Below, piece by piece: positions 1 to 64,000 of a DNA stretch of 64,000 nt. The notes under the pieces were generated by a model that did not search any database, was not told the origin of the DNA, and was given only the letters and a program-made list of their open reading frames with translations. Origin of the DNA: Bacteriovoracaceae bacterium (GTDB taxonomy: Bacteria; Bdellovibrionota; Bacteriovoracia; Bacteriovoracales; Bacteriovoracaceae). The position numbers were made by a program, and so were the translations under genes. The DNA lies in contig JBLWTJ010000001.1 in assembly GCA_048270185.1 (NCBI GenBank), positions 544,001-608,000 on the forward strand. The letters run 5' to 3'. The first letter of the stretch is position 1. Every line of letters starts with the position of its first letter.

Positions 1-829
1 GAGAATAATAAAGCTTCATATTCCCTGTCTTAGCTTCCTTATCAAGATTTTGCGTATCATAACCAAGCATCAAAAGTTCAACATAAGAGGCTACATTGAT
101 ATCTTTTTCTACACTTAAGTTTTTGGCATAATCAAAAGAGCCTAGAAAACCAATTTCACCAAAATCAAAAAAGACCACGCGAACTGTCTTTTTTAAATCG
201 AGTTCAGATAAAATATCAATTAGGGCAAGAGCGGCCGTTACACCAGAAGCATTATTATCTGCACCAGGTTGGTTGCCACCGTGAACCATTTTTAAATTCT
301 TCTTATCAAAAGCTGCCGTGTCATAGTGAGCACCAACGACAATAACTTCATTAGGCTTCTCAAGGCCTTTTTTTTCCCAAACAATATTATATCCATTAAT
401 AAGTTTTAATGTATCGATATGAGCAATACGCTCTTTTGTAAATCGATCCCACTTTTTAAACTGTTGAGCGGAGAGAGTTGCGCGACTACCATTTAGATCA
501 TCTTGAAACATTTTCTTTGCACCATCTAAATCAGGCACGAATTTAACCTTGACCATATTTGTATCTTTGGCCCTTGTTTGAGTCTTAATGTAATTTTGTA
601 TAAATTCTTGTGCCTTTAGATTACCTGCACTACCGACATAACGGTTAGGCCTAGTTTCTTTAACAAAATTATTAATTAATTTTTGGAGATCATCTTGACG
701 ATACTTATTAACTGAATAAAAAAGTTTTCTAAGTCTTTCTGGTGATCTTTGATTTTTTGCTAATTTAAATTCACGGCCAAATGATTGACTCGCACATAGA
801 ACAATTAAAATAGATAAGATATAATTCAT
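1..829 (-). CDS. M28 family metallopeptidase, secreted (runs off the window start)
   Basis: Not in the ORF track. Manual minus-strand translation from the ATG at 829 gives a signal-like N-terminus (MNYILSILIVLCASQS) and the M28 motifs VVGAHYDT, PGADNNASG and FFDFGEIGFLGS. Confidence 0.85.
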   Translation of the reverse strand, partial: MNYILSILIVLCASQSFGREFKLAKNQRSPERLRKLFYSVNKYRQDDLQKLINNFVKETRPNRYVGSAGNLKAQEFIQNYIKTQTRAKDTNMVKVKFVPDLDGAKKMFQDDLNGSRATLSAQQFKKWDRFTKERIAHIDTLKLINGYNIVWEKKGLEKPNEVIVVGAHYDTAAFDKKNLKMVHGGNQPGADNNASGVTAALALIDILSELDLKKTVRVVFFDFGEIGFLGSFDYAKNLSVEKDINVASYVELLMLGYDTQNLDKEAKTGNMKLYYS

Positions 830-2191
830 TTAAAAACCTAATTCTCTTTTTTTCGCTTTAGTTTGATTTTCCTCTAGAAGCTCTTTTTCTTTTTTCTTAA
901 GTGGCAAATGATAGAATTCACCATCAACAAATGATCCACTTCTAAAGACTTTTCCATGTCCGATCACTTTAGAGCCAGGGGCATGTTTAGAGTAAAAGAC
1001 AACGCTATCACCTCTAAAGACGATCCCTTGGGCCTTATCATCTAAATCAAAATAAACATTTTCATTATTTAATAGGTAGAGAACACCTTTATAAACTTCT
1101 CTTGTTGAAACAACTTGAGCATAACACTCAAGAGGCTTAGAACTATCGACAACATTAAAATTAACAAAGTGATGTGCAACAATTCGTTCAAAGCTTAGCT
1201 CTTTAGACTTAACGACATAGATTAATCCACGAGACATATGAATAGAAACAATTTTACTATCCGCAAGCTTTGGCTTTGCGTCTTTTAACTTATATTGAGT
1301 TTGTCCTAAGTGATAAATATGATGGCCATCGTGCTGACCTAATTCGCTATCGTCGTAGTACCCGTAGACATAACCTTCTTTAATAAATTTTGAAGAAATA
1401 TAGTGAGGAACAAATGAGGCAAGCTCTTCGACTTCATAAAATTTTGCACGTGCATTCTGGCGTTCTTTTAAAATTGCTCTCCCAACCGTTTTAGAGTCAA
1501 CAAGTGTTCCAATTTTATCAACTTCTGAACTTTTAAGATCAGCTAGAGGCAGTATTAATTTTGACAGAATATCCTGATCTAACTGAGACAATAAATGACA
1601 ATCATTCTTATCGAGATCATTTGAAGCATTAAGGCCATAATGACCGTGTGTCATTGATACTTTACAATAGTGTCCTGTAGCAATACGCTCGGCCTTTAAA
1701 GCAGCAAGCTTTGAGTCTAGAATTTGAAAAATTAATGTTGCACGCTCAATACTTGGATTGCACCAAATACCACCAATACGTGACTCAACTAACTTAGTCA
1801 CAACACTTTCTTCAAATAAATTACTTGCGTTGGTCACATAGAAAGGAATTCCAATAAGCCTGCAGATGTCACGGATCTTTTCCTCTGATTCACTGGCCCA
1901 AGGTTTGAATACTTCATGGTATTTTTTAAGCCAAAGAATACGCTGATATTGTTTGAATTCTTCAATGGCCTCTTCATCTTCAACAAATTTGTCGGCCAAT
2001 TGACCATCTGGACCAAGCTTTGCTTTAAATAGAGAGATGAAGCTTTCATCATCACTTGTTATCTTATCAAAGAAAGAAATATTAACGCCAATACAGTCAT
2101 GGCCCTGCTTCTTAAGCAGCAATGCAGTAACAGCTGAGTCAATACCGCCGTCCATTCCAATAATTACTCGTTCTTTCTTGATTTTTTGCAT
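830..2191 (-). CDS. MnmA-like (tRNA 2-thiouridylase fold) protein with degenerate active site
   Basis: GMDGGIDSAVTALLLK, IATGHY and LPLADLK follow the MnmA layout, but the catalytic Cys motifs are not recognisable. Confidence 0.8.
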   Translation of the reverse strand: MQKIKKERVIIGMDGGIDSAVTALLLKKQGHDCIGVNISFFDKITSDDESFISLFKAKLGPDGQLADKFVEDEEAIEEFKQYQRILWLKKYHEVFKPWASESEEKIRDICRLIGIPFYVTNASNLFEESVVTKLVESRIGGIWCNPSIERATLIFQILDSKLAALKAERIATGHYCKVSMTHGHYGLNASNDLDKNDCHLLSQLDQDILSKLILPLADLKSSEVDKIGTLVDSKTVGRAILKERQNARAKFYEVEELASFVPHYISSKFIKEGYVYGYYDDSELGQHDGHHIYHLGQTQYKLKDAKPKLADSKIVSIHMSRGLIYVVKSKELSFERIVAHHFVNFNVVDSSKPLECYAQVVSTREVYKGVLYLLNNENVYFDLDDKAQGIVFRGDSVVFYSKHAPGSKVIGHGKVFRSGSFVDGEFYHLPLKKKEKELLEENQTKAKKRELGF

Positions 2192-2350
2192 ACTTACATT
2201 ATAGGTGATTTTAAAAATTTAGGTATGTAAAAACAAAATTCTTCCCCTCTTTGCCACACTAAAAAGCTCATATATTCATTGACATAACTCAACGCAAAAT
2301 CCGATAATAAATACTTAGAAAATGCAACACACAAGGACGATTCAAGATTT

Positions 2351-3541
2351 ATGAAAGCAGGGAACGCAAAGAAATCTAAAAAAGTAAAAAGCTCTAATGC
2401 CAAGTTAAAATTTATTGATATCTTCTCAGGGGCCGGTGGCTTCTCATGTGGGCTTGAATTGGCAGGCCTTGAGTGTGTCATGGGAATTGATTTTAATAAG
2501 CATGCAATGGATACATTTGCGCTAAACCACAAGAGCGCCTATCCATATTGTGGAGATATCTCGAAACTAACAAATAAGAAAATCATGGAAGTATTGGGTG
2601 ATACAAAAGTAAACCTAGTTGTTGGAGGCCCTCCTTGCCAAGGTTTCTCAACTGTGGGCCCAGGTAATCCAGATGATATTCGCAATAAATTATTTCTTGA
2701 ATTCGTACGTGTAGTTAAATTAACTCAACCTGAATTCATTGTTATTGAAAATGTAACAGGAATTCTTGCAAAGAAGAACGAACTAACTCTAAAAGCAATT
2801 TTTAAACGCTTTAATAGTCTTGGCTATAATCTCGACGTAAGAGTTCTTAGTTCACAAAATTACGGAGTACCAGAAAAGAGACGTCGTACAATTTTCATTG
2901 GGACAAAAGTAAATGAAAAAGTTGAGTTCCCAAAGATTACACATGACACAATTATAGCAAAAACACACAGACCTCCAGTAACAGTAGGAGAGGCCTTAAG
3001 TGATCTTGCAACTAAATCTGGTGAAATTTACAATCACGATATTGATAGTGCGAAAATTAAATCAAAGATTGATCTAAAAAGAATCAAGAGAATTCCTGAA
3101 GGAAAAGGCATTCGCTACGAAAAAGATGAAAAGATGTATTTAACTCCATCACTTAAGCTTGGTGTCGATTGGGCCACAATAAGAGAAGGACGTTTTAGAC
3201 AAACTAAATATCAAAGACTAGATTCACAAAGCGTATCACCAACAATTATGACTCATCGTCATAGCTACTATCATCCAACAGAGCATCGCTACTTAACTCA
3301 AAGAGAAGCAGCAAAAATACAAAGTTTTCCAAATGACTTTATTTTCAGTGGACCACTTTCTGCTCAATGGAGACAAATTGGAAATGCTGTTCCGCCATTA
3401 ATGGGGAAGGCCATTGGTAGTGCTATTAAGAAAATGTATAAAGCTCACCTCAAAACTCAACATGATGGGACTGTAAAAAAGAAAACAAAAGTTAAGTCAA
3501 TCATCAATGATGTAAGAGGAGGAGCATTTGTTTACCGCTAG
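2351..3541 (+). CDS. DNA (cytosine-5) methyltransferase, orphan
   Basis: Motifs FSGAGG (I), GGPPCQGFS (IV), ENV (VI), YGVPEKRRR (VIII), REAAKIQSFP (IX) and QIGNAVPP (X). Confidence 0.95.
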   Translation: MKAGNAKKSKKVKSSNAKLKFIDIFSGAGGFSCGLELAGLECVMGIDFNKHAMDTFALNHKSAYPYCGDISKLTNKKIMEVLGDTKVNLVVGGPPCQGFSTVGPGNPDDIRNKLFLEFVRVVKLTQPEFIVIENVTGILAKKNELTLKAIFKRFNSLGYNLDVRVLSSQNYGVPEKRRRTIFIGTKVNEKVEFPKITHDTIIAKTHRPPVTVGEALSDLATKSGEIYNHDIDSAKIKSKIDLKRIKRIPEGKGIRYEKDEKMYLTPSLKLGVDWATIREGRFRQTKYQRLDSQSVSPTIMTHRHSYYHPTEHRYLTQREAAKIQSFPNDFIFSGPLSAQWRQIGNAVPPLMGKAIGSAIKKMYKAHLKTQHDGTVKKKTKVKSIINDVRGGAFVYR

Positions 3542-4568
3542 AAATTTTAAAATATTCTTCTTATTTTCAATTCTTGTTTTTATTGCTTCGTGCTCGACAA
3601 CTCAAACACAAATAAGTGAAAGTTCAAATTGTCATTCAAAAAGAGCGGCCATTGACCTGGGTTCAGGATCAACTAAGCTTGTAATTGGTCTCGTTAATAC
3701 TTGTGAAAATATTGTGGAAGGAATTCTCTTTGAAGCACAAAGAGCTCTCGCACTAAAAGATCAACTTCAAAAATCAAAAGATAATAAATTTAACAAAGCG
3801 ACTATCAACAAACTTACTTCTATCTTTGAAGAATTCAAATATCTCGCACAAAACGAAGGGATAACTGAAGTAAAGGCCGTTGCAACGTCGGCCTTCAGAA
3901 CTGCAAAGAATGGGAAAGAAGCTGCAAAAAGTGTTTTTGATCACACGGGAGTTCAAATTCAAATTATCTCTCAGCAGCAAGAAGCTAAGTTTGCTTACTC
4001 TGCGGCCCTATCAAAATTAAAGAAAGATGGAAACAAGAGTACATCCCCTATCGCTGTGTGGGACATCGGTGGCGGAAGCATGCAAATTACAAAACCACTA
4101 ACAAGTGGTGAAAAGAAAGTTGCACTTCTAAAAATAGCATCTGTTACTTTTAAGAATATGGTGTTGAAAGAATTCTATCCAGAGAGTGCCATCACTCCAA
4201 ATCCGATGACAGAAGAAAGAGCACTAAAGGCGATGGATCTGGCACGAGTTACGGCCAAAGAGCAATTAAATGATTTTGGAACTCTAAAAGGCTACAGTGT
4301 TGTAGGTGTCGGCGGAGTTCACTACTTTAGCCTTGGCTCACAATTTAAAGAGTCGAATCGAGTTTATAACCAAAGTACTTTATTAAATACTTTATTAAAA
4401 AGAAGTAAGTTAAACGACCAAGAAATTGGTGGAAAGTACTCTCAAACAGATATTACAAATATTGCTCTTGTCCTTGGCTTTATGCAAACTCTTAAAGTTG
4501 ACGAAGTTAGGCCACTTAAAATTAATATGGCCCACGGGCTACTTGTTGAACCAAGCTTCTGGAACTAG
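3528..4568 (+). CDS. Ppx/GppA-family phosphatase with lipoprotein-like signal peptide
   Basis: AAIDLGSGSTKL, ATSAFR, QIISQQQEA and WDIGGGSMQ motifs; hydrophobic N-terminus ending FIAS-C. Confidence 0.85.
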   Translation: MFTARNFKIFFLFSILVFIASCSTTQTQISESSNCHSKRAAIDLGSGSTKLVIGLVNTCENIVEGILFEAQRALALKDQLQKSKDNKFNKATINKLTSIFEEFKYLAQNEGITEVKAVATSAFRTAKNGKEAAKSVFDHTGVQIQIISQQQEAKFAYSAALSKLKKDGNKSTSPIAVWDIGGGSMQITKPLTSGEKKVALLKIASVTFKNMVLKEFYPESAITPNPMTEERALKAMDLARVTAKEQLNDFGTLKGYSVVGVGGVHYFSLGSQFKESNRVYNQSTLLNTLLKRSKLNDQEIGGKYSQTDITNIALVLGFMQTLKVDEVRPLKINMAHGLLVEPSFWN

Positions 4569-4573
4569 TTTAA

Positions 4574-6385
4574 CTAGTGAGAAGCTTGGCTTAGATTATA
4601 GAAAATACCTTTCGACTTCATTAAATTATCAGGCGTATCAAACTCAACTAGCTTTGCATCTTTAAAGACTAAGATTCTGTCACATTCTTTAATCGTATCA
4701 AGTCTGTGAGCGATAAAGAATGAAGTCTTGCCGTCCATTACATTATGAATTCCTTCATGAAGAATCATTTCAAAATATGGATCAACATGGGCCGTTGCCT
4801 CATCTAGGATGAGAATATGAGGATTTTGCAAGCATACACGCGTGAGAGAAATAACCTGCTTCTCCCCTGCTGATAAATTTGACCCACCGTCTTTGAGAAC
4901 ACTATCCAGAGTAAGTTTAGAATAATTCATCACCTTACTCATCCCAGTCTTATCGCAAATAGATAGAATATCCTTGTCTGTTAAATCAGGATTCACTGAA
5001 AGATTCTCTCTAAGGGTTCCATCAAAGATAATAACGTCTTGTGATACAATTCCAATCTGATCACGATAATGATCGATATCAAGCTCTTTAAGATTTTGCC
5101 CATCAATTAAGACATCACCTTTTTGATAGTCATAGAGGCGTGATAAAACAGCTACGGCCGTGGTCTTTCCCGATCCAGTCGGACCGACAATACCAATCTT
5201 TTCCCCTTTATTGATCTTAAAAGAGACATCTTTTAGTGCAGTCGATATTTCATTGTAACCCATTGTCACATTTTTAAATTCAATCTCACCATTAATCTTA
5301 TGGCGTCTCTCATCTCGCTGATCAAAGACTTCCTTCTCTGTTTCAACTTCGATAAAATTTGCGACACGATTAACACTAGTAAAGGCCGTAATGATATTGG
5401 ACATCTCTCTAAAAAGAGACAGTACTGGCCAGAAGAATTTTTCACAATAGCGAAGAAGAGCAATGAAGAGAGCAAGCGATAGAGCGCCATCAAGATAGGC
5501 ATTACCTCCAAGCCATACAAGAATAAGTAGAGGCAGACCACATAGAAAAGATAGCATTGGCATCGTCAGCGCATAGAAGGTATTGGCACTTAATTGCACA
5601 ACTTGTTGCTCATTGACGGCCGACTTGAAATTATCATAAGACCAATCTTCAACACCAAAAGAGCGAATGACATGAATACCATCGATATACTCTGATAATT
5701 TTGAATTGATATTAGAAGAGTACTTACTAATGGCCCTATTAAGGGAGCCTATTTTATTTCGAGTAACTAGTAAGAAGATAATTGCAGGGATTAATCCTGA
5801 AATAACCATCAGACCAATCTTAACGTCGGTCAAAATCATTGCCGTGGCCGATGAGATAATCATTAAGACTGAAATGGCAAGACGTCCAAGAGAGCTAGTA
5901 AAGAACTTCTCTATCCCTTCTACATCGTGAGTCATACGTGTCACGATTCGGCCCTGAGGCCATGAATCAAAGAACTTTAAAGGTAAGTGAGAAAGCTTTT
6001 GAAAGAGGCGATCTCTAACATTTAAAATCACAAAGCTTGTTTGAACGATTAATAATCGACGGCCAATATAGTGAATGGCAACCCCACCAACCTCGAGGGC
6101 AAGTACATAGATGGCCCATTTCTTTGACAAGGCCCAATCAGACTTTGCAAGTCCTTCACCAACAAGCACACCAAGAGCATGTCCTGATAACATTGAAAGA
6201 ATAGTAAAAGCAATAAGCATCAAAATTGCAAAAGCAATTTGTACTCGATGGCCTTTTGCAAACTTATATAAGAAGAGCGTCGTCTTTAAGGCCGAGTGTC
6301 CCTGTGCCTTATGCTTTGATTCTTCCTGGTCATCCTGTGCAAGGAATTGCTTTGCATTACTCACTCTTATCCCCCGCACGATCAA
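4574..6385 (-). CDS. ABC exporter permease/ATPase, subunit B of a heterodimer (true start may be GTG at 6364)
   Basis: TM domain, Walker A GPTGSGKT, degenerate signature LSAGE, ILDEAT and IAHRL. Confidence 0.92.
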   Translation of the reverse strand: MIVRGIRVSNAKQFLAQDDQEESKHKAQGHSALKTTLFLYKFAKGHRVQIAFAILMLIAFTILSMLSGHALGVLVGEGLAKSDWALSKKWAIYVLALEVGGVAIHYIGRRLLIVQTSFVILNVRDRLFQKLSHLPLKFFDSWPQGRIVTRMTHDVEGIEKFFTSSLGRLAISVLMIISSATAMILTDVKIGLMVISGLIPAIIFLLVTRNKIGSLNRAISKYSSNINSKLSEYIDGIHVIRSFGVEDWSYDNFKSAVNEQQVVQLSANTFYALTMPMLSFLCGLPLLILVWLGGNAYLDGALSLALFIALLRYCEKFFWPVLSLFREMSNIITAFTSVNRVANFIEVETEKEVFDQRDERRHKINGEIEFKNVTMGYNEISTALKDVSFKINKGEKIGIVGPTGSGKTTAVAVLSRLYDYQKGDVLIDGQNLKELDIDHYRDQIGIVSQDVIIFDGTLRENLSVNPDLTDKDILSICDKTGMSKVMNYSKLTLDSVLKDGGSNLSAGEKQVISLTRVCLQNPHILILDEATAHVDPYFEMILHEGIHNVMDGKTSFFIAHRLDTIKECDRILVFKDAKLVEFDTPDNLMKSKGIFYNLSQASH

Positions 6386-8057
6386 GATTGATTACCTTCT
6401 CACAATACTTAAGAGTTGACTCACGGTGAGCAACCCAAACCATTGTTGATTCAGGTAGAAACTTATTAATATTTGAAAGAATTGACTCTTCAGTAACTGT
6501 ATCAACGGCCGAAAGACAATCATCAAGAAGTAAGATCTTAGGCTTTCTTACGAGAGCACGAGCAAGTGTTAATCTTTGCTTTTGACCACCAGAGAGATTC
6601 ACTCCCCACTCTCCAAGTTGTGTATCTAGCCCATCATCAAAGCCTTCAACATCACCTTTAAGTCCAGCGATCTCTAGTACTTCCCATAATGTCTCATCAT
6701 CAAAATCTTGATCCATTAATATATTGTTTCGAATCGAATCCGCAAATAGAAAGGATTTTTGATGTACCATCGTAATATGAGAACGTAAGAATTTATGACT
6801 GTATTCTCCAAAATCTCGACCAAAGAACTTCACTTCACCTCTAAAGTCTCTCTCTAAACCACTTAGAATATTTAGGAGTGTCGTCTTGCCTGTTCCGATC
6901 TGACCAATAATCCCAATACGCATTCCGCGATTAATATCGAGGTTAATATCATTTAAAATATCGACACCTTCCTCGTAACGAAAACGCAGATTTTTAATTG
7001 AAAAAATACTATTACCTATTAATTCATGGTCTTCATGCTTTGAAATTAAATACTCTTCTTTCATGTGAGTATAAATTTCAGCGAGGCGTCTTAATGAAGT
7101 AAATGACTTACGCCAGTCCGAGATGATATAGCCAAGCTCCATTAATGGATCTTGTAATAAAAGAACAAGTCCTTGAATCGCCACAAATTCTCCAACAGTG
7201 ATATCACCATTCATAAGAATACTAAAACCATATGTGAAGAGAATGAGATAGGTAGCAACAGATGCCATTCCGGAGGAAGGAATATAGAGCATCGAGGTAT
7301 TATTAGCATCTAATCTCATCTTGCGATACTTCTGAGCACCAGCAAAGAGACGCTTGTACCAGAAGAAGGCCGTATTCCCTAGTTTCTGAAGCCTAACAGT
7401 TGAGATGGCCTTTGAAGTCTCATCATTAAAATATGATAAGTAGTCTTGGGCCACATCATAGCGCTCCATCTCAATTGTTGAAATATAGCGAACAAGAACG
7501 GGAACAATTAGAAGTGCTAGTGTTGAGATAATTGTAATCTTCACATTGATCATGAAAAGTGAAATCAGAGTAAAGAGTCCTAAGAAGAGAACGTCAGCTG
7601 CACCAACGAGGGTGAAACCAAAGACAAAGCGCCCTTGCCCAACATCACTATTGGCCGCACTCATAAGAATACCCTTTGGATATTTATTAACAAGGGTATT
7701 AACAGAGAAGTACTGAGCATTTTGCCAAATATCATCTTTTAGAAAACCACCTGCGTGGTGAGTTTGACGTCCTAAGAATATACGCCAACCAACTCGTCCG
7801 AAATAGAGAAAAACTCTTGAGAGTAATACGGCCGAGAATATATAGAAGAATTTATGCTTCAAATCATCGCTAACAATGAAGTAATCGATTGTCCAAGAAG
7901 GCATGGTTTTATGGGTGAAGAAATCCACCACATCCCCCATGGCACGTGAGTAAAATACCTGACAAATATTGCACACTACTATTGAAACAATCCCTAAGAA
8001 GTAAGCTGATTTTTTGCGGCGTAAATAATTCAACCAAATTTTATAATGCATACTCAT
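6357..8057 (-). CDS. ABC exporter permease/ATPase, subunit A of a heterodimer (MdlA/YheI-like)
   Basis: Walker A GQIGTGKT, LSGGQKQR and degenerate Walker B LLLDDCLSAVD; overlaps its partner gene. Confidence 0.92.
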   Translation of the reverse strand: MSMHYKIWLNYLRRKKSAYFLGIVSIVVCNICQVFYSRAMGDVVDFFTHKTMPSWTIDYFIVSDDLKHKFFYIFSAVLLSRVFLYFGRVGWRIFLGRQTHHAGGFLKDDIWQNAQYFSVNTLVNKYPKGILMSAANSDVGQGRFVFGFTLVGAADVLFLGLFTLISLFMINVKITIISTLALLIVPVLVRYISTIEMERYDVAQDYLSYFNDETSKAISTVRLQKLGNTAFFWYKRLFAGAQKYRKMRLDANNTSMLYIPSSGMASVATYLILFTYGFSILMNGDITVGEFVAIQGLVLLLQDPLMELGYIISDWRKSFTSLRRLAEIYTHMKEEYLISKHEDHELIGNSIFSIKNLRFRYEEGVDILNDINLDINRGMRIGIIGQIGTGKTTLLNILSGLERDFRGEVKFFGRDFGEYSHKFLRSHITMVHQKSFLFADSIRNNILMDQDFDDETLWEVLEIAGLKGDVEGFDDGLDTQLGEWGVNLSGGQKQRLTLARALVRKPKILLLDDCLSAVDTVTEESILSNINKFLPESTMVWVAHRESTLKYCEKVINLDRAGDKSE

Positions 8058-8080
8058 TGCAAAGATTATATGATTTTATT

Positions 8081-8512
8081 ATGAGATTTCATATTTTTTT
8101 ATCATTAATATTATCGATCACTTCACCAATCTACGCCCTAGATGACTTTGACTCGGGCCCAGGAAACGCCAAAATATTTCGCATCACGGCACTTGAGGAA
8201 TATGTAAAGAAAATCAAAGACGAAATTGGAAAAGTTGAAGGCAATGTCGACAAGAAGTATATGAAGGAAATCGAGGCCATCAAAAAAGAAATTGTTGAAT
8301 TAAAATCAAAAGAAGTAAATAACGATGGATTGGCCGTCTTAGAAAAGAGAATCGATAACCTCGAACTTAAGCATGCTGATGAGATGAAGAAGATGGAAGC
8401 TGAACTTCGTAACTTCAAGCAGAGTATTGATCAGTCACTTCTGGATTTATCTAATAAGATTCTGCAAAGAATTCAGATTTTTGAAAAGTATCTACAAAAG
8501 CCAGCTCCTTAA
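8081..8512 (+). CDS. Hypothetical secreted coiled-coil protein
   Basis: The ATG at 8081 gives a signal peptide (MRFHIFLSLILSITSPIYA) followed by heptad-rich sequence; the longer track start overlaps the ABC gene. Confidence 0.7.
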   Translation: MRFHIFLSLILSITSPIYALDDFDSGPGNAKIFRITALEEYVKKIKDEIGKVEGNVDKKYMKEIEAIKKEIVELKSKEVNNDGLAVLEKRIDNLELKHADEMKKMEAELRNFKQSIDQSLLDLSNKILQRIQIFEKYLQKPAP

Positions 8513-9669
8513 TGTGAACAATAGTGGTATCCACTTTTGATTCCACCAAGCTTCTTAGCTATCGTTGGCTGCGTTAAGTAGATGGCCACAAGTCTCTTAT
8601 TATTTGGGACATAAGAAGAGCCCTTCACAAGTTCCTTATCAAGACATAGCTCACTTCTAAGGTTATCAGTAGCAATTCCAGAGATCGCCACTACTTCTGC
8701 ACTAAACCAATCAGCAAAGACTTCATCCAATTGATCTTTTTGTTTCCCAGGTAGTGGGTATAGGCTTCGATTACAAGTTGGATTATCACGTAAACTTTTT
8801 GCAACTTCCGGCTTTAAAATTTGATTCTTAACTAAGAAATCAAGTTGTGAATCATCTCTGGCCAGTGCCTGAACACTTGTTGAATTTCTTAAACACAGGT
8901 GTACATTGTGAAAAGGGTTCTTTCCTTTATAAGTTGAAGAAAAGCGACAACTATCAAAAGAGTGTGCAATCTCGTGGGCCATAAGACTGACAAGAGTTGC
9001 TTTATACTTGGGATCAGCGAAATTTAATCCTTCAAGACCAATGTTAATTTCATTAGCAGTTGGATCGTAGGCAAACCCCCATTCAAGGAAGTCACGAGGA
9101 GCTTTTTCAACTTTTGTTCCTAAGACCTTACTAGGAATAAAGATCTTAAGCTCGTCAACTTTCTTTTTAATCGCTGGATAATTTGCATCTTTTCCCATTT
9201 GTAGCTTTAGAACATCAAGAGCACTGGCCTTGGCCACATTAAAGCTTAACTCTAGAAGATGAACTTTCTCTTTTGTATAAACTTCTTTAAAAACAGCACT
9301 TAAGCGTTCATCGACATATTTCTTAATTTGAGATGGACGATCTTTAAGAGAGCCAGTAGAGAGAACAATATTGTCGATATAATAGAGTCTCCACTGCTTG
9401 GCCACATTAACAGGATCACTAACATCAAGCTTTCTTCTTTTAATCCAAGAAGTCACAACGGGACTTTTCTTTGCGATGAGACTTCCTAGTGCTTCATCAG
9501 CAACGGCCGCAATAGGCTTAGAATTTGCTAGGTCGACTTTAAATTTAGAAACTGCATTGGCAAGAGTTTCATCCTTGTTAAAATCAACCCCTCGGCAATA
9601 TGACTTTGCCACAGAGTTTGCGAAAATAGAAAATGAGATAAAGAATGTGATTAGATATTTCATTGTCAT
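8509..9669 (-). CDS. Secreted putative zinc metallopeptidase
   Basis: Signal peptide, HEIAH (HExxH) and a downstream EVFAD third-ligand-like motif. Confidence 0.65.
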   Translation of the reverse strand: MTMKYLITFFISFSIFANSVAKSYCRGVDFNKDETLANAVSKFKVDLANSKPIAAVADEALGSLIAKKSPVVTSWIKRRKLDVSDPVNVAKQWRLYYIDNIVLSTGSLKDRPSQIKKYVDERLSAVFKEVYTKEKVHLLELSFNVAKASALDVLKLQMGKDANYPAIKKKVDELKIFIPSKVLGTKVEKAPRDFLEWGFAYDPTANEINIGLEGLNFADPKYKATLVSLMAHEIAHSFDSCRFSSTYKGKNPFHNVHLCLRNSTSVQALARDDSQLDFLVKNQILKPEVAKSLRDNPTCNRSLYPLPGKQKDQLDEVFADWFSAEVVAISGIATDNLRSELCLDKELVKGSSYVPNNKRLVAIYLTQPTIAKKLGGIKSGYHYCSH

Positions 9670-9699
9670 ATTTTAAGTGACAATGAAATATCTTACAAA

Positions 9700-10485
9700 T
9701 TAAGTTGAAGGTGAAACAACTTCCTGATCAAAGTGGTTTGACTTCATACCACAATCCACAAGGATTCCAGTGGCATTGATCCCACTTGATGCATTTGAAA
9801 GTAAGAAGGCCACCGTATTAGCAACTTCAAGAGTCTTCAAGGCCTCTTTTCTCATAGTTAGTTTTTCTGCAAAGATATAATTATCAATATAGCCAGGAAT
9901 ACCTGCAGAAGCTGAAGTCTTTAGAGGGCCTGAGCAAACACTATTAAAGCGTACACGAGAGAATTCACTAAAACTTTTGGCCATATATGAGCAAGTTGTC
10001 TCAAGCATAGACTTGATTGGACCCATATATCCATATGAAGTCGCCTTCGTATCTGAAATTGAGATTGTCACAACAGAAGCATCAACTTCAAAATTCGAAC
10101 GAAGAGCATTTGATAACTCAACTAACGAGAATGAAGAAATTTGAGTGGCCTGCGCAAAATCTTCCCATGAAGTTTCATGAAATGGTTTTGGGTTTGCAAG
10201 ATTGGCAAAAGCAATCGAGTGAAGCATCCCAGAAAGCTTCAATTGACGATTTTTAATTTCAACAGAAAGTCTTTCAATATCGTCCTTCTTTGTAACATCA
10301 ACAATGAAACTTAAAGCTTCAGGAAAGAGCTTTTCTAACTTCTTTTGATGCTCTTCACTTTGCACAGTGAAAATACACTTTCCACCATTATCAATAATGG
10401 TCTTTGCACTAAAGTAAGCAACACTCTTCTTATTGGCCACACCAGTAATTAAATAGACCTTATCTTCAAATCCTAAAAAACTCAT
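9700..10485 (-). CDS. fabI: Enoyl-ACP reductase (FabI-like)
   Basis: ITGVANKKSVAY, LHSIAFA, Y-x6-K (YGYMGPIK) and SGPLKT. Confidence 0.85.
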   Translation of the reverse strand: MSFLGFEDKVYLITGVANKKSVAYFSAKTIIDNGGKCIFTVQSEEHQKKLEKLFPEALSFIVDVTKKDDIERLSVEIKNRQLKLSGMLHSIAFANLANPKPFHETSWEDFAQATQISSFSLVELSNALRSNFEVDASVVTISISDTKATSYGYMGPIKSMLETTCSYMAKSFSEFSRVRFNSVCSGPLKTSASAGIPGYIDNYIFAEKLTMRKEALKTLEVANTVAFLLSNASSGINATGILVDCGMKSNHFDQEVVSPST

Positions 10486-10488
10486 TAT

Positions 10489-10902
10489 TTAAACCTTTGC
10501 ACAAACGAAATCAATAGCAAGAACGACTTTCCCATCAACTCGTGATCTTCCTTTAAAGAAGTATCCATTTGCAAGTTGTTCAGTTAGTTCAACTTCCATC
10601 ACAAGTTCATCACCAGGGCGAACCATATTCTTAAACTTAGCACTATTAACTTTGGCGACAACACCAAGCCCAGCTTCACCTTCTCCCGTGGCCATTAAAC
10701 AGGCACCGCTTTGAAAGATTGCCTCTTGCAAGAGAACTCCGGGCATCACAGGATTACCAGGGAAGTGGCCTTTAAAGAAATCTTCATCCCCAGTAACCTG
10801 GTAACTTGTGATGATCTTCTTACCTTCTCTTTCAACAATCTTGTCCACAAAAAGAAAAGGCTCTCTTTGAGGAATTAAATCTTTAACATTTAAATCACTC
10901 AT
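10489..10902 (-). CDS. fabZ: 3-hydroxyacyl-ACP dehydratase (FabZ-like)
   Basis: IPQREPFLFVD, FFKGHFPGNPVMPGVLLQE and KFKNMVRPGD. Confidence 0.9.
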   Translation of the reverse strand: MSDLNVKDLIPQREPFLFVDKIVEREGKKIITSYQVTGDEDFFKGHFPGNPVMPGVLLQEAIFQSGACLMATGEGEAGLGVVAKVNSAKFKNMVRPGDELVMEVELTEQLANGYFFKGRSRVDGKVVLAIDFVCAKV

Positions 10903-11642
10903 TAAAGTCCACCTGTTACTTCTAAAGATGCACCAGTGATATAAGCGGCCTTATCAGAAGCGAGGAACATAACCGCATTGGCCACTTCTTCAACTTTACC
11001 AAAACGCTTAAGAGGTACTTGTTTCTTATACTCTTTAACCTGCTCAGCTGGTAAATCAGCAATCAATTCCGTTTCAATAAAACCAGGACATACGTTATTG
11101 ATTGTAATTCCTTTCTTACCAACCTCTTTAGAAATTGATTTACTCATGGCAACCTGTCCAGCTTTTGAAGCAGCATAATTTGCTTGCCCAGGAAGACCAA
11201 GGCTTCCACCAACTGAGCTCATATTGATTATTCGTCCATATCTTTTAGATAAGAAATGATTAACCGCTCTTTTAGTCATAAGAAAAGTTCCAGTAAGGTT
11301 AATATCAAGAACTCTTGACCAATCTTCATCTGGCATAATTGGCGATAAATTGTCCTTTCTTATCCCAGAGTTATTAACTAAAATATGAATTTGAGGAAAT
11401 TGCTCATTCATACGATTCCAAAAAGCTTCGACTTCACTAGCATTAGAAACATCAAAAGCTTCTAAGAAAAGTTTTTCACCAAGCTCTCCTAATTCAGCTT
11501 TAAATTCATTAGCGGCATCGTGATTTCCAGCATAAGTTGCAACAACAGTTGCACCACTTTCAAGGAATGCTTTAGCAATTCCTTTTCCAATCCCTCTTGT
11601 TCCACCAGTTACAATGGCAACTTGATCATTGAAATTAAACAT
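10902..11642 (-). CDS. fabG: 3-oxoacyl-ACP reductase (FabG-like)
   Basis: VTGGTRGIG, NNSGI, GQANYAASKAG and PGFIET. Confidence 0.9.
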   Translation of the reverse strand: MFNFNDQVAIVTGGTRGIGKGIAKAFLESGATVVATYAGNHDAANEFKAELGELGEKLFLEAFDVSNASEVEAFWNRMNEQFPQIHILVNNSGIRKDNLSPIMPDEDWSRVLDINLTGTFLMTKRAVNHFLSKRYGRIINMSSVGGSLGLPGQANYAASKAGQVAMSKSISKEVGKKGITINNVCPGFIETELIADLPAEQVKEYKKQVPLKRFGKVEEVANAVMFLASDKAAYITGASLEVTGGL

Positions 11643-11657
11643 ATATTTCCCTTTTAA

Positions 11658-13094
11658 TTAAGCTTCAAAGCTATCTAAGTAAGTATTTAAATCGTGTGCT
11701 GTGATAACACCGTAATTTGCGGCTCCTAACCAACCAGACATAATAATTCCAACTGAACCTGAGTGATATAATCCTTCAACTTCTTTTGGCAGATTTTTAG
11801 AAACTTCTAGCCCTTCGAACTTCGTTCCAAAAGAAGACCCAAAGCGATGATGAGTATACTTCTCTACTGTTAACGGACTTGATACCGTAGCGTATTCAAC
11901 TTTATCTCTAAAGCCTGGAACTAATTTATCCATTGTTGAGATAGCGTTCTCTTTTAAGTATTCTTTTCTCTCGTTATACTCTTCTTCGCTCAAATCCTTC
12001 CAATCCTCATAGCGTGCATTAATACTTGAAACAACAGCGTACTTTTGTTTCATATGCTCACGCATGCTTGGATAGTAGATTGAAAAAGTTTGAGAGTGAG
12101 CTTTTGGAGAAAGAAGTAAATCCGTATCAAAGTGATCAGAACTTGAGTAAAAAATTAGCTCACCAATATTAGGTAGCGACTCTCCTTCTTTTAGGCCCAT
12201 AAAAACCTGACAAGAAGATGAGTTCATACGAACATTCTTTGCATTTTCAAGATACTCACTTGAGTACTTTGCATTTGGAGTCATTTTAAAAATAGTATTA
12301 TAAAGTGCTGAGTTAGAAATCACCGTCTTTGAATTAACAACTTCGTCACCAAAGCGAACCCCTGCTGCTCTACCATTTTCAATGAGAATCTCATCAACCT
12401 TTGTGTGAAGTTTGATGTCGACACCATTATTAAGTAACTCATCCTTCATCATACCGATTAACTTATCAGTACCACCTCTAAAGATATAAGCACCTTTATT
12501 CATAAAATTAGAAAAAACGATCCCAAAAGTGATGGCCTCGTCTTCAAGTGTTGAACCATTTGCATAAGCAATTGGCTCTAATAAGAAACGAACAACATCA
12601 TTTCGGCCAGGAAAGTATTTTTCAAAGAGCTGGCCATTGGTCATATTCTCATCATCATAGAAATTCATTTCACGAAGCTCTGTGAAGAAGCCTACGACAT
12701 GGTCACGATCAAGCTCAAATTTCTCAACAAGAATATTAATATAATCTTCTTTGGTAAAATCTGTATCAATTTCAAATTGTGGATTGATAAAGCGAATCTT
12801 ATCCACACGCTCAATACAGTCAGCAATTTCTTTAGACCAGTAACGACGACAAGTTTTAACCATTCCATATGGAAAGCCATGAAGAGAGATATCAAAGATA
12901 TGTCTTTCACCTTCATTTGTTGGGCGTCTAAACCAAGTAGCAAATCCACCTAATTTATTATGAGATTCAAGAAGTAGAACACTACGTCCATCTCTTGCTA
13001 ATTTATTTGCTGCCGTCATCCCAGCAAGGCCTGAGCCTACTACGATGACGTCGTATTCTTTAGTAATTAAATCTTTTTTCTTAAGTAATGCCAT
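11658..13094 (-). CDS. FAD-dependent oxidoreductase, phytoene desaturase-like (COG1233 type)
   Basis: Rossmann motif GSGLAG...LLESHNKLGG, RGGTDKL and SPLTVEKYT...GSSFG. Confidence 0.85.
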   Translation of the reverse strand: MALLKKKDLITKEYDVIVVGSGLAGMTAANKLARDGRSVLLLESHNKLGGFATWFRRPTNEGERHIFDISLHGFPYGMVKTCRRYWSKEIADCIERVDKIRFINPQFEIDTDFTKEDYINILVEKFELDRDHVVGFFTELREMNFYDDENMTNGQLFEKYFPGRNDVVRFLLEPIAYANGSTLEDEAITFGIVFSNFMNKGAYIFRGGTDKLIGMMKDELLNNGVDIKLHTKVDEILIENGRAAGVRFGDEVVNSKTVISNSALYNTIFKMTPNAKYSSEYLENAKNVRMNSSSCQVFMGLKEGESLPNIGELIFYSSSDHFDTDLLLSPKAHSQTFSIYYPSMREHMKQKYAVVSSINARYEDWKDLSEEEYNERKEYLKENAISTMDKLVPGFRDKVEYATVSSPLTVEKYTHHRFGSSFGTKFEGLEVSKNLPKEVEGLYHSGSVGIIMSGWLGAANYGVITAHDLNTYLDSFEA

Positions 13095-13096
13095 TC

Positions 13097-14248
13097 TTAT
13101 TTTGTCTTTAAAACCAGAGTTGATAATTTATTAGTTTCTTTATTTAAAACGTAAACGATAAATGCGATCGTTCCATTGTCATTGATTCTTGGAGCATGAA
13201 CAAAAGGAGATGTCGTTGCATCAACAACTTCATAGTTTTTACCAAGAGCTTCAATCTTATCACCTTCAGCAATAACTTGTGACCAAGTACCATCAACATA
13301 CTTAAAGATTGCAGCATCACCCTTCTTATTATAACCACGAATGAGAACGTCACCATTAGCATTGATTGAAGGCGCAAAAGCATCAAATTTTGTGATCATA
13401 TCACCAATAACAAGGATTGGTTTAAGGACTCCATTCTTTGAAGCGTATAAAGTGCGACCTTGTTCAGTCTGAGTCCAAACAGCAATATCACCATTAATAT
13501 TAACTGCGTATTGGTTTAGGATACTTTGAATCTTTGAAGAAGGTTGTCCATCACGATCTTGCATAACGATAGTACGAGTTCCTCTTTTAATATTGTATAG
13601 ATAGAGTCGATCAGGTTGTGACTCAGCAACACCTTTGCCCATTCTTACTTTAGTTAGAACGTAATTACCTTTTGAAGCTGGAGAGAAGATATAACCCATC
13701 TCTTTATTAAAGCTTGAAAGTATGTCCTTATCTTCACCTTCGTGCTTGATTACGACTTTTGCTTTATTCGTTCCAAATGAATGACGATAAACGAGAGTAC
13801 CTTCAGCATTCATTCCAACGCCAGAAACGCCTGTAAACATACCTTCGAAGTCTTCAATTTGAGTCTTCTCACTTGTTTCTAGATTGATTTTATAAATTCC
13901 AATGTGCTCAAAACCATTATTTGGAGCGTAAACAACATGGTCATCACCAGTAATTTCATCATTAAATAAATTAAAGCCACTTAGAGCATTATCTTTATTG
14001 GCCCCATAGAATTTGAGATCACTTCCATCATTGCCACATAGAATTCCATATTTTGAAATCCCACCGGAAGCACCACTAAAAGAAAAGCAAACCTTTCCTT
14101 TATTTGAAAGTCTAAGTGAAGTTGAAATCCAGAAAGTTTGCTCTGGAAGGTTGTATGTAAGTTCACCACTACTAGCGAGTAGTTCATAATTTGCTTGGGC
14201 GCTAACAAGTCCTAATGAGACAAGGGCCACTTTTAATAAATTTTTCAT
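13097..14248 (-). CDS. Secreted beta-repeat (probable propeller) protein with NxxGxx(A/V)F-type repeats
   Basis: Signal peptide; repeated blades LSNKGKVCF, MNAEGTLVY, VNINGDIAV, INANGDVLI and INDNGTIAF. Confidence 0.7.
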   Translation of the reverse strand: MKNLLKVALVSLGLVSAQANYELLASSGELTYNLPEQTFWISTSLRLSNKGKVCFSFSGASGGISKYGILCGNDGSDLKFYGANKDNALSGFNLFNDEITGDDHVVYAPNNGFEHIGIYKINLETSEKTQIEDFEGMFTGVSGVGMNAEGTLVYRHSFGTNKAKVVIKHEGEDKDILSSFNKEMGYIFSPASKGNYVLTKVRMGKGVAESQPDRLYLYNIKRGTRTIVMQDRDGQPSSKIQSILNQYAVNINGDIAVWTQTEQGRTLYASKNGVLKPILVIGDMITKFDAFAPSINANGDVLIRGYNKKGDAAIFKYVDGTWSQVIAEGDKIEALGKNYEVVDATTSPFVHAPRINDNGTIAFIVYVLNKETNKLSTLVLKTK

Positions 14249-14380
14249 ATAGATTCCCCAGAAATGTATTGAAAGTGTGTGTTATTAAAGGCGTTATCAT
14301 ACCTAAAGGGCCACATTTCGGCTAGAAAATGCGATGGATTTTTTTGTGCCAAATCATTAAAAATAGGTTAGATTTATGCA

Positions 14381-16288
14381 ATGTCGATACTATGTAACCT
14401 TAAAAATATAAATCTCGCCTTTGGGCAGAAAGTCATTTTCAATAACGCACAATTCTATATTGAGCACGGCGATAAGATCGGCCTCATTGGCCTAAATGGT
14501 ATGGGAAAATCTTCTCTACTTAAGATTATAAATAACGAGATTACACCAGATTCTTCGACTCCCCCATTTACTTTTGAGAAGGCCACGGCGCAACAAGGTC
14601 CAACACTAGAATTTAGTGTGTTCAAAGTAGATCAAAACTTCTCAATTCCAAGTTCAGAGACCAGTATTGCGGATTACTTCTACTTTCAATACCAAGACTT
14701 TAAAGAGTTAAATAACAAACTCCAAAGCCTTGAGCTGACAAATGAAGCAGATCTTGAAAAGCAAAACACTATCATGGAAGAGTTAGAGCATAAGAATTAC
14801 TGGGAGCTCAAAAATAATTATGAAAGTTATATTAAGGCCTTTGGCCTAAGCGATCTCGATGCAAAAGTTGAAGGACTCTCAGGTGGAGAGCAAAAGAAAA
14901 TTCAATTAAGCCTAGGCCTAACGGCAAGAGAGAATCTTATACTATGGGATGAGCCTACAAACCACCTCGACTTTGAGACCATTGAACAATTTGAAGATGA
15001 AATCATGAAGTCAAATAAGACTCACGTCATTATCTCCCATGACCGTTATCTACTTTCTAAAGTAACAACGAAAATTTTTCATATTCACTCTGGCGTTGTC
15101 TCTCCTTTTAAAGGAACATATGCACAGTACCTCGAATTTACAGCGGCCCAAGAAGAGCTTCGCTTAAATTCTTTAACAAAGCTCCAAAACTCTCTTCGCA
15201 GAGAGACCGCTTGGATGCGCCAAGGAATCAAGGCCCGTGGTACTCGTTCAAAAAAACGAGTTGAAAATTTTAACGATCTTTCAAAAGAGGTTCAAAAACT
15301 TAAAGACCAAGCACGTAGCCAACTTGATCTTGCCATGAATGATAGCAACCGCAAGACAAAGCAACTGGTACAACTAAAAGATGTGGACTTTGGTTACGCT
15401 GATGCGACACCTCTTTTTAAGGGTGTAAATCTTTCTATCTTTAAAGGCGACAAGGTCGGTGTTCTTGGTGAAAATGGTGTTGGTAAATCGACACTGATGA
15501 AGCTTGTGGCCGATAAGCTTACAAATACGTCCGGTACAATAAAAAGAGCTGATGATCTAAAGGTTTGTCTCTTCTCACAAAAGAGAGATGAATTTGACTT
15601 ATCCAAATCACCATATGATTTATTAGGTGAAGGAGAAGATTTTATTCACTTTAAAAATGGCCGCTCAATTCATGTGGCAACTTACTTTCAAAACTTTCTC
15701 TTTGATCGCGGCGAAATGCACAGACCACTTTCAAGCTTTTCAGGAGGTGAACTTAATCGTCTCCAACTAGCTCTTAATCTCAAGAATGAAGCTGATATAT
15801 GGATTTTTGATGAGCCCACAAATGACCTCGATATTGAATCGATTGAAATCCTCGAAACGAAACTTGCGGAATTTGAAGGAACAGTTATCGTCATCTCCCA
15901 CGACCGCTCTTTCTTAGAAAATATCACTAATCGCGTCTGGCTTATCGAAGACCAACAGGTAACAAAGTTCTCAAGTGGATTTACATTTGTACGTCCATAT
16001 CTTGAAGCACGTCAAATAGAGAAAGACTTAGATAAGACGAGTAATGTCGAAGTAAAAGAAAAAGTAAAAACCGAAGTCATTGAAGTAAAGAAGCCTGCAG
16101 TTAATACTGATAAAATCGAAGAAGAAATAATGGATCTCGAGTCACAGATTGAAAAGATTGATGAACTTCTTTCACGCTTTGATTATTCAAATATGGACGA
16201 TGAAAAGAACCAGCTTATTGCAGGCCTTAATCAAAAAAAGAGTGCCTTATCTGAACAGATCGACACTCTCTTTGAAAAATTATCGTAA
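14381..16288 (+). CDS. uup: ABC-F ATPase, Uup-like
   Basis: Two NBDs (GLNGMGKS and GENGVGKS), DEPTNHLD, linker WMRQGIKARGTRSK and a C-terminal coiled coil. Confidence 0.88.
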   Translation: MSILCNLKNINLAFGQKVIFNNAQFYIEHGDKIGLIGLNGMGKSSLLKIINNEITPDSSTPPFTFEKATAQQGPTLEFSVFKVDQNFSIPSSETSIADYFYFQYQDFKELNNKLQSLELTNEADLEKQNTIMEELEHKNYWELKNNYESYIKAFGLSDLDAKVEGLSGGEQKKIQLSLGLTARENLILWDEPTNHLDFETIEQFEDEIMKSNKTHVIISHDRYLLSKVTTKIFHIHSGVVSPFKGTYAQYLEFTAAQEELRLNSLTKLQNSLRRETAWMRQGIKARGTRSKKRVENFNDLSKEVQKLKDQARSQLDLAMNDSNRKTKQLVQLKDVDFGYADATPLFKGVNLSIFKGDKVGVLGENGVGKSTLMKLVADKLTNTSGTIKRADDLKVCLFSQKRDEFDLSKSPYDLLGEGEDFIHFKNGRSIHVATYFQNFLFDRGEMHRPLSSFSGGELNRLQLALNLKNEADIWIFDEPTNDLDIESIEILETKLAEFEGTVIVISHDRSFLENITNRVWLIEDQQVTKFSSGFTFVRPYLEARQIEKDLDKTSNVEVKEKVKTEVIEVKKPAVNTDKIEEEIMDLESQIEKIDELLSRFDYSNMDDEKNQLIAGLNQKKSALSEQIDTLFEKLS

Positions 16289-16297
16289 TTTATTTTT

Positions 16298-17845
16298 TTA
16301 GATATTCTTTTCTTTACGAATCATGGCCATGGCCACTTTCACACCATCAACAGCGGCAGAAGTGATTCCTCCAGCATAACCAGCACCTTCACCACATGGG
16401 TAAAGTCCTTTATGTGATTCAGATTCAAAAGTTGCACGGCTTCTCTTGATCGTTACGGGGGCAGAAGTTCTTGTCTCAGGTGCCAGTAAGATTGCATCGT
16501 TATTAACAAAGCCATCCATTTTCTTATTAAAACTCTCCAGTCCCTCTCTTAAGCCTTGAGCAATAAATTCAGGAAGAATAGTTGTTAGGTTTTCACTAAA
16601 GATACCTGACGGGCATGATGTTTTAGGAAGATCCTTTGAAAGCTTTCCAGCTAAGAAATCCTCTACTCTTTGAGTTGGGATCTCCTTACCGCTTGCGGCA
16701 GCAACAGAAGACTCAAATGCTTTCTTTTCAATATCTCTTTGAAAATAATGACCATTTAAAACATCGTCAGTAGAAAAATCTTTACCTGCCTGAACTGAAA
16801 CAACTAAGGCCGAATTCGACCATGGCGAATTACGGGCAAAGTTACTCATTCCATTAACAACGATACCATCAGCTTCTGTTCCTGAAGATAGAACATATCC
16901 ACCAGGACACATACAAAAAGAATATGTTCCCTTATCCACTTCTTTATTGTGATAAGTAAGCTTATAGCGAGCGGCACCAAGATTTTCTCGAACAAATTTT
17001 CCATACTGAAGAAAATCAATCTGACTTCTCTTATGCTCAATACGTACGCCAACAGCAAAGTCTTTTGCCTGCATACTAACTTTCTTATCTTTTAAGTGAT
17101 GATAAATATCCTTGGCCGAGTGACCTGTCGCAAGGACAACATTATTACTTAAAAGCTCACGGCCATCACTTAATTTAACTCCTGCCACCATTTGGTCATC
17201 AAAGAGAATTTCATCAACTTTGACATTGTAATGAATCTCACAGCCTTTCTCTTTTAAGTAATCAGTGATTTTCTTAATAAGGCCTCGAATTTTATTGGAA
17301 CCAAGGTGAGGGTTTGAAACATAGGCCGTCTCAGGTGGAGCACCAAAGTCGACAAATTTATTCATAACATATTGTACATATGGTGATTTAATACGAGTAA
17401 TAAGCTTTCCATCAGAGAAAAGTCCTGCCCCACCTTCACCAAAGCAAACATTGTTATCATCATCAAATTCATTGTAGCGCCAAAAACGAGCAATATGCTT
17501 CATACGATTATGAGCGCGATCACCACGTTCGATAATTGTTGAGCTAATTCCATACTCAGCAAGTCTCAGGGCACAGAATAATCCCGCCGGACCTGCTCCG
17601 ATAATAATTGGCTTCTTTGAAAACTCATCAAGGAAATTAAATTGCTCGCGGTAGGCAGCAAACTCTTCACCTGGATAAATAATTTCTACTTTATAATTAT
17701 AAATTGGCTTCTTGCCGCGGTTGGCACCACGAGCATCAAGGGCCTTATTGTGGATACGGTAATCTTCAAAACCTGGAAAATTCTTATTCAGATAGAATTC
17801 AAGATCCTGATCGTAGTCTAATTTGAAATTGGTAATTTTACTCAT
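16298..17845 (-). CDS. FAD-dependent dehydrogenase (COG2509-like)
   Basis: IIGAGPAGLF, FGEGGAGLFSDGKL, SFCMCPGG and GEGAGYAGGITSAAVDG. Confidence 0.88.
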   Translation of the reverse strand: MSKITNFKLDYDQDLEFYLNKNFPGFEDYRIHNKALDARGANRGKKPIYNYKVEIIYPGEEFAAYREQFNFLDEFSKKPIIIGAGPAGLFCALRLAEYGISSTIIERGDRAHNRMKHIARFWRYNEFDDDNNVCFGEGGAGLFSDGKLITRIKSPYVQYVMNKFVDFGAPPETAYVSNPHLGSNKIRGLIKKITDYLKEKGCEIHYNVKVDEILFDDQMVAGVKLSDGRELLSNNVVLATGHSAKDIYHHLKDKKVSMQAKDFAVGVRIEHKRSQIDFLQYGKFVRENLGAARYKLTYHNKEVDKGTYSFCMCPGGYVLSSGTEADGIVVNGMSNFARNSPWSNSALVVSVQAGKDFSTDDVLNGHYFQRDIEKKAFESSVAAASGKEIPTQRVEDFLAGKLSKDLPKTSCPSGIFSENLTTILPEFIAQGLREGLESFNKKMDGFVNNDAILLAPETRTSAPVTIKRSRATFESESHKGLYPCGEGAGYAGGITSAAVDGVKVAMAMIRKEKNI

Positions 17846-17925
17846 TCTTCTCTACTTGTCGCAATTTATTGTGATAAAATATCAGCGTATATTATAACCT
17901 AACTTTGCCAGATTAAAGGATTAAC

Positions 17926-19170
17926 ATGGCCAAAATTTCCCAAATAATAATAGGTGATGAACTTCTTAATGCAAAAATAAATGACCTTAACTTGCAAATT
18001 CTTGCCAAACAAATTTACCCTCTCGGTTTTGACTTTAGAAAATGTACGGTCTTAGGCGATAAATTTGATCAAGTTATCAAAGAAATTCAAAATCAGGCCA
18101 AAGAGAATGACTTTCTTATCATTACAGGTGGACTTGGGCCAACAAAAGATGACTTAACAAAATCCATTGTGGCCCAAACAATCGGTGCTAAACTTGAAGA
18201 GAATGAAGAAGCACTTGCCCTAGCAATCGAGCAATACCAACGCTTCGGTCGTGAATATAACAAAGAATCTGGCCAGTACCATATGCTTCCAAGTGGTACG
18301 ACTCCCCTACCAAACCCAACGGGAATGGCCCCAGGAATTCATGGCAAGATCGGCAACTGCCAATTCTTTTGCACCCCAGGTGTTCCAAGGGAATGTGAGG
18401 CCATGATTCGTGAATCAGTCCTTCCAATAATTAAAGGGCAAGCAGGAGAGGCCCACGAGTTATTTGTGGCAAGAACTCATAGTATCCCAGAAGAGACAAT
18501 TTTCTTTAAACTATGCCCTGGACTCTGGGAGAGATTAGAAAAGTACGGAAAAGTAAGTTCCCTTCCAATTATATCAGGCGTGGATATTACAATTAATCTC
18601 AAAGAAGAGTTTCACAACGAAGAGGCCAGGGCAGAAATTCGTGCCATCATTGAATCGACTCCTCTTAAAGACAATATTTGGACATATGGCCTAAGATCCA
18701 TCGAAGAAGTCATTGTTGAAGAGGCCACTGCAAAAAATCTAACGATTGGCTTTGCCGAAAGCTGCACAGGAGGTCTTGCTAGCTCAACTATCACAGATGT
18801 CTCAGGTTCTTCAAATATCTTCCTTGGCAGTGTCGTTAGCTACGCCAATAGTGTGAAAGAGAACATCATACATGTGTCAAATGAAACCCTAAAAGAATTT
18901 GGCGCCGTTAGTATTCAAACAGCTAAAGAGATGGCCCTTGGTGCACAAAAATCACTTGCAGTTGATATCGCTATTTCTTTTACAGGAATAGCAGGTCCAG
19001 GCGGAGGAACGACGGAGAAGCCAGTCGGAACAGTTTGTATTGGTGTTGCGACGAAGGATTCAGCAAGTTCTGAACGCTATGAATTTCGCGGCAATCGCAA
19101 AAGACTTAAGAATAAATTTTGTCAGCAGGGTTTGATCCTACTATTAAATGCAATACGAAAATCTAAATAG
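17926..19170 (+). CDS. cinA: CinA (competence/damage-inducible protein; NMN deamidase domain)
   Basis: IGDELL, TGGLGPTKDDLT, AESCTGG and TGIAGPGGGT. Confidence 0.93.
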   Translation: MAKISQIIIGDELLNAKINDLNLQILAKQIYPLGFDFRKCTVLGDKFDQVIKEIQNQAKENDFLIITGGLGPTKDDLTKSIVAQTIGAKLEENEEALALAIEQYQRFGREYNKESGQYHMLPSGTTPLPNPTGMAPGIHGKIGNCQFFCTPGVPRECEAMIRESVLPIIKGQAGEAHELFVARTHSIPEETIFFKLCPGLWERLEKYGKVSSLPIISGVDITINLKEEFHNEEARAEIRAIIESTPLKDNIWTYGLRSIEEVIVEEATAKNLTIGFAESCTGGLASSTITDVSGSSNIFLGSVVSYANSVKENIIHVSNETLKEFGAVSIQTAKEMALGAQKSLAVDIAISFTGIAGPGGGTTEKPVGTVCIGVATKDSASSERYEFRGNRKRLKNKFCQQGLILLLNAIRKSK

Positions 19171-19187
19171 GTGCACGCAACCTTTTC
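19170..19187 (+). repeat. REP-like repeat, copy 1
   Basis: ggtgcacgcaaccttttc lies between the cinA stop and the RAYT stop and matches copies at 19878 and 20066. Confidence 0.8.
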
Positions 19188-19809
19188 AAGATTCTAATAC
19201 TTTACGTTCATGTGAAGATATTCCATTAGGTATATTGAAGTAACTTCTTTTTAAGGATCTCTTCATTATATTTGAGGCATTAGAACAAAATTGTTTTTCA
19301 TAAAAACTGACTTCATCTGTATATCTGAAATGTGGTTTAAAATTAATTAAACGCCCCTCAAAATTTGTAAAATGCAAAGAACTGTATGGATATGAAATAC
19401 AACGATCAACAATCCCTGCTCTCAATGGGTTCTGATAAATATATCGATAAACATTTTGTAGGTAATTATTATCCTGAACAATAGACCACTTATAACGATT
19501 ACTAAATTTATGATTGATAACTTTTGAATATTTAGCAATTGATTTAGAGAGTCGATGATTAAATAACATCATAAATTTATCAATATTTTCATCAGGAGTG
19601 GTAATAAGAAGATGATAATGATTATTCATTAGAACAAAACAATTAACTTCAACATCAACTCTCTCTCGCGCGTAGATTAAAGCTTGCTTAGCTATATCCC
19701 AAACATGATACAAAGGTAACGGAAATGGAACCTTGTTATTTGTTCTTGATGTAACATGATATGGATACTTACTTTGTCTTATTAATTTAGGTCTAGGCAT
19801 GTTTAGCAT
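19186..19809 (-). mobile_element. REP-associated tyrosine (Y1 HUH) transposase, RAYT-like (likely start MPRPK at 19800)
   Basis: YHVTSRTNNK, FVLMNNHYHLL (HUH), YIYQNP (catalytic Tyr) and YPYSS; visibly more AT-rich than the flanking genes. Confidence 0.88.
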
Positions 19810-19877
19810 ATCTACTAATTTATAAAATAAAGCGATGATAAAAATACAATTGGAATATACATTTCATTTTTGAAATC

Positions 19878-20087
19878 GGTACGCGCAACCTTTTCGTGAA
19901 ATAGATAACTTATGTAATATAGATTCTTTTCGTATCAAGAGAAATAGACAATGTAGAGCATAGTATTAATTGCGCTAATCCTAGAGAGTGATTTGTATTA
20001 AGCAGAATAATAGTTAAGTGAAGGAATTGTTATTTGTAAATAAGAATCAGTATAACTGACTTGAATCACGAAAAGGTTGCGTGCACC
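19878..20087. repeat. REPIN-like inverted pair of REPs upstream of the RAYT
   Basis: ggtacgcgcaaccttttcgtga (19878-19899) and tcacgaaaaggttgcgtgcacc (20066-20087) are near-perfect reverse complements around an AT-rich spacer. Confidence 0.8.
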
Positions 20088-20094
20088 AAAAACC

Positions 20095-20124
20095 AAAAAA
20101 AGAGGCCATACAATGTATGGCCCC
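20095..20124 (-). terminator. Intrinsic terminator of the motB-like/motA-like/cNMP operon
   Basis: ggccatac-aat-gtatggcc hairpin preceded by an A-run on +, which is a U-run on the minus strand. Confidence 0.7.
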
Positions 20125-20146
20125 TTACCTCATCTCAGCTTATAAC

Positions 20147-20608
20147 TTAGGCAGCATTTTTATTCTCAATTTCCATGATAAGGTTTGAGATTCGTTTACC
20201 TGCGCCTTGTAAACGTCCGGCCAGTAATCTTGATAGATTGAGAATCAAGAGTGAAAATATTCGAGGATTGGTTTTATACAGGCCGAATATGTCGGAGTAG
20301 TTCATGACTAAGACGTCGGTAAAGTTATCTGATTGTACTGTCCCATAGCGGACATTTTCTTTTAAAAGAACCATTTCACCAAAGAGGTCTCCCTTTTTGA
20401 TTTTGGCTATTTCTTTATTGTCGCGATTAAAAACACGAGCGGTACCGTTTAGGATTAGATAAAGCTCTTCACCAATATCACCGTGTTTGAAAACAAAATC
20501 ATCTGGTTTAAGTGTGAGAACCTTACAGTGCTCACAGATTGTCATAATCTCGTTATCATATAAATCAAAGAATAACGGACAACCTTTAACGATTGATAAT
20601 ACACTCAT
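20147..20608 (-). CDS. Stand-alone cyclic nucleotide-binding domain protein
   Basis: VFKHGDIGEELYLILNG and phosphate-binding cassette FGEMVLLKENVRYGTV; no HTH domain. Confidence 0.9.
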   Translation of the reverse strand: MSVLSIVKGCPLFFDLYDNEIMTICEHCKVLTLKPDDFVFKHGDIGEELYLILNGTARVFNRDNKEIAKIKKGDLFGEMVLLKENVRYGTVQSDNFTDVLVMNYSDIFGLYKTNPRIFSLLILNLSRLLAGRLQGAGKRISNLIMEIENKNAA

Positions 20609-20623
20609 CTTGACCGCCCCTTA

Positions 20624-21595
20624 TTAAGCTATTTTCTTTTCATCATGCTTAGCTGGTGACTGATTCAAAGTTTTCTCTTCTTTCAAGTAGCGTTCGATAC
20701 TTTGAAGAACCTTAAGTACACCTTGCATAGCAGTTTGATCTTTCGAGTTACCTTTTTGAAGGTGATACCAAAGATTCTGCATTGAAGTCTCAACCTTTTT
20801 AAAGATCTTAAAACGCTTTTCAGGTAATGGGAAAAGTGTGTTTAGAAACGTTAAAATCAGTGAGAAGAAAATCCCCGCAATCGATGTCTTCATCGAGAAG
20901 GCAACGTTAATAACGAAACGAGTAAGGTTATCTGATGACTTTTCAATATTATTGAAGTCGATGGCCGCAATCTCAGGAAGGGCCATGGCAATACCAATGA
21001 ACGTACCGAAAACCCCAAAAACGATGAAAAGGTTCGGGAGAATATCGATCATACGAGATGCACCATCAATTGGAATATGCCCATAAAGCTTCGTCCAATT
21101 TCTATCATCACTCATAATACGATCAGTAAGTTCCGTATAATTTGGAGGAACAGTTGATTTAAAAACCGAACTCTCTCCATGGATTGAAGCGATAAGACCG
21201 TGTTTTGAACCAATATATTGATTTAGTGAAATACTTGATCCTCCACCATCATCAATTTCGCGATCAATTTCACGCTGGGCCATGGCCTCTTTACCATCGT
21301 AGTAACGATTTTGAATATTTGAATTGTTGCTGAATCGAAGAGCATTGTCAGGTAGGGCGGCATTCACTCGCCCTAGAAGATTTGACATATACGAATCAAT
21401 ATCATCAATAGGAATATTTTTTTGCTTATCATCATCGATGGCAGCGTCAAGCTCTCTCGTAAATCGCGAGTAATAAGCATCATCATCTTTACTGTGACGA
21501 TAAGCTAAGTAGCGAAAGACAAGGGCACAAAGCAAAAGCCCCATCATGAATTCGATAAGATAAGTACCGAAAAAACTTAATACTAACTCAATCAT
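20624..21595 (-). CDS. MotA/TolQ/ExbB/ZorA-like ion-channel subunit
   Basis: N-terminal TM, then the pair LPNLFIVFGVFGTFIGI and FSMKTSIAGIFFSLIL with the conserved Thr residues of stator A subunits. Confidence 0.78.
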   Translation of the reverse strand: MIELVLSFFGTYLIEFMMGLLLCALVFRYLAYRHSKDDDAYYSRFTRELDAAIDDDKQKNIPIDDIDSYMSNLLGRVNAALPDNALRFSNNSNIQNRYYDGKEAMAQREIDREIDDGGGSSISLNQYIGSKHGLIASIHGESSVFKSTVPPNYTELTDRIMSDDRNWTKLYGHIPIDGASRMIDILPNLFIVFGVFGTFIGIAMALPEIAAIDFNNIEKSSDNLTRFVINVAFSMKTSIAGIFFSLILTFLNTLFPLPEKRFKIFKKVETSMQNLWYHLQKGNSKDQTAMQGVLKVLQSIERYLKEEKTLNQSPAKHDEKKIA

Positions 21596-21638
21596 ACGTA
21601 CCTCTTTGTTAGGTTACCAATCCTCGACTATTGGTCAA

Positions 21639-24600
21639 CTATTTAAGTTCAGGAGAAAGTTGTAATAATCTCTCCATCGCTTTTGGATCATCTTTTAATG
21701 TAAAGCTCAGCTCAACACGTTGTGATTGTGAACAACTAAACTCACCACACTTCATGTCTTCATTTGCAAGTGGAATTGCAAAACTAGCTGGTTTTCTTTC
21801 TTCAACAATAAACCCTTTTGGTTCAATTAATTCAGCTGCAATTGACTCACGTTCACGTTCAATTACTGTCTCAAGAGGAATCGGTCTTGAGAAACCATAA
21901 CCAATTGATTTCGTCACATTACGCATATAGAACTTATATGGGTAGTTCATGCCATCACTATAGATATAGTTAGAGATAGCAAGAGCTCTTCGTGAAGAAA
22001 GGTTTAAGTTGTAGTTATACGAGTAAGCTTCTGCCATCATTGGATCAAGGGCCTTACCACCAAAGAGTGGAGACGCGTGTCCTTCAACATTGAAGCTATC
22101 TAGTTGCTCTCTTACTGTATCATCAGCAAATAGAACTTCTGAGTACAGTGGAATAAGAGACTTAAGCTTCGTTTTTGCATGCTTACTCAGTCTTGAAGAA
22201 CCTGTTTCAAATAGTAAGTTCTTATCCATTAGAAGTGTTACGTTACCTGTTTTAGGATCAACCGCTGCATCAATATTATTATTTCTAAATTTATCAGCAA
22301 GGTTTCTCGCAATATTTGCACGTAAGTTCTTCTTCTGATCTTCTACTTTTTTAGCAATCTTCTTAACTTGCTTCATGAAATCTTTCTTATCGTTAACTTC
22401 AGCAAGACATGAATTAAGTTTCTTATTAGCACCATCAAGTCCATTACCAAGTTCAGTAACCTTCTTATTCAAGGCGCTTGAACCAGTTTCACAGGCATTT
22501 AGGTCCTCACCAAGTGACGCAATCTTACGTCCAAGACTTCCGTTTTCATCATTCTTATTAGCAAGAGCATTTTGAAGATCACTAACTTCTTTTCCAAGAC
22601 CTGCAACCTTTCCATTTAGCCCATTAACTTGATCTTTTAAGCCTTTATTTTCTTTTCCAAGACCAGCAAGTTCACCCTTAGCTTTTCCCAGAGCATCTTT
22701 AAGTCCACCGATCTCTTTCCCCATACCGGCAAGTTTACCTTGGGCCTTACCTAGGGCTTCTTTTAGGCCACCGTTCTCTTTTCCAAGACCAGCAAGTTCA
22801 CCCTTAGCTTTTCCCAGAGCATCTTTAAGTCCACCGATCTCTTTACCCATACCGGCAAGTTTACCTTGGGCCTTACCTAGAGCTTCTTTTAGGCCACCGT
22901 TCTCTTTTCCAAGACCAGCAAGCTCACCCTTAGCTTTTCCAAGAGCATCTTTAAGTCCACCGATCTCTTTACCCATACCAGCAAGTTTTCCCTTTGCTTG
23001 TCCAAGTGCTTCTTTTAGGCCACCGTTCTCTTTTCCAAGACCAGCAAGCTCACCCTTAGCTTTTCCAAGAGCATCTTTAAGTCCACCGATCTCTTTACCC
23101 ATACCAGCAAGTTTTCCCTTTGCTTGTCCAAGTGCTTCTTTTAGGCCACCGTTCTCTTTTCCAAGACCAGCAAGCTCACCCTTAGCTTTTCCAAGAGCAT
23201 CTTTAAGTCCACCGATCTCTTTACCCATACCGGCCATCTTACCTTTAGCTTGTCCGAGTGCTTCTTTTAGGCCACCGATTTCCTTACCCATTCCGGCAAG
23301 TTTTCCTTTTGCCTGTCCAAGTGCTTCTTTTAGGCCACCGTTTTCTTTTCCAAGTCCTGCAAGTTCACCCTTAGCTTTTCCAAGAGCATCTTTAAGTCCA
23401 CCGATTTCCTTACCCATACCGGCCATCTTACCTTTAGCTTGTCCAAGTGCTTCTTTAAGTCCACCGATTTCTTTACCCATACCGGCCATTTTGCCTTTTG
23501 CCTGACCAAGGGCCTTCTTTAGGCCACCGATTTCTTCGCCCATACCTTTCATCTTGCCTTGGGCCTGTCCTAGAGCTTTTTTAAGCCCACCATTTTCTTC
23601 AGACATACCTGCAAGTTTTCCTTGGGCCTGACCAAGAGCTTTCTTAAGCCCACCGATCTGTTCACCCATTCCTTTCATCTTACCTTTAGCTTCACCAAGT
23701 GCCTTTTTAAGGCCACCATTTTCTTCAGACATACCTGCAAGTTTTCCTTGAGCTTGCCCAAGTGCTTTCTTAAGTCCGCCGTTTTCTTCTGACATACCTT
23801 TAAGTTTACCTTCGGCCTGCCCTAGAGCATCCTTAAGGCCACCATTTTGTGCCATAAGAGACTTCTTATCACCTTCAAGTTTTCCAACCATCGCCTTTAA
23901 ACGATCAACCTCACCAGAAAGACCCTTATTCTTTGCGTCTCCCTGTGCAAGCTTTGATTGAAGATTTTTGATGTCACCTTTTAAACCTTGATTATTTTGC
24001 TGAGAACGCGCAAGGTTTGATTTTAAACCTTTAACGTCATCATTAAGTCCTGCGATTTTGCCATCTCTTGCAGCTACATCTGCATTAAGCTTTTTAATTT
24101 CGGAATCTTTTTGAGCAGTAAGAGAATCCATTGCTTGTGCATGCTTGCCTTTTAAATCCTTAATTTGATTATCGTAAGCAAGTTTTTGATCAGACTTACT
24201 CTTCTCATATTGTTTAGTAAGATCTGTCAGCTCTCTCTTGTGATCGGCATTTAATTTTGCAATCTGTGACTGAGCATCTTTTTTAACACCAGCAAGTTGC
24301 TTATCTTTAGATTCAAGTTCTGATTGAAACTTTTTATTTAAGTCAGCAATTTTTGATTCATAGCCTGCTTTTTGTTTCGCTTCAGATTTCTTATGCATTT
24401 TTTCTAGATCAGTGATCTTCTTTGCATGATCTGAATTAAGCTTTGCAATTGTCTCTTGTGATTTTTTAATTGTTCCAGCAAGTTGCGCATCTTTAGTATC
24501 TAGTTCCGCTTGAAACTTTTTATTTAGGTTAGCGATCTTAGATTCATAACCCATCTTGGTATCTTGTTGTTGTTTTTGATGAGATTTCGTCAAATCGTTA

Positions 24601-26936
24601 ACTTTTTTAGCGTGATCTGAGTTAAGTTTTGCAATAGTTTCTTGAGACTTCTTAATTGTACCGGCAAGTTGTTTTTCTTTTGTATCAAGCTCTGACTGGT
24701 ACTTCTTATTAAGATTTGCAATTTGAGTTTCATAACCCATTTTCGTATCTTGTTCTTTTTTCTCAAATGACTTCGTTAAATCAGCAACTTGTTTAGCGTG
24801 ATCAGAGTTCATTTTAGCAATTGTTTCTTGTGACTTCTTCTTCTGACCAGCTAATTGTTGGTCCTTAGAAGTTAGCTCTGATTGAAATTTCTTATTTAGA
24901 TTAGCAATCTGAGTCTCATAACCCATCTTTGTATCTTGTTGTTTCTTTTCATAACTCTTTGTAATAGAGTCAACTTTCTTTGCATGATCAGAGTTAAGTT
25001 TTGCAATTGTGTCTTTTGACTTCTTAATTTCACCATCTAATTGCTGCTGCTTAGCAGTTAATTCGGACTGGTGCTTCTTACTTAAATTTGCAATCTGAGT
25101 CTCATGGCCCATTTGGGTATCACGCTGCTTCTTCTCATAAGACTTTGTTAAATCGTTAACTTTCTTTGCATGATCAGTATTAAGTCGAGCTATTGTCTCT
25201 TGAGACTCTTTCTTTTGACCAGCTAATTGCTTTTCTTTAACATCGAGTTCACCCTGATACTTCTTATTAAGATTAGCGATTTGTGATTCATAACCCATTT
25301 TTGTATTTTGCTGTTGTTTCTCGTAAGTCTTTGTTAAGTCAGCAACTTTCTTTTGGTGATCTGAATTAAGTCGAGCGATTGTTTCTTGAGAATCCTTCTT
25401 TTGACCTGCAAGTTGCTTTTCTTTTGTATCAAGTTCTGATTGAAACTTTTTATTCATATCAGCGACTTGTTTTTCAAAACCAGCTTTTTGTTGTTGCTTT
25501 TGTTGCTCATAGGTCTTAGTTAAGTCAGCAACTTTATTTTGATGATCAGCATTTAAGGTCTTAATCTCATGTTCTTTTGTTGAAATAATATTTGCATACT
25601 TCTTATTTAGGTTTTCAACCTTAAGAGTATGGTCTTGATTAAGCTTTTGCACTTCTTGTTCTTGAGCTTTCTTTTGCTCAACAATTTCATTTTCTAATTT
25701 TTCTTGTGCAATAATACGCCCCTGAATCTCTCGATTGGCCTTAGCGATTGCTTCTTCATTCTTTCTCTTAACCTGCTGAAGCTCCTGAATTTTCTTTGTA
25801 TCTTCTTGTACTTTAGCCAGAGTATTAGCAAGCTTTGAGCGTACTTTTACAACTTCATTATTGATTAGATTATTTTGAGCAACTTGCTCCTTAACCTTTT
25901 CTTGTTCAACTTTAAGTTTTGATTCTAATGATTTCTTAGTTACTTCAATTTGCTTGATATCTTGAGTTTGCTTAGAAACTTGAGTTTTTAACTCTTGAAG
26001 TTTCTTTTCTTGTCTTGCTTTTACGTCATTAACATTAGAAAGAAGGTTCTCAAGATCCTTCTTCTCTTTTTCCACTTCTTTCTTCTTCTTATCTAGTTCT
26101 CCGACACGAGAAAATAAAATATTTTCCTTATCTTTAGCTTTAGCAAGCATCGAGTCACGATCTTTAATTGCTTTTTCAAGATCAATTAATGATTTCTCTT
26201 TATGCTCTAGCACAACTTTGATTTGCTTCTTCTCTTCTTCTTTCTTTTTAATTTCTTCTTTTGTTTCTTTTAGACTCTCAGAAAGCTTTTCATTTTCTTT
26301 TGACTTTTGTTTCATTTCTTTCTGAATTTGCTGAATTTTCTTTTGAAGCTCTTTTTCTTCTTTTTTCTGACGCTCCATCATTCTTGATAACTTATCAAGC
26401 TGGGCCTCTTTTGAACGAAGGTCATCGTCATTTTTACGAATCTCTTCAAGACGTTTCTTAAGCTCTTCAGCTTTCTCATTGATTTCTTTCTTTAACTGAG
26501 TATTTTCACGTGAGATTTTTTTAGATTTGTATTTTTCTTTATCAAGTTGTTGACCAACTTTTTCGACAATAGACTCTTTTTTGATTTGGTCCTTGACCAT
26601 ATCCTGCATTACTTTCTTATTTTGCTCTAATTTTTCGACAAATTTTGAAAGTTCGACCATCTTCTGGTTAATAACGTTCTTATAATCAGTGACCTCATTG
26701 ATTGATTGCTCAATCTTATTCTTGGCCTTCATCTCTTTTATTTTCTGTTCTTTAGAGACCATCCCTTGCATTTGTTCTTCGTGTTTCTTCTTTTCTTGCG
26801 CTTGCTGCAAAGACTTCACCCCGACCTTAATCATGGCGAAAACGAACATAACAAGGAATACAACGGCAACGGTTGTAAACATATCTGAGTATGAACTCCA
26901 GATTGACCCGTCGTCTTTTCTTTCTTCTCTTTTCAT
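21639..26936 (-). CDS. Giant MotB/ZorB-like protein: TM anchor, long coiled coil, C-terminal OmpA-like domain
   Basis: IWSSYSDMFTTVAVVFLVMFV (MotB-type TM with Asp); C-terminal LLFETGSSRL, VEGHAS, NLNLSSRRA and QRVE. Confidence 0.85.
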   Translation of the reverse strand: MKREERKDDGSIWSSYSDMFTTVAVVFLVMFVFAMIKVGVKSLQQAQEKKKHEEQMQGMVSKEQKIKEMKAKNKIEQSINEVTDYKNVINQKMVELSKFVEKLEQNKKVMQDMVKDQIKKESIVEKVGQQLDKEKYKSKKISRENTQLKKEINEKAEELKKRLEEIRKNDDDLRSKEAQLDKLSRMMERQKKEEKELQKKIQQIQKEMKQKSKENEKLSESLKETKEEIKKKEEEKKQIKVVLEHKEKSLIDLEKAIKDRDSMLAKAKDKENILFSRVGELDKKKKEVEKEKKDLENLLSNVNDVKARQEKKLQELKTQVSKQTQDIKQIEVTKKSLESKLKVEQEKVKEQVAQNNLINNEVVKVRSKLANTLAKVQEDTKKIQELQQVKRKNEEAIAKANREIQGRIIAQEKLENEIVEQKKAQEQEVQKLNQDHTLKVENLNKKYANIISTKEHEIKTLNADHQNKVADLTKTYEQQKQQQKAGFEKQVADMNKKFQSELDTKEKQLAGQKKDSQETIARLNSDHQKKVADLTKTYEKQQQNTKMGYESQIANLNKKYQGELDVKEKQLAGQKKESQETIARLNTDHAKKVNDLTKSYEKKQRDTQMGHETQIANLSKKHQSELTAKQQQLDGEIKKSKDTIAKLNSDHAKKVDSITKSYEKKQQDTKMGYETQIANLNKKFQSELTSKDQQLAGQKKKSQETIAKMNSDHAKQVADLTKSFEKKEQDTKMGYETQIANLNKKYQSELDTKEKQLAGTIKKSQETIAKLNSDHAKKVNDLTKSHQKQQQDTKMGYESKIANLNKKFQAELDTKDAQLAGTIKKSQETIAKLNSDHAKKITDLEKMHKKSEAKQKAGYESKIADLNKKFQSELESKDKQLAGVKKDAQSQIAKLNADHKRELTDLTKQYEKSKSDQKLAYDNQIKDLKGKHAQAMDSLTAQKDSEIKKLNADVAARDGKIAGLNDDVKGLKSNLARSQQNNQGLKGDIKNLQSKLAQGDAKNKGLSGEVDRLKAMVGKLEGDKKSLMAQNGGLKDALGQAEGKLKGMSEENGGLKKALGQAQGKLAGMSEENGGLKKALGEAKGKMKGMGEQIGGLKKALGQAQGKLAGMSEENGGLKKALGQAQGKMKGMGEEIGGLKKALGQAKGKMAGMGKEIGGLKEALGQAKGKMAGMGKEIGGLKDALGKAKGELAGLGKENGGLKEALGQAKGKLAGMGKEIGGLKEALGQAKGKMAGMGKEIGGLKDALGKAKGELAGLGKENGGLKEALGQAKGKLAGMGKEIGGLKDALGKAKGELAGLGKENGGLKEALGQAKGKLAGMGKEIGGLKDALGKAKGELAGLGKENGGLKEALGKAQGKLAGMGKEIGGLKDALGKAKGELAGLGKENGGLKEALGKAQGKLAGMGKEIGGLKDALGKAKGELAGLGKENKGLKDQVNGLNGKVAGLGKEVSDLQNALANKNDENGSLGRKIASLGEDLNACETGSSALNKKVTELGNGLDGANKKLNSCLAEVNDKKDFMKQVKKIAKKVEDQKKNLRANIARNLADKFRNNNIDAAVDPKTGNVTLLMDKNLLFETGSSRLSKHAKTKLKSLIPLYSEVLFADDTVREQLDSFNVEGHASPLFGGKALDPMMAEAYSYNYNLNLSSRRALAISNYIYSDGMNYPYKFYMRNVTKSIGYGFSRPIPLETVIERERESIAAELIEPKGFIVEERKPASFAIPLANEDMKCGEFSCSQSQRVELSFTLKDDPKAMERLLQLSPELK
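22644..23840 (-). repeat. Coding tandem repeat, 19 x 63 bp (21 aa; GLKxALGxAKGKxAGxGKExG)
   Basis: Counted from the translation; later units alternate as near-identical 126-bp dimers at DNA level. Confidence 0.92.
24140..25570 (-). repeat. Coding tandem repeat, about 7.5 x 186 bp (62 aa; ETIAKLNSDHAKKV...QLAG..KKSQ)
   Basis: Seen in the translation; the 186-bp period holds between equivalent motifs near 24425 and 24611. Ends are approximate. Confidence 0.88.
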
Positions 26937-27060
26937 AATCCTACCCTCGAACAGTTGATAGGATAGCGATTTATAGAACTTATTAAATACTAGTTATGTT
27001 ATGGGCCTAATATTTAGAAGATTCTTCAATTATTTCATGGTGTTAATAAAGAATTCCTGT

Positions 27061-27100
27061 AATTTCATGCTATTTTCAACTTTTTTGTTGGCATGAAATT
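27061..27100. promoter_or_regulatory. Inverted repeat in the divergent promoter region
   Basis: aatttcatgc (27061-70) pairs with gcatgaaatt (27091-100), with an inner caac/gttg pair. Confidence 0.45.
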
Positions 27101-27304
27101 TGTGACAAGTTTTAAAGGCATCACAATATAATATGTTGAAGCGCCAATTAAATGAGTCCTCATACCTGACATGATCATTCCACAATACCCTTCAACATAC
27201 CGTTATCTCGTAAATCCTAGAATTAACTACGGCATTTTTTAACCCTAAATTATATTAATCTTAAGTAGTTACGTTATTGCGACGATAAATACTTGGGATA
27301 CTTA

Positions 27305-30300
27305 ATGAAGATTTTTACACGCAAGTTACAATTTATATTTATATTATCGCTACTAGTAGCGCTTGCCTCTTCGTGTGTGCCCCAAGCGGCCAATAATCGT
27401 AGTGCGGCCAGTGATGAAAGTGACAGTGTCGAAACTGAAATTAATGATCCAACTTTTTCAAACGCTAAAGGCTTTATCCAATACGCAGGCAACGCCTACA
27501 CTTCACTATTTGAAATCGATAATTACTTTGATGATAATATTAGTATTCGCGGCCGTGGTATTCACAACTACGTAAAAGAAAACTTATCAAAGACATATTG
27601 TGCAATTACAAATTTCTCTGTCATAAATAGTGGAACCCCTCTTATAGCAGTAGGATTCCCTCAATATACACTAGACTCTTCTACAAATACTCGTGAGTAC
27701 TTTATTCGTTTCACGTACCGTAGTATTGATGCGGCCATTACTGAAAATTACTGTAATAATTCGGCCGTTTTAAGTTTTATGAGTGGTAAGGGACTTAATA
27801 CAGGTAATCGAAAGTATGATATTGATGATATTTGTCCTACATGTTCAAATCAAACAACATCTTCAAACGCATTATTACTGACAACAAGTTCAGGTGATGA
27901 TCTAACGACAGCACTTGGGGCAACTCTTACAGTAAAGTTATACTTCACATACACGAGTACAACAGATCCTAGTAATAACCTTTGTTCTGCTGACTCACAA
28001 TGTGCTGTCAATGGCGAAGACTTCTGTTGTCTTAATGGTCAATGTGTAAAGGATCTCTCTGAAAAAACTGATTCAATTCCAAACTCGATTTTAACAGAGG
28101 TCGCAGCTAATCCATCTAGTATTTACAACTATCCTAATTACTATAATATTTGTACTCAAGGGACTATTCCTGATGAAGGAGATAGTGATGAATACACTCC
28201 AGATGAGGAAGCGGCCATTCGTTTTAAACGCCTTAAGCAACTCTACCAATGTACAACACCATTTGATGGTGAACGTGGAATTTGTACAACAATTTATGAG
28301 GGTGCTAGGACTGACTTAGAATCAAATTATGAAACAAATATTGATGATACAAATTTTGCTTCTATCTATAAAGGGTCATACCCTCTTGCTAACTCAATAC
28401 ATGAGATACGCTATCAGAATGCAGTAATCTACAAGAATGGAGCCTCTGTTGTTCCAGGTCAAGTTACAGTCTCAGGGATAAATGATAATCTAACTGATAC
28501 AACTAAACTTGCTATCACAACACCTTATGTAGCAACAAATAAGTACAAGAACTTAGAAATTGATGCCTACACTGATGTATCTTGTACACGAATCAATAGT
28601 TTCCAGGCCCAGTGTTACAAGGTTTACAAACAAGGACAAAATGAAGGTAAGGCCACTGACCACTTCCCAGGAACACAGAGGTTTGAACTTCCATTTTACG
28701 CAAATATTAATTATAAAGTTGTTGTACTAGTTGATGATGTTGCAAGAACACAAAATACTTCTTGGACACTATCGGCAGGAGCAAGCAACGAGGTTGTCTT
28801 CAATAGCGATCATATTGTTCAAGATTCACAAGAAGTTAAGATCAACTTCTATGTCGATCTAACAACTTATCCAACTATATTAACTTCCAAAGAAGCTGCA
28901 CAACAGGAGATTGCAACTTATTGTAAGTGTAGTCTTAACCAATGTGAACTGGAAGAAGTTTTAAATACAAGTGATACAGTTGTTGATTATCAATGTCGTC
29001 TGATTCCAACTCAAAGTGAGCCACCAAAGCAACAACAACTCTACTTATCAGCAAAGACAGCACCACAACGCTACTTTGATAGTAATGGAGTTTCAAAGAA
29101 TGGACTTAGCCTATCTGATGTAATTCTAGAGCCAAATCTCGCTCAAGAAGGAACAGCATTCTCTTATATAGGTAATGATAAATCTAAGCCAAATAATGTG
29201 AACGACTATATTGGATTTAACGAAATCTACGGAAGCTTTGACTTAACAAGTAATTCAGCAAAGCCTGCCAAAGAAATTGAAGTAAAAGAAGGAACAACTT
29301 ATGATATTTTTGTATCAGGTGGTAACTACTCAAGTTGTTCAGGCTGTGGGAATGACTACTACTCTTCTTCTCTTAAAGTTTATCCAAATGAATTCGTTAA
29401 TGGTGCAGCAGGATATCAACCAGATCTAACAACTTCTAGTCGAACTAAAACTCAAAAATATCGCTCAGATGATTTTTCTTTTGGCCGTGCATGTTTTGTT
29501 CCTGCAACAATGGTTGCTTGGACTCACCAAGAATATGAAGACCAGCAAGAACAACGCCTTAATCGAATGAAGGCCCAGCACTTCTTAGTGGCAAACGGGT
29601 ACGATAGAGATTGGTATGGTTTTAACTATGGCTCAGTCATAGGATCATTCGACGGTGTGAAATGGTTTGCCGTTGGAACAAAGAGACGCATCAAAGCAAC
29701 AAGTAATAAATTATTCCTAGCAATAAATGCTAAATTATCTGACCAGACGATTGAAAATAGCTACACAGTTCTTGTTCAGGATTCAATTATTAACGGAAGT
29801 GCCGTTCTTCCAACAACAGACTACGAAACAGACGGGGCCTCTTGTCAGCAAGTACATGCCTGTAACACAGATAGTGAATGTGTTTCATCACTTGGTTGGG
29901 ACTATATGTGTGAGAATGTATCAACACTGTCATCGCCTTATCCAAACTTTGATGTTAATGGTAATGAAATACCGCAAGAGTCAGATATAGATCGAATTCT
30001 TTCTCTAAGTGGATCTTTTTCAGGTGGAGTAAAACGTTGTGTTTACCGTGGCCGTGGAGCTGCCTGTTTACCAGATTATAATAATGTCACATCAACATCG
30101 ACATCATACACTGCTGTCGGGACAAAGAGACTACATGGTTGTTCATTTAACAATCACTGTGAACCACTTGAAAGCAGTAATAATGCGAAATTTAACAATA
30201 AGATTTCAAGAAATGCTACAAGTCTAATTTTTCAAAATGGACAAGTCGATAATGAAGAAGAACTTGTCTCGACAGTAGGACTTCTTGCTCCAATTATCGG

Positions 30301-32206
30301 ACGTCCTCAGAAGTACATTGGTGATGAAGTACCAAATAACAATGCTAAGAGAAACTTAATATTAAATAATGTTGAAGGTATATGTATCCCAGGTCGTGAC
30401 GCTAATCTTGAAGACGTAGTGATCTCTATGGATCAAGGCTCCGACTTAACACCTGACTTTATTGGAAATATGGGAAATACTGTTTCCGATCTTCAGAACT
30501 CAACAAATATCAATACATTTGTCAGCTGCCCTACTTTTGATACATCAGGAGATTATGCAGCATTTAATCGCCTACAAAACGTAAGTGCAATGTCGAGTGA
30601 AATACAATTACTTTCACGCTCACAAAACTTGTCGACTTATTTTCTAGAAATATTCTCAGGCTTAACTAATGATGAGTTAACAAGAGATATTAATGACACA
30701 ACAAATACCGCTATTGAACAACTTGCCCTACCTGTTAATGCTTGTCTTAGAGCACCAGGTTCAACTTGTTTCACCGACCTCGATTGTTCGGCATCAAAGT
30801 TCATTACAGATAATACGAAAGGTGTTGATATTGAAGATTTACTTGTAGCAACAAGTAAGTATGAATTGTCATTCTGGCAGACTGAGCTTGTTTGTGCCCA
30901 ACCTGCACGTGTTGGTGATAGTGACTACGATATCAGAAATAACCGCTGTTGTTCAGAAATTGGTAACACATTTAAAGTACCAACTCTTGACTACAATACA
31001 GGTGTTCCAATTACAACTGACTCTGAAATTATCTCTACTGATTCAGTAGATCTTGAAAAAGTTCCTGGAGCAGAAATAGGCGCCAAAACAGGAACTCGCT
31101 TCTCAGGTACAGTATTAACAGAGTATGAGCGAGAAAATGGTGTTGATAACATAAAGACAATGAGAATAGCTGGTGTTGATAGTGTTACCGATGCTTCTTC
31201 AACTGTAGATGCACAATATAAATTACTTTCAACTTATGGACGAAAAATGTGCTGTAGTGAAAACTGGGTACGAAGCTTTCACAAAGAAGATAACGGTGGT
31301 GGCCATGAATGGGGACCAAATAAAATGCAGGCCCACGGACTTACATCACTAGAAGACTTTAAGTGCTATAACTATGCTGATCAAGATGCAACTAACTGTG
31401 CGGCCAATTCTGCACAAGACCCAGATGAGTGTTCACTAGTTGATATTCCAGATCCTATCGGACTTGATATCACAAAATGGCTTAGCTACTACGAACTGAC
31501 AGGTATTCCAAATATTGTCATTAGCGATCATCAAATGGGAATAACTGATGGCGATGTTCCTCTATGTTCAAAGCCAATCTATCGCTCAACTGGAGCAACA
31601 CCAGAGTATGTCAACCCTGATGGATACACTCTCCAGAATAAGAATGATTTTGATGGGACTGCAGCTGCATCATTTAAAACAGTTTTTGAAAGCGATGAAT
31701 TTGCATGTTGTATGCCTTCTGGAACACAGATGGCAGCTGGAGATGATCCAAATATGTGTTGTACAGGATACATCAATCCTCAAAATAATAAGTGCCAACT
31801 TAAAAACTTTTCAAATGTTACGGCCTATACAAATCGTTATGTTTCAAGTGAACTACAAAACCTACCAGATTCTGAATTTGAGCAGAAAACTGGAATGATG
31901 AATGATCGTGAGAAGCTAGCGGTTATTGCTTGTGAAAAGCAGATGTGTGCAGATGGTTTTGTTGCATTCGGTTTAGTACATGGACAATATGGGCTACCTG
32001 AAGAAACAATGGCCGATGCAGATGCAGCAGGTGTTGGTAACTTTAGCCGCTTTATTCAAAACACAGACAATGACAATGAACTAGGCCGAGTTGACTACTT
32101 CTTTGATGGCCTAAAATGGAATGCAAATGTATATTGTATTCCTGCTAATGTTGCCTCTGCCCTGCAAAGCTCAACACCAGCAATTCAAGTTCTTAACTGT
32201 AATTAA
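27305..32206 (+). CDS. Giant cysteine-rich lipoprotein of unknown function
   Basis: The ATG at 27305 gives MKIFTRK, a hydrophobic stretch and lipobox LASS-C; dozens of Cys in C-x-x-D-x-x-C and CC modules. Confidence 0.85.
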   Translation: MKIFTRKLQFIFILSLLVALASSCVPQAANNRSAASDESDSVETEINDPTFSNAKGFIQYAGNAYTSLFEIDNYFDDNISIRGRGIHNYVKENLSKTYCAITNFSVINSGTPLIAVGFPQYTLDSSTNTREYFIRFTYRSIDAAITENYCNNSAVLSFMSGKGLNTGNRKYDIDDICPTCSNQTTSSNALLLTTSSGDDLTTALGATLTVKLYFTYTSTTDPSNNLCSADSQCAVNGEDFCCLNGQCVKDLSEKTDSIPNSILTEVAANPSSIYNYPNYYNICTQGTIPDEGDSDEYTPDEEAAIRFKRLKQLYQCTTPFDGERGICTTIYEGARTDLESNYETNIDDTNFASIYKGSYPLANSIHEIRYQNAVIYKNGASVVPGQVTVSGINDNLTDTTKLAITTPYVATNKYKNLEIDAYTDVSCTRINSFQAQCYKVYKQGQNEGKATDHFPGTQRFELPFYANINYKVVVLVDDVARTQNTSWTLSAGASNEVVFNSDHIVQDSQEVKINFYVDLTTYPTILTSKEAAQQEIATYCKCSLNQCELEEVLNTSDTVVDYQCRLIPTQSEPPKQQQLYLSAKTAPQRYFDSNGVSKNGLSLSDVILEPNLAQEGTAFSYIGNDKSKPNNVNDYIGFNEIYGSFDLTSNSAKPAKEIEVKEGTTYDIFVSGGNYSSCSGCGNDYYSSSLKVYPNEFVNGAAGYQPDLTTSSRTKTQKYRSDDFSFGRACFVPATMVAWTHQEYEDQQEQRLNRMKAQHFLVANGYDRDWYGFNYGSVIGSFDGVKWFAVGTKRRIKATSNKLFLAINAKLSDQTIENSYTVLVQDSIINGSAVLPTTDYETDGASCQQVHACNTDSECVSSLGWDYMCENVSTLSSPYPNFDVNGNEIPQESDIDRILSLSGSFSGGVKRCVYRGRGAACLPDYNNVTSTSTSYTAVGTKRLHGCSFNNHCEPLESSNNAKFNNKISRNATSLIFQNGQVDNEEELVSTVGLLAPIIGRPQKYIGDEVPNNNAKRNLILNNVEGICIPGRDANLEDVVISMDQGSDLTPDFIGNMGNTVSDLQNSTNINTFVSCPTFDTSGDYAAFNRLQNVSAMSSEIQLLSRSQNLSTYFLEIFSGLTNDELTRDINDTTNTAIEQLALPVNACLRAPGSTCFTDLDCSASKFITDNTKGVDIEDLLVATSKYELSFWQTELVCAQPARVGDSDYDIRNNRCCSEIGNTFKVPTLDYNTGVPITTDSEIISTDSVDLEKVPGAEIGAKTGTRFSGTVLTEYERENGVDNIKTMRIAGVDSVTDASSTVDAQYKLLSTYGRKMCCSENWVRSFHKEDNGGGHEWGPNKMQAHGLTSLEDFKCYNYADQDATNCAANSAQDPDECSLVDIPDPIGLDITKWLSYYELTGIPNIVISDHQMGITDGDVPLCSKPIYRSTGATPEYVNPDGYTLQNKNDFDGTAAASFKTVFESDEFACCMPSGTQMAAGDDPNMCCTGYINPQNNKCQLKNFSNVTAYTNRYVSSELQNLPDSEFEQKTGMMNDREKLAVIACEKQMCADGFVAFGLVHGQYGLPEETMADADAAGVGNFSRFIQNTDNDNELGRVDYFFDGLKWNANVYCIPANVASALQSSTPAIQVLNCN

Positions 32207-33209
32207 GAATTATTTCTTGATAAATATTTTCAAGAATTTGTTGAGCACAAATAGTATTTTCTTTTGCTATTGAAGGATGAATTTTAAGTGTAAGTGTAAG
32301 CTTACCATTAAACTCCATGGCCACGCATCCGATTGGAAAATTCTTAGAACCAGGAGTTGTTGCAAACCAAACCTCATCTGCCCCTAGTCCCTTATAATTA
32401 CTATCATCCATCTGCCACGTACCAACATTAGAGAAAGTTCCAAGCCAGAAATTCTTAGTTGCTGACTTCTTTGATAGCTTGGCCATATAATTCTTTCCGA
32501 AAAGAACTCCAATATGATGAACCCACCAAAGACCTATATGATTTAAAGTCTTAACCTTTTGTGTAAATCGAGATCTTATATCCTCGTATGCAGCATTGGC
32601 ATTAAGTCTTAACTGAACAAAAGAAGTATGATTCTCGTATGGGTCTTTTTTTCTTACAATGCCACGTATGTTTATTGGTAACAGCCATGAATACTCCTGG
32701 CCACGTGCCTGCTCTTTGATAAGAGCGAAGATGAAACGGTTTAGTAATTCAAGGATGACAATATTCTGAGAAAGTTTATTCTCATTTAAGTACTTATTAA
32801 ATTTTTGAGTTTGCTCAACACTAAGAGCTTTTACAGCAAACTCATAATTATCTTTTGGACGTATTTCATTTTGCTCTCGCCATACAGGCCTTGATGCAGG
32901 AGAAATATCCTTTGCCTTTAAGGCAAGCTTCACATGTTGCAAACATGAGATAGGCTTTGTGTAATTTGAATCGATTGGCCTTAAATCAGCACCCAGTTTA
33001 GTCATATAATATGGGATGGAGGCACTACCATCCATCAATGAGTGAGAATATTCAAAGTACTCACAATCTTTGAGTTCACCATCGATCCATTTTCCTCGGC
33101 CCACAACACATTGATCATTTTCTCCACGCTCTTTTAAAATTTCATACCAAACACCAACCCAGTCTCGGCTGAAGTAGCGATTAGTGATGATCGAAAAAGG
33201 CCAGATCAC
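32193..33209 (-). CDS. CoA-dependent acyltransferase (condensation/CAT-like fold)
   Basis: HxxxDG motif SHSLMDG, plus LPINIRG...NHTS and FSNVG motifs typical of this fold. Confidence 0.65.
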   Translation of the reverse strand: MIWPFSIITNRYFSRDWVGVWYEILKERGENDQCVVGRGKWIDGELKDCEYFEYSHSLMDGSASIPYYMTKLGADLRPIDSNYTKPISCLQHVKLALKAKDISPASRPVWREQNEIRPKDNYEFAVKALSVEQTQKFNKYLNENKLSQNIVILELLNRFIFALIKEQARGQEYSWLLPINIRGIVRKKDPYENHTSFVQLRLNANAAYEDIRSRFTQKVKTLNHIGLWWVHHIGVLFGKNYMAKLSKKSATKNFWLGTFSNVGTWQMDDSNYKGLGADEVWFATTPGSKNFPIGCVAMEFNGKLTLTLKIHPSIAKENTICAQQILENIYQEIILNYS

Positions 33210-34291
33210 AGAAGACTTCCTTCAAAACGAAAAGGCTTTATTGGCCAAAGTCCATTATTCTTTGAGGTATGAATTTCAAACATATGGCCAGTATTTTTGA
33301 CAACAATACCATCGATTAAGAAATCGAAATCAATCTCATCCTGTCCAGTGTATAGATTACAAATATGGTACTTCTTTAAAATATTATTTTGTTTCAAATA
33401 TTTAAGCATACCAGTTATGAGTTCTTTCTTTGTGTCCTCGCTTGAAGCCGTTTTGAAAGTTAAGAATTGAATTTCTAGACTTTTGATATGTCCATTCTCA
33501 ACCTTAGGTTTACCAGTGCTTTCAATAAGCTGAGTTAGAAGTTTCTTTTGAGTCTTTAGATTATACATTTTATAAGATCGACCAAAGTCGGCATCAGTAT
33601 AAGCAAAGACAGCGGCCAATTCACTATTATCATAGATTCCAAAATAATGAGTCATTGGATCATTTGTTAAGTCTTCAGCTAACTCGAGATGGCGTGATTC
33701 ATTCTTATAGAACTCGATAAAATCATTAAAACTAATCTGTCTAACTTTCGCACGTGATGGGTTAAAAAGTGGAGGACTAACAACTGAATAGACATGGTAA
33801 TTATCGATATGACGATAGTTAAAACCACGCCCCCCTTTTGTTAATGAATTAATTGCAGCTTGATTATCAGAAAGGATCGCAGTGTATGCCATTTCACAAC
33901 GATCTTCTTCAGGTAAATTAGGTAGTAATTCGATAACTTCACTAAAGAGTTTACGCCACTGTACCTTTGCCCTGCGTCCCCCATTGGCGGCCACTCGTAA
34001 ATCACAAAAATATGCAACAGGTCTTATGGCCCCATCGACAAATCTTAGTTGTCTAATGATTGTACCGACTCCGCAAATACTTTTGTCATCGTTAAGAAAG
34101 AGAAAGGTCCAATACTTATTGCCCTTTCTCTCATAGAATTTAAAAAAATTAGCACCACGATCAAAAGACAGGGATTCTTCCCCTGTCTCCATATGTATAT
34201 CTTTATAGAATTCTAGAATTGCTTCGTTATCATCTTTAGTCGCAAGCCTTATATGTGTATAAGGCTCCATTACCTCTTGCAAGGTCGCCAT
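33206..34291 (-). CDS. GNAT-family acyltransferase
   Basis: IRLATKDDNEAI, AYFCDLRVA and YTAILSDNQAA. Confidence 0.65.
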   Translation of the reverse strand: MATLQEVMEPYTHIRLATKDDNEAILEFYKDIHMETGEESLSFDRGANFFKFYERKGNKYWTFLFLNDDKSICGVGTIIRQLRFVDGAIRPVAYFCDLRVAANGGRRAKVQWRKLFSEVIELLPNLPEEDRCEMAYTAILSDNQAAINSLTKGGRGFNYRHIDNYHVYSVVSPPLFNPSRAKVRQISFNDFIEFYKNESRHLELAEDLTNDPMTHYFGIYDNSELAAVFAYTDADFGRSYKMYNLKTQKKLLTQLIESTGKPKVENGHIKSLEIQFLTFKTASSEDTKKELITGMLKYLKQNNILKKYHICNLYTGQDEIDFDFLIDGIVVKNTGHMFEIHTSKNNGLWPIKPFRFEGSLL

Positions 34292-34300
34292 TAGAACTCC

Positions 34301-34972
34301 TTAGCTATAAGATTTTACTTTCTTCATCGATCGAGCTCTTATTAATCTCTTAAATAAGAATGTTACAATACGACCAAAAGAAAGGTGGACATTCATCATC
34401 GTCCCATACTCTATAACTTCGTCATCTGGCTCACTCATTCCCGGTAATATTTTAGTAAAACCTTTATAAAGGCGGTAAGGCCTAATTGTATTATAGATCT
34501 CCCCTAGCTTAGGCTTTGCACTTGAGTAGGCATAAATATAGTAACTACGGCCCATCTTCGTTGCTTCTAAATAAAGCATTAACCAGAAGTAAACTCCTAG
34601 AAGACGACAACGTTGATAGCGAGACATCCAAAGAGCTGTTGCTTCAAAAAGGTTATCTTCAAGATTAGGAACATCTTTATGTAATTTTGCTAAAGCTTCA
34701 TCAGGAAGACTTTTAACAACACGAGAGTCACTTCCAAGAGCAAAAGTAAAACCACCACACATTACACCGTGTTTATTAAATAGAGCGAATGTCTTATTAC
34801 GTGAGAGGAAGTCGATTGGAAATTTAACACCAATACGATTATACGTGAGTCTTTGAAATTCAACTAAATCATCGAGATCGCTAAGCTGTCTTAGCTGAGA
34901 GCGGTAAACTCTCTTTACTCTACGGCCAGTTCCAACAATAACACCTGGTAGCACAGCTAATTGTCTAATCAT
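34301..34972 (-). CDS. Putative GNAT-fold acyltransferase (FeeM/acyl-ACP-dependent-like)
   Basis: Weak resemblance to the N-acyl amino acid synthase/LuxI-like fold (FQRLTY, MCGGF, FEATALW); first gene of the operon. Confidence 0.4.
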   Translation of the reverse strand: MIRQLAVLPGVIVGTGRRVKRVYRSQLRQLSDLDDLVEFQRLTYNRIGVKFPIDFLSRNKTFALFNKHGVMCGGFTFALGSDSRVVKSLPDEALAKLHKDVPNLEDNLFEATALWMSRYQRCRLLGVYFWLMLYLEATKMGRSYYIYAYSSAKPKLGEIYNTIRPYRLYKGFTKILPGMSEPDDEVIEYGTMMNVHLSFGRIVTFLFKRLIRARSMKKVKSYS

Positions 34973-35320
34973 TACTCTCTCCTGTTAGAGTTTCCATGTA
35001 GTATTGGGAGACATTCTAGGAACATTAGCAATTATCAGTAAAACTTTTGTCCAATGTTAAAATTTCTCCAGCTTTCATCCTGCGCGACAATAATACCTAT
35101 AAAACTATAGGCTTATAAAGGGCCAAGGCCTGACACATTGTGTTTTCTTACAACGTTTTTGGCCAATTATGTCAAAAAAATTCTATTTGCAATAATTATT
35201 AGTGCCATCATGCCACCATATGAACGCTGCGCAATATAGAATAATTTCATATATTAACGCAAGTGTACATGACGAGCAGATTTGATGTTGCTAGATTCCT
35301 TCATTCACAAAAGGAGACCT

Positions 35321-37099
35321 ATGAAGGTAATCAATTATCTAGTTATATTAACTATTCTCAACATTTCTGGCCTGGTTCAAGCAATGGACAAAACGGCTTT
35401 TTCTGGCAAGGATTTTTGGTATATCGACCAAGTTGATCGAGTTGAGATCATCACTGACCTATATAAGCAAACAAAGTCTGAGTACGCTCTTTGGACTCAT
35501 AAGAAAAAGCGCATGGGTATTGACGGTGACAAGCTCTTTACAGATGCAATCAATACAGAACTTAGTATTGAAGATACGAAAGACTCTCTTTCTCAAGCTC
35601 GTGCAAATATGGAATTCTATGACCGTGCAAAGAAGTTAATTGCAGGGTTTAAGGATACTCACTTTGGACTAAGAACACATATTTCAGCGCCTTGGATCGT
35701 TTCAGGTTTTAATACAAAATATGTCGTTGATTCAGAAAAGATTATCATTGCGAGTAAGTATAATAAGGTTATCCAAAAATCGATGATCGAAACTGAAAAC
35801 ACAGATATGGCCCTTATCGAATTAGGTGATGAGCTACTAACTGTTGACGGTGTTAAGGCCCAAGATCTATTAAAAGATCTTTCTCAGTATATCGATGCCT
35901 CAAGCCCTGAGTTTGCAAGAGACATGGCCGCAGCTTACTTACTTGAGCGCTACTTTTCTTTCCCAACAAAACCATACTTTGATATCGAAGTTAAAAGCGC
36001 AAAGCTTGATAAAGTACTTAAGGTTCGCCTACCTCTTTACTACTCTGGAAATACTTCAAGAGTTAGAAAGAAAGATATCTCTTACTACCTAGACAAGAAA
36101 GGGTTCCTAAAACTAAAAGAACTAAGATTTAAGTGGTCTCAAAAAGATATGAAGTTTGTTAAGGATACAAGTCTAGTAGTTGAAACTTTTGATAGCTCTC
36201 TACCAAAAGGTGCGGTTGAACTTGAGAATTGGACCTCAGCTCAAGCAGGAGGAAGCTCAATTGTTCAATCGGCGTTAATCCTAAAGAATGCTAAAGCTTA
36301 TGCTTACCTCGCTGTTAACTCATTCTCTGTATCAACTGTTTACTATAAAGGTGAAGAAGTATCTTTCCTAACTGCTCTTGCAAGAAATATAAAATTCTTC
36401 AAAGACCAAGGACTAGATCTGATTCTAGATATTAGAAATAATGGTGGAGGTAATGGAAATTATCCATCTCAACTTGTTTCGATGCTCACACAAAAGGATG
36501 CATCTCATCCAAATGCATCTTGGGCAACTCCAGTTACTCGCTACATGAGACACCTAATGGATTACTACTCTGTTGAAGATATCTTTAAGGACGCAACAGG
36601 AGCTAATTGGACTAGACAGGCTGATGCTTTCTACGAAGCAGTTGATCTTGAGCTTCCATACTCAAGAGCAATTCAAGGTGATGCTATTACTGCTCACGAA
36701 GGTGTAAAAGGTTATGAAGGTAAAATCGTAGCTCTTATCTCACCAAATTGTATTTCGGCATGTGATATCACTTCAATCATCCTCAAGGTTTCTGGACGTG
36801 CTCAGATTCTAGGGACAAATGCAAATGGTACAGGGGCCGGTTACCGCTCAAATCAAGACCTAAATACACAGTTTAAAGACCGCTACAACGTATTCGCGAC
36901 AAATATCCCTAATATGCTTTTTGGATACGGTAAAAAGGATTTTGACGCCAATAATGACTTAGGACTTGATTCAGCATATGAATTAAATTCTGAAAACGTT
37001 CCAGTTAAAGCTGATATTGAATACAAGGAAACTTTTGAAGATACGAAGAACTACATGAGTGGTTGGATCACAAAAGCAATTGAAGTATTAAATCAATAA
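35321..37099 (+). CDS. Secreted S41-family peptidase
   Basis: RBS aggag before the ATG at 35321; signal peptide; FKDTHF, PDZ-like GDELLTVDG, LDIRNNGGG, ISACD and GTGAG. Confidence 0.85.
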   Translation: MKVINYLVILTILNISGLVQAMDKTAFSGKDFWYIDQVDRVEIITDLYKQTKSEYALWTHKKKRMGIDGDKLFTDAINTELSIEDTKDSLSQARANMEFYDRAKKLIAGFKDTHFGLRTHISAPWIVSGFNTKYVVDSEKIIIASKYNKVIQKSMIETENTDMALIELGDELLTVDGVKAQDLLKDLSQYIDASSPEFARDMAAAYLLERYFSFPTKPYFDIEVKSAKLDKVLKVRLPLYYSGNTSRVRKKDISYYLDKKGFLKLKELRFKWSQKDMKFVKDTSLVVETFDSSLPKGAVELENWTSAQAGGSSIVQSALILKNAKAYAYLAVNSFSVSTVYYKGEEVSFLTALARNIKFFKDQGLDLILDIRNNGGGNGNYPSQLVSMLTQKDASHPNASWATPVTRYMRHLMDYYSVEDIFKDATGANWTRQADAFYEAVDLELPYSRAIQGDAITAHEGVKGYEGKIVALISPNCISACDITSIILKVSGRAQILGTNANGTGAGYRSNQDLNTQFKDRYNVFATNIPNMLFGYGKKDFDANNDLGLDSAYELNSENVPVKADIEYKETFEDTKNYMSGWITKAIEVLNQ

Positions 37100-37116
37100 G
37101 AAGTAAATAAAGAAGT

Positions 37117-37148
37117 AAAAAAGGGCCATCTATATGGCCCTTTTTTTT
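37117..37148. terminator. Bidirectional intrinsic terminator
   Basis: A-run, gggccat-ctat-atggccc hairpin and T-run between convergent genes. Confidence 0.85.
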
Positions 37149-39208
37149 TATAGTGATGCTGGAGATCTTAAGTTCTCTTTGATTTGAAATTGAGTGAAAA
37201 TATTTTCTCGATTCTCACCTTCTGAGAAGTAATTCAGATATGGAATCCCCCCATTAAGATTTGCACTAAAGCTTCCCTTGTTAGGATGGGCCCCAAATAA
37301 ACTCGTAAGCTGCGAATCTTTTTTAATTTCATTATTAACATTATAGACAACGTCTTTAAAACGCCACAATGGAAGTTCATGCTTATACTTAGCATAGAGT
37401 TGCTTTGAGCCTATCTCCATACAAGTTGATACCATTGCACGTTTCTTTGAAGGCCTAAAGATATATCGCCAACGATACTTCTTCTCACATTTTTTCTTTA
37501 TGGCCGCAGAGTAATTGCCTGTGGCCCATTCTTTAAGAAACTTCCCGTAGGCATTATAAAGTTTACTTCGACAGCTACTAAATAGTGATCGCAGTTTTAC
37601 AAAGAAATTCTTTGATTTTAATCCACAGATATCTTTAAAGACATTATAGACTTCTGAAGAATTGCGATTTAAGAAGTTAGCGACATTTGTATTATCCATT
37701 GTAATTGTCGAAGAAAACTCAGCAGGGGCTCCTACTGAATAATTCTCAAAAACAGATGCGAAGTTACCATAACTATTCGTTCTCGAACGAATTAGATTCC
37801 CCATCTTAGATTCAACCTTTGCCTTCTTACGATTGAATTTATTTTGTTGCCTAAGAGTCATCGTAAAGACGTTGTCACTAAAGATATCAAAATCTTGACG
37901 TGCATGAATGAGCTCTTCTTCGGACTCGTAATTCATATTAACAATTTTTGAATCAACTCGATCATTAGACACTAACTGGTCATATCCAATAAGCTTACCA
38001 AGAACAATCCCGAGAAGTTTAGATAGGAAGTTTTGCGAATAAGATAATCTCTCATAGCGATGAGAGAAGAATTTATGTACCATTCCATCTTTTACAACTT
38101 CTGTCGACTCTGTCTGAGAGCTCTTTACACCACCAATAATGAAGGCCAGATACTTACTCTCTTTTAATTCTTTTTTACGGTTTTCAAAAGTCGTAATATT
38201 ATCTGCAAGCTTATTGTAATTAAACTTTCCAAAGCGAACAATCTTAGTCAACTCCTTAATCTTTTCACTATCATTTAAGTCATCAACATAAATTGACATA
38301 TAAGCTTTGTAAGATTTCTCAAAACTATAGTTGAAGTCATAGCGAAATAGAGTCAATTGAACGATCTTTAAGAAATCGATCATCAGAGTTACATTTGTAC
38401 CTGCAGAGATAAGCTTAGAGTCTGTTGCGTTTAATCGAATTAACTCATTTGGTTTAGCATTATCAGCAGGCCCTAAGCGCTGAATTTCAACACTGGACTT
38501 AGTTTCGTACTTTGCAAGAGCTCCTGCTGCGACACCAATACCTTGATAAGAGGCCGTGACGGCACCACCAGCAGCAAAAGTTAAAGAATCTTCCTTCTTA
38601 ATAAAATCATAATCACCTAATTGATTGAAGTTCTTAGGTTTTAAATATTTATACATAAAGAAGAGACGATCAAAATTTGTCTGAAGTGCATCTTGAGCAT
38701 TTGGAGCAAAGTGATTATACCTCATCGTTCTCTTGAGAGATAAATTACTATAGGCCTTAAGGGCCGAAGCAGAGATATCGATAATTCCCTTTTCTTGAAG
38801 TGCACCCAGGAAATTTCGAGCAGAAATTTCGATAACCATTTCATCATTAACAAGATATTGATCTTCATCAAAGAGAGATGGAGCGGCACTACGGTTAAAG
38901 GAAACCTTAAAACCATGAAAGTCACCAGCATGTCGCCAACCAATTAAGTTAACACCACCAAAGAAGCCATTGGCATCCTGACTAAGTCGATCACCGATTG
39001 TTTGATAATTTGCTTCATAATTATCATAGATCTGCTTATAGATTGGAGAAATATCGGCCAAATCAGTACCCGAAAACTCACTTTCTAATTTATTCTTATC
39101 GACACTAAAATTTGTGAAATCCTGAGCATAGGATGGCATAGCAAATGAAAATATAGTGAATAGAATCAGAAAATACACTATTGCCCCTGTCTTATATCTC
39201 TTGTTCAC
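37148..39208 (-). CDS. Hypothetical exported protein (686 aa)
   Basis: Long ORF with a signal peptide; no family recognised; ends in RSPASL. Confidence 0.8.
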   Translation of the reverse strand: MNKRYKTGAIVYFLILFTIFSFAMPSYAQDFTNFSVDKNKLESEFSGTDLADISPIYKQIYDNYEANYQTIGDRLSQDANGFFGGVNLIGWRHAGDFHGFKVSFNRSAAPSLFDEDQYLVNDEMVIEISARNFLGALQEKGIIDISASALKAYSNLSLKRTMRYNHFAPNAQDALQTNFDRLFFMYKYLKPKNFNQLGDYDFIKKEDSLTFAAGGAVTASYQGIGVAAGALAKYETKSSVEIQRLGPADNAKPNELIRLNATDSKLISAGTNVTLMIDFLKIVQLTLFRYDFNYSFEKSYKAYMSIYVDDLNDSEKIKELTKIVRFGKFNYNKLADNITTFENRKKELKESKYLAFIIGGVKSSQTESTEVVKDGMVHKFFSHRYERLSYSQNFLSKLLGIVLGKLIGYDQLVSNDRVDSKIVNMNYESEEELIHARQDFDIFSDNVFTMTLRQQNKFNRKKAKVESKMGNLIRSRTNSYGNFASVFENYSVGAPAEFSSTITMDNTNVANFLNRNSSEVYNVFKDICGLKSKNFFVKLRSLFSSCRSKLYNAYGKFLKEWATGNYSAAIKKKCEKKYRWRYIFRPSKKRAMVSTCMEIGSKQLYAKYKHELPLWRFKDVVYNVNNEIKKDSQLTSLFGAHPNKGSFSANLNGGIPYLNYFSEGENRENIFTQFQIKENLRSPASL

Positions 39209-39510
39209 GATTATCCCCCTCTTTTATGACCTGAAATTAGGCCACTCAATTGGAAAAAAAACCGGAACCGACGTGCAATAGTTCTTTTAACCTAAAGAGG
39301 ATGATACGTTCACATATCGACGCAATGCAAGAATTTATTGATATTTATTGTCAATTATGCAGTTTTAGAGGGTTACAAAGATTTTTTGATAGATTTTAAT
39401 TAACACAAGTTAAATTTAATTTAATTGAGCTATTGTTGACATTAGACGATACTAAGTTAAGAAATCAAACAAGGGAATTTACTCCCTGAAGGTAGATAAG
39501 GAGATAATTT

Positions 39511-40248
39511 ATGGCATTTGAAAGTATTGACGGTAAACAAGTACCAAAGACATCATTCAAAGTATTTAAGGACGGAACTCTAGTTGATGTAACATATGAT
39601 GAAGTATTTAAGGGAAGAAGAGTTGCTATCTTCTCTCTACCAGGAGCTTATACTCCTACATGTTCATCGACTCACCTACCTCGCTATAATGAATTAGCTG
39701 ATGCAATTAAGAAGGAAGGCATTGATGATATCTACGTTCTATCAGTAAACGATGCATTTGTTATGGATGCATGGATTCAAGATCAGAATGCAGAAAATAT
39801 CAAAGTACTACCAGATGGAAATGGCGATTTCACAAAGGGTATTGGGTTACTAGTTGATAAATCTGATATTGGATTTGGCGCTAGAACTTGGAGATATTCA
39901 ATGGTTGTTAAAGATGGCGTTGTTGAGAAGTCATTTATTGAACCAGATAAACCAGGTGATCCGTTTGAAGTTTCTGATGCGGACACAATGCTTAAGTATT
40001 TAAACCCACAGGCCAAGGCGCCTGAAGCAGTTGCAATCTTTACAAGGCCAGGCTGTCCTCACTGTCATCGTGCAAAAGAGCTACTGACACAGAAGGGTCA
40101 CCGCTATAATGAAATCATTCTTGGTAAAGATGCTTCAAACCAGTCACTATTTGCAATTACTGGTCAAACAAAAGTACCTCAGATTTTTATTAACGGTGAA
40201 AGAATTGGTGGACGAGATAAATTAGAAGAATTATTTGGTGTAAAATAA
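39511..40248 (+). CDS. Hybrid peroxiredoxin 5-glutaredoxin
   Basis: LPGAYTPTCS, SVNDAFVM and a C-terminal Grx domain with CPHC, VPQIFI and IGG; strong RBS. Confidence 0.95.
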   Translation: MAFESIDGKQVPKTSFKVFKDGTLVDVTYDEVFKGRRVAIFSLPGAYTPTCSSTHLPRYNELADAIKKEGIDDIYVLSVNDAFVMDAWIQDQNAENIKVLPDGNGDFTKGIGLLVDKSDIGFGARTWRYSMVVKDGVVEKSFIEPDKPGDPFEVSDADTMLKYLNPQAKAPEAVAIFTRPGCPHCHRAKELLTQKGHRYNEIILGKDASNQSLFAITGQTKVPQIFINGERIGGRDKLEELFGVK

Positions 40249-40252
40249 AAAT

Positions 40253-40275
40253 AAGGCCCACTTTTAGTGGGCCTT
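40253..40275. terminator. Terminator hairpin between convergent genes
   Basis: aaggcccac-tttta-gtgggcctt. Confidence 0.7.
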
Positions 40276-40280
40276 CTACA

Positions 40281-42467
40281 TTAGATTAAAAATAGCATTT
40301 CAAAATAAGTTGGCACAGGCCATGATTCATCAGGAACGATGCGCTCAAGTTTTGCACAATGTTCAGCAATGACCTCACTGATAGGCATTAGATTATAAGC
40401 AAGAGCATGTGCTTTCTTCTCTTCATCTTCTTCCTTAGCTAAAGCTGCTAGGCTATTTCTTAGATTACGAGTTTGCTCAAAAGCCGCTTCAAGTGAGAAT
40501 TGAAGATCTTTTAAAATTTCAGTCTCAACACCTGCTTCAACCTTACAAGCTTTACTTGAAATAATAGAAGCTGTTAGCTTTGATTTGTAATCAAGAGCTG
40601 CAGGAATAATATGCTGACCAACCATATTGGCCAAAGTATCAAATTCAATTGATCGCTTTGTAATATAAGTCTCAAGAGCAACGTGATAACGAGTCTCTAG
40701 CTCTGTTGCACGATAAATTCCATGTTTAGTTAGAAAATCAGTTTCTTTCTTATCAACAAGTACGTTTAGACAATCTGCAGTTGTCTTAAGATTTGGAAGT
40801 CCTCTTCTTTCAGCTTCGACAAGCCAAGCGTCTGAGTATCCATCACCATTAAAAATAATATCCCAAGATTCATTTATATAAAGATGACAAATATCTAATA
40901 GGGCCTGATCAATTGATGTCCCCCCCTGAATTTTAGCTTCAAGTTGAGCATTGGCCTCTTCAAGTACACTTGCTACTGCACCATTAAGAACTGTTAAAGG
41001 GAAACCAATAGACTGGTCTGAACCACAAGCACGGAATTCAAATTTATTTCCAGTGAATGCAAATGGAGATGTCCTGTTACGGTCAGTATTATCTTTTGGA
41101 AGCTTTGCAAGTTGCCCGGCCCCTAAATCTAGTATTGTTTGAGACTCAGGAGAGAACTCCTTACCTTCTTTTATTGCAGATAAGATTTGCTCAATTGTTG
41201 AACCAGTAAAGACTGAGATAATCGATGGAGGCGCTTCGTTAGCTCCAAGACGATGGTCATTACTATGAGACGCAATTGAAGCGCGCATAAGTTTTGCGTG
41301 TCTTTTAACGGCCGCAATAACAACTGAAGTAAATGCTAAGAAGCGGTAGTTTTGATGCGGCTCACTTCCTGGCTCAAGAAGATTGATTCCCGTATCACTT
41401 GCAAGTGACCAGTTAAGGTGTTTACCTGAACCGTTGATACCAGCAAATGGCTTCTCGTGCATCAGAGCGACAAAGCCGTGTCTCTTAGCGACATTTTGAA
41501 TCATGGCCATAACCATTTGGTTATTGTCAGCTGAGATATTTGCATCTCTAAAAATTTGTGCAAGTTCGAATTGCCCTGGTGCAACCTCATTGTGACGAGT
41601 CTTTGCAGGGATCCCCAAGCGGTGAAGTTCAAAATCAAGTTCTTCCATAAAGGCCAGAACTCTCTCATTAATTGCTCCAAAGTAGTGATCATCAAGCTGT
41701 TGGTTCTTTGAAGAAGATGCACCAAAGAGAGTACGCCCTGTCATTACAAGGTCTTCTCTTTGATAGAAATAACTCTTATCAATAAGAAAGTATTCTTGTT
41801 CTGCTCCACAAGTTGCAATAACTCGCTTTACATCAGTTGATCCCGTTAGGTGCATGAACTTCTTTGCTGCGCTACCAAGAGTTGAAACTGATCTTAAAAG
41901 TGGAGTTTTAATATCAAGGGCCTCGCCATGGTATGAAACGAAGGCCGTTGGAATACAAAGTGTTTTTGCTTCCGTCCCCTCTATTAAGAACATTGGAGAA
42001 GTTAAGTCCCAGGCCGTATATCCACGGGCCTCAAAAGTTGAGCGTGAACCACCATTTGGAAAAGAAGAAGCATCTGGCTCACCTTGAATAAGTTGCGAAG
42101 CTGAAAGCTTTTCAATTGGCTTACCTGTATCGTAATCAAAATCTAAGAAGGCATCATGCTTTTCAGCAGTTGATCCCGTTAGTGGCTGAAACCAGTGACA
42201 AAAGTGTGTTGCACCTTTTGAGATGGCCCATTTTGTTACAGCTTTTGCAACAATTTCAGCTTGAGATTTTGTAATGTGTGAATTTGTGTTGATGGCCTCA
42301 GCAAGTTCTTCCTTAATTGAATCAGGAATTTCTTCTGCCGTATGAATATCGAATGTATTCTCGCCGTAGTACTCAGTAACTCTTTTGTGATTACCGGCAT
42401 TGTCTCTTGGACGAAAAAAACCTAGGCCTTGATTTAGTGTTTCTTGAAAAGAATTTTTAACACTCAT
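40281..42467 (-). CDS. glnA: Glutamine synthetase type III
   Basis: HWFQPLTG, GEPDASSFPNGG, HNEVAPGQFE, HEKPFAGINGSGKH and DRNRTSPFAFTGNKFEFR. Confidence 0.96.
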   Translation of the reverse strand: MSVKNSFQETLNQGLGFFRPRDNAGNHKRVTEYYGENTFDIHTAEEIPDSIKEELAEAINTNSHITKSQAEIVAKAVTKWAISKGATHFCHWFQPLTGSTAEKHDAFLDFDYDTGKPIEKLSASQLIQGEPDASSFPNGGSRSTFEARGYTAWDLTSPMFLIEGTEAKTLCIPTAFVSYHGEALDIKTPLLRSVSTLGSAAKKFMHLTGSTDVKRVIATCGAEQEYFLIDKSYFYQREDLVMTGRTLFGASSSKNQQLDDHYFGAINERVLAFMEELDFELHRLGIPAKTRHNEVAPGQFELAQIFRDANISADNNQMVMAMIQNVAKRHGFVALMHEKPFAGINGSGKHLNWSLASDTGINLLEPGSEPHQNYRFLAFTSVVIAAVKRHAKLMRASIASHSNDHRLGANEAPPSIISVFTGSTIEQILSAIKEGKEFSPESQTILDLGAGQLAKLPKDNTDRNRTSPFAFTGNKFEFRACGSDQSIGFPLTVLNGAVASVLEEANAQLEAKIQGGTSIDQALLDICHLYINESWDIIFNGDGYSDAWLVEAERRGLPNLKTTADCLNVLVDKKETDFLTKHGIYRATELETRYHVALETYITKRSIEFDTLANMVGQHIIPAALDYKSKLTASIISSKACKVEAGVETEILKDLQFSLEAAFEQTRNLRNSLAALAKEEDEEKKAHALAYNLMPISEVIAEHCAKLERIVPDESWPVPTYFEMLFLI

Positions 42468-42547
42468 GATAACTTCCTCTCCGTGGTAGCTTAGTTGAAT
42501 AACTAGCTATATTATAGGAAAGAAAGGCAATTAGTGCCAATAAAATT

Positions 42548-42694
42548 TTACTTATTTACAGTTTGAATTTGGTAAGTCTTAACTTGATTATAATCAAAAG
42601 TAGCAGCGTTTATCTTTGCCATGCAAAGAACACATCCTGCCATTAGAACGAAGACCATTTTTAAGACTGCTTCATATGCATCCGGTGGTAACAT
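42548..42694 (-). CDS. Small hypothetical protein (48 aa), not in the ORF track
   Basis: RBS ggag, then MLPPDAYEAVLKMVFVLMAGCVLCMAKINAATFDYNQVKTYQIQTVNK*; one hydrophobic segment. Confidence 0.5.
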   Translation of the reverse strand: MLPPDAYEAVLKMVFVLMAGCVLCMAKINAATFDYNQVKTYQIQTVNK

Positions 42695-42754
42695 TGCTTT
42701 CTCCAAAAGTTTAAGCTAGTTTTATTCTCTAAAATGTATTGATACTACTGCATA

Positions 42755-43336
42755 ATGACAAAAGAAATGCTGATGAGCAACAATAAAATTCTAACAAGTA
42801 CATATTTATACCTAGGCCCAAAGTCCCTGCCAGAAGACTTCTTAAGCGATGAAAAAGAAGGTTACAGATTGAGCCGCTATTGTCTAAGACAGCTTACACA
42901 AAGAGAAAATTTCAATATAACTAACCACTTACATCTAGAAAATGAACCACAAATGCTTGTCTCTCTTTCTCATACGAGAGGATTAGCTGCCAGCGCGCTT
43001 TGCGTCAACGAACAGATCAACTCAATTGGAGTCGATATCGAATGGTGTGGCCGCAAGATACGAGAAGGTAGCTTCAAGTACTTCGTCTCTCAAGATATCG
43101 AATTAGAATTTCACTCTCCTCTTGAGATCTGGTGCATTAAAGAAGCCGCATTCAAGGCCTACTCTCCTATTTACGAAAAAAATCAATCTCATAATAAGAA
43201 AGTGCTCGTTCTTACTGACTTTAGAATAAGCGAACATGGTAAGCTTAAAGGGCCAGGTAGTATCGAGCTCGCTTACCAAATAAGAGAGCATGAATATGAG
43301 GGCGATAAATTTATCATCGCCCTAGCTGAATTTTGA
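42755..43336 (+). CDS. 4'-phosphopantetheinyl transferase (Sfp/EntD-like)
   Basis: VSLSHT, IGVDIE and WCIKEAAFKA. Confidence 0.85.
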   Translation: MTKEMLMSNNKILTSTYLYLGPKSLPEDFLSDEKEGYRLSRYCLRQLTQRENFNITNHLHLENEPQMLVSLSHTRGLAASALCVNEQINSIGVDIEWCGRKIREGSFKYFVSQDIELEFHSPLEIWCIKEAAFKAYSPIYEKNQSHNKKVLVLTDFRISEHGKLKGPGSIELAYQIREHEYEGDKFIIALAEF

Positions 43337-43337
43337 T

Positions 43338-45095
43338 TTATTTTAAATAATTTGAAAGTTTCGATTCATCAGCGATCGTGATTTCTTTGATCTCACGAAG
43401 ACCTGAACCAAATGTCACGCGAATTGTTTGAAGCTTTCCAGTTCTTGCAATGAGAAAATCAACCTGATCATTTTCTTTATAAAAATCCGAAAGCTGATCA
43501 AGTAAGGCCTTATCTACTCTTAAAGCATTTATCGCAATGATCTCATCGCCTGCGTTAAGTCCGGCCTTAAAACCACAACTATCCTGACGAATAGACTTAA
43601 TAATGGCCTTACCACGCTCTTCTGCAATATTTGCACCAAGATCAAGCTTTGGAGTCGTCCATTCAACTTTGGCCCCTAAACGAGATAAGTAATTTTCAAA
43701 GTCTATTTCCTCGACACCTTCCACAAGAAGTTTAAATTCACTCGTTTTATCTTCACTTAGCATCGAAGAAAGAATGTCAAAAAAGCCTTCTTTTGTGATT
43801 CCCGTCTGTGGCCTTTCTTTGTAATCATTCCATAGTGCTCTAACTAGATCATTAATACCCTTACCTTCTTCTTTAAGAAGAATATTTAAGATAAGGAAAA
43901 CTAAGCCACCCTTAAGGTAGTAACTAACTGAAGAGTTTTTAAAATCTTCTCCAGCACGATAGAGCTTAATCCAAGCATTAAATGAAGAATCTTCAAGTGA
44001 ATGATAACCACGCCCAGGTGTGCCTAGGTAATTATTAATATTCTTCTTTAAACACTCTAGATATTCACTGGCCGAGTAAAAACCACTTCGATAAGTTACA
44101 AGCTGATCAATGAAACTTGTAAGCCCTTCAGTTAACCAGTGCATACGAGTATAGTTTTCATTCTGATAATCAAAAGGTCCAAGCTCAAGGGGTCTAATAC
44201 GTTTCACATTCCAAAGATGAAAGTACTCGTGAGCAACAAGCTCTAGGTATTCTTTGCGTCCTTTCTCTTTAGCAAGTTCAAAAGGGCAAAATTGTAAAAC
44301 AGTTGAGTCAAGGTGCTCAAGTCCACCAAAACCCTTTGGAGTTAGGTGCGTGATAAAGTAATAGTGATCATATGGTAGCTCATCACCAACAACAGCTGCT
44401 GTTTCAGCAACGATTTTTTGTATATCTTCTTTAAGACCAGTTAAGACATCTTCAGTTGTAGCAAAATCTCCATAGAAAGAAATATGATGCTCTTTATTTT
44501 CAAACATGAAGCCATCAGTTTCGTGACAGCCAATTTCAAAAGGCGTATCCATTAACTCGTCAATGTCGGCCGCTTCATAAATAAATTGATCGCGCACTTC
44601 AGAAATATCTTTTAAGGCCGTCGTTACTTTTGACCATAGTGGATTCATCTTTACTTCAACTTGAGCAGGTCCGTTATAGTCTTTAAGAGATAGATAAACA
44701 CTTGGCCCATGTAAGAAGGCATGCGTATTATCAACATGAGAAGTTCTAACAGTTAATTCATGACAGTAGATACTATAGTTAATACGAATCTTTCCATCTT
44801 CACCAAAAGCTTCACTTGGAAAACTTGGATGATTTAAATCCACTTCCCACTCACTCTTAGATAGTTGTTCTAAGTAAAGTCTTACACCCTTTGAATCTTC
44901 TGCCTTAATTTCCTTAATATTTCTTCCATACTCGCGCATTAAATAAGATCCAGGTGACCATGATGGAATAAAGAATGTTGCCTTCTTTAATGACTTATCC
45001 AGCACTGCGTCTAAACTTATATTAACGAGATGTGTATGTGGGTTTGCAATTTCAATTATATACTTAAGCATCTTTAAGGCTCCTTTTACGTTCAT
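43338..45095 (-). CDS. M61 glycyl aminopeptidase with PDZ domain (start may be 45071)
   Basis: PSWSPGSY, GGLEH, AHEYFHLWNVKRIRP, WLTEGLTS, YYLKG and a C-terminal PDZ (AGLNAGDEIIAIN). Confidence 0.93.
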   Translation of the reverse strand: MNVKGALKMLKYIIEIANPHTHLVNISLDAVLDKSLKKATFFIPSWSPGSYLMREYGRNIKEIKAEDSKGVRLYLEQLSKSEWEVDLNHPSFPSEAFGEDGKIRINYSIYCHELTVRTSHVDNTHAFLHGPSVYLSLKDYNGPAQVEVKMNPLWSKVTTALKDISEVRDQFIYEAADIDELMDTPFEIGCHETDGFMFENKEHHISFYGDFATTEDVLTGLKEDIQKIVAETAAVVGDELPYDHYYFITHLTPKGFGGLEHLDSTVLQFCPFELAKEKGRKEYLELVAHEYFHLWNVKRIRPLELGPFDYQNENYTRMHWLTEGLTSFIDQLVTYRSGFYSASEYLECLKKNINNYLGTPGRGYHSLEDSSFNAWIKLYRAGEDFKNSSVSYYLKGGLVFLILNILLKEEGKGINDLVRALWNDYKERPQTGITKEGFFDILSSMLSEDKTSEFKLLVEGVEEIDFENYLSRLGAKVEWTTPKLDLGANIAEERGKAIIKSIRQDSCGFKAGLNAGDEIIAINALRVDKALLDQLSDFYKENDQVDFLIARTGKLQTIRVTFGSGLREIKEITIADESKLSNYLK

Positions 45096-45202
45096 TATAT
45101 GATCCTTTCATATGTCCAATTTATTTCAATAAAAACCTCTTGAAAAGGGTTCGTTTACTTGCTAAAAGCCAATTAACAACACAATTTAATGGAAATTAAC
45201 CA

Positions 45203-45646
45203 ATGACGACAAAATCAGCTATCGCAAATGCTTCTGCGCCTAAACATTATGAAGTCGATCGTGAGAAAGTAATTTTACCTATTCTCAATTTTACTCAAAT
45301 TGCAAAAGATCAACTTAATCTTATGCTCGAAAATGATTTTACTCTACAAGGAAAGTACTTAAGAATTCTTATTAGCGGTAAAGGCTGTGAGGGATTTAAG
45401 TATTCGATTGGATTTCATGATCTAAATGACGAAGACTTCCTGATACCTGTGGAATCTATGGGAATAGAAGTTGCCATCGATCCCTTTACAGCATTCTACT
45501 TAGGTGAAACTGAAATTGATTACCAATTCAATTACATCAATGATGAAGAAGGATTTGTTGTGACAAATAAGCAACAGTCTGATTTTGAAGGCAAGTTCTG
45601 GCGTAAAGACAAGAGCAAGATACCACCAAAGGCCCAGGTTCAATAA
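45203..45646 (+). CDS. HesB/IscA-like protein lacking the C-terminal CxC
   Basis: LRILISGKGCEGFKYSIGF and YLGETEIDY...EGFVVTN; no CGCG motif. Confidence 0.75.
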   Translation: MTTKSAIANASAPKHYEVDREKVILPILNFTQIAKDQLNLMLENDFTLQGKYLRILISGKGCEGFKYSIGFHDLNDEDFLIPVESMGIEVAIDPFTAFYLGETEIDYQFNYINDEEGFVVTNKQQSDFEGKFWRKDKSKIPPKAQVQ

Positions 45647-45649
45647 GAA

Positions 45650-46450
45650 ATGGATTATCGTTACTTAAAAGCATTCTCTCTTACTGCAAAGTACTTAAGT
45701 TTCTCTAAGGCCGCAGCAGAGCTTAAAATTGCTCAATCTGCAGTTTCGAGACAAGTGAAGCTACTTGAAGAGTCGATGAATGAAGAACTTATAATTCGTT
45801 CAAGCAAGAAAGTTATCTTAACGAAAAAGGCCAAACAACTTTTAAACACGATTGATCAATTCGAAGTAAATCTTGGAGAAATTTTTGAAACGGCCCAGGA
45901 AAAGCCTGTTCATATAGGAATCCTCGACGGCCTTCTTGTTAATTGGTTTAACCCAATCTTAGCAAGCTATGCCAAGACTTCACAAAGAGATATATTTGTC
46001 CACGTGGCCGACTCTCCGGCCCTTAGACGTGGTATTGAAGACGGTGTCTACGACATGATCTTCTCAACTGATAACTTCCAGTCGGATTTAACTTCATCTC
46101 TGAAGTTATTCGAAGAAAAATTTGTCATCATTTCAAAAGATGAAATTAATCGAAGAAAGCTTCATGAATACACTTGGATTGTCTTTAGCGATCTGGATCA
46201 TCTTCACAAGTTATCAAAGAAGCCGCCACAGAAGAAGATTGTGGTTGAGTCTTTAGAGAGTATTAAGTCACTCGTTAGACAAGGTGTTGGTATTGCAGTT
46301 GTGCCGGATCACACTCTTTCAGACAAAGAAGAATTTAGACTTTCCCCTATTACTGGCCTTAAGAATATGAATATCTATATGACAACATTAAGTTATAAGA
46401 ATAGGCCAAGTTTTCTAAAAGAATTTATTAAGATACTAGAGGCAAAGTAG
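45650..46450 (+). CDS. LysR-family transcriptional regulator
   Basis: SFSKAAAELKIAQSAVSRQVKLLEE HTH. Confidence 0.93.
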   Translation: MDYRYLKAFSLTAKYLSFSKAAAELKIAQSAVSRQVKLLEESMNEELIIRSSKKVILTKKAKQLLNTIDQFEVNLGEIFETAQEKPVHIGILDGLLVNWFNPILASYAKTSQRDIFVHVADSPALRRGIEDGVYDMIFSTDNFQSDLTSSLKLFEEKFVIISKDEINRRKLHEYTWIVFSDLDHLHKLSKKPPQKKIVVESLESIKSLVRQGVGIAVVPDHTLSDKEEFRLSPITGLKNMNIYMTTLSYKNRPSFLKEFIKILEAK

Positions 46451-46462
46451 TATTGCCTCTAG
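46436..46462. terminator. Hairpin at convergent gene ends
   Basis: ctagaggcaa-agtagta-ttgcctctag. Confidence 0.55.
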
Positions 46463-46476
46463 ATTATTATATTGAA

Positions 46477-46977
46477 TTACTTTGTGATTTTAATTGTTTT
46501 AATTCCAATCGTCCCGATAAGAAACTTCGTATTAGAAACGAAGTGAAGTCTTTGAGCTCTCTTATTTTGAAAGTTGAAAACCCATGATTCACCAACTCGT
46601 TCAACAGAAGCATCATACTTTTTGCGCTCTCCATTAACCCCACTATAAAGTGTATCAAGTTCAATATCGGCACCATCAGTTGGGTTGAAGTTAGATGCTT
46701 TAATTTTTGCGACATCACGTCCACTTCTCTTAACAAGTGTTACACCGTTAAGGATCTGTTCAACAGAATAGTTTTCCTTTGAAAGAACACCGCCGCTTTT
46801 ATTAAATTCAGTTTTATAAACTGACTCAATCTCCATTGTATTGTCATCAACAACCATACCTAAGTGATAATAAGTATCATCTTCATCATTAGTGATGTGA
46901 ACAAGCTTTACATTGGCAGCAAGCAAGCTTGTCGTCGTAAGCGAAATAAGTAGAAATAATTTTAAAAGTAATTTCAT
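46477..46977 (-). CDS. Hypothetical secreted beta-rich protein
   Basis: Signal peptide MKLLLKLFLLISLTTTSLLA; RBS gagggag. Confidence 0.8.
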   Translation of the reverse strand: MKLLLKLFLLISLTTTSLLAANVKLVHITNDEDDTYYHLGMVVDDNTMEIESVYKTEFNKSGGVLSKENYSVEQILNGVTLVKRSGRDVAKIKASNFNPTDGADIELDTLYSGVNGERKKYDASVERVGESWVFNFQNKRAQRLHFVSNTKFLIGTIGIKTIKITK

Positions 46978-47103
46978 AAATCTCTCCCTCTAAGTGATGC
47001 GGCATCTTGCCATTAATCGCCGTCTTTTGGGAGAGAAAATATTACAATAAGGCCCCTTAACAGAAGCCTGAGACATTAGTCATGACTAATAGTACTGATT
47101 AGC

Positions 47104-48828
47104 CTAACTTAAAGTATTGAAAATAATAGGGCCACCGATATGCTTGAACTCATCATCTCGTAAATTTTCAAATTCATAGCCGTGTAGATGGTCATGTAAA
47201 ATTTTCAATATATACTCTTCGATATTAGAAATTTCGCTTAACCCAAAAGTCAGAGCGAAGTTGTGGGCCTTTTGTCTAAGGTAATCATTATCAAAGATTC
47301 CCTGATGAATTTGAGAAGCTGATGCAAATTCTCTAAATTCGCTTATAGAAACACCCATTTTTCGAGAATCATCTTTTTCAAATTTCTCTAAACAGAAGTT
47401 GATAAGAGTTGAAAGTATAATGGCCTCAAAATCAATCGAGTTTATATCGTAATTCAAGTAGTAATTATCAGAGAGCATGCCATCATCTTTTAATGATAGA
47501 TAAGTTTCTTTTAGTGTCTTTATAAATGGCATTAGATCAATTAAAAGCCTGCACTTGCTCTCAAGCTTTCTCCAAACCTCAACATTATTAACAACAACTA
47601 TTTTATTATCATTATCACGATACTTAACAAGGTCGCTATAAAAGTCATCTAAGAAGAGTTCAAATGAAGCTCCTAAGAAGTTGTCTTCAGAGTCTTCAAG
47701 TAGATTCATTCGAAGTGCTTTCTTAACATCTTTTTGTAAAATTCTAATTAGTGAATTTCCAATCTTATATATATCAGTGAAGTCAAAGAATTCAAAAATG
47801 CTCTTATCACCAAAGTCCTTCACACTATTGATATAGGACATTCCAAGAAGGATCAATTCTCGATTCTGGTTCCCAATTCTTGTCATGGCCACAGGGCCAT
47901 CTTTTAGGACACCATGAAACTCCATGCTAGCGTTAAGCATACGAATAAAATTAAAGTGTAGATAATTAAAACGTTTATCATCAGTCACTTTCTGAAGCTC
48001 TTCATGGATACTTTGAGCATTCTTTTCAAAAGCTATAATAGAATTCTGATGAAGTGTCTGAAGCTTTCCAAGGGTTGAAATTGCACCTGTTAGGGCCTCT
48101 TTCTTATGAATAAACAAGTCCACATGTCCAAGAGAAGCAAATGGATTCACTACCTGTAAGGCCTCAAAATAATCAACAAAACCAAATTCACGAAGACGCT
48201 CTTTCTTGTCTTGGTATTGATTTTCATTATAAGTCATATAGTCTTCTGAAACCATTTTAAATAGGTGTTGATAAGCTTTCTCAACCCCCACTTCACTATA
48301 GAGATCACGTATGAGAAGCTTTACTTCATCAACGATGTCATTATCATCATCGTATTCAAAGAGCAGAAGATTATCTTCTGTTAAGAAGTAATTATCGTGC
48401 TCATCTGGATAAAGTGGATCTTCCACATCAAATGTCCAAACATTGAAGCGGCCTTTTAAGAAGAGAATGAACTGATCTGACTTAACAAATTCATAACGAA
48501 TTTCATCATCTGGGCACTTAGCAACAGTACTTACCCAAGTTGTAAATTCATTGATATCAAGTTCATCTTTTGTCCATAGATCAATATCATAGAAAGTCTC
48601 TCGTTGCTCTTTTGACAAAAGCTTGAGCGAGTGAGTTTTTACCTCAATTGGAAGGGCCTTAATTGAAACATATAGAGGCTGAACAGGAAGCTTTTCTAAG
48701 CTCTCCCCTTTGGAAATATAGCTATTTACTAATTCCATGGAAGTGTAGGCCTTTGATTCCTTAAGAATCAAGGTAATTACATCAGTTGTTATAGGGATTT
48801 TCTTATTATTTTCAGGCTTATCAGTCAT
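47104..48828 (-). CDS. Conserved hypothetical protein, probably DUF6178-like
   Basis: EQRETFYDIDLW and ERLREFGFVDYFEA resemble a family seen in Bdellovibrionota/myxobacteria (recalled, not verified). Confidence 0.6.
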   Translation of the reverse strand: MTDKPENNKKIPITTDVITLILKESKAYTSMELVNSYISKGESLEKLPVQPLYVSIKALPIEVKTHSLKLLSKEQRETFYDIDLWTKDELDINEFTTWVSTVAKCPDDEIRYEFVKSDQFILFLKGRFNVWTFDVEDPLYPDEHDNYFLTEDNLLLFEYDDDNDIVDEVKLLIRDLYSEVGVEKAYQHLFKMVSEDYMTYNENQYQDKKERLREFGFVDYFEALQVVNPFASLGHVDLFIHKKEALTGAISTLGKLQTLHQNSIIAFEKNAQSIHEELQKVTDDKRFNYLHFNFIRMLNASMEFHGVLKDGPVAMTRIGNQNRELILLGMSYINSVKDFGDKSIFEFFDFTDIYKIGNSLIRILQKDVKKALRMNLLEDSEDNFLGASFELFLDDFYSDLVKYRDNDNKIVVVNNVEVWRKLESKCRLLIDLMPFIKTLKETYLSLKDDGMLSDNYYLNYDINSIDFEAIILSTLINFCLEKFEKDDSRKMGVSISEFREFASASQIHQGIFDNDYLRQKAHNFALTFGLSEISNIEEYILKILHDHLHGYEFENLRDDEFKHIGGPIIFNTLS

Positions 48829-48938
48829 TTAGCTAATTTATGCCATTTAGCACCAGTTGTTAACCTAAATCTGCTTCTAACGCGCCCCTAAGTGTTTGAG
48901 GCATAAAACTAATAAATATCATGAAAAGATCCGCAAAC

Positions 48939-48952
48939 ATGACCTAGGTCAT
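48939..48952. promoter_or_regulatory. Crp/Fnr-type palindromic operator
   Basis: Perfect 14-bp palindrome ATGAC-CTAG-GTCAT with FNR-box geometry (TGA-N6-TCA) upstream of the Crp/Fnr gene. Confidence 0.65.
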
Positions 48953-49018
48953 ATTTTTTTACCTATATCTTATTTAAATTAAACATGTGGGATGTTAATA
49001 TAAATCATTGGAATATTT

Positions 49019-49732
49019 ATGACAAAAATTGAGAAAAAACAATGCAGTGAGTGCCCTTCTAGAGATCAGGGAATCTTTTGCAAACTCTCGTTAGTTGAAA
49101 CTTTAGAAGTTTCGGCGACAACAAACACTCTTAGTTTTAAAAGAGGTGATAACTTATTTTCTCAAGGAAATCAGTCAGCAGGAATCTACTGCATTCAGTC
49201 AGGAAATATAAAACTAACAAAAACAGGTACAGATGGAAAAGAGACAATTGTAAGAATTGTAAAAAAAGGCGATGTCATTGGTCACCGCTCCCTTTTCACT
49301 TCTCAAGATTTTAACGGAACTGCAACGGCCCTTGATAATGTTGTAGCCTGCTTCATCGATAAATCAAATTTCTTAAAAATGATTCAAGAAAAACCAAAAA
49401 TTTCGCTTGAGTTAATTAATCGATTAAGTCGCGATATGGGAATAGCAGAAGAACGATCTAGTGCGTTTCATCAAAAGAATGTTAGAGAGCGTATTGCTCA
49501 ATTAATTCTCGACCTAGGGCAATCACACGGAAGAACTCTAGAAGATGGATCAACTCAAATCGAGCTGAAGCTTACAAGAGAAGAAATGGCCACAATGATT
49601 GGAACGGCCAATGAAACTCTTATTAGAACTATTTCTGAATATCGTAAAGACGGACTAATAGATCAAAACGGAAAATTAATCATCATTAAAGATATTAAAG
49701 AGCTTGAAAAGAGAGCTCTTGGATATATTTAA
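49019..49732 (+). CDS. Crp/Fnr-family regulator, FNR-like with an N-terminal Cys cluster
   Basis: C-x2-C-x8-C at the N-terminus, cNMP-like domain and HTH LTREEMATMIGTANETLIR; lies upstream of the cco genes. Confidence 0.9.
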   Translation: MTKIEKKQCSECPSRDQGIFCKLSLVETLEVSATTNTLSFKRGDNLFSQGNQSAGIYCIQSGNIKLTKTGTDGKETIVRIVKKGDVIGHRSLFTSQDFNGTATALDNVVACFIDKSNFLKMIQEKPKISLELINRLSRDMGIAEERSSAFHQKNVRERIAQLILDLGQSHGRTLEDGSTQIELKLTREEMATMIGTANETLIRTISEYRKDGLIDQNGKLIIIKDIKELEKRALGYI

Positions 49733-49791
49733 GATTAATTTTTTTACTAATTTAACTATATCAAATTATAGTTTTCATAAAGAATAGAGAA

Positions 49792-52251
49792 ATGGAACTT
49801 CACAGAGAATTAGAGAAGGATATTGACGGTGCTCGTGCGAAAGTTGCAGACCAAAGCCCATGCTGCCTTCACTGTGAAGGGCCCATCTCAGAAAATGAAC
49901 TGGTAGTTCTTGATGATAAACACTTCTGCTGTCATGGCTGTATGAGTGTCTACTCCCTTCTAAGATCTAATAACCTACAAGAATTCTATCATTATCAAGA
50001 TATAGCAGATTCTAAAAAGAGTTTAAAAAATAATGAAAAAGTCAGTACATCGAAATTCGACTATATGGATAGCGATGCTTTCAAAGATGAATTCGTAATA
50101 AAGAATTCTGACAATGAAGTAAGGGTCGACTTCTTATTAGAAGGTATTCACTGCCTTGCTTGTATATGGCTTATTGAAAGAATTTCAAAAATTGAAAGCT
50201 TTGTCACAAGTGCGCAAGTTAATATTGGAAATAATTTAGCAAGTTTTAAAATTGATACTAGCAAAGACTACTCCATCGCAAAGCTTGCAAAAACTCTTGT
50301 GACTCTAGGGTATATCCCACATCCCTATAATAATAAATCAGATAAGATCAAGGCCATTTCAAATCGACGTGATCTTTTACAAATTGGTATTGCAGCATCG
50401 GCCATGTCAAATATTATGATCTATGCTGTATCAAACTATGCTGGGGCCACAAGCGAATATGCCCATCTTTTTGATGGAATCAGTTTTGCCTTAAGTCTAC
50501 CAGTCATTTTCTATAGTGCGAGACCGATCTTTAAGAGTTCACTAGGCGCTATCAGACTTAAGCAGACAAGTGTGGATATTCCCCTTGCCCTTGCTATTAG
50601 TTTTGGCTTTATTATCTCAAGTATCAACTTCTTTACAAAGTCAGGACACGTCTACTTCGATTCTCTAACGACCCTTGTCTTTCTAATATTACTTTCTCGC
50701 TACTTTGTTAAAATGCTTACACAGAAGGCCATGTCCACAAAGGGAATTTCCTCTTTATTTTTTAATACAGGTGTAAAGAGGTTTAAAGAAGGCAAACAAG
50801 AGCAAGTATACTCAAGTGCAATCAAACTTGATGACGAAGTTATTTTTGACGAAGATGAGAGAATTATATTTGACGGAATACTGCTTAGTGAAAGTGCACT
50901 TATCCTAAACACAATTAACACAGGTGAGAGTAAACCAATCGTCGTATATAAAGGTGATCATATTGAAGCTGGTGCTATTAGCATTACAAATAATCTTCGC
51001 CTAAGAGTTAATGCAATAGGTGGTCATACAAAACTTGGAATGAACCTCGATTCAATTGAGAGTAATTCCATAGCAAAGAATCCGGCCAACTTGTGGGCAC
51101 AGAAAATATCTAAATATTTTACTTACACAATACTAATCCTTTGTGCCTTAGTTATAGGGTATGCATCAATCTTTCAAATGCCTATGGAGGCGGCCATTAA
51201 TACTGTACTTGCCATCCTCATTGTTGGCTGTCCATGTGCTTTTGCTATGGCCACTCCAATCGTTGTGGCAACAAGAATTAATAAACTTAAATCGCAAGGA
51301 ATTTTCGTAAAAAATGAAGCAAGCCTTGAAGAAATTGGAAATATTAAAAATATCATCTTTGATAAGACAGGGACTCTTACTAAAGGTAAATTTGAAGTTA
51401 GTGGATTTCAAAATATATCAAATCTTAATGATAAAGAAATTCTAGCAATAACAGTTGGATTAGAAAGAGCTGTTAGACACCCTATTGCCTTTGCCCTAAA
51501 AAAGTTTGCCAAATCTAAGCTTGAGTCCTGTGATTATAATAAGCATATTATCAGTAACGCCAAAGTCATTACAGGCCAAGGTGTCGAGGCCCTTATCAAT
51601 AACAAGCAATATTTCATCGGCTCTCACAAAGAACAGATTGGTCTCTTTGACATAACAACTGAAAAAACTCTACTGGCCACTTTTAAAATTGAAGATAGTA
51701 TCCGTGACGAAGTAATTGACCTCGTTAATTTTCTAAAGAAAAAGAATATCGCTATTCACCTTTCTACTGGTGACCACTCTGATATTGCCTTTGAAGTGGC
51801 CGAACAACTAGGTTTAGATAAAGACAAGATATACACTAATCAGACTCCTGAAGATAAATTGTCCCTAGCACAAGACTTATCAAATGTCGCATTCATTGGT
51901 GATGGAGACAATGACGCTCTAGCAATGATTAAGGCCAATGTTTCAATTGCTATTGGAGCACAGGCAGACATTGCCATGAGAAGTTCAGATATCTATCTTG
52001 CTAATGACGACATCAATCAAATAAAAACCCTTTTCAATGTTGCCTCTAATGTATCCTATACATTGAGAAGAAATATAATGTTTGCCATTTCATATAATTT
52101 AGTCGGAATGATTCTTGCCCTTATGCAATTTATCACTCCACTTTTTGCGGCCGTTCTTATGCCATTGAGTTCACTGACAGTAGTACTATCAAGTACGATT
52201 GGTCTCATTTCATTAGATCGACTAATTAATAACACAAAAGGAAAAAGCTGA
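49792..52251 (+). CDS. ccoI: Cu-translocating P1B ATPase CcoI/FixI
   Basis: CLHC..CCHGC, CLAC, TGES, CPC, DKTGT and GDGDND. Confidence 0.92.
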   Translation: MELHRELEKDIDGARAKVADQSPCCLHCEGPISENELVVLDDKHFCCHGCMSVYSLLRSNNLQEFYHYQDIADSKKSLKNNEKVSTSKFDYMDSDAFKDEFVIKNSDNEVRVDFLLEGIHCLACIWLIERISKIESFVTSAQVNIGNNLASFKIDTSKDYSIAKLAKTLVTLGYIPHPYNNKSDKIKAISNRRDLLQIGIAASAMSNIMIYAVSNYAGATSEYAHLFDGISFALSLPVIFYSARPIFKSSLGAIRLKQTSVDIPLALAISFGFIISSINFFTKSGHVYFDSLTTLVFLILLSRYFVKMLTQKAMSTKGISSLFFNTGVKRFKEGKQEQVYSSAIKLDDEVIFDEDERIIFDGILLSESALILNTINTGESKPIVVYKGDHIEAGAISITNNLRLRVNAIGGHTKLGMNLDSIESNSIAKNPANLWAQKISKYFTYTILILCALVIGYASIFQMPMEAAINTVLAILIVGCPCAFAMATPIVVATRINKLKSQGIFVKNEASLEEIGNIKNIIFDKTGTLTKGKFEVSGFQNISNLNDKEILAITVGLERAVRHPIAFALKKFAKSKLESCDYNKHIISNAKVITGQGVEALINNKQYFIGSHKEQIGLFDITTEKTLLATFKIEDSIRDEVIDLVNFLKKKNIAIHLSTGDHSDIAFEVAEQLGLDKDKIYTNQTPEDKLSLAQDLSNVAFIGDGDNDALAMIKANVSIAIGAQADIAMRSSDIYLANDDINQIKTLFNVASNVSYTLRRNIMFAISYNLVGMILALMQFITPLFAAVLMPLSSLTVVLSSTIGLISLDRLINNTKGKS

Positions 52252-52427
52252 TGGAAATCATTATCATCCTTTTACCAATTGCACTATTATTGGCCTTAGC
52301 ATTTTTAATTTTCTTTATTTGGGCAACAAAGTCGGGTCAGTATGACGATATGGATACGCCATCATTAAGAATTTTATTTGAAGATAATAATATTTCTAAA
52401 AATATTAGAGAGAAAAAAAGGAAGTAA
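52251..52427 (+). CDS. ccoS: cbb3 oxidase maturation protein CcoS (58 aa, not in the ORF track)
   Basis: MEIIIILLPIALLLALAFLIFFIWATKSGQYDDMDTPSLRILFED matches the CcoS/FixS motif. Confidence 0.92.
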   Translation: MEIIIILLPIALLLALAFLIFFIWATKSGQYDDMDTPSLRILFEDNNISKNIREKKRK

Positions 52428-52431
52428 ATTT

Positions 52432-54600
52432 ATGAGCATGAGTAATGATGCCCAATTAGAAAAGTTTTCTTACAATGATAAGATTTCAAAAGCTTTTCTA
52501 ATGGCAACTGTTTTCTGGGGTGCAATTGCACTCTTTATGGGTGTTTTTGTAGCCTTTCAATTGGCCTACTGGAAATTTAATCTCGGATTAGAATGGACAA
52601 CTTTTGGACGTCTAAGACCACTTCATACAAATGCTGCAATCTTTGCATTTGTTGGAAACGGAATGTTTCTTGGAGTTTATTACTCAACACAAAGACTCTG
52701 TAAGGCCAGAATTTTCTCTGACTTCTTATCATGGGTACACTTTTGGGGCTGGCAGCTGATTATTGTAGCGGCGGCCATTACACTTCCACTAGGGATTACA
52801 ACAGGTAAGGAATATGCTGAGTTAGAGTGGCCAATCGATATTGCCATTGCTGTTATCTGGGTTGTCTTTGCGGTAAACTTTATCGGAACTTTAATTAAGA
52901 GACGTGAAAGACATATGTACGTTGCACTGTGGTTCTATATCGCAACAATCGTAACAATTGCTGTTCTTCACATCTTCAACTCTCTATCTTTACCAGTAAG
53001 CTTTTTAAAATCTTACCCAGTATATGCAGGAGTTCAAGATGCACTTGTTCAGTGGTGGTACGGTCACAATGCTGTTGCCTTCTTCTTAACAACTCCGTTC
53101 TTAGGGATCACATATTACTTCTTACCAAAGACTGCGAATCGTCCGATCTACTCTTATCGTCTATCGATCATTCACTATTGGTCATTAGTATTTATCTATA
53201 TCTGGGCCGGTCCTCACCACCTTCTCTACTCTTCTGTTCCTGATTGGGTTCAGACACTAGGGATGACATTTTCAATTATTCTATGGATGCCATCTTGGGG
53301 TGGGATGATTAACTTCCTTCTAACTCTTCGTGGAGTTTGGGATAAAGTTAGAACTGAGCCAATGCTTAAATTCTTTGCGACTGCTGTAACTTTCTACGGT
53401 ATGGCAACATTTGAAGGTCCACTTCTATCAATCAAATCAGTTAACTATATTGGTCACTTCACTGACTGGGTTGTTGGTCACGTTCACGCGGGAACAATCG
53501 GTTGGAACTATATGCTAATTGCTGGTGTTCTCTATTTCTGTACAGAGAAACTTTGGGATACAAAGATCTTCTCTAAAAAGATGGCCAACACTCAGTTTTG
53601 GTTAGCAACAATTGGGCTTTTACTCTACATGATGTCAATGTGGGTAGCAGGTATTACTCAAGGTCTAATGTGGCGTGCTGTTGATACAACAGGAAAGTTA
53701 GTTTATCCAAACTTCATTGAAACAGTTGTAAAAATTGTTCCAATGTACTGGGTACGTGCTTTTGGTGGTGTATTTATTCTAACAAGCTTTATCCTGATGG
53801 TTATCAACCTTTGGATGACTTATCAGAAATCAAAAATTAAACCAATTGGTCATACTGAACAAGATGATAAGGAACCAGTATTCCAAGCGGCTCCTCTTAA
53901 GGCAACTTATGATAATAGTAAAGAAGACGCTCACAGAAAGCTTGAAGGTCTTCCTGTAACTTTCACTATTCTATCAATCGTTGCCATTCTCGTCGGTGGT
54001 GCAATTGAGATTATTCCTTCAATTTTATCGAATCGATTTGTCGAAGTTGACCCAAGAGTTAAACCATATACTCCACTTGAATTACTTGGACGCGATGTCT
54101 ACGTGAAAGAAGGATGCTATGTATGTCACTCTCAACAAATTAGACCAACTGTTGCTGAAAAGCTACGTTATGGTAACCCGTCGACTGCAGCGGAATCAGT
54201 TTACGATCGTCCATTCCAGTGGGGATCACGTCGTATCGGTCCAGACCTTGCTCGAGTAGGTGGAAAGTATAATGATATGTGGCACTTCCGTCACATGATC
54301 AACCCACGTGAAGTAACACCAAAATCAATCATGCCTAATTATGATTGGCTAACTAAGAATAAAGTTAATTTCAAGATACTACCTAAGAAGATTAATGCAA
54401 TGGTAGCACTTGGAACTCCTTATTCTGAAGATGTTGTTGCTAACTCAATTGATATGGCAATGGAGCAAGCTCAGAAAATCACTGAAGGATTAAATGAGCA
54501 CGGAGTACCAATGACAATGGCAGACAAAGAAATCATTGCTCTAATCGCTTATCTACAACGCCTAGGAATTGATACTAAAGAAGTACAAGGGGCACAGTAA
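52432..54600 (+). CDS. ccoN: cbb3-type cytochrome c oxidase, fused subunits I/II (CcoNO)
   Basis: FGRLRPLHTN, WWYGHNAV and WAGPHH, then CcoO motifs EGCYVCHSQQIR and WGSRRIGPDL in a single frame. Confidence 0.96.
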   Translation: MSMSNDAQLEKFSYNDKISKAFLMATVFWGAIALFMGVFVAFQLAYWKFNLGLEWTTFGRLRPLHTNAAIFAFVGNGMFLGVYYSTQRLCKARIFSDFLSWVHFWGWQLIIVAAAITLPLGITTGKEYAELEWPIDIAIAVIWVVFAVNFIGTLIKRRERHMYVALWFYIATIVTIAVLHIFNSLSLPVSFLKSYPVYAGVQDALVQWWYGHNAVAFFLTTPFLGITYYFLPKTANRPIYSYRLSIIHYWSLVFIYIWAGPHHLLYSSVPDWVQTLGMTFSIILWMPSWGGMINFLLTLRGVWDKVRTEPMLKFFATAVTFYGMATFEGPLLSIKSVNYIGHFTDWVVGHVHAGTIGWNYMLIAGVLYFCTEKLWDTKIFSKKMANTQFWLATIGLLLYMMSMWVAGITQGLMWRAVDTTGKLVYPNFIETVVKIVPMYWVRAFGGVFILTSFILMVINLWMTYQKSKIKPIGHTEQDDKEPVFQAAPLKATYDNSKEDAHRKLEGLPVTFTILSIVAILVGGAIEIIPSILSNRFVEVDPRVKPYTPLELLGRDVYVKEGCYVCHSQQIRPTVAEKLRYGNPSTAAESVYDRPFQWGSRRIGPDLARVGGKYNDMWHFRHMINPREVTPKSIMPNYDWLTKNKVNFKILPKKINAMVALGTPYSEDVVANSIDMAMEQAQKITEGLNEHGVPMTMADKEIIALIAYLQRLGIDTKEVQGAQ

Positions 54601-54791
54601 TGAAAGCAGAAGTAATGAGCAATATGACTTGGGACTGGATGCCAGTTGTTGGTTTACTTATTTTTGTAGCAATCTTCACATTGGCTTTCCTTTGGTCAAT
54701 GAGACCTGGCTCAACGAAGCTATACAATGAAGTTGCAAATAATGCCCTCTCTGATGGAGAAAGAGCACCTAAGGGGAATGACAATGAGTAG
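54600..54791 (+). CDS. ccoQ: cbb3 oxidase subunit CcoQ
   Basis: Small single-TM protein between ccoNO and ccoP. Confidence 0.8.
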   Translation: MKAEVMSNMTWDWMPVVGLLIFVAIFTLAFLWSMRPGSTKLYNEVANNALSDGERAPKGNDNE

Positions 54792-55392
54792 TGAAAATAA
54801 AAACAATAATGAAAATATCGTTTTAGAAGATGAAAAACACTTAGTCCTTGATCACGACTATGATGGAATCCAAGAGCTTGACCACCCACTACCAGGTTGG
54901 TGGAGTGGTATCTGGGCCCTTACATTCATTTTTTCGATCCCATATTTTATGTATTACGTCCTAATGGATGGGCCAACTCTTGAAGAAACTTATAAGATTG
55001 AGATGGCAGAGATGCAAAAGATCATCGATGCAGAAGCGGCCAATACTGCTAATTTTGATATTGAGAAATACAATAGCTATGTCGCAACAGATTCGGCAAA
55101 AGAGCACGGAAAGAATGTATTCATTGAAAACTGTGCCGCTTGCCACCTTGAAGATGGTGGAGGTGATATTGGTCCGAACCTGACAGATGATTACTGGCTA
55201 AATATCAAAGAATTTAAACCAGAAGCAATTTATAGTTTTGTTGTTCATGGTAATGAAGACAAAGGGATGCCTGCTTGGGGTGATATTCTTAGTAAAGAAG
55301 ATATCATGGCCGTTACAGAACATGTCATCTCGCTACATGGAACTACTCCGGCCAAGGCCAAAGACCCACAAGGTGAAGTACTTGCCAAGTAG
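54784..55392 (+). CDS. ccoP: cbb3 oxidase subunit III CcoP (single heme)
   Basis: DHDYDGIQELDHPLPGWW, CAACH, GPNLTDDYW and MPAWG. Confidence 0.92.
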   Translation: MSSENKNNNENIVLEDEKHLVLDHDYDGIQELDHPLPGWWSGIWALTFIFSIPYFMYYVLMDGPTLEETYKIEMAEMQKIIDAEAANTANFDIEKYNSYVATDSAKEHGKNVFIENCAACHLEDGGGDIGPNLTDDYWLNIKEFKPEAIYSFVVHGNEDKGMPAWGDILSKEDIMAVTEHVISLHGTTPAKAKDPQGEVLAK

Positions 55393-55413
55393 GTCAAGAA
55401 ATTAGAAGGAAAT

Positions 55414-56817
55414 ATGACAAAGAAATCACAATTTGAATTACACGACTCAAGACTTGGAACAACAGATGACACAGGTCATAGAGTTTTTCTCTTTCCCGAA
55501 GAAGTTAAAGGTATTTGGCGAACAAGGCGTGAAATATTCTATTGGATTCTTATCTTTGTTTATCTAATTTTGCCGTGGATATATATTGGAGGAGAACAAA
55601 GTATTCTCCTCAATATTCCTGCCCGTGAGTTTTCATTCTTTTCGTATAAATTCTATGCCCACAATGCGCCAATTCTCATCTTCATTTTACTTGGGTTTCT
55701 TTTTTCAGTTGGGATCATTACAAGTATGTTTGGGCGAGTATGGTGTGGTTGGGCCTGTCCACAGACAGTCTTTATCGATACAATCTTTCGCCGTATCGAA
55801 TCCCTTGTCGAAGGGAAACCTCGTGCAAGAAAGAAGCTAGATGAAGCTCCATGGAGTAAAGAGAAGCTATTAAAAAGAAGTTTAAAATGGTTTCTATTTC
55901 TAGTTGTCTCCCTCCACATCTCTCATACTTTCTTAGGTTACTTTGTAGGAACACATAGACTGCTATCAATTAGTTTTCAAAATCCATCTGAGAACTTCAC
56001 TCTCTTTACAATCATGTTAATTATTACATCGATTGTAATTTTAGACTTTGGTTGGTTTAGGGAGCAGTTTTGTATCATTGCATGTCCTTACGGGCGTATG
56101 CAGTCTGTTATCATGGACGAGAATTCAATGGCCATTCTCTACGATGAGAAACGTGGTGAACCTCGTCGCGAACCTGGAATGAAGCCAGAAGAGCATGGAG
56201 ACTGTATTAATTGCTATGCATGTGTAAAAGCCTGCCCTACCGGTATTGATATTCGTCGTGGAGTGCAACTTGAGTGTATTGCTTGTACAAATTGTATTGA
56301 TGCATGTGACGATATTATGACTAAGATCAAAAAACCCAAAGGTCTAATACGCTACGACACTCAAAACTCAATGGACGGTAAAGGTAAGAAGTTTTTTACA
56401 ATCAGAAATATTGGTTACCTCATTATTCTGATTGGTATTCTAATCGGCTTTATCTTCAGTCTCTCATCATCACAAGAGATTTCAACACAAGTTCTAAGAG
56501 GGCCAGGAACTCCTTATCGAGTTCACTCTCCTACAACAACCCTAAACCACTTCCAGCTGACATTTGAGCAAAGTGGAACAATTAAAACTCATCATATCAA
56601 GGTTGAAATTGCAGGCATCCCTAAAGATAGCTATGAAATCAAAATGCAACGAAATCCATTTGAGTTTAAAACAAATCACAAACGTATGAACGTCTTTGTT
56701 GTTTTTAACAACACTCAGCTCGTTAACGGAAGTCATAAGATTATATTCTTAATCACTGATCTTGAGTCAAAGAAAGTGATTGAGAAAGAGGCGGTTTTAG
56801 TTGGACCAACTAAGTAG
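55414..56817 (+). CDS. ccoG: Cytochrome c oxidase accessory protein CcoG/FixG
   Basis: GRVWCGWACPQT, CIIACPYGR, CINCYACVKACP and CIACTNCIDAC. Confidence 0.95.
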   Translation: MTKKSQFELHDSRLGTTDDTGHRVFLFPEEVKGIWRTRREIFYWILIFVYLILPWIYIGGEQSILLNIPAREFSFFSYKFYAHNAPILIFILLGFLFSVGIITSMFGRVWCGWACPQTVFIDTIFRRIESLVEGKPRARKKLDEAPWSKEKLLKRSLKWFLFLVVSLHISHTFLGYFVGTHRLLSISFQNPSENFTLFTIMLIITSIVILDFGWFREQFCIIACPYGRMQSVIMDENSMAILYDEKRGEPRREPGMKPEEHGDCINCYACVKACPTGIDIRRGVQLECIACTNCIDACDDIMTKIKKPKGLIRYDTQNSMDGKGKKFFTIRNIGYLIILIGILIGFIFSLSSSQEISTQVLRGPGTPYRVHSPTTTLNHFQLTFEQSGTIKTHHIKVEIAGIPKDSYEIKMQRNPFEFKTNHKRMNVFVVFNNTQLVNGSHKIIFLITDLESKKVIEKEAVLVGPTK

Positions 56818-57514
56818 CCTAAACGGCATATCACCATACTTAATAATAAGCGGGGCCCTAACAATGGGACTTGTCGCAAATTTCCACTGCGTGGGAATGT
56901 GCGGTGGTATTACCATGGCCGTCTCAAAGACTTTTACGCAAAATCTTTCCTATCAAGTTGGACGATTACTAGGATACTTAAGTGTTGCTATGATTATCCC
57001 CCTATTGGGCTTTACCATGCTTGATTTTAAATCAAACCCATATCTGATGCTCTTTTCTAGTATCAGTATCGGTGTGATTTTCTTATGGATGGGCCTTAAG
57101 AGATTATTTAAGTTTAAAAATTTAAGATTAGCGAACTCGATTGCAGACAGGCTACACAAGCTTAATGGAAGACTCTGGCCTAAGATAGCAAAGCGTTTTG
57201 GTAAGAGTCCTCTAATCTTTAACTTCTTCATCGGAAGCATAAGTGTTCTCTTACCATGTGGACTACTTTGGGCGATGCTTGCTCTTGCTATAAGTGCAGC
57301 GTCTCCGATACTTGCAGCAACTTTTGTGTTCTTCTTTTGGCTTGGAACTCTTCCAGGGCTTCTGATTGGACCAAGTGCAATTAATAAAATAAAATTACCT
57401 GCGAGATTGCAGCTAGGAACTCCCTATCTCTTCTTACTTATAGGAACGGTTACAATTGCATATAGAGTATATGCAATGTGGAACCCACACGCCGGAGCTC
57501 CTGCATGTCATTAA
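56801..57514 (+). CDS. DsbD_2/sulfite exporter TauE-like cbb3 biogenesis membrane protein
   Basis: HCVGMCGG, YQVGRLLGY, LLPCGL and FWLGTLP. Confidence 0.88.
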   Translation: MDQLSSLNGISPYLIISGALTMGLVANFHCVGMCGGITMAVSKTFTQNLSYQVGRLLGYLSVAMIIPLLGFTMLDFKSNPYLMLFSSISIGVIFLWMGLKRLFKFKNLRLANSIADRLHKLNGRLWPKIAKRFGKSPLIFNFFIGSISVLLPCGLLWAMLALAISAASPILAATFVFFFWLGTLPGLLIGPSAINKIKLPARLQLGTPYLFLLIGTVTIAYRVYAMWNPHAGAPACH

Positions 57515-57519
57515 AGAAA

Positions 57520-57639
57520 ATGGTTAAGAAATTTTTCCGTAATCCAGACTATTACGCCTTTAATTGGCTTATCTTTACAGTTATTATTCTCTTTCCATGC
57601 CTACTTGTGGCACTAACTGTGAAGTATTGGTCTTGGTAG
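57520..57639 (+). CDS. Small membrane protein (39 aa) at the end of the cco operon
   Basis: MVKKFFRNPDYYAFNWLIFTVIILFPCLLVALTVKYWSW*; starts 5 nt after the previous stop. Confidence 0.55.
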   Translation: MVKKFFRNPDYYAFNWLIFTVIILFPCLLVALTVKYWSW

Positions 57640-57731
57640 GTGCCATGCTCCTTTGGTTTCGCACCTGCTAAATCAACGGGAGTAGCAAGAAATCGTTTTT
57701 AGCAGGTGCGAAACCAAAGGAGCATGGCACC
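57639..57731. repeat. Long perfect inverted repeat (34-bp arms, 25-bp spacer), REPIN/MITE-like
   Basis: ggtgccatgctcctttggtttcgcacctgctaaa (57639-57672) is the exact reverse complement of 57698-57731. Confidence 0.88.
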
Positions 57732-57736
57732 CTAGT

Positions 57737-58204
57737 CTATTTACACTCGCGCATGCGTTGTAGTAATTCGCTATCTTCTGCACGAATCTTATCTCTTAGA
57801 TAATCAACTACGGTTGAGTTTTGTTGAATGATTTTTACAAGTCGACATAGGAAGACATTATCCTCTGCGCTTTCAACAATAGACCAAGCATTAACGACAT
57901 TATTTGTTTCATAGAAAAATTTAAAGAAGAGCTCTTCATATTCAAGTTTTACATTCTTTCCGGCCTGAGCTGTTAGTTGCTGTCCAATGGCCTCATCGTG
58001 AATTGAAAAACTCCAAGTAAGCTTATCACCACTACCGAGATCAAGAGTTCCTTCATAAGTTTTAAAGACCACACCTTTCTTAGTGATACGAACAAGTTTA
58101 CCTGAACGTGTTCCGTCTGACTTTGGATACTTCATCAGTCCCCAACCGAGTAAACCAGTTAAAGTGATAAGAATGAATAGCGTGAAAAATAATTTCTTCT
58201 TCAA
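57737..58204 (-). CDS. Hypothetical membrane-anchored protein
   Basis: N-terminal TM followed by SDGTRSGKLVRITKKGVVFKTYEG. Confidence 0.75.
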   Translation of the reverse strand: MKKKLFFTLFILITLTGLLGWGLMKYPKSDGTRSGKLVRITKKGVVFKTYEGTLDLGSGDKLTWSFSIHDEAIGQQLTAQAGKNVKLEYEELFFKFFYETNNVVNAWSIVESAEDNVFLCRLVKIIQQNSTVVDYLRDKIRAEDSELLQRMRECK

Positions 58205-58356
58205 AATTGAACCCTCTATTGGAATTTTTAATGTTCTTATTTTAACTCAATGCCTTTAAATAGCAACTAATGGGCCTCTAAATATTAAGACCTCTTAAGT
58301 TTCATGCACTGACAAAGTGCGCTAAATTCACATTAGCCTATAACGGAGGTTAGTGG

Positions 58357-59685
58357 GTGTTTGATTTTATCGATCTTACAGATACACAGGCCATTATTCC
58401 CGTTCTCGGGTTATGCCTACTCCTATGTCTCATTGCCGCTCGCTTTTCAAAAACTGTTGGCCTGCCAAAAGTTTCTGCTTTTATCATGTTGGGAATCGTT
58501 CTAGGCCCTCATGCTACGGGATTAATTACTCATGAGTTTTTAGAAAAGACAAATTATCTCTCTGACCTTGCCCTTGGCCTCATTCTTTTTAATATAGGTG
58601 GTGAGTTTAATAAGTATCTCCTGAGGCGTCTTTCAACGCAGGTTATTAAGGAAACACAAATCAAGGTCTTGTTGATGTTTGGTATAAGTGCACTGGCCTT
58701 TACCATCACACTCTTAATCTTCTCAGGTCTTTCGGTTGCCAATATTCTTATTATTTCAATTATGCTTGCTGTAATTAGTGTTGAAGCGGCACCTCCAACC
58801 ACAGTCCTTGTCATGAAAGAGTACAATACTCACGGACCTTTAACAGATGCAATTATGATTCACCTGGCTGTTGTGACAGGCTTTACAATTATTGGAAGCC
58901 TTATATTTACGGCATTTTTTCAGGCAACAGGGTTTTGGCCTTCTTTTGCATCCTCTTACGAAATCATACTTACCACGACCAAAAATATTCTGGGCTCAAT
59001 TGCCATAGGAGTTGCTCTTGGCCTCATGCTCACGTGGCTTGAGAATTTCGATAATAAGATCGGAAATTTTCTCTTCTCAATATTAACGATGATTCTCTTT
59101 GCTCAAACACTTGCCTACTTCCTCAATCTCAATGTCTTACTCATATCACTAGTCCTAGGCTTCACTGTCACCCAAGCTTCATCAAAGGGCCGTCTAATTC
59201 ACACAACAGTCAGAGATATAGGTTCATCTTTGTATGCCATCTTCTTTGTCTATGCTGGTACTCATATCAATATTGCAGGACTTGTTTCTGAAAATGCCCT
59301 CTATGTGATTATGTATATTGTCATTCGCGTTGCATCTATCGTCATCTCACATAAAGTCTTTGCTAAAAGAGTTACAGAAAATAACTATGAACTCTTAGGG
59401 CATTGCCTCTACTCCCATGCAGGGACTGCCATTGCAATTGCCATGGTCATTGGAAAGATTCCCCATGTCACAAGTGATATTATCTTTCAAACTATCATAT
59501 CAAGTATCTTTATCTTTGAAATTGCAGGTCCTTTAATTCTCAAGGAAACACTTAAGCGCAGCGGTGAGGTCTCTCTTGAGCAAGGCACACAAAATCAACT
59601 TCGCTTAATCCAGGAGAAGAATCGAAGTTTTTTACGCATAACAAAAGACTTTATTACCAATAGTCTCCACTCTCTCAAGAAATAG
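58357..59685 (+). CDS. Cation:proton antiporter (CPA2-like)
   Basis: Multi-TM; LPKVSAFIMLGIVLGP, LALGLILFNIGGEF and IFFVYAG. Confidence 0.85.
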   Translation: MFDFIDLTDTQAIIPVLGLCLLLCLIAARFSKTVGLPKVSAFIMLGIVLGPHATGLITHEFLEKTNYLSDLALGLILFNIGGEFNKYLLRRLSTQVIKETQIKVLLMFGISALAFTITLLIFSGLSVANILIISIMLAVISVEAAPPTTVLVMKEYNTHGPLTDAIMIHLAVVTGFTIIGSLIFTAFFQATGFWPSFASSYEIILTTTKNILGSIAIGVALGLMLTWLENFDNKIGNFLFSILTMILFAQTLAYFLNLNVLLISLVLGFTVTQASSKGRLIHTTVRDIGSSLYAIFFVYAGTHINIAGLVSENALYVIMYIVIRVASIVISHKVFAKRVTENNYELLGHCLYSHAGTAIAIAMVIGKIPHVTSDIIFQTIISSIFIFEIAGPLILKETLKRSGEVSLEQGTQNQLRLIQEKNRSFLRITKDFITNSLHSLKK

Positions 59686-59729
59686 AAAATACTTTTGTCA
59701 GGATTAACAACATGAGTTAAGATAGGGCC

Positions 59730-60437
59730 ATGGAAAATACCACAGTAGACAGCGATCAAGTTGACCAAGCTCAAGAAGAGTCCGTTGAAGAAGTATCACT
59801 AGATAAGACGCAGGCCGAAGAAATCACCAAGACCAGAAAAGACCTTCACATGCCAAGAAGAGTCTTTCACTTTGGAAGCGGTCTAATTGCTGGAATGATC
59901 TATAAGCACTTTCTGACACACGCTCAGGCCGTCCACATTCTAGGGATCGCCACTTGTCTATTCTATATTCTTGAACAGATTCGTCTAAATTATCCCGAAA
60001 ATAAATTAACCAAGCTTGGCTCGCGCTATCTTCTTCGCGCTGAAGAACAATTAAAAGAATCAGCTTCCATGCCATATATGATGGGACTACTACTAACAAT
60101 CTTAACATTTCCAAAAACGATCTCACTTGTTGCAATCTTCACACTTGCCGTATGTGATCCATTAAGTGCCATTATTGGCATTCGTTTTGGAAAGACAAAG
60201 CTTGCTCCAAATCGCTCTTTAGAAGGGACTATGGCCTTCTTAATTGCAACACTTGTCATTCACCTCTTAGTACTTGGTAATGTCTATGACTTCAATTTAA
60301 GGATTGCCCTTGTCAGTGTCTTTAGTTCACTTGTGGTAACAGCTGTTGATTTTGCAGACTTTAAGATTGATGACAATTTAACAATTCCACTTTCAACGGC
60401 CGGCGCCTTGTGGTTCTTTTTAGCGGTTATTGTTTAA
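59730..60437 (+). CDS. CTP-dependent diacylglycerol/polyprenol kinase family protein
   Basis: RRVFH, CDPLSAIIGIRFG, RSLEG and DDNLTIP. Confidence 0.88.
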   Translation: MENTTVDSDQVDQAQEESVEEVSLDKTQAEEITKTRKDLHMPRRVFHFGSGLIAGMIYKHFLTHAQAVHILGIATCLFYILEQIRLNYPENKLTKLGSRYLLRAEEQLKESASMPYMMGLLLTILTFPKTISLVAIFTLAVCDPLSAIIGIRFGKTKLAPNRSLEGTMAFLIATLVIHLLVLGNVYDFNLRIALVSVFSSLVVTAVDFADFKIDDNLTIPLSTAGALWFFLAVIV

Positions 60438-60703
60438 TCAAAGAATAGAAAGCGTTTCTTCTTTTTTATCTGAACACGACGAAAGAATGCTTCATTCTTG
60501 GCCTCATACTTTACTTCGATTTGACCAATCTTTTCAAATTCTTTTAAGTAGGATTCTAAAGCTTCCATGTCCACATCATCCAAGAGGCTTAAATCTTCAC
60601 TTTTGATTGAAATTAGAATATTTTCCATATTCATCCATTCAAAGAATGAGATATTTTCTAAAATTATTTCTTGGGCAAGTTCATTATCATTCATCGAATT
60701 CAC
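60434..60703 (-). CDS. Hypothetical protein
   Basis: 89-aa ORF with an upstream aggag RBS; fills the gap between neighbours. Confidence 0.65.
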   Translation of the reverse strand: MNSMNDNELAQEIILENISFFEWMNMENILISIKSEDLSLLDDVDMEALESYLKEFEKIGQIEVKYEAKNEAFFRRVQIKKKKRFLFFD

Positions 60704-60739
60704 TTTTAAATTCTCCTAAGCACTACTATTATAGTTCAT

Positions 60740-61396
60740 ATGAAAATGAAAAATTCCCATATAGAAGTTGATGCCCCTATTCCTTTTAACTACTTAGAAT
60801 TAGGCAATGAAAAGAGTGAAAAGAACCTGTTAATCCTCCATGGTTTTGCCCAAAATAATGAGCAAATTCTCGATGAATTAGTGAAGAAACTCGATCCATC
60901 AATAAGTGAAAATTATCGCATCTTCATCCCTAATGGAATCTTTCCAATTCCTAAGATAAGAAGAGAAGGTATCAAGTACCGCTATAGCTGGTACTTCTTT
61001 GATGGAAGTAGGCAAGAATACTACGTGGATATGATCACACCGATGACGGCCATCATGAACTTCTTTAAACAATTGGAGCTAAAGGAAGTCATCGTTGTTG
61101 GTTATTCTCAAGGCGGATACCTTGCCCCAATTCTTGCAAGTCACTGCTCTATTGTTTCTGAAACAATTTCACTAAATGCAAATACAAGAGTTGATAAACT
61201 TGGGCCTGAGAAAAATTTTAAACACACCTCAATTCATAATGAAGGTGATCCAACTGTTGAATGTGAAAATTCATATAAGAGTTATGAGGCCTTAAAAGAA
61301 ATTATTAGTGAGGCCGAGTATTTTAAATTACCTGTTAATACTCATGAGATCACACAAGAGAGTATTTCAATTATCAATGATTTATTAGAAATCTAA
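60740..61396 (+). CDS. Alpha/beta hydrolase (esterase)
   Basis: LHGFAQ, GYSQGG nucleophile elbow, and D/H triad candidates (GDPTV, THEI). Confidence 0.88.
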   Translation: MKMKNSHIEVDAPIPFNYLELGNEKSEKNLLILHGFAQNNEQILDELVKKLDPSISENYRIFIPNGIFPIPKIRREGIKYRYSWYFFDGSRQEYYVDMITPMTAIMNFFKQLELKEVIVVGYSQGGYLAPILASHCSIVSETISLNANTRVDKLGPEKNFKHTSIHNEGDPTVECENSYKSYEALKEIISEAEYFKLPVNTHEITQESISIINDLLEI

Positions 61397-62404
61397 TAAG
61401 AGATTTAAGAATTCCTTTCTCTTCTTAATTGAAATATCACGATTCACAACAAAGTTTGCATGACCTTCCCCTTGATGAAATTCAATGGTCCACATTGGAT
61501 TTGCTGAGTAAGGGAGCATGCTATAGCGAGAGTCTACAATTGAGCTCTTCTCACCCCAATGAAGAAAACCATCAGTGAAGTGTTTGAAACGTTCATAGTC
61601 ATACATGAAATTCTTTGACTGATAATGACTTAAAAGGTTCTTAACTTGTTCTTCTTTGACAATAGGAGCAGTCTCACTCTTTTCATATAATTTGATCGCA
61701 CCAAAAGGAATACTTTTTACAGCATAGAAGTGAGCATAGCTGCCATCATCAACGATCGCTCGCCAAATGACATTATTAAAAATAGTGGGTTTAACCATGA
61801 AACGTTTTGAATCATTATTAATTTTCCCCTCATTTATGAGAAATCTCGTCACGCGCATATTCTGATAGTGGCCAAGGTATAAGAAGAAGGCCAGATAACT
61901 AATGGCCAAGTAATTAAGACGAGGCTTTGAAAACTTAAGAGCACACCCTACTAAAATTAAAAGAGGTATCGTACAAAGAGGATCAATAACAGATACGGTA
62001 TTTAAGGCAACACGAGTTGAACTTAGTGGCCAAAATAATTGTGTCCCATAATTTGTAAAAGCATCAAGTAATCCATGAGTTGCATAGCCTAAGAATGTAT
62101 AGAGGTAGCTTCGTTTAATTGGCACACGAAAAAGTTTAAGAAATAAACTAACAACTAAGGCCCCAAGAGGAATAAAGAAGAGCGAGTGAGTAAAGTGTCT
62201 GTGATACTGGACATGAAAGAGAGGATCACTAGATGAGCGAATTAGAATATCCAGATCAGGGGCCATGCCACCAAGAGCTCCCCAAAGAGCGATGGCCCAA
62301 AGAGAAGGCCCCTTAGCTTCCTTTAGTTTCTTTACTTTCTTTTGACCTGAGACAGTTGCCACAGCGGCCATTGTCCCCACCACGGCCTGAGAAATTGGAT
62401 CCAT
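61385..62404 (-). CDS. Membrane metal-dependent hydrolase (YdjM-like)
   Basis: MDPISQ, APDLD, HRHFTHSL and HGLLDAFTNYGT. Confidence 0.88.
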   Translation of the reverse strand: MDPISQAVVGTMAAVATVSGQKKVKKLKEAKGPSLWAIALWGALGGMAPDLDILIRSSSDPLFHVQYHRHFTHSLFFIPLGALVVSLFLKLFRVPIKRSYLYTFLGYATHGLLDAFTNYGTQLFWPLSSTRVALNTVSVIDPLCTIPLLILVGCALKFSKPRLNYLAISYLAFFLYLGHYQNMRVTRFLINEGKINNDSKRFMVKPTIFNNVIWRAIVDDGSYAHFYAVKSIPFGAIKLYEKSETAPIVKEEQVKNLLSHYQSKNFMYDYERFKHFTDGFLHWGEKSSIVDSRYSMLPYSANPMWTIEFHQGEGHANFVVNRDISIKKRKEFLNLLLDF

Positions 62405-62455
62405 TAAGCGTTCCTCAAATCTAGTTTATCTAACCCTCCTATGTTACCATAAAGC

Positions 62456-63193
62456 ATGGATTTTCTAAAAGAATTGCCTGAACTTAAGGCGATAAAAAAT
62501 ATTTGTATTCTCACAGGGGCCGGTATTTCAAAGGAATCAGGGCTTAAGACCTTTCGTGACCAAAACGGTCTATGGGAAAACCACGATATATATGAAGTCG
62601 CCTCACCTCTTGCTTTTAAGAATAACCCAGCACTAGTTTATGAGTTCTATAATCAGCGTCGCAGACAATTATTAAGTGATGAAGTTCATGCAAATGAGGC
62701 CCATCATCAATTAGGTAAGCTCAATAATAGTGATCAATTTAATGTCAGTATCATCACGCAAAATGTTGATGATCTGCATGAGCGCGGGGGCTGCCACGAT
62801 GTCCTCCATATGCATGGTGAACTGCTTAAGGCCCGTTGTACCAAAACACAAAGAGTCTTTGAGTGGCGCGAGGAATTAACCAGTGAAAGTCGCTGTTCTT
62901 GCTGTCATACCAAGGGGAACCTTAGACCAGATATTGTCTGGTTTGGAGAGATGCCTCATCATCTTGATGAAATTCAAGCTAATCTTGAAAAATGTGACCT
63001 CTTCATCTCAATTGGAACTTCAGGGCTAGTCTATCCGGCCGCGAACTTTGTAAGCCTTGCCAAGCAAGTTGGGGCCTTCTGCCTCGAAATTAACCCCCAT
63101 CCAACCAATAATGCTGATTTCTTTGACCTGACAATTAAAGATAATGCCACAACAGGCGTGACAAACCTCGTCAATAAACTCATTTGTCCGTGA
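62456..63193 (+). CDS. cobB: NAD-dependent deacylase (sirtuin CobB)
   Basis: LTGAGISKESG, TQNVDDLHE, HMHG, RPDIVWFGE and GTSGLVYPAA. Confidence 0.95.
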   Translation: MDFLKELPELKAIKNICILTGAGISKESGLKTFRDQNGLWENHDIYEVASPLAFKNNPALVYEFYNQRRRQLLSDEVHANEAHHQLGKLNNSDQFNVSIITQNVDDLHERGGCHDVLHMHGELLKARCTKTQRVFEWREELTSESRCSCCHTKGNLRPDIVWFGEMPHHLDEIQANLEKCDLFISIGTSGLVYPAANFVSLAKQVGAFCLEINPHPTNNADFFDLTIKDNATTGVTNLVNKLICP

Positions 63194-63275
63194 AGATATT
63201 TCAATCCTAAACCTTAGTCTTTTAATTCTGTAACTCGTTCGCTATAAGATCTTGCAATGAAAAATTGGAGATCAT

Positions 63276-63623
63276 ATGAAATCAATAATCGCTATTTTAC
63301 TAGTGGGATTAACAACGTCTGTAAGTGCTCAAGGCCTTAGAGATATTTGTGAGAACGCATACTATGCAACAGGTTACACAAAACTTCACCAATACTCGAT
63401 TACTGTGTACTGGGCCCGTATCTCAGACCACGCTCTAGTGGAGTTGGAAGATATTGTTTATGGTGATCTTTTTAAAGTTCTTAGTGAAAAAGAACTCGGT
63501 GAAAACCGTAGTCGATATATTTTAAAAGAAAGAATTGGATACGAAGGTTACCAGTATCAAGCGGCCCTTAACCGTCTTGAGAAAATTACAGGTAGAAAAG
63601 CTTCTTGTGTCTATCAATTATAG
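63276..63623 (+). CDS. Hypothetical secreted protein
   Basis: RBS ggag; signal peptide; two Cys, one near each end. Confidence 0.78.
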   Translation: MKSIIAILLVGLTTSVSAQGLRDICENAYYATGYTKLHQYSITVYWARISDHALVELEDIVYGDLFKVLSEKELGENRSRYILKERIGYEGYQYQAALNRLEKITGRKASCVYQL

Positions 63624-63634
63624 GAGATTAAAGG

Positions 63635-63913
63635 ATGAAAAAAGTATTACTACTAGCTACACTTATGTTTAACGTTGCTGCAATTGATTACACTTATGTA
63701 AATTGCGCAAGAGAAGCTCAAGAAATTTGTTCAGAGCTTAAAGATAGAAAAGACTTCAACGCTTGTTACTACTCACAACTTGAGTGGTGTGTAGCTGATG
63801 CACAAGGTGAATTTGGATTTAACAAGTCTGTTCCAGGTTGTTTCAAGCAGTGTTCATTTATTGCTGACGAAGCACACAGAGAAATGTGTTATAGAACTTG
63901 TACTGAAAAGTAA
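63635..63913 (+). CDS. Small secreted protein with eight Cys
   Basis: RBS; signal peptide; C-x7-C-x11-C-x7-C then C-x3-C-x11-C-x3-C. Confidence 0.78.
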   Translation: MKKVLLLATLMFNVAAIDYTYVNCAREAQEICSELKDRKDFNACYYSQLEWCVADAQGEFGFNKSVPGCFKQCSFIADEAHREMCYRTCTEK

Positions 63914-63937
63914 TTTAGATTTAAATGACGATATAAG

Positions 63938-63966
63938 AAAAAGGGCATCATATGATGCCCTTTTTT
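63938..63966 (+). terminator. Intrinsic terminator
   Basis: aaaaagggcatca-ta-tgatgccc-tttttt. Confidence 0.88.
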
Positions 63967-64000
63967 ATTTGTGTTTTATTATCGTTCAATAATTGCAACA

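Follow-up and report, generated by a model that had tools for sequence, protein, structure and literature searches.

How would a bacterium use a stator-like membrane complex whose wall-binding subunit is 1765 residues long, and what part does the cNMP-binding protein encoded beside it play? These questions are raised by three genes in the window (the whole stretch of 64,000 nucleotides that was analysed), which comes from a predatory marine bacterium. The genes lie on the minus strand in the order B-A-cNMP, with intergenic gaps of 43 and 15 nt. Their open reading frames encode a B subunit (21639..26936, 1765 aa upon translation), an A subunit (20624..21595, 323 aa) and a cNMP-binding protein (20147..20608, 153 aa). 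An intrinsic-terminator-like hairpin on the same strand (20100..20126, read from 20126 to 20100) with a 12-pair stem, including 6 GC pairs, and a following T run (TTTTTGGTTT) closes the three-gene unit. It is the sole minus-strand terminator-like site within 19700-27400. A previous sequence-only reading of this DNA had described three minus-strand genes with a single terminator, and the ORF list returned exactly these genes. It had also noted that flagellar and Tol genes as well as genes for Zorya effectors are missing next to them, which agrees with our searches: neither Pfam (17 neighbouring proteins) nor PADLOC (12 neighbours) detected such genes, including ZorC/ZorD, ZorE and ZorF/G, beside the trio. 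Contigs of one RNA library span the cNMP gene and bridge the start of A and the stop of B, which is a weak hint of expression because DNA may occur in such libraries.

The B subunit starts with a short cytoplasmic N-terminus, a WSSYSD motif and a single TM helix (residues 1-40; 26817..26936, minus strand; MKREERKDDGSIWSSYSDMF), with the one TM predicted from hydropathy at residues 22-40. The motif precedes this helix, and the codon of its Asp18 is found at 26883-26885. A TM Asp that is not conserved in homologues had been named as a ground for refutation; of the 59 complete homologues of B, 58 retain the residue, the lone exception having a truncated start call. The match of the B N-terminus to Pfam MotB_plug was weak (E 0.076), and the Pfam models MotA_ExbB, MotB_plug and OmpA all stayed below cut-off on the proteins of the window. 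At its other end, B carries a ZorB/OmpA-type peptidoglycan-binding domain (residues ~1553-1765; 21642..22280, minus strand) with GHAS, NLSxxRA and CxxxxC motifs, which matches PADLOC ZorB1 at E 3.4e-30. The AF2 model of this domain is OmpA-like (pLDDT 85.8). Its best four Foldseek matches are ZorB chains (8vvn_B at 1.7e-9, 8vvi at 5.5e-9), followed by Pal, YfiB and MotB. A profile built from 54 B homologues gave the same picture against the PDB, with type II ZorB (8vvi_A) at 4.3e-13 versus 3.8e-4 for MotB and 3e-3 for PomB. The Cys pair of the CxxxxC motif is invariant in the wall-binding domain of the homologues, which, together with the B-type topology expected by homology, suggests a periplasmic location for both the rod and this domain.

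Between these two ends, B consists of a predicted alpha-helical rod (residues 41-1500; 22437..26816, minus strand) that makes up 83% of the protein, contains no proline in 1460 residues and would measure ~216 nm if it forms one continuous coiled coil. Hydrophobic residues recur with a periodicity of 3.5 in residues 111-330 and 1011-1500 (z 6-19 versus shuffles). The sequence-only reading had recognised a long coiled coil on B, and the proline-free stretch with its heptad and 3.65-residue periodicities is in line with that. Two tandem-repeat regions were identified in the rod. The one nearer the membrane anchor comprises eight 62-aa repeats (residues ~460-955; 24072..25559, minus strand) with a DH motif occurring seven times at 62-residue spacing and a 3.65-residue hydrophobic periodicity, the power of which was 7.07 versus a shuffle maximum of 0.91 +/- 0.30; TRF reported it as a 186-nt unit x5.5 at 24427-25454. 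The second region contains ~19-20 Gly-rich repeats of 21 aa, or three heptads (residues ~1040-1438; 22623..23819, minus strand; 27% Gly), for which TRF reported, at 22651-23843, a 63-nt unit in 18.9 copies and a 126-nt unit in 9 copies (85-88% matches). Of the two core positions, one is L/A/M in all 56 heptads, while the other is 83% hydrophobic and has Asn in 9/56; two positions flanking the core are mostly Lys and Glu. Residues 1441-1552 were modelled by AF2 as a single helix. Rod indels among five B orthologues measure 7, 7, 7 or 105 residues, all multiples of 7. Pfam matches of B to crescentin and intermediate-filament rods were sub-threshold.

The extreme size of this rod had been regarded as a special feature of the locus. 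The size does stand out, but a long rod as such is common to all of the family: the linker of every member is long (215-1,454 aa, median 486), with the window's B at the extreme, and B length across the family varies from 504 to 1780 aa. Four other species of the genus encode B orthologues of 1653-1780 aa. The 1765-aa B is a lineage-specific extreme that arose by the expansion of two tandem repeats (8 x 62 aa and about 20 x 21 aa). A tethering of prey peptidoglycan by the rod had also been suggested, for which we found nothing in favour. Both the rod and the wall-binding domain would be inside the periplasm of the predator itself, and we saw no sign of export of B across the outer membrane.

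The A subunit is predicted to be a channel subunit of the ZorA/ExbB/TolQ type with three TM helices and a short cytoplasmic C-terminus ending ~70 aa after TM3; the consensus of its family is ~300 aa. Its best PADLOC ZorA match (E 1.9e-9, 34.8 bits) covers residues 181-283. Among the NCBIfam ZorA models (E 3.7e-10), antiphage_ZorA_2 scored 39.4 bits where 100 are required, the remaining ones scored lower, and Pfam PF01618 reached 14 bits, under its cut-off of 22.9. When the A family profile was searched against the PDB, solely ZorA chains were found at E below 0.01, and no ExbB or TolQ sequence matched at E <= 10. The AF2 model of A (pLDDT 76) retrieved ZorA, TolQ and ExbB in Foldseek with probability 1.00. 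The best 23 VIA rows were likewise all ZorA/ExbB/TolQ, with alignments of 195-236 residues in 22 of them and 99 in the top row, and with Z of 10-11.8, where Z ~11 is within the range that helical bundles reach by chance; PomA followed at 7.1-7.4. The argument for the A fold therefore rests on the family-specific ranking and the sequence matches together, and the expectation that A would model as a MotA-superfamily-type subunit appears justified in the form of a ZorA/ExbB/TolQ fold. Invariant residues of A are G197-T198-F199 in TM2 and S238 in TM3, while T237 occurs in 90% or more of the sequences. In ZorAB the ZorB Asp packs against a Ser/Thr ring of ZorA, as described in PMC11890865.

The third protein is, as had been claimed, a stand-alone cNMP-binding domain co-encoded with A and B (Pfam PF00027, 54.9 bits versus a cut-off of 27.5, E 8.5e-15), and Pfam detected no effector domain in it. 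The Gly-Glu ... Arg pattern of the phosphate-binding cassette is present as FGE at residues 76-78 and R87. Among 54 orthologues G77 is invariant, and at least 90% retain E78 and R87; next to this Arg, however, the window's protein has a Tyr where Thr/Ser is usual. A class III cyclase is encoded in the genome.

We examined the conservation of the trio at the 65 loci where tblastn detected a close homologue of A (E <= 4e-30). The cNMP gene adjoins A in 64 of them, and in the 65th the contig stops inside A, which speaks for the co-conservation of the three genes that had been proposed. At these loci, neighbouring genes of the trio commonly overlap by a few bases or are only a few bases apart. Four loci have the cNMP gene on the opposite strand, and therefore co-transcription is not universal. 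Where flanks differ, the trio alone is retained. All 12 other genomes of the genus contain A (flanks conserved in 5 of these), and the module keeps its chromosomal position in the genus between housekeeping genes. On the level of the phylum, 116 of 301 genomes encode a relative of A at E <= 1e-30. The trio is a conserved, vertically inherited module of Bdellovibrionota. A published description of this three-gene system was not found in the literature, nor did we find there an already characterised system to which it corresponds, the case that would have spoken against novelty.

A and B show the traits of the 5:2-motor superfamily, namely an A subunit with channel helices and a B subunit with a single N-terminal TM and a conserved Asp. 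The layout of B, with TM and Asp, linker and OmpA-like wall-binding domain, is shared with MotA/MotB (PomAB, MotPS), and the complex of the trio is presumably an ion-driven A5B2 as well. However, MotA has four TM helices and a FliG-contact loop whereas the window's A has three and an ExbB/TolQ/ZorA fold, and the linker of MotB is far shorter, only a few tens of residues. ExbB-ExbD and TolQ-TolR are closer in their A subunit, which likewise has three TM helices and aligns with the window's A over ~200-220 residues at Z 10-11, but ExbD and TolR have neither the coiled-coil rod nor the OmpA-type domain of B, and the trio lacks a TonB or TolA partner. With regard to regulation, YcgR is a second-messenger-binding protein acting on MotA. 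YcgR/PilZ-type brakes and FlgX, which acts on stator units (PMC11725899), resemble the trio in that a 5:2 motor has its own small soluble protein for binding a second messenger. The YcgR-like brakes and the cNMP protein presumably both act at the cytoplasmic face of the A ring, but the domain is of the CAP/PKA-type cNMP-binding kind in the latter and PilZ in the former.

The best matches in sequence and fold for both subunits are ZorA and ZorB of the Zorya systems (8VVI, type II from S. kujiense; 8VVN and 8QYD, type I). Common to the trio and ZorAB are the 3-TM A subunit and a B subunit that combines the TM Asp with an OmpA-like wall-binding domain of the dimer type; upon alignment, B also shows the GH-x-S motif that type II ZorB has. 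This ZorB-type peptidoglycan-binding domain is the Zorya trait present in the trio. The differences lie in the position of the long helical element, which in Zorya is the cytoplasmic tail of ZorA and in the trio the periplasmic part of B next to a tailless A, in the gene order B-A, in the cNMP-binding protein that takes the place of ZorC/D/E partners, in scores under the NCBIfam cut-offs and in a vertical, core-like inheritance. The ZorA tail measures ~70 nm and its deletion abolishes assembly of the E. coli ZorAB motor, as stated in PMC11946911. A canonical ZorABCD is encoded separately on contig C21 of the same assembly; its ZorA has 688 aa (817 bits, PADLOC), and A shares 22% identity with it over 76 aa. 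Membership in Zorya was rejected on the missing ZorA tail, the missing effectors, the sub-threshold ZorA scores, the vertical inheritance and the separate ZorABCD. The sequence-only reading had spoken of an inverted Zorya, and its observations on the B-A order, the rod on B and the lack of effectors hold, but the name describes a layout and not a member of Zorya.

On balance we lean slightly towards the view that the trio is an undescribed, vertically inherited housekeeping motor of the 5:2 type, related to ZorAB, which couples a distant site of the wall to the inner membrane and has a cNMP-binding partner. By homology, five A subunits with three TM helices each would form a ring around the TM segments of two B chains, and passage of ions via the invariant Asp18 may turn the A ring relative to B; we infer both the A5B2 assembly and the rotation from related motors. 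The periplasmic part of B would be a parallel two-stranded coiled coil of ~1,460 residues, followed by the ZorB-type peptidoglycan-binding domain. Since the rod exceeds the width of the periplasm in all members (at least 32 nm; ~216 nm here), it would run along the periplasm, and it may fasten the channel to a far-off site of the wall. Such a long, compliant element is a poor anchor for torque and fits uneasily with the role of a classical stator. The most likely role would be long-range mechanical coupling or sensing between wall and inner membrane, in which strain on the rod could open or load the motor, by analogy with the proposals for ZorB and the MotB plug. Output would be taken at the cytoplasmic face of the A ring, where the cNMP protein most likely docks and might set or read motor activity in response to cAMP/cGMP. 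To our knowledge, the 5:2 motors characterised so far, namely those of flagellar stators, Ton, Tol, gliding/T9SS and Zorya, all deliver work or signal near the channel or into the cytoplasm. In members of the trio family, channel and wall anchor are separated by a rod measuring tens to hundreds of nanometres, and a rod geometry that does not fit across the periplasm implies an undescribed transmission of force or signal along the envelope. The family is conserved over a phylum of predatory bacteria, and its dedicated cyclic-nucleotide sensor offers a handle on function. ZorAB-like cores also appear not to be limited to phage defence, which is of relevance for automatic annotation of defence systems.

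Several other explanations have to be weighed. A new Zorya-like type of anti-phage defence, in which the ZorAB-like core senses envelope damage and the cNMP protein relays the signal to an effector encoded elsewhere, would account for ZorA and ZorB being the nearest relatives in sequence and fold and for the matches of PADLOC Pycsar/TIR models to the third protein (1e-8 to 1e-10), although these are explained by the cNMP-binding domains that Pycsar effectors contain. We think it improbable, as A ends ~70 aa past TM3 where the assembly's own ZorA, part of the separate ZorABCD on contig C21, has 688 aa, the NCBIfam ZorA score is 39 bits versus a cut-off of 100, PADLOC found neither ZorC/D/E nor other defence matches among the 12 neighbours, and the cNMP protein has no effector domain. 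Presence in 12/12 genus genomes at a fixed housekeeping position and in 116/301 phylum genomes is moreover unlike defence islands. There is equally little to be said for a motility motor, be it a divergent flagellar stator or a generator of gliding or surface force, in which the long leash would give a wall-anchored unit room to move or bring it to machinery further away. Bdellovibrio-like predators are able both to swim and to glide, the B-A pair is laid out like a stator with channel anchor and wall-binding domain, and the second-messenger partner resembles YcgR and FlgX, but Pfam found no flagellar or gliding genes among the 17 proteins scanned, and 6 other MotA_ExbB-family loci over the Pfam cut-off in the genome can fill the Mot, Tol, Exb and Agl roles. 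A flexible tether of 32-216 nm cannot hold a stator against a rotor. Identity with the flagellar stator MotAB itself was rejected on the three TM helices of A (four in MotA/PomA), the PomA Z of only 7.1-7.4 (10-11.8 for ExbB/TolQ/ZorA) and the lack of flagellar neighbours.

The two remaining explanations concern the rod. Rather than a passive leash, it might be a working mechanical element, a winch or torsion spring in the periplasm. Cytoplasmic partners would keep the A ring in place while ion flow rotates the two B chains and winds up their coiled coil of up to 200 nm, which is fixed in the wall at its far end. The marginally stable Gly-rich heptad repeats might lend the rod its compliance, and the dedicated binding protein would allow the motor to be switched by cAMP/cGMP. 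Force could thus be stored or applied along the envelope of a cell that has to force its way into its prey. We offer this as a long shot; if true, it would be the first 5:2 motor with periplasmic B-side output over hundreds of nanometres. Alternatively, the trio could have lost motor activity and form mainly a structural periplasmic filament or tether, that is, a strut or scaffold between wall and membrane with the channel part as membrane anchor. The share of the rod in B would fit this, as would the sub-threshold crescentin and intermediate-filament matches and a length that shifts freely via repeat expansion (504-1780 aa in the family), as in structural coiled-coil proteins. We nevertheless regard it as unlikely, since this phylum-wide family hardly varies in the channel Asp of B or in the polar TM residues of A, and since a passive anchor would need neither these residues nor a separate A subunit and a cNMP partner, which are strictly co-inherited.

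Three closely spaced minus-strand genes were recovered by ORF calling and translation, at exactly the coordinates of the sequence-only reading: the gene for the rod-bearing subunit B (21639-26936, 1765 aa), that for the channel subunit A (20624-21595, 323 aa) and that for a cNMP-binding protein (20147-20608, 153 aa). The gaps measure 43 nt between B and A and 15 nt between A and the cNMP gene. That reading had also placed one terminator behind the trio, and a terminator-like hairpin on the minus strand (20126-20100, 12-pair stem and T run) is indeed the sole such site of this strand within 19700-27400. The neighbouring genes are of the housekeeping type, namely FabA/FabG-like proteins, an ABC-F ATPase, a FAD-dependent protein, CinA, an S41 peptidase, a peroxiredoxin and glutamine synthetase III, and since near-identical proteins carry Halobacteriovorax names, the host belongs to this marine predatory genus of the Bdellovibrionota. 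Just downstream of the trio terminator lies a RAYT-like gene (19186-19809, minus strand; NCBIfam 70.8 bits with a cut-off of 80, Pfam Y1_Tnp 1.7e-7) that has no counterpart in the syntenic region of G002, the closest relative. On the other side, divergent from B, a gene at 27293-32206 (plus strand) encodes a Cys-rich protein of 1637 aa with a lipoprotein-like signal (…LVALASSC) and no Pfam or PADLOC match. We considered this lipoprotein as a partner of B, similar to a SiiE-like giant substrate, and rejected the idea because the gene adjoins B only in the closest relative and is absent there in loci L018-L021. Horizontal transfer was likewise dismissed as the cause of the raised GC content at 22-24 kb (0.43 vs about 0.37), as the rise falls on the Gly/Ala-rich repeats, and synteny of the flanks is kept within the genus.

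The A protein has three TM segments and was matched by the ZorA models of PADLOC (1.9e-9) and NCBIfam (antiphage_ZorA_2, 3.7e-10, 39 bits vs a cut-off of 100), while the match to Pfam MotA_ExbB was sub-threshold. Foldseek with an AF2 model of A (pLDDT 76) ranked ZorA, TolQ and ExbB first (E 3e-3 and up, probability 1.00). With the same model, the top 23 rows in VIA were all ZorA, TolQ or ExbB with Z 10-11.8, values that helical bundles can reach by chance; 195-236 residues were aligned in 22 of these rows and 99 in the top row, and PomA reached a Z of 7.1-7.4 only. Because bundle Z values can arise in this way, we base the fold assignment on the family-specific order of the hits combined with the sequence matches, which bear out the MotA/ZorA-like identity first proposed for A. 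Residues G197-T198-F199 and S238 are invariant.

The B protein begins with MKREERKDDGSIWSSYSDMF, with one TM helix predicted from hydropathy at residues 22-40, and this N-terminus is the MotB/ZorB arrangement with the predicted channel Asp at position 18. The C-terminus matched the PADLOC model ZorB1 at E 3.4e-30. Searched against PDB, a profile of 54 homologues matched 8vvi_A, the type II ZorB from S. kujiense, at 4.3e-13 and, far more weakly, MotB (3.8e-4), E. coli ZorB (8.4e-4) and PomB (3e-3). An AF2 model of residues 1440-1765 (pLDDT 85.8) shows a single long helix that leads into an OmpA-like domain. The best four Foldseek hits of this model were ZorB chains (1.7e-9 to 2.1e-7), ahead of Pal, YfiB, MotB, PomB and MotS. 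Conserved motifs at this end are GHAS, NLSxxRA and an invariant CxxxxC pair, and GHAS aligns with GHTS of the 8vvi ZorB. According to one study, the His and Ser of the type II ZorB motif are needed for peptidoglycan binding (PMC11890865), and from the alignment we infer that the His and Ser of GHAS are their equivalents. Several other matches to B were discarded: NCBIfam PRK09039 ('peptidoglycan-binding protein') reached 26 bits with a cut-off of 388, Pfam DUF2470 (E 1.4e-13, 0 stretches passing) is an artefact of repeat composition and coiled coil, and so are the matches to SMC, Rad50, JetC and CENP-F.

Between these two ends B is a predicted rod. Proline is absent from residues 41-1500, where K (19.6%), L, G, E, A and Q are abundant. 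A hydrophobic periodicity of 3.5 residues is found at 111-330 (window z 6-10) and, very strongly, at 1011-1500 (power 21.7, window z 7-19). Eight 62-aa repeats at about 460-955, encoded on the minus strand, have a hendecad-like periodicity of 3.65 (62/17; power 7.07 vs a shuffle maximum of 0.91 +/- 0.30), where tandem repeats push peaks onto harmonics of 62 and the harmonic picked is the helical one. Residues 1040-1431 form 56 heptads in a single unbroken register, with one core position 100% L/A/M, the other 83% L/I/M with Asn in 9 of 56, and Lys and Glu predominating at two core-flanking positions. Such a pattern of core and flanks is typical of parallel in-register dimers and would fit a B2 unit. 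At the DNA level the 21-aa repeats appear as 63 nt x18.9 with a higher order of 126 nt (85-88% matches), and the 62-aa repeats as 186 nt x5.5. With the coiled-coil rise of about 0.1485 nm per residue, 1,454-1,460 residues amount to a computed length of about 216 nm, close to the reach of about 200 nm estimated before; this rod is extreme and was built by two recent tandem-repeat expansions. The 21-aa repeats (residues about 1040-1438, window 22623-23819) are perfectly heptad-phased, yet contain 27% Gly at outward-facing positions. Gly of this abundance is unusual for a coiled coil and may render the predicted helix soft or force-sensitive here.

The third protein consists of a cNMP-binding domain alone (Pfam 54.9 bits, cut-off 27.5), as the first inspection had supposed; PADLOC matches that would make it a Pycsar/TIR protein stem only from the common cNMP-binding domain and were rejected. 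Among 54 orthologues the phosphate-binding cassette is kept, with G77 invariant and E78 and R87 in at least 90%; its consensus is FGE...R-T-A, and the protein in the window has R-Y-G. The helix following the barrel (FSLLxLNLxRLLAxRLK, with N124 and R132 invariant) is unusually conserved and is a candidate docking surface. Complex prediction for A (alignment A3) with the cNMP protein (alignment A2) scored 0.22 and 0.19, the mark being 0.32. The genome encodes one class III nucleotidyl cyclase and ten cNMP-binding domains in total. The two cytoplasmic partners, A (C-terminus at 20624-20635) and the cNMP protein (20147-20158), tend to a common short tail with the consensus KKAA/KKAS, the last residue being A, G or S in 58 of 59 A proteins and in 49 of 62 cNMP proteins; this tail might act as a degron or docking tag common to both.

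In a search of 41 related genomes, A was present in 12/12 other genomes of the genus and in 16/24 of the family. Intact giant B proteins occur in four other species of the genus (1780, 1758, 1758 and 1653 aa), B is split within the repeats into 1304 + 534 aa in a fifth, and several assemblies break inside B. Split genes (loci L032 of genome G008, L033/L014 of G010, L072 and L096) comprise this B, another B in two pieces and, at L096, A in three ORF pieces, which points to problems of assembly or frameshifts within the repeats or else to genuine decay. The indels in the rod between five intact B orthologues (7, 7, 7 and 105 residues) are all multiples of seven, which argues for selection acting to keep the predicted coiled coil unbroken. 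More distant members keep the order B-A-cNMP with B proteins of 614-926 aa; there the trio alone is common and the flanks differ. A scan with one genome per species yielded 293 loci with A relatives, of which 80 were kept and split by A similarity alone into 65 loci at tblastn E <= 4e-30 and 15 at E >= 2e-26. A cNMP-domain gene directly adjoins A in 64 of the 65 close loci (60 downstream on the same strand, three downstream convergent, one upstream divergent), the contig ending inside A in the last one, and the genes of these modules often overlap by 4 or 1 bases. The cNMP gene is thus near-strictly co-inherited with A, and the neighbourhood survey that had been proposed for the trio speaks for its co-conservation. 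Complete B proteins whose locus has a cNMP gene number 48 and measure 504-1,758 aa (median about 765). Their linkers of 215-1,454 aa (median 486) are equivalent to 32-216 nm and have a Pro content of 0.21 per 100 residues. Conservation was likewise at issue for the channel Asp, and 58 of the 59 complete B proteins have it; the start call of the remaining one is truncated. Across the phylum, A relatives at E <= 1e-30 were found in 116 of 301 genomes with bimodal scores, and the clade with the cNMP gene (E <= 1e-97) in about two dozen of them, most of which belong to the same family as the window. When 1.84 billion representatives were searched exhaustively with a profile, 182 clusters reached E <= 1e-10. 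A literature search within open-access main texts found no published description of the family.

None of the 15 less similar loci, which represent a sister clade, has a cNMP gene. In nine of them (L098, L100, L103-L105 and L108-L111) A is followed by a protein of 770-1,440 aa, or truncated by the contig end, in which an N-terminal FHA domain precedes a very long coiled coil; loci L023, L025 and L026 also have such a gene in place of the cNMP gene. Complete examples have 737-1,440 aa, and two of four tested have a TM segment near the C-terminus. The FHA/coiled-coil protein might take the role of the cNMP-binding protein in this clade.

The trio is not a Zorya system. Of the 'inverted Zorya' first suggested, the ZorB-type end, the ZorA-like A and the position of the rod on B were upheld, whereas membership in Zorya was not. 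ZorA is defined by its cytoplasmic tail, which the A protein lacks; in E. coli, according to PMC11946911, this tail extends over about 70 nm, and both motor assembly and signalling depend on it. Furthermore, A misses the curated ZorA cut-offs by a wide margin, the module occupies a conserved chromosomal site within the genus, and neither ZorC/D/E-like nor other defence models matched any of the scanned neighbours, in agreement with the earlier remark that Zorya effectors are not adjacent. A textbook type I Zorya in the order A-B-C-D is encoded in the same assembly on C21 (locus L112:273-5977; ZorA 688 aa with 817 bits and E 2.9e-246, ZorB 251 aa, ZorC 480 aa, ZorD cut at the contig end), a 6-kb contig that cannot be assigned to this genome with certainty. 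The A protein shares 22% identity over 76 residues with this ZorA, and the B end about 20% with this ZorB.

Taken together, A is by homology a ZorA/ExbB-type subunit, and B combines a conserved Asp and, again by homology, a ZorB-type wall-binding domain with a proline-free, heptad-phased rod whose register is kept across species and which is probably a parallel dimer. The subunits would assemble as A5B2, with A rotating relative to B by ion drive. As no rod of the family fits across the periplasm, it would have to lie along it, and by this geometry the wall attachment would be tens to hundreds of nanometres away from the channel. The module would then most likely couple or sense mechanical state between the inner membrane and a distant site in the wall, comparable to the activation through plug and PGBD that has been proposed for MotB and ZorB, and the cNMP-binding protein would set or read activity on the cytoplasmic face of A. 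We give slightly better than an even chance to this general reading as a wall-to-inner-membrane coupling or sensing module with the cNMP protein acting at A, and place far less confidence in any specific cellular role. A role in anti-phage defence might be expected from the kinship with ZorAB; it appears unlikely in view of the missing ZorA tail, the neighbours without defence matches and the conserved chromosomal site. Motility as the purpose of a putative ion-driven motor is similarly improbable, and we see little likelihood that the long wall-binding rod is a passive structural tether or, as a further variant, that B acts as a torsion or winch device.

Contigs of the public RNA-library run X4 match the cNMP gene (20128-20611, 1 mismatch) and parts of A, and one contig (21289-21713, 0 mismatches) spans the start of A and the stop of B. 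They cover neither 20612-20760 nor anything above 21713 and have no bearing on transcription there. These contigs are only a hint of trio expression, as RNA-library contigs can stem from DNA, and are no proof of a single transcript. DNA near-identical to 20100-22400 of the window was found in public metagenome runs from seawater, plastic surfaces and sediment, and one run filed as a compost-metagenome RNA library contained half of the sampled words of this region.
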